From the NCBI GenBank assembly GCA_964583365.1, contig CAZOWS010000102.1:1-30818 (forward strand): a stretch of 30,818 nucleotides of DNA. Direction: 5' to 3'. Below, in pieces: positions 1 through 30,818 of the stretch (position 1 is the first letter of the stretch; the number at the start of each line of letters is the position of its first letter). The notes under the pieces are model-generated. The model was not told the DNA's origin and ran no database searches. It was given only the letters and a program-made list of their open reading frames with translations. Both the position numbers and the translations under genes were made by a program. Source of the stretch: an uncultured Actinomycetota bacterium. GTDB taxonomy: Bacteria; Auribacterota; Ancaeobacteria; Ancaeobacterales; CAZGMX01.

Positions 1-387
1 GACGGGGCTCAGCTTTTCAGACACGTAGTTCACGAGCATTTCGACGGTAAACAAATCCGCGAAGTCCGTGATAACAGGATTTCTTCTGAAGTCGGTAAGA
101 TCCGCATAGGGCATTTTTTCCGTCAGTTTGGCTATGCCCGCTTCGGTCATCTTGCCGTCTTTTACGTATTCATCGTTGGTCAAAAGATTTTCAGGAAATA
201 GGTCGCCTCGAGGAATTTTGATCTTAAATGTCTTTTCTAACCGGAACACAATGTCCAGATAGTCTATGGACTCGGCTCCCAAATCCTTGGTCAGCGATGT
301 CTTCACTTCTATTTCGTCCTCGTCCACACCCAATGCCTGAACCAGACATTCCTTAACCTTCTGAAAAATTTCCTCGCGTGTCTGCAT
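1..387 (-). CDS. Elongated (Planctomycete/amxACP-like) acyl carrier protein, 3'-truncated by the window edge; absent from the ORF track
   Basis: Manual translation from ATG at 387: MQTREEIFQKVKECLVQALGVDEDEIEVKTSLTKDLGAESIDYLDIVFRLEKTFKIKIPRGDLFPENLL...LFTVEMLVNYVSEKLSPV (129 codons, no stop before position 1). The DLGAESID phosphopantetheine-Ser motif is present; AGGAGG RBS upstream. Confidence 0.92.
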   Translation of the reverse strand, partial: MQTREEIFQKVKECLVQALGVDEDEIEVKTSLTKDLGAESIDYLDIVFRLEKTFKIKIPRGDLFPENLLTNDEYVKDGKMTEAGIAKLTEKMPYADLTDFRRNPVITDFADLFTVEMLVNYVSEKLSPV

Positions 388-432
388 GTTGCCTATCCTC
401 CTTGAAATGGGGATGTAAGAATTACCTCGGAG

Positions 433-460
433 AGTCTATCAAGTGGGGCCGCGCTGTCAA
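433..460 (-). promoter_or_regulatory. sigma70-like promoter for the ACP gene
   Basis: Minus strand TTGACA (460-455), 16-nt spacer, extended TG-n-TAGACT (438-433). Confidence 0.6.
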
Positions 461-502
461 ATAAAAAAAGGCTGGCAGCGACTCCGGAAGTCGCTCGCCA
501 GC
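461..502 (-). terminator. Intrinsic terminator after the HAMP-protein gene
   Basis: GC-rich stem GCTGGC-AGCGACT / AGTCGCT-C-GCCAGC followed on the minus strand by a T7 run, directly after the stop codon at 502-504. Confidence 0.75.
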
Positions 503-1032
503 TACCTCGTCTTGAAGTTTTTCAAGTCCTGGTTGAGACGCTCTATATAATCTGCCATCCGCGAAATTTCCTCGTCCTTGGCCATCTTTTTAAGGTTGTT
601 GATCGCGTCTTCCAATTGTTCAATAATCCGCATATCGTTCTTGCGCTCCTTCTCCAGGAGTATCACCATTTCGTTATAGGAGTCCTGCACATCCTTAAAT
701 TGGTCATGCTGCCGAAATCTGATTTGACGCGGTGAAGACCCCTCGGCAATGCTGGCCAGATAGTTTTTTAGCCTATGCATGGGTCCGGCTGCGCGATGAG
801 AAAGGATAAAGGCAAGAACAGCTTGGAATAAAAAACCCAACCCCATTGCGATAGAAACTTTTATAAAGATTGATTCCGAAGTTACTTGCAAATTATTATT
901 TCTATCCAGATAAAAGATGCCGGCTACGAATATAAAAGTGATAAGAGCTTGGAACAGCACAAGCCTAATCGCATGTATCTGGAACTCCTTGTTCACCAGA
1001 TACCTTCCGCGTATATTGTACGTTTTGCTCAT
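502..1032 (-). CDS. Small membrane protein: 2 TM helices + HAMP domain + coiled coil, no output domain
   Basis: Two hydrophobic segments, then the HAMP-like SHRAAGPMHRL...IRFRQHDQFKDVQDSYNEM and a charged helical tail. ATG at 1032 preferred over TTG at 1041. Confidence 0.75.
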   Translation of the reverse strand: MSKTYNIRGRYLVNKEFQIHAIRLVLFQALITFIFVAGIFYLDRNNNLQVTSESIFIKVSIAMGLGFLFQAVLAFILSHRAAGPMHRLKNYLASIAEGSSPRQIRFRQHDQFKDVQDSYNEMVILLEKERKNDMRIIEQLEDAINNLKKMAKDEEISRMADYIERLNQDLKNFKTR

Positions 1033-1053
1033 CTTACTCAAATCTCCGACACT

Positions 1054-1082
1054 ACTATATCCTCAATTTTTCCCCTTGTCAA
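1054..1082 (-). promoter_or_regulatory. sigma70 promoter for the HAMP gene
   Basis: TTGACA (1082-1077), 17 nt, TATAGT (1059-1054). Confidence 0.7.
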
Positions 1083-1103
1083 GGCCCTAAGGGTTGCTAT
1101 AAT
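1076..1103 (+). promoter_or_regulatory. sigma70 promoter for the MNIO/bufferin operon
   Basis: TTGTCA (1076-1081), 16 nt, extended TG-c-TATAAT (1098-1103). Confidence 0.7.
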
Positions 1104-1160
1104 CCCGCCTCGAGTTTTAAAAACTCGCTGTACTCACAACACAAAAAGGAGAGTGCATAA

Positions 1161-1394
1161 GTGAAAAAGAATAAAATCATTTTGGCAGCCGTGGCCGGTT
1201 TGATGACTGGCTTGGTTGGTGTTTCTATTCCGGGTCATAATTCGCTCACCACAGTGCAATCTGCTGATGCCGCTGATACAGCCGTTGCGCCTCATGCCTG
1301 CAAAGGTGCCAATCAGTGCAAAGGTACCAATGAGTGCAAGGGTACCAATGTTTGCAAGGGTACTTGTGGTTGTGCAACAGATGGTAGCAAGTAA
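1161..1394 (+). CDS. Cys-rich secreted RiPP precursor, bufferin (BufA2)/oxazolin-like metallophore
   Basis: GTG start with AGGAG RBS; Sec-type signal ending ...VQSADA; core HACKGANQCKGTNECKGTNVCKGTCGC (6 Cys); directly upstream of DUF692-DUF2063-DoxX. Confidence 0.85.
   Translation: MKKNKIILAAVAGLMTGLVGVSIPGHNSLTTVQSADAADTAVAPHACKGANQCKGTNECKGTNVCKGTCGCATDGSK
1299..1370 (+). repeat. In-frame 18-bp tandem repeat x4 encoding CKGxNx
   Basis: tgcaaaggtgccaatcag / tgcaaaggtaccaatgag / tgcaagggtaccaatgtt / tgcaagggtacttgtggt. Confidence 0.9.
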
Positions 1395-1410
1395 CATTTA
1401 AGTTAACCTT

Positions 1411-1459
1411 AGAGGCCAAGCGTGCGGCTCAGGCCGGCGTTTGGCCTCTTTGTGTTTTC
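1411..1459 (+). terminator. Hairpin/partial terminator between precursor and MNIO genes
   Basis: Stem AGAGGCCAAGCG / CGTTTGGCCTCT plus inner CGGC/GCCG, followed by TTGTGTTTT. Confidence 0.6.
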
Positions 1460-1473
1460 ACTGCTTTAGTTCC

Positions 1474-2340
1474 ATGAATACCCACCCCCGAGTGCAAAAC
1501 AAAGTATTTGATGTGCCTAATCTGGGTATCGGATTGGGGCTTCGAATCAATCATTATAAGGAAATCCTAAAGACCAAGCCGGAAGTCGGCTGGTTTGAAA
1601 TTATCTCTGAAAACTTCATGGTGGAGGCAGGAAGACCTCTTTTCTATTTGGAGCAATTTCTTGAGCATTACCCGATCATCCAGCATGGTGTTGCGCTTTC
1701 CATCGGCAGCGCTGACCCTCTCGATTTTGACTATCTAAAAAAGCTGAAACGCCTTTCGGAAAGAACTAAAACACCCTGGTTTTCAGATCATCTTTGCTGG
1801 TGCACCCACAATGGGCACAACATGCACGACTTGCTGCCGCTGCCCTACACGGAAATCACCGCGCGGCGAGTTGCGGAAAAAGCTCGTGTTGTGCAGGATT
1901 TTATTGGAAAACCGTTTCTTTTGGAGAATGTGTCCAGCTACGTGGGCTTTCAAAGTTCGCAAATGGAAGAATGGGAGTTTTTGAGCCTTGTCGCCGAGAC
2001 GGCCGATTGCGGCATTTTGCTGGACGTGAACAACATCTATGTCTCCGCCCGCAATCACGGCTTCGATCCAATGGACTATTTAAAGGGGATACCAGCCAAA
2101 CGGGTGCTGCAAATTCACGTTGCCGGGCACTCCGACATGGGCAAATACATTTTGGACACGCATGACCATACCGTGCGGGACGAAGTGTGGGATCTCTACG
2201 CGAAGGCCTGCGAGCTGGTCGGCGACGTCTCCATGATGCTGGAACGCGATGACCACATACCTCCTTTCAAGGAAGTGTACGAAGAGGTTCTCAAGGCAAA
2301 GCAATACCAGAAGGCGCTGCATGCCACCAACGTCGCATAA
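1474..2340 (+). CDS. Multinuclear non-heme iron oxidative enzyme (DUF692/MNIO, BufB/MbnB family)
   Basis: Motifs GLGLR, FEIISENF, HGVALSIG, SDHLCW, HDLLPLP, LENVSSY, LLDVNNIYV, QIHVAGH, LDTHD, LERD. ATG at 1474 preferred over TTG at 1441. Confidence 0.95.
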   Translation: MNTHPRVQNKVFDVPNLGIGLGLRINHYKEILKTKPEVGWFEIISENFMVEAGRPLFYLEQFLEHYPIIQHGVALSIGSADPLDFDYLKKLKRLSERTKTPWFSDHLCWCTHNGHNMHDLLPLPYTEITARRVAEKARVVQDFIGKPFLLENVSSYVGFQSSQMEEWEFLSLVAETADCGILLDVNNIYVSARNHGFDPMDYLKGIPAKRVLQIHVAGHSDMGKYILDTHDHTVRDEVWDLYAKACELVGDVSMMLERDDHIPPFKEVYEEVLKAKQYQKALHATNVA

Positions 2341-3184
2341 AATTGTTCAGGTCTCGGACCTGACCGAACTTCAGGAATGGATGTGCGGGGCCATACGCAC
2401 ACCGATGTCCAAGCAAGCATCTATCACTCCAGACCCCGTGTACTATTTGACCCCCAATGCTCAACTCACTGCGCGTGAGCGCCTGGAGATTTATGCCGAT
2501 GATTATTGGAGCCGCTGCTTCAATATGCTGCATGATAATTTCCCGGGACTCGCGGAAATTTGGGGTCATGAGACATTTCATCGCTGGTCAGAACAATACC
2601 TGGTTCAATGTTCTTCTTCTTCCTTCACGTTGCGCGACCTCGGGAATAAATTTGAAAGTTTTATCTCATCGGAATATCACGGGCAAGACAGCGCCCTGGT
2701 CTTGGATATGCTGCGCTACGAATGGGCTAGAATCGAGGCATTTGATCGGCCCGTGTTGCCACCTTTTGATCCCGAAAAGTTGAGCGCGCAGGAAAGAGTA
2801 GATCTGGCTTCTTTGACTTTCGCATTGCAGCCGCATATCTCATTGCTGCAATTGGATTATCCTGTCTTTGAGGTAGTAGACAAATTGATTAGTCGCAAGA
2901 CCAAGAAAACCATACCCGTGCCCACGAAGGGTGAATATTTTACGGTAGTGTACCGCCACGATTTCATCGTGTATCACAAAGAAATTGACAAAGCCTTTTA
3001 CCTTCTCCTAACTCAGATACAAGGTGGAAAATCCCTCGCGGACGGTTGCGATGCGATATTACCGCTGCTGGACAAGGAACAAATCAACCGGCTAGAAAAA
3101 AAGGCCCGGACATGGTTTCAGCAATGCGTGGCATTGCAATGGCTGGGGGCACCGGTGAAATCCGGGGAATCCGGGGACATGTAA
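2321..3184 (+). CDS. MNIO partner protein (DUF2063, BufC/HvfC family)
   Basis: ERLEIYADDYWSR, FPGL, FTLRDLG, LRYEWA motifs; overlaps the DUF692 stop; start ATG 2321 in the ORF-track frame. Confidence 0.88.
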   Translation: MPPTSHKIVQVSDLTELQEWMCGAIRTPMSKQASITPDPVYYLTPNAQLTARERLEIYADDYWSRCFNMLHDNFPGLAEIWGHETFHRWSEQYLVQCSSSSFTLRDLGNKFESFISSEYHGQDSALVLDMLRYEWARIEAFDRPVLPPFDPEKLSAQERVDLASLTFALQPHISLLQLDYPVFEVVDKLISRKTKKTIPVPTKGEYFTVVYRHDFIVYHKEIDKAFYLLLTQIQGGKSLADGCDAILPLLDKEQINRLEKKARTWFQQCVALQWLGAPVKSGESGDM

Positions 3185-3240
3185 CGAATTCGCTTTTGAA
3201 TTCGGTACGTGTCCCCGCATTCCCGTGTCCCCGCATTTCG
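3161..3240. repeat. GGGGACA...TGTCCCC palindromic element, copy A
   Basis: Arms GGGGACATGTAACGAATTC (3173-3191) / GAATTCGGTACGTGTCCCC (3198-3216), 17/19 match, loop GCTTTT; flanks TCCGGGGA and GTGTCCCCGCATT are each duplicated. Confidence 0.8.
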
Positions 3241-3260
3241 GGAAAGCTAGGAGCTTAACC

Positions 3261-3716
3261 ATGTTTCTTCATCGCACAATTAAACTCTTGTTGGATTGGG
3301 CCGAGCGACTGCAATGGCTACCACCTCTTTTGACGCGGCTTTCCATCGGATATATGTTTTATATCACCGGGAAGGGAAAGCTGCTGCATTTAGACAGCAC
3401 CACCCAATTCTTCGCCAAGCTGGGGATTCCATTTCCCCACATCAACGCGATCATGGCGGCTTCCACGGAATGCTTTGGCGGCTTACTCATCATGGTTGGA
3501 TTATGCACGCGCTTGGCATCCATTCCTCTGGCATTCGTGATGGTGATTGCCATCGCCACGGCCCAGATGGGCCAAGTGCACAGTTTGGGTGATTTCGTAG
3601 GGCTTTCGGAAGTCGCGTACATGTTGATTTTCGTCTGGCTTGCCATCGCAGGGCCCGGCAAGGTAAGTCTGGATCATTGGCTGCGCAAATGTTTCCCCGG
3701 CCCTTCCAAATTATAA
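3261..3716 (+). CDS. DoxX family membrane protein (BufD-like)
   Basis: LLTRLSIGYMFYITGKGKL, ECFGGLLIMVGLCTR, GPGKVSLD motifs; AGGAG RBS before ATG 3261. Confidence 0.92.
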   Translation: MFLHRTIKLLLDWAERLQWLPPLLTRLSIGYMFYITGKGKLLHLDSTTQFFAKLGIPFPHINAIMAASTECFGGLLIMVGLCTRLASIPLAFVMVIAIATAQMGQVHSLGDFVGLSEVAYMLIFVWLAIAGPGKVSLDHWLRKCFPGPSKL

Positions 3717-5563
3717 GTTTTTTTTTGCTTCTGCTACTCGGACCTAACCTTGCCACGGTTCGAGCCGAAGAAGCTGTCTCCGTAGCTTGGAAATCCTGGT
3801 CCCAGGAAACCTTTGATGAAGCCAAAGCCAGCGAGAAACTCATTCTGCTGGACGTCAGCGCTGCGTGGTGTCATTGGTGCCATGTCATGGAAGAAACCAC
3901 GTACCGTGATCCCGCGATCGTGTCGCTCATCGAAAAATATTTTATTCCCATCAAAGTGGACGTGGATGCCCGGCCCGACATCGCCGCGCGCTATGGCTCC
4001 ATAGGCTGGCCGGCCACGGCCTTTTTTTCGCCCGACGCCAATCCGCTGCGTGAAGTGGGCGCCTACGTGGACCCGCAGGCCTTTGGGAAAATCTTAAATG
4101 AACTTCTAAAAAATCGTTCTGGCTCGCCGAAAACAATAGAGACATCTGCTGCAAAGAAATCTCTATCCATCTCCAGCTCTCGTAACTCCCTCTCCCTCCG
4201 AGAAGGAGAGGGCCGGGGTGAGGGTGCCATTGAAACCATGAACACCTGGGCCGAGAAAGAGCTGCTTAGCTATTACGATACGAAACTAGGCGGCTGGGGA
4301 AAGCGACAAAAGGCCCCCGTGGCCGATGCGGTCGAACACGCGTTTTGGAAATATTATTTAACGCGAGATGCTGTCTCGGCAAAGCGCGCGTTCTCTAGCC
4401 TGCTCTCCCAAAGACCTTTATTGGACCCGGTTTGGGGAGGCATGTATCAATATTCGGATGGCGGCGTGTGGGGCAGGCCGCATTTTGAGAAAATCATGAC
4501 CGTGCAGGCAGGCGCTCTGTCCAATTATGCTCAAGCGTATTGGTCCAGCGGCGACAAACGCTTCCTGTCCCTAACGCGCATGATGCTTTCCTACCTGGAT
4601 AATTTTCTGTCATCTCCGGATGGGTATTTTTTTACGAGCCAGGACGCGGATTTAAAATCCTTGGACGGTAACGACTACTTTTGCCTGTCCGACCAAGAAC
4701 GCCGCGCGTGGGGATTGCCGAGCGTGGACAGAAATGTCTATGCGCGCGAAAACGGTCTTGCCATTTCTGCTTTTTGTGAGGCTTTTGCTGCAACAGAAGA
4801 TGAAGCCATAAGGCAAAAAGCTCTGACCGCGGCGAATCACATTCTAAGCACGCATGGCAAACCCGGCGGAGGATTTTTTCATGCTGCCGGCCCAGCGGAT
4901 AAAACGCTGTATTTGGCGGACAATGCTGTTTTCGGGAAAGCCTTGCTGGATTGTTTTGCGATCAGCGGGCAGGCGCGCTATCTCTACAAGGCCGTCGAGA
5001 CCGGCGATGTCATGCTCCAAGAGTTTGCTTCTCCCGATGGGTTTGGACTCTACGCGCATTCCGTTGATCCCAAAGCCGTTGGCTTTTTTGCCGACCGCCA
5101 AAAACCATTCGAAGAAAACGCGCTCGCCGCACGGTTTTTGTTGCGACTACACGGATACACGGGGAAGGCAAAATACCGAGATGCGGCAAAAAACATATTG
5201 ATGTATTTGAGCGATGAAGCGCGACTAAAAGATCAAGGCAGATTCCTCGGCAATTACCTCCTGGCAACCGAAGAGTTCTTGCACGAGCCATTGCATCTCT
5301 TGGTCATCGGCGCAAAAACCGACGCGAGAGCAATTGCATTGCACGAAAGCGCATGGAAATATTATGCGCCGTATAAAATTTTGGATTGGCAAGATCCCAA
5401 GGAAAATCCGGATATCGCGAAAAACTACCCAATCTTCAACCACCCGGTCCTTTTTATCTGCTCGACCGGCCGCTGTTCCCCACCCATCCAGAACCCAAAA
5501 AATGTTTCCAAAGCCATAAGCGATTTCAAAAATGCGGAAATCCAGAGACATAACCCCATCTAG
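3689..5563 (+). CDS. Thioredoxin-domain protein (SSP411/YyaL, DUF255 + alpha/alpha toroid) with N-terminal signal peptide
   Basis: WKSWSQETF, AAWCHWCHVME, KVDVDARPD, GWP, LLDPVWGG, PHFEK motifs; hydrophobic N-terminus ending ATVRA-EE. Confidence 0.88.
   Translation: MFPRPFQIISFFLLLLLGPNLATVRAEEAVSVAWKSWSQETFDEAKASEKLILLDVSAAWCHWCHVMEETTYRDPAIVSLIEKYFIPIKVDVDARPDIAARYGSIGWPATAFFSPDANPLREVGAYVDPQAFGKILNELLKNRSGSPKTIETSAAKKSLSISSSRNSLSLREGEGRGEGAIETMNTWAEKELLSYYDTKLGGWGKRQKAPVADAVEHAFWKYYLTRDAVSAKRAFSSLLSQRPLLDPVWGGMYQYSDGGVWGRPHFEKIMTVQAGALSNYAQAYWSSGDKRFLSLTRMMLSYLDNFLSSPDGYFFTSQDADLKSLDGNDYFCLSDQERRAWGLPSVDRNVYARENGLAISAFCEAFAATEDEAIRQKALTAANHILSTHGKPGGGFFHAAGPADKTLYLADNAVFGKALLDCFAISGQARYLYKAVETGDVMLQEFASPDGFGLYAHSVDPKAVGFFADRQKPFEENALAARFLLRLHGYTGKAKYRDAAKNILMYLSDEARLKDQGRFLGNYLLATEEFLHEPLHLLVIGAKTDARAIALHESAWKYYAPYKILDWQDPKENPDIAKNYPIFNHPVLFICSTGRCSPPIQNPKNVSKAISDFKNAEIQRHNPI
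4186..4224. repeat. CCCTCTCC...GGAGAGGG..GGGGTGAGGG palindromic element inside the CDS
   Basis: Stem CCCTCTCC (4188-4195) / GGAGAGGG (4205-4212) followed by CCGGGGTGAGGG; translates in frame as SLSLREGEGRGEG. Confidence 0.7.
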
Positions 5564-5649
5564 CCTTTCACGCGATTGCGAAAATTCGGAAATCCGGGGA
5601 CATAACCCCATTTAGCTTTTCAAATGGGGATTGTGTCCCCGCATTTCCG
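5535..5649. repeat. GGGGACA...TGTCCCC palindromic element, copy B, with a degenerate direct duplicate of the left arm
   Basis: Arms GGGGACATAACCCCATTT (5597-5614) / AAATGGGGATTGTGTCCCC (5622-5640), loop contains GCTTTT; 5535-5566 repeats 5587-5618; flanks AAATCCGGGGA and GTGTCCCCGCATTTC match copy A. Confidence 0.85.
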
Positions 5650-6513
5650 TGAAATCTCGATCATCTTAATAAACCCAAGCTCCTCCATCAAAGGCATCGC
5701 AAGCCCTTTGTCATACCCCTTATACGCCAAAGTTTTCAAACTCTCCCGCATAGGCGCCTCCACGCTAAACGTCGCCAACCGCGTCGACAGTTGCGCCATT
5801 CTCTTACCCTCTCTGAGCTTTCCAGCAAGCGTCCCAGCACCCCGCAGTTTCATGTGCCCCACACGATCAAGATTCGCATACAAATTCTCCATCGTCTGAA
5901 ATTCCTTCAACAACGCAACGGCCGTTTTATTGCCCACGCCAGAAACGCCCGGAATATTATCCGCGCTGTCCCCCGCCAAACCTAAAAAATCGGGAATTTG
6001 ATCGGGGCGCAATCCCATTTCAACTTCCACGGCTTTTTCATTCAGCCACTTGTGTTTGGCCACGTTGTAATAACGTGTCCTCGCGTCCACCAATTGCAAT
6101 AAATCCTTATCGCCGGAAACAATCACAAACGCGCAATTTTCTTTTGATAATTTGTGGCGCGCGGTGGCAATCAAGTCATCGGCTTCGTAGCGATGATCGG
6201 CCAAGACACGGCATCCCAGCGCCTGTGCCATGCGTTGGCAATACTTAAGTTGCGCCTCCAATTCCGGCGGAGGCAGAACGCGATTGGCTTTGTAATCGGG
6301 ATAAAAATCGTTGCGGAACGAGGTGGTCAAGCTCTCGTCGAAAGCCACCATGACATGCGACGGCTTCTCTTCGGCCAACAACTTGATTAAAAATCTAGCG
6401 AACCCGTAGACCGCATTAATATTAGCACCTCGAGGAGATCGAATCTCGGGCAGCGCAAAGTACGCGCGAAAAACATAGGGCAAGGCATCTATTAAAAAGA
6501 CGGTCTTTTTCAT
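5620..6513 (-). CDS. Stand-alone 5'-3' exonuclease / flap endonuclease (PolI N-terminal-like, ExoIX/FEN family)
   Basis: LIDALPYVFRAYF, YKANR, YEADDLIAT, SGDKDLLQL, GDSADNIPGVSGVGNKTA; no polymerase domain. True start probably ATG 6513 (MKKTVFLID); the ORF-track extension runs through repeats. Confidence 0.92.
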   Translation of the reverse strand: MKKTVFLIDALPYVFRAYFALPEIRSPRGANINAVYGFARFLIKLLAEEKPSHVMVAFDESLTTSFRNDFYPDYKANRVLPPPELEAQLKYCQRMAQALGCRVLADHRYEADDLIATARHKLSKENCAFVIVSGDKDLLQLVDARTRYYNVAKHKWLNEKAVEVEMGLRPDQIPDFLGLAGDSADNIPGVSGVGNKTAVALLKEFQTMENLYANLDRVGHMKLRGAGTLAGKLREGKRMAQLSTRLATFSVEAPMRESLKTLAYKGYDKGLAMPLMEELGFIKMIEISRKCGDTIPI

Positions 6514-6531
6514 TAGGTCATCGTGATATCT

Positions 6532-6558
6532 TGTCATCCTGAGCGCAGCGAAGGATCT
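6532..6558. repeat. GTCATCCTGAG-type REP-like element (left half)
   Basis: TGTCATCCTGAGCGCAGCGAAGGATCT, related to the copies at 12201 and 26981. Confidence 0.75.
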
Positions 6559-6576
6559 AGCTCGGTCCATTGCCAT

Positions 6577-6609
6577 GTGATCCGACAGCTTGCCAAGCTG
6601 TCGGATCAC
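6577..6609. repeat. Perfect 16-bp inverted repeat
   Basis: GTGATCCGACAGCTTG-C-CAAGCTGTCGGATCAC, intergenic. Confidence 0.9.
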
Positions 6610-6623
6610 TATCTTATTTTTTA

Positions 6624-16182: not shown

Positions 16183-16497
16183 TCAGGAAGCCTTTTTCAG
16201 TTGAACAGATAGTTTCAGACCCACAACATCGAGCACCGAAGTCAACGTGGAAAGTCTTGGGTCACCTTCCTTGCAAAGAGCTTTATAAAGGCTTTCTCGA
16301 CCCAAATGTGCCTTTTTTGCAATATGCGCGAAACCGAATGCCTTCGCGACATCACGCAAGGCAATAAGAAATAGATCCTCTGCATTTCCCTCTTTATCGT
16401 TCATACACGTTTCCAGATATCCGGCCGCATACTCAGGATTTTTCAGTCTTTCCATCAATCCTTCTTCGTAGGAAATACTCTTCTTTTTTCTATTCAT
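16183..16497 (-). CDS. Addiction-module antidote (HI1420/HigA-like HTH antitoxin)
   Basis: LKNPEYAAGYLE, ALRDVAKAFG, LGRESLYKAL, GDPRLSTL; ATG overlaps the toxin stop (ATGA). Confidence 0.9.
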   Translation of the reverse strand: MNRKKKSISYEEGLMERLKNPEYAAGYLETCMNDKEGNAEDLFLIALRDVAKAFGFAHIAKKAHLGRESLYKALCKEGDPRLSTLTSVLDVVGLKLSVQLKKAS

Positions 16498-16807
16498 GGT
16501 CGTCTCCTGTAGTCTTCCCAATATTCGTGTGCTCTCTTTGTATCGGCATTTTGATTCTTTTTGCTACCTCCGCATAGCAAGATGACCGTAATAAATTCGG
16601 TATCCCGGGGCCGTAAGATATTTTTAACTCTGTAACACCGCACCCAACGAATCTGCAATCACCCAAGGTACCACGCCGCACATTGGCAACTCTGGCATCG
16701 ATTATCTGTTGGGTCTTACTATCTTTCAAGGAATCAAGCCAAGACCGAAACGGGTTTCTACCCGAGGACGTTACGTATTCGTGAACAGTTCTAGGCAAAG
16801 ATTCCAT
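16494..16807 (-). pseudogene. Addiction-module killer (HI1419/HigB-RelE-like toxin), doubly frameshifted
   Basis: Frame 0: ...GRNPFRSWL...RGTLGDCRFVG.GVTELKISYGPG; +1 frame: YRIYY; +2 frame: VILLCGGSKKNQNADTKRAHEYWEDYRRRP*. Implies a 1-nt insertion near 16603 and a deletion near 16587. Confidence 0.85.
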
Positions 16808-16815
16808 AAGAGAGA

Positions 16816-16844
16816 AGTGTATCCTTTTAGATACACTATGTCAA
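16816..16844 (-). promoter_or_regulatory. Promoter and operator of the HigBA-like module
   Basis: TTGACA (16844-16839), 17 nt, TACACT (16821-16816); inverted repeat AGTGTATC/GATACACT at 16816-16837. Confidence 0.72.
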
Positions 16845-16899
16845 GACTGTAATCAGAGGGATAGTGAAACAGGAGGGATTACACCCATAGGTAATATCC

Positions 16900-19140
16900 T
16901 TAAGACTTCGGCACTAAAAACACAAGCATTCCCAACGGCGGCAGCGTAATCGCGAGTGAGAACGAACGACCATGCCAGGGTAACTGATCCGCGGATACAC
17001 CGCCAAGGTTTCCAACGCCGCTCCCGCCGTACTCGCCCGCATCGCTGTTGAGGACTTCTTTATAATATCCGCCCGCGACGACGCCCACGCGGTACCCGAA
17101 ACGCGGCACGGGCGTCATGCTGCAGACAATCAACATCTGTTGGGCTTGTCCATGCGACTTGCGCAGAAAACTCACCACCGAGGCATCCGTATCCTGGCAG
17201 TCCACCCACTCGAATCCTTCCTGGCCAAAATCGACTTCAAAAAGGGCCGGATGCGATTGGAGCATGTGATTCAAGTCGCGTATGTATTTGTTCACGCCTC
17301 GATGCTGCCCATACTCCAGCAAATGCCAGTCCATGGATTGGGCAACATTCCACTCGGCTCCCTGCGCGATATCGTTGGTCATAAAAAGGACTTTTTTGCC
17401 CGGCTGCGCGAACATCATGCCGTAGAAAAGTCTCAAATTCGCGAATTTCTGCCACCCGTCGCCGGGCATTTTTGCAAGCATGGACCCCTTGCCGTGCACG
17501 ACCTCGTCGTGCGAAATCGGCAGCACAAAATTTTCCATGAACGCGTACAAAAATCGGAACGTCAAAAGATTGTGATGGTATTTGCGATGCACGGGGTCCC
17601 GCTGGAAATATTTCAAATAATCGTGCATCCATCCCAAATCCCATTTCAAGCTGAATCCCAATCCACCCAAATACGTGGGCCTTGAAACGCCGGGCCAACT
17701 CGTGGATTCCTCCGCGATGGTCAGCACACCCGGAAATTGCGCGTGCACGACCTCGTTGAATTTCTTCAAAAAATCCACGGCCTCGAGATTCTCGCGCCCG
17801 CCGTAGGCGTTGGGCGTCCACTCGCCGGGCTTACGCGAATAATCCAGATAAAGCATCGAGGCCACCGCATCCACGCGCAGGCCGTCCACATGGTATTTAT
17901 CCAACCAAAACAGCGCGTTGGAAATGAGGAAATTTCGCACTTCGTTGCGGCCGTAATTAAAAATTTCCGTTCCCCATTCGGGATGATCGCGCCGGCGGCT
18001 GTCCAAATGCGAATACAAATGCGTGCCATCGAACAGCGCGAGGCCATGCTCGTCTTTGGGAAAATGCGCGGGCACCCAATCCAACAAAACGCCGAGCCCG
18101 TTTTGATGGCAAGCGTCCACGAAACGCATCAGATCTTCGGGGCTGCCGTAGCGGCTTGAAGGCGCGTAGTAGTTGACGACCTGATAGCCCCACGACGCAT
18201 CCAGCGGATGCTCCATGATAGGGAGCAATTCCAAATGCGTGTAGCCCATCTCCTTAGCGTAGGGGATGAGCTGCTCCGAGAGCTCGCGATACGAAAGAAA
18301 TCCCGTTTCGCCGGGTTTATTGGGGTCGCAGGGATGCTTTCTCCAGGAACCCAGATGCACTTCATAAATGCTTACCGGCCGGGCGAGCCAATCGGTGCGG
18401 GTCCTGGCCTCCATCCAATTTTTGTCCTTCCAGGCATGCTTCTCTAAATTGGCGACCACGGACGCGGTTCGAGGTCGAAGTTCCGCGGCCACCGCGTAAG
18501 GGTCCGTCTTGAAGCACACTTTCTTATCCGCGCGGGCCTTTACCCCAAATTTATATACTTCCCCTTCTTTCAATCCCGGAACGAATATCTCCCAGACACC
18601 CGAGCTTCCACGCTGCGTCATCGGATGATGCCCTTCCACCCAATGATTGAAATTGCCGACCACGCAAACCGCCATCGCATTGGGCGCCCAGACGCTGAAA
18701 TGCACTCCTGCCACGCCGTCCCGCTGCCACAAACGCGCGCCCATTTTCTCGTAGCTTCGGAAATGCGTGCCCTCTCCCATCAGATAGAGATCAAAGTCCG
18801 TCAATTCCGGCGAGAACGCATACGGGTCCTCCTGCGATTGCATGTAGCCGGACTCATCGCAAAACTCCAGGCGATACGGTGGTTTTTCCTCCACGCCGGG
18901 GAAAAATAATTCAAAAAAACCCTGCGGATGCAAAAGGGTCATCTCGACCCGAGGGATTTTCTTGGCCCCGGACAAACTCACCCACGCCTGCTTGGCACGC
19001 GGCAAATAGGCATGCAGGACCAGCCCTCGCCCGAAACCCTCGCCCACTAATTTAGGGCCTAAAATCTCGGGCGGATTGGAGCACTCAAACTTGATGATTT
19101 TCGCAACATCCTGAGCGGATATATAAGGGGATTTTTGCAT
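16900..19140 (-). CDS. glgB: 1,4-alpha-glucan branching enzyme
   Basis: FSVWAPNA, IYEVHLGSW, SWGYQ, LDWVPAHFP, GLRVDAVASMLY, AEESTSWP, LPISHDEVVHGKGS. Confidence 0.97.
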   Translation of the reverse strand: MQKSPYISAQDVAKIIKFECSNPPEILGPKLVGEGFGRGLVLHAYLPRAKQAWVSLSGAKKIPRVEMTLLHPQGFFELFFPGVEEKPPYRLEFCDESGYMQSQEDPYAFSPELTDFDLYLMGEGTHFRSYEKMGARLWQRDGVAGVHFSVWAPNAMAVCVVGNFNHWVEGHHPMTQRGSSGVWEIFVPGLKEGEVYKFGVKARADKKVCFKTDPYAVAAELRPRTASVVANLEKHAWKDKNWMEARTRTDWLARPVSIYEVHLGSWRKHPCDPNKPGETGFLSYRELSEQLIPYAKEMGYTHLELLPIMEHPLDASWGYQVVNYYAPSSRYGSPEDLMRFVDACHQNGLGVLLDWVPAHFPKDEHGLALFDGTHLYSHLDSRRRDHPEWGTEIFNYGRNEVRNFLISNALFWLDKYHVDGLRVDAVASMLYLDYSRKPGEWTPNAYGGRENLEAVDFLKKFNEVVHAQFPGVLTIAEESTSWPGVSRPTYLGGLGFSLKWDLGWMHDYLKYFQRDPVHRKYHHNLLTFRFLYAFMENFVLPISHDEVVHGKGSMLAKMPGDGWQKFANLRLFYGMMFAQPGKKVLFMTNDIAQGAEWNVAQSMDWHLLEYGQHRGVNKYIRDLNHMLQSHPALFEVDFGQEGFEWVDCQDTDASVVSFLRKSHGQAQQMLIVCSMTPVPRFGYRVGVVAGGYYKEVLNSDAGEYGGSGVGNLGGVSADQLPWHGRSFSLAITLPPLGMLVFLVPKS

Positions 19141-19143
19141 AAG

Positions 19144-19180
19144 TAAAAAAAGCCTCCCCGGGATTATACCAGGGGAGGCT
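19144..19180 (-). terminator. Intrinsic terminator closing the SUF-DUF989 transcript
   Basis: Stem AGCCTCCCC/GGGGAGGCT followed by a T7 run on the minus strand, just after the DUF989 stop. Confidence 0.75.
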
Positions 19181-19198
19181 CGGTAATGCTTTATGGAC

Positions 19199-19825
19199 TT
19201 AAACGGTTTTACCGACGGATGGCGCAGCCTTGATAGCCCACCAAATCGCCACGGATCCGAGAATAACCGCCACAGCCAACGTCAATGCATTCGACGCGCC
19301 ATAATGCGAAGGCGCCAACATGCCGAACAACATCGGCCCGGACATATACGAATTCATACGCGAGAACATCAGAGCCTTCTTGCGCAAGGCCGGGAGTTCC
19401 TCCGCCTTGGCTTTGCCGCCAAGAATTTTGCGCTGCGTAGGCCATATGATGAACCACACGTTGAACCACATGAGCGTGCCGAAAAACATGCCCAAGTGAA
19501 TCCAGGTAGAACGAGCGGTCATATGTCCGCCATCTAGCAGCATGGAGGTTGGACCGAAACCGACGCCCGGCGTATACATGTAAATCATCGTGTAGAGCAC
19601 CAGACCCGCGAGAAAAGTAACCATCGCACCCCAACGAAACCACCACAGCGCGCGCGGCATCATTTGAGGATTGACGGCCTTCTTGGTCGCATCGTCCAGC
19701 GCTCCCTGCAAAGGTACGTTCACGAAATTGAAAAAATATAGCATGCCGATCCACGTAATACCGGCCACCACGTGCAGCCATCGAACCAACAGATGAATAT
19801 TGCTAAACAAGTCTTGCAATGCCAT
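19199..19825 (-). CDS. DUF989/PuuD-like (urate hydroxylase family) multi-pass membrane protein, no cytochrome c domain
   Basis: RWLHVVAGITWIGMLYFFNFVN, ALWWFRWGA, MWFNVWFIIWPTQRK, SRMNSYMSGPMLF. Confidence 0.8.
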   Translation of the reverse strand: MALQDLFSNIHLLVRWLHVVAGITWIGMLYFFNFVNVPLQGALDDATKKAVNPQMMPRALWWFRWGAMVTFLAGLVLYTMIYMYTPGVGFGPTSMLLDGGHMTARSTWIHLGMFFGTLMWFNVWFIIWPTQRKILGGKAKAEELPALRKKALMFSRMNSYMSGPMLFGMLAPSHYGASNALTLAVAVILGSVAIWWAIKAAPSVGKTV

Positions 19826-19849
19826 AGTTGCCCCCTAGGTTATGTGAAT

Positions 19850-20638
19850 CTACATCATCCCCAATTCCAGCTTCGCCGCTTCGGTCATCTTGTTCGGATT
19901 CCAAGGCGGGTCCCACACCACGTCCACCTTCGCGGTCGTCACGCCTTCCACGGCCCTCACCCTGTTCTGCACGTCTATCGGCAACGATGCGGCCGCAGGA
20001 CAATGCGGAGAGGTCAGCGTCATCTTGATCAGCGCCGCGCCGGTAGGATCTAAATGCACGCCATAAATTAAACCCAAATCGTAAATATTGACAGGAATTT
20101 CAGGGTCATACACTTTGCGAATGGCCGCGATCACTTTTTCTTCTATCGAGCCCATGTCCACGCTGACTTCTTTGGGTTTTTCGGTCTCGGTAGAAACAAC
20201 CTGATCTTTGCCATCCAAAGCCGCCTTGAACGTGTGCCAGGCCAGCGTCGCACATTTCACGCGCGCGGGAAACTCGCGCACGCCCGAAAAAACTTCCAAT
20301 TTTCCCATGCCTTGCAAGTCCAGAGTGGCTTGAGGGTCCGCCGTGATCATCGCGTGGAACTTGTCGAAAAACTGTAGTGCCTCGATACGGTTTTTTCCCT
20401 TTAGATTATCGGTCATCATCGAACTCGATGCCCGCGATATCGCGCAGCCTGTACCTTGAAAACCCATGTCCTTGATGATGTCGCCTTCCATCTCCAGGTA
20501 CAAAGTGATGCTATCACCGCACAATGGATTGAAACCTTCTGCCTTGCGATTGTATTGAAGCGGCACGCGAAAATTACGCGGGCTCTTGTTGTGATCTAGA
20601 ATCATTTCTTGATATAGATTTCTCAGTTCTTCGCTCAT
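19850..20638 (-). CDS. sufU: SufU (NifU-N/IscU-like scaffold) fused to SufT/DUF59
   Basis: N-terminal LYQEMILDH, GFNPLCGD, GCAISRAS, RVKCATLAWH; C-terminal VYDPEIPVNIYDLGLIY, TLTSPHCP, VVWDPPW, EAAKLELG. Confidence 0.9.
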   Translation of the reverse strand: MSEELRNLYQEMILDHNKSPRNFRVPLQYNRKAEGFNPLCGDSITLYLEMEGDIIKDMGFQGTGCAISRASSSMMTDNLKGKNRIEALQFFDKFHAMITADPQATLDLQGMGKLEVFSGVREFPARVKCATLAWHTFKAALDGKDQVVSTETEKPKEVSVDMGSIEEKVIAAIRKVYDPEIPVNIYDLGLIYGVHLDPTGAALIKMTLTSPHCPAAASLPIDVQNRVRAVEGVTTAKVDVVWDPPWNPNKMTEAAKLELGMM

Positions 20639-21879
20639 CCGAATATCTCCCCCACTTTTTTTATCCCCGACGCCAACGCGTCTATCTCTTCTCTAGTGTT
20701 GTACAAAGCCAGCGATGCGCGCGCCGTTGCGGGCACTCCAAAACGTTTCATCACGGGTTGCGCGCAATGATGGCCGGTGCGAATCGCGATACCCTCCTGA
20801 TCCAATATGGTCCCCACGTCGTGCGGGTGCACGCCATCCAGCACAAAAGAAAGAATGCCAGCTTTTTCCTTCGCGGTGCCTATCCATCGCACGCGCGGAT
20901 TCGCGCCCACGATCTTTGTCGCGTACGCGAGCAAATCCGCTTCATGCAGCGCAATGCGCTCCAACCCAATGCCGTTGACATAGTCTATCGCGGCGCCCAA
21001 CCCCACGGCGCCCGCGATATTAGGGGTGCCGGCTTCGAATTTATACGGGATCGCGTTGTACGTCGTTTTTTCGAACGTGACGTTGCTGATCATGTCACCG
21101 CCGCCTTGATACGGGGGCATGGCTTCCAACCATGCGGCCTTCCCGTACAACACGCCGATACCCGTCGGGCCGTACAGCTTGTGTCCGGAAAAAGCGTAAA
21201 AATCGCAACCCAGCGCGCGTACATCCACTTTCTGATGCGGGGCAGACTGCGCGCCATCCACGAGTACGGGTATAGAGCGCGCATGCGCAGTTTGTATCAT
21301 GCGCGCTACAGGATTCACGGTACCTAGCGCGTTGGACACATGCACGATCGCCACGAGTTTCGTTTTAGGATTTAAAAGTTTTTCGTATTCATCGTACATG
21401 ATTTCTCCGCAATCGTTGATCGGGATCACGCGCAAGACAGCGCCTTTTTCCTGGCATATCATTTGCCATGGAACGATATTGGAATGATGCTCCATCGTGG
21501 AGATCACAATTTCATCGCCGGCGGCGATGTTGGCCTTGCCGTAGCTTGAAGCGACCAAATTGATAGCCTCGGTGGTGCCTCGCACAAAAATAATTTCGCT
21601 GGAATCAGCAGCATTCAGAAATCTCTGCACCTTCGCCCGAGCCTCTTCGTAAGCCCTCGTGGACTTGTCGCTGAGCAAATGCACGCCGCGATGGATATTG
21701 GAGTAATCGGTGGTAAAAAAACGCCGAATCGTGTCGATGACTTGCAGCGGTTTTTGCGCTGTCGCGGCATTGTCCAAATAGACAAGCGGCTTGCCGTGAA
21801 TTTTCTGCATGAGTATAGGAAAATCCTCACGGATTTTTTTTACGTCCAAGATTTGCGGCTCTTCGGTTGCCACGTTCAT
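20635..21879 (-). CDS. sufS: Cysteine desulfurase SufS
   Basis: IREDFPIL, YLDNAAT, NIHRGVH, SGHKLYGPTG, RTGHHCAQP; ATG 21879 overlaps the sufD stop. Confidence 0.97.
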   Translation of the reverse strand: MNVATEEPQILDVKKIREDFPILMQKIHGKPLVYLDNAATAQKPLQVIDTIRRFFTTDYSNIHRGVHLLSDKSTRAYEEARAKVQRFLNAADSSEIIFVRGTTEAINLVASSYGKANIAAGDEIVISTMEHHSNIVPWQMICQEKGAVLRVIPINDCGEIMYDEYEKLLNPKTKLVAIVHVSNALGTVNPVARMIQTAHARSIPVLVDGAQSAPHQKVDVRALGCDFYAFSGHKLYGPTGIGVLYGKAAWLEAMPPYQGGGDMISNVTFEKTTYNAIPYKFEAGTPNIAGAVGLGAAIDYVNGIGLERIALHEADLLAYATKIVGANPRVRWIGTAKEKAGILSFVLDGVHPHDVGTILDQEGIAIRTGHHCAQPVMKRFGVPATARASLALYNTREEIDALASGIKKVGEIFG

Positions 21880-23159
21880 GCGGCCCAAATCCAGGGGCGC
21901 AACGCCGCGGGCATGATTTTCTCCACGACTTCGTTGGCGAACGCATGCGTCATCATCGCGCGCGCCTCTTCCTGCCCAATTCCGCGCGATCGCAAATAAA
22001 ACAACGCCTCCTCCTGCAATCTGCCTATCGTGGCCCCATGATTGCATTTCACGTCGTCGGCATAAATTTCTAATTGGGGTTTGGTATTGGCCAGAGCCTC
22101 ATCGGACAAAATGAGATTTTTATTGCTCTGCCGCGCGTTGGTTTTTTGCGCGTCCTGACGCACGAATATTTTCCCGTCGAACACGCCATGGGATTTTCCA
22201 TCCCAAAGCCCCAGATACAATTCGCGGCTGTTGCAATGGGGTTTTTGATGATCAATAACCGTGTGATTGTCCATGTGCTCTGAGCCATCGGCCATGGCCA
22301 GACCGTTCAATGTCAAGTCTCCGCCTTCCGCTCCCAGTATGGCTCGAACGTCGTTGCGCAACAGTTTACCTCCGAGCGCAACGGAATGCGCGGTCACATG
22401 GCTAGAGCGGCCTTGAATGATTTCAAACGCAGCCACGTGATAAGCGCCTTCGCCCTCGCGCGTCAACTTGCAATGCTCTATGCGCGCGTTGTCCCGCGCG
22501 ATGAGTTGCATCACGGTATTGGTAAAATAAAGATTATCTCCGCTACCGACGTAGGTTTCCACGATGGTCGCCTGGCTGTTTTCTTCGGCCACGATCAGGT
22601 TTCTCGGATGCGTCATGATGGGCCGCGACGACGCGGTGGTCACGAATACTAAATGCACGGCCTTGGTCATCACGCAGCCTTTGGGCAAATAAACATAGGC
22701 GCCGTCCTGCATGAAAGCAGTATTCAACGCAGCAAAAGCGCTTTGCTCGTTGTCGGTGTTCTTCTTCAAATATTTCCCCCAGTCGCCGGCCAGATTACCA
22801 ATCTGAGCGCCTTGCGGCAAACCCTGTACGTCCGACAACCCTGGCGCATAGAGTCCATCCACAAAAACGAGCCGATGAACGGCCTCTTTCTCCAGCGGCA
22901 ATCCGAGTAAAAGATTGGCATCGGTGCTACCGCTCGCAATTACAGCCGGCAATTCAAAATTGGTTTTTCGCAAAGCAGCAACGTTCGTGTAGCGCCATTC
23001 CTCCTGCGCTACGGTCGGCAGCCCGAGCTCTTGAAAACGCCGCATCGCGGCTTCGCGAATCTCTTTAAGCCAAGCGGGATCCTTGCCTTCCCTGGCACAC
23101 AGGAACGCGTCAAAGCAATCGCGATACAATCCGATTTTTTCGTCCAAAGCCATTATCAT
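21876..23159 (-). CDS. sufD: Fe-S assembly protein SufD
   Basis: EEWRYTNV, FAALNTAF, HPRNLIV, FDGKIFV, KPQLEIYADDVKCNHGATIG, FYLRSRGI. Confidence 0.95.
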   Translation of the reverse strand: MIMALDEKIGLYRDCFDAFLCAREGKDPAWLKEIREAAMRRFQELGLPTVAQEEWRYTNVAALRKTNFELPAVIASGSTDANLLLGLPLEKEAVHRLVFVDGLYAPGLSDVQGLPQGAQIGNLAGDWGKYLKKNTDNEQSAFAALNTAFMQDGAYVYLPKGCVMTKAVHLVFVTTASSRPIMTHPRNLIVAEENSQATIVETYVGSGDNLYFTNTVMQLIARDNARIEHCKLTREGEGAYHVAAFEIIQGRSSHVTAHSVALGGKLLRNDVRAILGAEGGDLTLNGLAMADGSEHMDNHTVIDHQKPHCNSRELYLGLWDGKSHGVFDGKIFVRQDAQKTNARQSNKNLILSDEALANTKPQLEIYADDVKCNHGATIGRLQEEALFYLRSRGIGQEEARAMMTHAFANEVVEKIMPAALRPWIWAA

Positions 23160-23902
23160 TTCCCTGCCTGCACTCCAACATAGCCGCTCTGCTCCAACTC
23201 CAATGCCAATTCTTTGCCACCCGACTTGACAATGCGGCCATCCACGAGCACGTGGACTACATCCGGCACCACGTAATCGAGCAATCGCTGATAATGCGTC
23301 ACCAGGATAGTCGCGTTGTCTTTGCGATGCAGCTTGTTGATCCCTCCCGCAACAATTCTCAGCGCATCAATATCCAGACCCGAATCCGTTTCGTCCAGCA
23401 CAGCCAGCTTAGGATCCAAAACGGCCATTTGCAAAATCTCGTTGCGTTTTTTCTCGCCCCCCGAAAATCCCTCGTTGAGAGACCGGTTCATCAGCGTCTC
23501 GTCCATTTCCACCAATTTCATTTTCTCCTTGATCAGCGCAAGAAATTCCACCGCGTCCAGAGCGTCCTGCCCCCGATGTTTGCGCACCGCGTTTAAGGCC
23601 GCCTTCAAAAAGTACGTGGTGCTCACACCCGGTATCTCGACAGGATATTGAAAACCCAGAAAAATCCCTTCGCGCGCACGCTGCTCAGCACTCATCGCGA
23701 GCAAGTCCTTACCTTCGTAGGTCACTGTCCCCTGCGTCACCGCAAATGTTTCGCGCCCGGCCAGGATTTGCGCCAACGTGCTTTTACCCGACCCGTTCGG
23801 CCCCATGATCGCGTGCACTTCACCCGCATTTACGGTCAAATTGATGCCCCGGAGAATTTCATTATCCCCCACTTTTGCACATAAATTACGAATAATTAAC
23901 AT
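23156..23902 (-). CDS. sufC: Fe-S assembly ATPase SufC
   Basis: GPNGSGKST, FQYPVEIPG, NEGFSGGEKKRNE, LDETDSGLDIDA, THYQRLL. Confidence 0.97.
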   Translation of the reverse strand: MLIIRNLCAKVGDNEILRGINLTVNAGEVHAIMGPNGSGKSTLAQILAGRETFAVTQGTVTYEGKDLLAMSAEQRAREGIFLGFQYPVEIPGVSTTYFLKAALNAVRKHRGQDALDAVEFLALIKEKMKLVEMDETLMNRSLNEGFSGGEKKRNEILQMAVLDPKLAVLDETDSGLDIDALRIVAGGINKLHRKDNATILVTHYQRLLDYVVPDVVHVLVDGRIVKSGGKELALELEQSGYVGVQAGK

Positions 23903-23905
23903 AGT

Positions 23906-30818: not shown

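Follow-up and report, generated by a model that had tools for sequence, protein, structure and literature searches.

The stretch of DNA considered here (the window, 30,818 nucleotides) contains a short gene for an exported, cysteine-rich peptide that is followed by genes of the DUF692, DUF2063 and DoxX families. The cysteines of the predicted peptide recur with such regularity that a first-pass annotation, made from the sequence, took its core for a distinct compact variant with possibly tunable repeat number and high metal density. Does this precursor indeed stand apart, or does it belong to the copper-binding peptides known as bufferins or captophorins, and if so, what accounts for its regular appearance?

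Organization of the locus

The features of the region are as follows.

1076-1103, + strand: predicted sigma-70-type promoter (TTGTCA, 16 nt, TG-n-TATAAT)
1111-1127, no strand assigned: perfect palindrome CGAGTTTT-A-AAAACTCG at the predicted transcript start
1161-1394, + strand: bufA-like precursor gene; 77 aa, Sec-type signal peptide and 6-Cys core, end CATDGSK
1299-1363, + strand: 18-bp tandem repeat encoding CKGxNx units
1411-1458, + strand: GC-rich hairpin with U-rich tail between bufA and bufB, terminator-like
1474-2340, + strand: bufB, MNIO (DUF692) maturase with ERDD motif (PF05114, NF050167)
2321-3184, + strand: bufC, DUF2063 partner (PME1 type; PF09836); overlaps the bufB stop by 20 nt
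3165-3237, no strand assigned: palindromic repeat element reaching from the 3' end of bufC into the spacer before doxX
3261-3716, + strand: bufD, DoxX membrane protein (HvfX family; PF07681, 73 bits; NF050144, 84.4 bits, cut-off 80)
3689-5563, + strand: fifth gene, exported DUF255/Thioredox_DsbH protein (PF03190, 101.5 bits)

The precursor ORF begins with GTG, 10 nt downstream of an AAGGAG motif, and encodes MKKNKIILAAVAGLMTGLVGVSIPGHNSLTTVQSADAADTAVAPHACKGANQCKGTNECKGTNVCKGTCGCATDGSK. By eye, a signal peptide is predicted that consists of an MKKNK n-region, a hydrophobic run of 18 residues and an A-x-A site. The core that follows reads HAC-KGANQ-C-KGTNE-C-KGTNV-C-KGTCGC-ATDGSK and holds four Cys-Lys dyads, all CKG, and six cysteines with spacings of 6, 6, 6, 4 and 2. 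The first-pass annotation had counted four CKGxNx units and six cysteines in 27 residues; three units are exact while the fourth is CKGTCG, and the number of cysteines is correct but their span is 25 residues. Its 18-bp tandem repeat was recovered by Tandem Repeats Finder as a single array (period 18, 3.6 copies, 89% matches, score 88), and the order of precursor, DUF692, DUF2063 and DoxX genes was likewise as described. Searched against Pfam, the precursor gave a sub-threshold match to Scytovirin alone, DUF2282 being absent, and AlphaFold2 modelling with a 65-sequence alignment was uninformative as to its fold (mean pLDDT 49, pTM 0.14).

The bufB product matches PF05114 with 360.6 bits and the BufB model NF050167 with 350.3 bits (cut-off 310), and remains below the threshold of the HvfB model NF003818 (263.9 bits against 360). 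An alternative TTG start at 1441 would lie inside the hairpin that separates bufA and bufB. In a phmmer alignment, the ERDD of the window MNIO falls opposite ERDF in 3BWW, an enzyme of the Lys-Cys type, and the same Asp is present in all 74 MNIOs scored that are encoded beside such precursors. Asp has been reported in Cys-Lys MNIOs, where it contacts the substrate Lys (PMC13097082); that it corresponds to FonB Phe250 and BufB2 Asp251 is taken from the description in that paper and not from an alignment with BufB2. On these sequence grounds, the Asp of the ERDD motif fits a Cys-Lys-specific MNIO. The bufC product scores 56.8 bits against PF09836 (cut-off 27.2). Its scores against NGO1945_C (21.9, a weak match, cut-off 27) and the HvfC model NF050145 (62.4, cut-off 142) are too low, and the RRE-like part of BufC is therefore weakly supported; the C terminus of the protein (…GAPVKSGESGDM) is unlike those encoded at the related loci L001 and L003. 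Taken together, the HMM scores and the ERDD motif support the initial view of a bufferin-like MNIO/DUF2063/DoxX cluster for a ribosomally synthesized peptide with a Sec-type, cysteine-rich precursor.

The fifth gene starts inside doxX, with 28 nt of overlap, which means that the operon runs past position 3716. Its product contains the motif WCHWC, resembles a helical toroid in its C-terminal part, and matches PDB entry 7TKV with 96 bits. The four genes downstream of the precursor are all open and all pass their models. The bufA-B-C-D order is common to 73-81 of 81 related loci and agrees with the strict bufABC order that has been published (PMC12452194). In 14 of the 81 loci, a DUF255 homologue is encoded in the same direction as the buf genes and no more than 2.3 kb away from them. 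Its recurrence is a minor lead, and a hint about the role of DoxX in these operons.

The predicted promoter has 11 of 12 consensus matches and an extended -10 element, and both blocks, -35 and -10, can be aligned with their counterparts in three relatives (L125, L124 and L003), in which the palindrome at 1111-1127 is also conserved. The palindrome, a candidate operator or 5' stem judging from its sequence and position, has its sole exact copy in the 2.45-Mb genome here and is a second minor lead. A palindrome regulon was considered and found unsupported: of four sites with two mismatches three lie inside ORFs, and a control with the reversed pattern gave two. The hairpin at 1411-1458 (-34.2 kcal/mol, z = -4.4, with none of 200 shuffled sequences folding as well) has counterparts of different sequence at the same place in L001, L003, L124, L125, L068 and L011, and is probably an attenuator. 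The element at 3165-3237 comprises 27-nt arms, 89% complementary, and a 14-nt direct repeat.

Proposed function and the choice of metal

We consider it highly probable that the five genes form a bufferin/captophorin operon of Cys-Lys (BufA2-like) type and that they specify a copper-buffering thiooxazole peptide. The thiooxazole chemistry, the export and the copper function are inferred by analogy with work on Caulobacter, Haemophilus and Fontimonas. Transcription of the small precursor gene would start from the sigma-70-type promoter, and the terminator or attenuator hairpin behind this gene would leave the precursor in excess over the enzymes. In the cytoplasm, BufB and BufC may then oxidize core cysteines to 5-thiooxazoles, each by a four-electron step (-4 Da), whereupon the product would be exported by way of its Sec signal peptide, which would then be cleaved. 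In the periplasm, the peptide is expected to bind copper and to buffer copper stress. DoxX and the exported, thioredoxin-like DUF255 protein would be accessory and may regulate the thiol/disulfide balance of the peptide. This scheme builds on the thiooxazole modification established for Buf1, Buf2, oxazolin and fontiphorin (PMC13097082, PMC11626156). Thiooxazole formation requires BufB and BufC, which together suffice, and proceeds without DoxX or the signal peptide; in Buf2, cysteines I and VI are unmodified and the four central ones carry the -4 Da change (PMC11626156).

A more far-reaching reading is that bufferins ending in ATDGSK form a distinct unannotated subclass, with the exported DUF255/DsbH-like protein as a DoxX-coupled redox partner, CATDGSK as a recognition element, and the 25-residue, four-CKG core of the window as a naturally minimized substrate that supports multi-site modification. 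We regard this as tentative and, on balance, unlikely.

Copper as the cognate metal is assumed here, by analogy, because neither copper-related genes nor SigF/NrsF-type regulators occur in the 30-kb window. This same lack of a neighbouring copper gene or copper-type regulator is compatible with a thiooxazole peptide that handles a thiophilic metal other than copper (Hg, Au, Ag, Zn, Cd) or defends the periplasm against redox or oxidative stress; DoxX and the DUF255 protein would then be its core partners in redox reactions. The translational coupling of a thioredoxin-fold gene to doxX, together with its recurrence among the related loci, points in the same direction, as do reports of fusions with MerC, of a connection with oxidative stress and of a Microbulbifer cluster on which copper has no inducing effect (PMC12452194, PMC13097082, PMC12538549). 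However, copper binding is common to all members of the MNIO-DUF2063 class that have been characterized, and in Caulobacter the clusters confer protection against this metal (PMC11626156). As nothing at the locus points to any other specific metal, we hold a non-copper role to be rather improbable and retain the copper-buffering peptide as the preferred product.

Origin of the compact core

Relatives of the precursor were found in at least 562 species-level genomes. Their normal core is HACKGxNSCKGxGGC-x6-CKGKNSCKGKGGCATDGSK, and its cysteine spacing of 6, 6, 7, 6 and 6 is present in 77 of the 80 best relatives. No Pfam domain was found on the relatives returned by protein searches. With the NCBIfam model for BufA2, NF050166, the window precursor scored 22.6 bits (E 8.9e-5; cut-off 60) and 30.7 bits in a six-frame search. 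Close relatives reached 37-45 bits, and metagenome sequences that possess a C-terminal helix 67-106 bits. When the profile of the subfamily was compared by hhalign with that of NF050166-passing sequences, the two aligned over 69 columns with a probability of 98.8% (E 6.5e-17). Absent from the window precursor, which ends CKGTCGCATDGSK, are the C-terminal helix and distal cysteine of the NF050166-passing sequences, that is, their C-terminal GF/W-x-E…C segment with the sixth Cys. Judged by these profile comparisons, the precursor subfamily is homologous to BufA2.

Sequences that pass NF050166 are characterized by CKGxNx units in C-x5-C spacing. The spacing highlighted in the first-pass annotation is therefore that of BufA2 at the family level, a statement based on NF050166-passing sequences rather than on Caulobacter BufA2 itself; NF050166 found no match in the Caulobacter control genome. 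A new class of hexapeptide-repeat precursors was considered and is rejected, such spacing and units being usual in BufA2-like sequences. A Cys-Lys repeat group is in fact already defined (1,172 + 358 BGCs), and NACKG is among the 5-mers that are common in the class (PMC13097082). Since the subfamily occupies at least 562 species below the NCBIfam BufA2 cut-off and the members returned by protein searches carry no Pfam domain, the model or its cut-off could be widened. Repeat number, too, is nothing peculiar to the window: MNIO-adjacent relatives range from two units to about 25 cysteines, so that variable copy number, proposed earlier as a trait of this variant, is already normal in Cys-Lys precursors.

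What sets the window precursor apart from every close relative, in protein and DNA alignments, is a clean in-frame gap of eight residues or 24 nt, placed just after position 1322. In the relatives, AAGG stands at both edges of the segment that is missing here. The deletion removed Cys III and the linker, and it is responsible for the strictly periodic look of the repeats. A G-to-T change (GGT to TGT in the last GG) replaced Gly by Cys and created the CKGTCGC ending, which keeps the cysteine count at six. The presumed periodic variant thus goes back to a deletion and not to repeat expansion, and its supposedly high metal density reduces to six cysteines, the usual number for the family. On this comparison, the precursor belongs to a conserved two-module family, within which it is a private variant with the deletion as its only special feature.

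Could the shortened gene be a decaying or artefactual allele, arising from assembly collapse or a recent deleterious deletion, whose peptide is poorly modified or non-functional? The allele is present on one contig of one fragmented MAG (372 contigs, 87% complete, 4% contamination), protein and metagenome searches returned no other sequence with exactly this architecture, and the long form is present in the nearest relative, with an MNIO identity of 85%. Several observations, however, argue against such an origin. The gap, which is smaller than the length of a read, leaves the frame exactly intact, and the flanking codons have diverged as well (Thr codons in both units beside the gap). The CKGTCGC ending recurs in two other precursors, P0007 and P0017, and in the window the six cysteines are kept, HACKG and CATDGSK are intact and the four downstream genes are open and recognized by their models. 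Sister sequences of the same lineage include further indel variants with five, seven or eight cysteines, so that indels in the core appear to be tolerated. We therefore consider an artefactual or decaying allele very unlikely and favour a genuine private variant.

That the small ORF encodes an unmodified, metallothionein-like, cysteine-rich periplasmic peptide while the adjacent MNIO acts on another substrate is extremely improbable: the score below the curated BufA2 cut-off and the lack of an AlphaFold2 fold would agree with it, but the host genome holds a single MNIO and a single such precursor, which adjoin, the same small ORF lies directly 5' of the MNIO at 80 of 80 genome loci with an MNIO match and at seven metagenome loci, and the MNIO Asp matches the Cys-Lys dyads of the precursor. 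Among the 40 GTDB relatives searched, the precursor was absent.

Comparison with known systems

Bufferin/captophorin clusters are very widespread, and the present one is an ordinary example. More than 24,000 MNIO-PME1 clusters have been catalogued, the Cys-Lys repeat group included, and because the class is already known the value of the locus as a discovery is small. Its use may lie elsewhere, as studies of BufB2-type (Cys-Lys) specificity could employ the short and regular four-CKG core as a handy minimal substrate of natural origin. To our knowledge, this specificity has never been reconstituted in vitro, unlike that of the Lys-Cys type.

With Bufferin 1 (BufA1, DUF2282), the locus shares the bufABCD operon logic, DoxX and Sec export. 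The Bufferin 1 precursor, of which two central cysteines become thiooxazoles, is not repeat-built. It also differs in its DUF2282 domain, which the window precursor lacks, and in that its operons are often tied to SigF/NrsF, absent here.

Oxazolin (HvfA), fontiphorin (FonA), gonophorin and bulbicupramide, the EGKCG or Lys-Cys captophorins, have in common with the window the MNIO and DUF2063/PME1 pair; they likewise combine a repeat-built, cysteine-rich precursor of variable repeat number with copper-binding 5-thiooxazole chemistry (PMC13097082, PMC12538549). They differ in the order of the dyad, Lys-Cys as opposed to Cys-Lys here, and in an MNIO with Phe in place of Asp. No EGKCG motif is present in the window precursor, and a NACKG substrate is not processed by FonBC (PMC13097082).

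Closer is Bufferin 2 of Caulobacter vibrioides (BufA2/BufB2/BufC2; Buf_6/12Cys family; Cys-Lys captophorins). Common to both are a Sec-type precursor with six cysteines in Cys-Lys(-Gly) dyads at six-residue spacing, its position directly 5' of the genes for the MNIO and the DUF2063 partner, the Asp after the catalytic Asp of the MNIO, and homology at the profile level. As compared via the model and published descriptions, the window precursor differs in its score below the NF050166 cut-off, its CGCATDGSK end without the GF/W-x-E…C segment and the deletion of one Cys-bearing module junction. Furthermore, its operon includes DoxX and DUF255 genes, whereas the Caulobacter buf2 operon is without doxX (PMC11626156).

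The nearest kin are the precursors of the ATDGSK subfamily from Acidobacteriota, Verrucomicrobiota and other soil bacteria (loci L005-L084). They have two modules and the 6, 6, 7, 6, 6 spacing where the window has 6, 6, 6, 4, 2, and they share with it the HACKG start, the CKGxNx units, the invariant CATDGSK end, the bufABCD gene order and an MNIO that is 54-60% identical to that of the window.

Operon organization and the fifth gene

The buf genes form one compact operon on the plus strand (1076–5563). The first-pass annotation was right to identify a bufferin-like cluster: precursor, bufB, bufC and doxX were all found, with HMM scores above cut-offs for the three downstream genes. Its description holds as far as doxX and misses a fifth gene lying beyond.

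Features of the buf operon
1076–1103 (+): strong predicted sigma-70-type promoter; TTGTCA, 16 nt, TG-n-TATAAT; 11/12 matches
1111–1127: perfect palindrome CGAGTTTT-A-AAAACTCG, shortly after the -10 box of the promoter that precedes the precursor gene
1161–1394 (+): precursor ORF; GTG start, 77 codons, AAGGAG ribosome-binding site before the start
1299–1363: 18-bp tandem array; 3.6 copies, 89% matches (Tandem Repeats Finder)
1411–1458: GC-rich hairpin with U-rich tail, directly 3' of the precursor stop; -34.2 kcal/mol, z = -4.4
1474–2340 (+): bufB (MNIO); NF050167 350.3 bits (cut-off 310), PF05114 360.6 bits
2321–3184 (+): bufC, 20-nt overlap with bufB; PF09836 (DUF2063) 56.8 bits (cut-off 27.2)
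3261–3716 (+): doxX; NF050144 (HvfX family) 84.4 bits (cut-off 80)
3689–5563 (+): fifth gene, exported DUF255/Thioredox_DsbH protein with WCHWC motif; PF03190 101.5 bits, PDB 7TKV

The fifth gene overlaps doxX by 28 nt. In 14 of 81 related loci, drawn from three lineages, a DUF255 homologue is encoded in the same direction as the buf genes and no more than 2.3 kb from them: in the window and the loci of its three closest relatives (L001–L003), in seven loci of Verrucomicrobiota and in three of Acidobacteriota. It directly follows doxX in L001 (10719–12389) and L003 (10480–12264) as well as in the Verrucomicrobiota loci L068 (8605–10341) and L080 (8808–10532), and directly precedes the precursor gene in the three Acidobacteriota loci. 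In L011, L017 and L057 the homologue lies at about 3900–5650. In the literature searched, MNIO, DoxX and thioredoxin never occurred together in one paper. As a modest lead, we suggest that the DUF255 protein may be an accessory periplasmic redox partner.

A palindromic repeat element (3165–3237; 27-nt arms, 89% complementary) extends across the bufC stop codon and the bufC–doxX spacer and also carries a 14-nt direct repeat, CGTGTCCCCGCATT, twice. The last approximately 12 residues of BufC are unlike those of its relatives.

Genome context and putative regulatory elements

The source genome (2.45 Mb, 372 contigs, 87% complete) encodes one MNIO and one such precursor, and the precursor was found in none of 40 GTDB relatives. 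The order ACP gene, gene for a 179-aa HAMP-like protein, divergent buf operon is common to the window and the related loci L001, L003, L124 and L125, and this synteny shows vertical descent within a small lineage. The 179-aa membrane protein (502–1041, minus strand), divergent from the precursor promoter, has weak HAMP-like matches; L001, L003 and L124 encode proteins of 45–49% identity at the corresponding position, and L125 has none. Neighbours in the window are ilvD, acnA, glgB and the suf operon; neither a copper gene nor a SigF/NrsF-type regulator is present within the 30,818 nt.

L125, L124 and L003 share both promoter boxes (-35 and -10), the palindrome and the ribosome-binding site with the window. 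The palindrome, of which this is the sole exact copy in the source genome, is a candidate operator for some regulator or, alternatively, a candidate 5' mRNA stem. Of the hairpin between bufA and bufB the position is kept and the sequence is not, and it is seen in Verrucomicrobiota and Acidobacteriota loci too. Such positional conservation fits a putative attenuator which would set the amount of precursor relative to that of the enzymes.

A private deletion in a variable precursor family

The precursor starts with an MKKNK n-region, a hydrophobic stretch of 18 residues and an A-x-A site. Its core reads HAC-KGANQ-C-KGTNE-C-KGTNV-C-KGTCGC-ATDGSK, with a Cys spacing of 6,6,6,4,2. Thus, three of the four hexapeptide units originally described are exact CKGxNx units, the fourth being CKGTCG. 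A word-indexed protein search returned only nine relatives (82–97 aa), all sharing MKKNKI…HACKG…CATDGSK. Compared with these, the window precursor lacks eight residues, GGC-x-x-E-G-K, which comprise Cys III and the linker joining two modules. At the DNA level the gap is a clean 24 nt (21 nt relative to the precursor P0007). AAGG flanks both edges of the missing segment in the relatives, which fits deletion by microhomology or slippage. A GGT-to-TGT change generated the CKGTCGC ending, also present in the precursors P0007 and P0017, and brought the Cys count back to six. Because the closest relative, L125 (MNIO 85% identical), has the long-form precursor, the deletion appears to be recent and confined to the window lineage. 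The sister precursors P0016, P0017, P0018 and P0007 have 5, 7, 8 and 8 cysteines, respectively, which arose by different indels and Gly-to-Cys changes. Within the MKKNKI lineage the core evolves rapidly, and the signal peptide and the initial HACKG remain constant.

Two conserved peptide patterns, run against one genome for each prokaryote species, yielded at least 562 confirmed relatives, which belong to Acidobacteriota, Verrucomicrobiota, Methylomirabilota, Eremiobacterota, Binatia and other groups. Among the best 80 of these, 77 have the spacing 6,6,7,6,6 and the near-invariant sequence KHACKGxNSCKGxGGCKxxDNGCKGKNSCKGKGGCATDGSK. Relatives of this type retrieved by protein search carry no Pfam domain and no source name.

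Repeat number differs widely when relatives are compared: L123, with an ATDGSK end, has four Cys and L099 has 27; L091 has four CKGKNS and L121 six CKGxNS units. The metagenome ORFs of L096 (4907–5749, minus strand; 25 Cys) and L099 (658–1569, minus strand) are very long Cys-Lys precursors with a signal peptide, each directly upstream of an MNIO gene, and consist of repeated HxCKGxNxCKGxGGCKT modules (spacing 6,6,7); L099 ends in (CKGKDA)x6. When 1.84 billion cluster representatives were searched exhaustively with phmmer, 90 matches reached E ≤ 1e-3. They have 3 to 15 Cys (mode 6, 33/90) and include the same-lineage cores P0016, P0017 and P0018 as well as P0033, a lipoprotein whose four Cys follow a strict hexad spacing. 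In this family, hexad periodicity and a variable number of units are therefore the rule and do not set the window locus apart, and the proposal that the periodic core represents a distinct variant is not upheld.

Comparison with known bufferins

Bufferins were defined in Caulobacter, where each of the two clusters confers protection from copper; conversion of Cys to 5-thiooxazole needs BufB and BufC, which suffice for it, and requires neither DoxX nor the signal peptide, and in Buf2, with six Cys, the four central ones are modified (-4 Da) and Cys I and VI are not (PMC11626156). Both the bufferin chemistry and the metal at the window locus are presumed throughout. A survey distinguished Buf1 (DUF2282), Buf2 (Buf_6/12Cys) and Buf_EGKCG/oxazolin, plus hundreds more small signal-peptide precursors with 1–18 Cys (PMC12452194); repeat number varies in EGKCG precursors as well (PMC12538549).

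Against the BufA2 model NF050166 (cut-off 60) the window precursor scores 22.6 bits and close ATDGSK-type relatives 37–45 bits; in a six-frame search of the Caulobacter vibrioides control genome this model gave no match. A metagenome scan for CKGxNxCKGxNxCKG matched 37 stretches, about twenty of them small ORFs with a signal peptide, seven of which have an MNIO gene directly downstream. Metagenome ORFs with a C-terminal GF/W-x-E…C segment, built from CKGxNx with five Cys at strict C-x5-C spacing, pass the cut-off (67–106 bits), and profile-profile alignment links these to the ATDGSK subfamily (probability 98.8%, E 6.5e-17).

More than 24,000 MNIO-PME1 loci are on record in the captophorin paper, which also listed NACKG as a common 5-mer and described in Cys-Lys MNIOs an Asp, modelled facing the substrate Lys, at the position of a Phe in Lys-Cys enzymes (PMC13097082). 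By phmmer alignment, the window MNIO reads MLERDDHIPPF where PDB 3BWW, a Histophilus somni enzyme encoded at a locus of the Lys-Cys type, reads LLERDFNFPPF; the window Asp corresponds, by description in PMC13097082, to BufB2 Asp251. E[RW]D-D occurs in all 74 scorable MNIOs adjoining ATDGSK-type precursors, and this, like ERDD in the window enzyme, fits the published Cys-Lys signature. The cluster is best regarded as a bufferin of an already known kind, from a well-populated and classified precursor group, whose oddity is mostly accounted for by the private 24-nt deletion.
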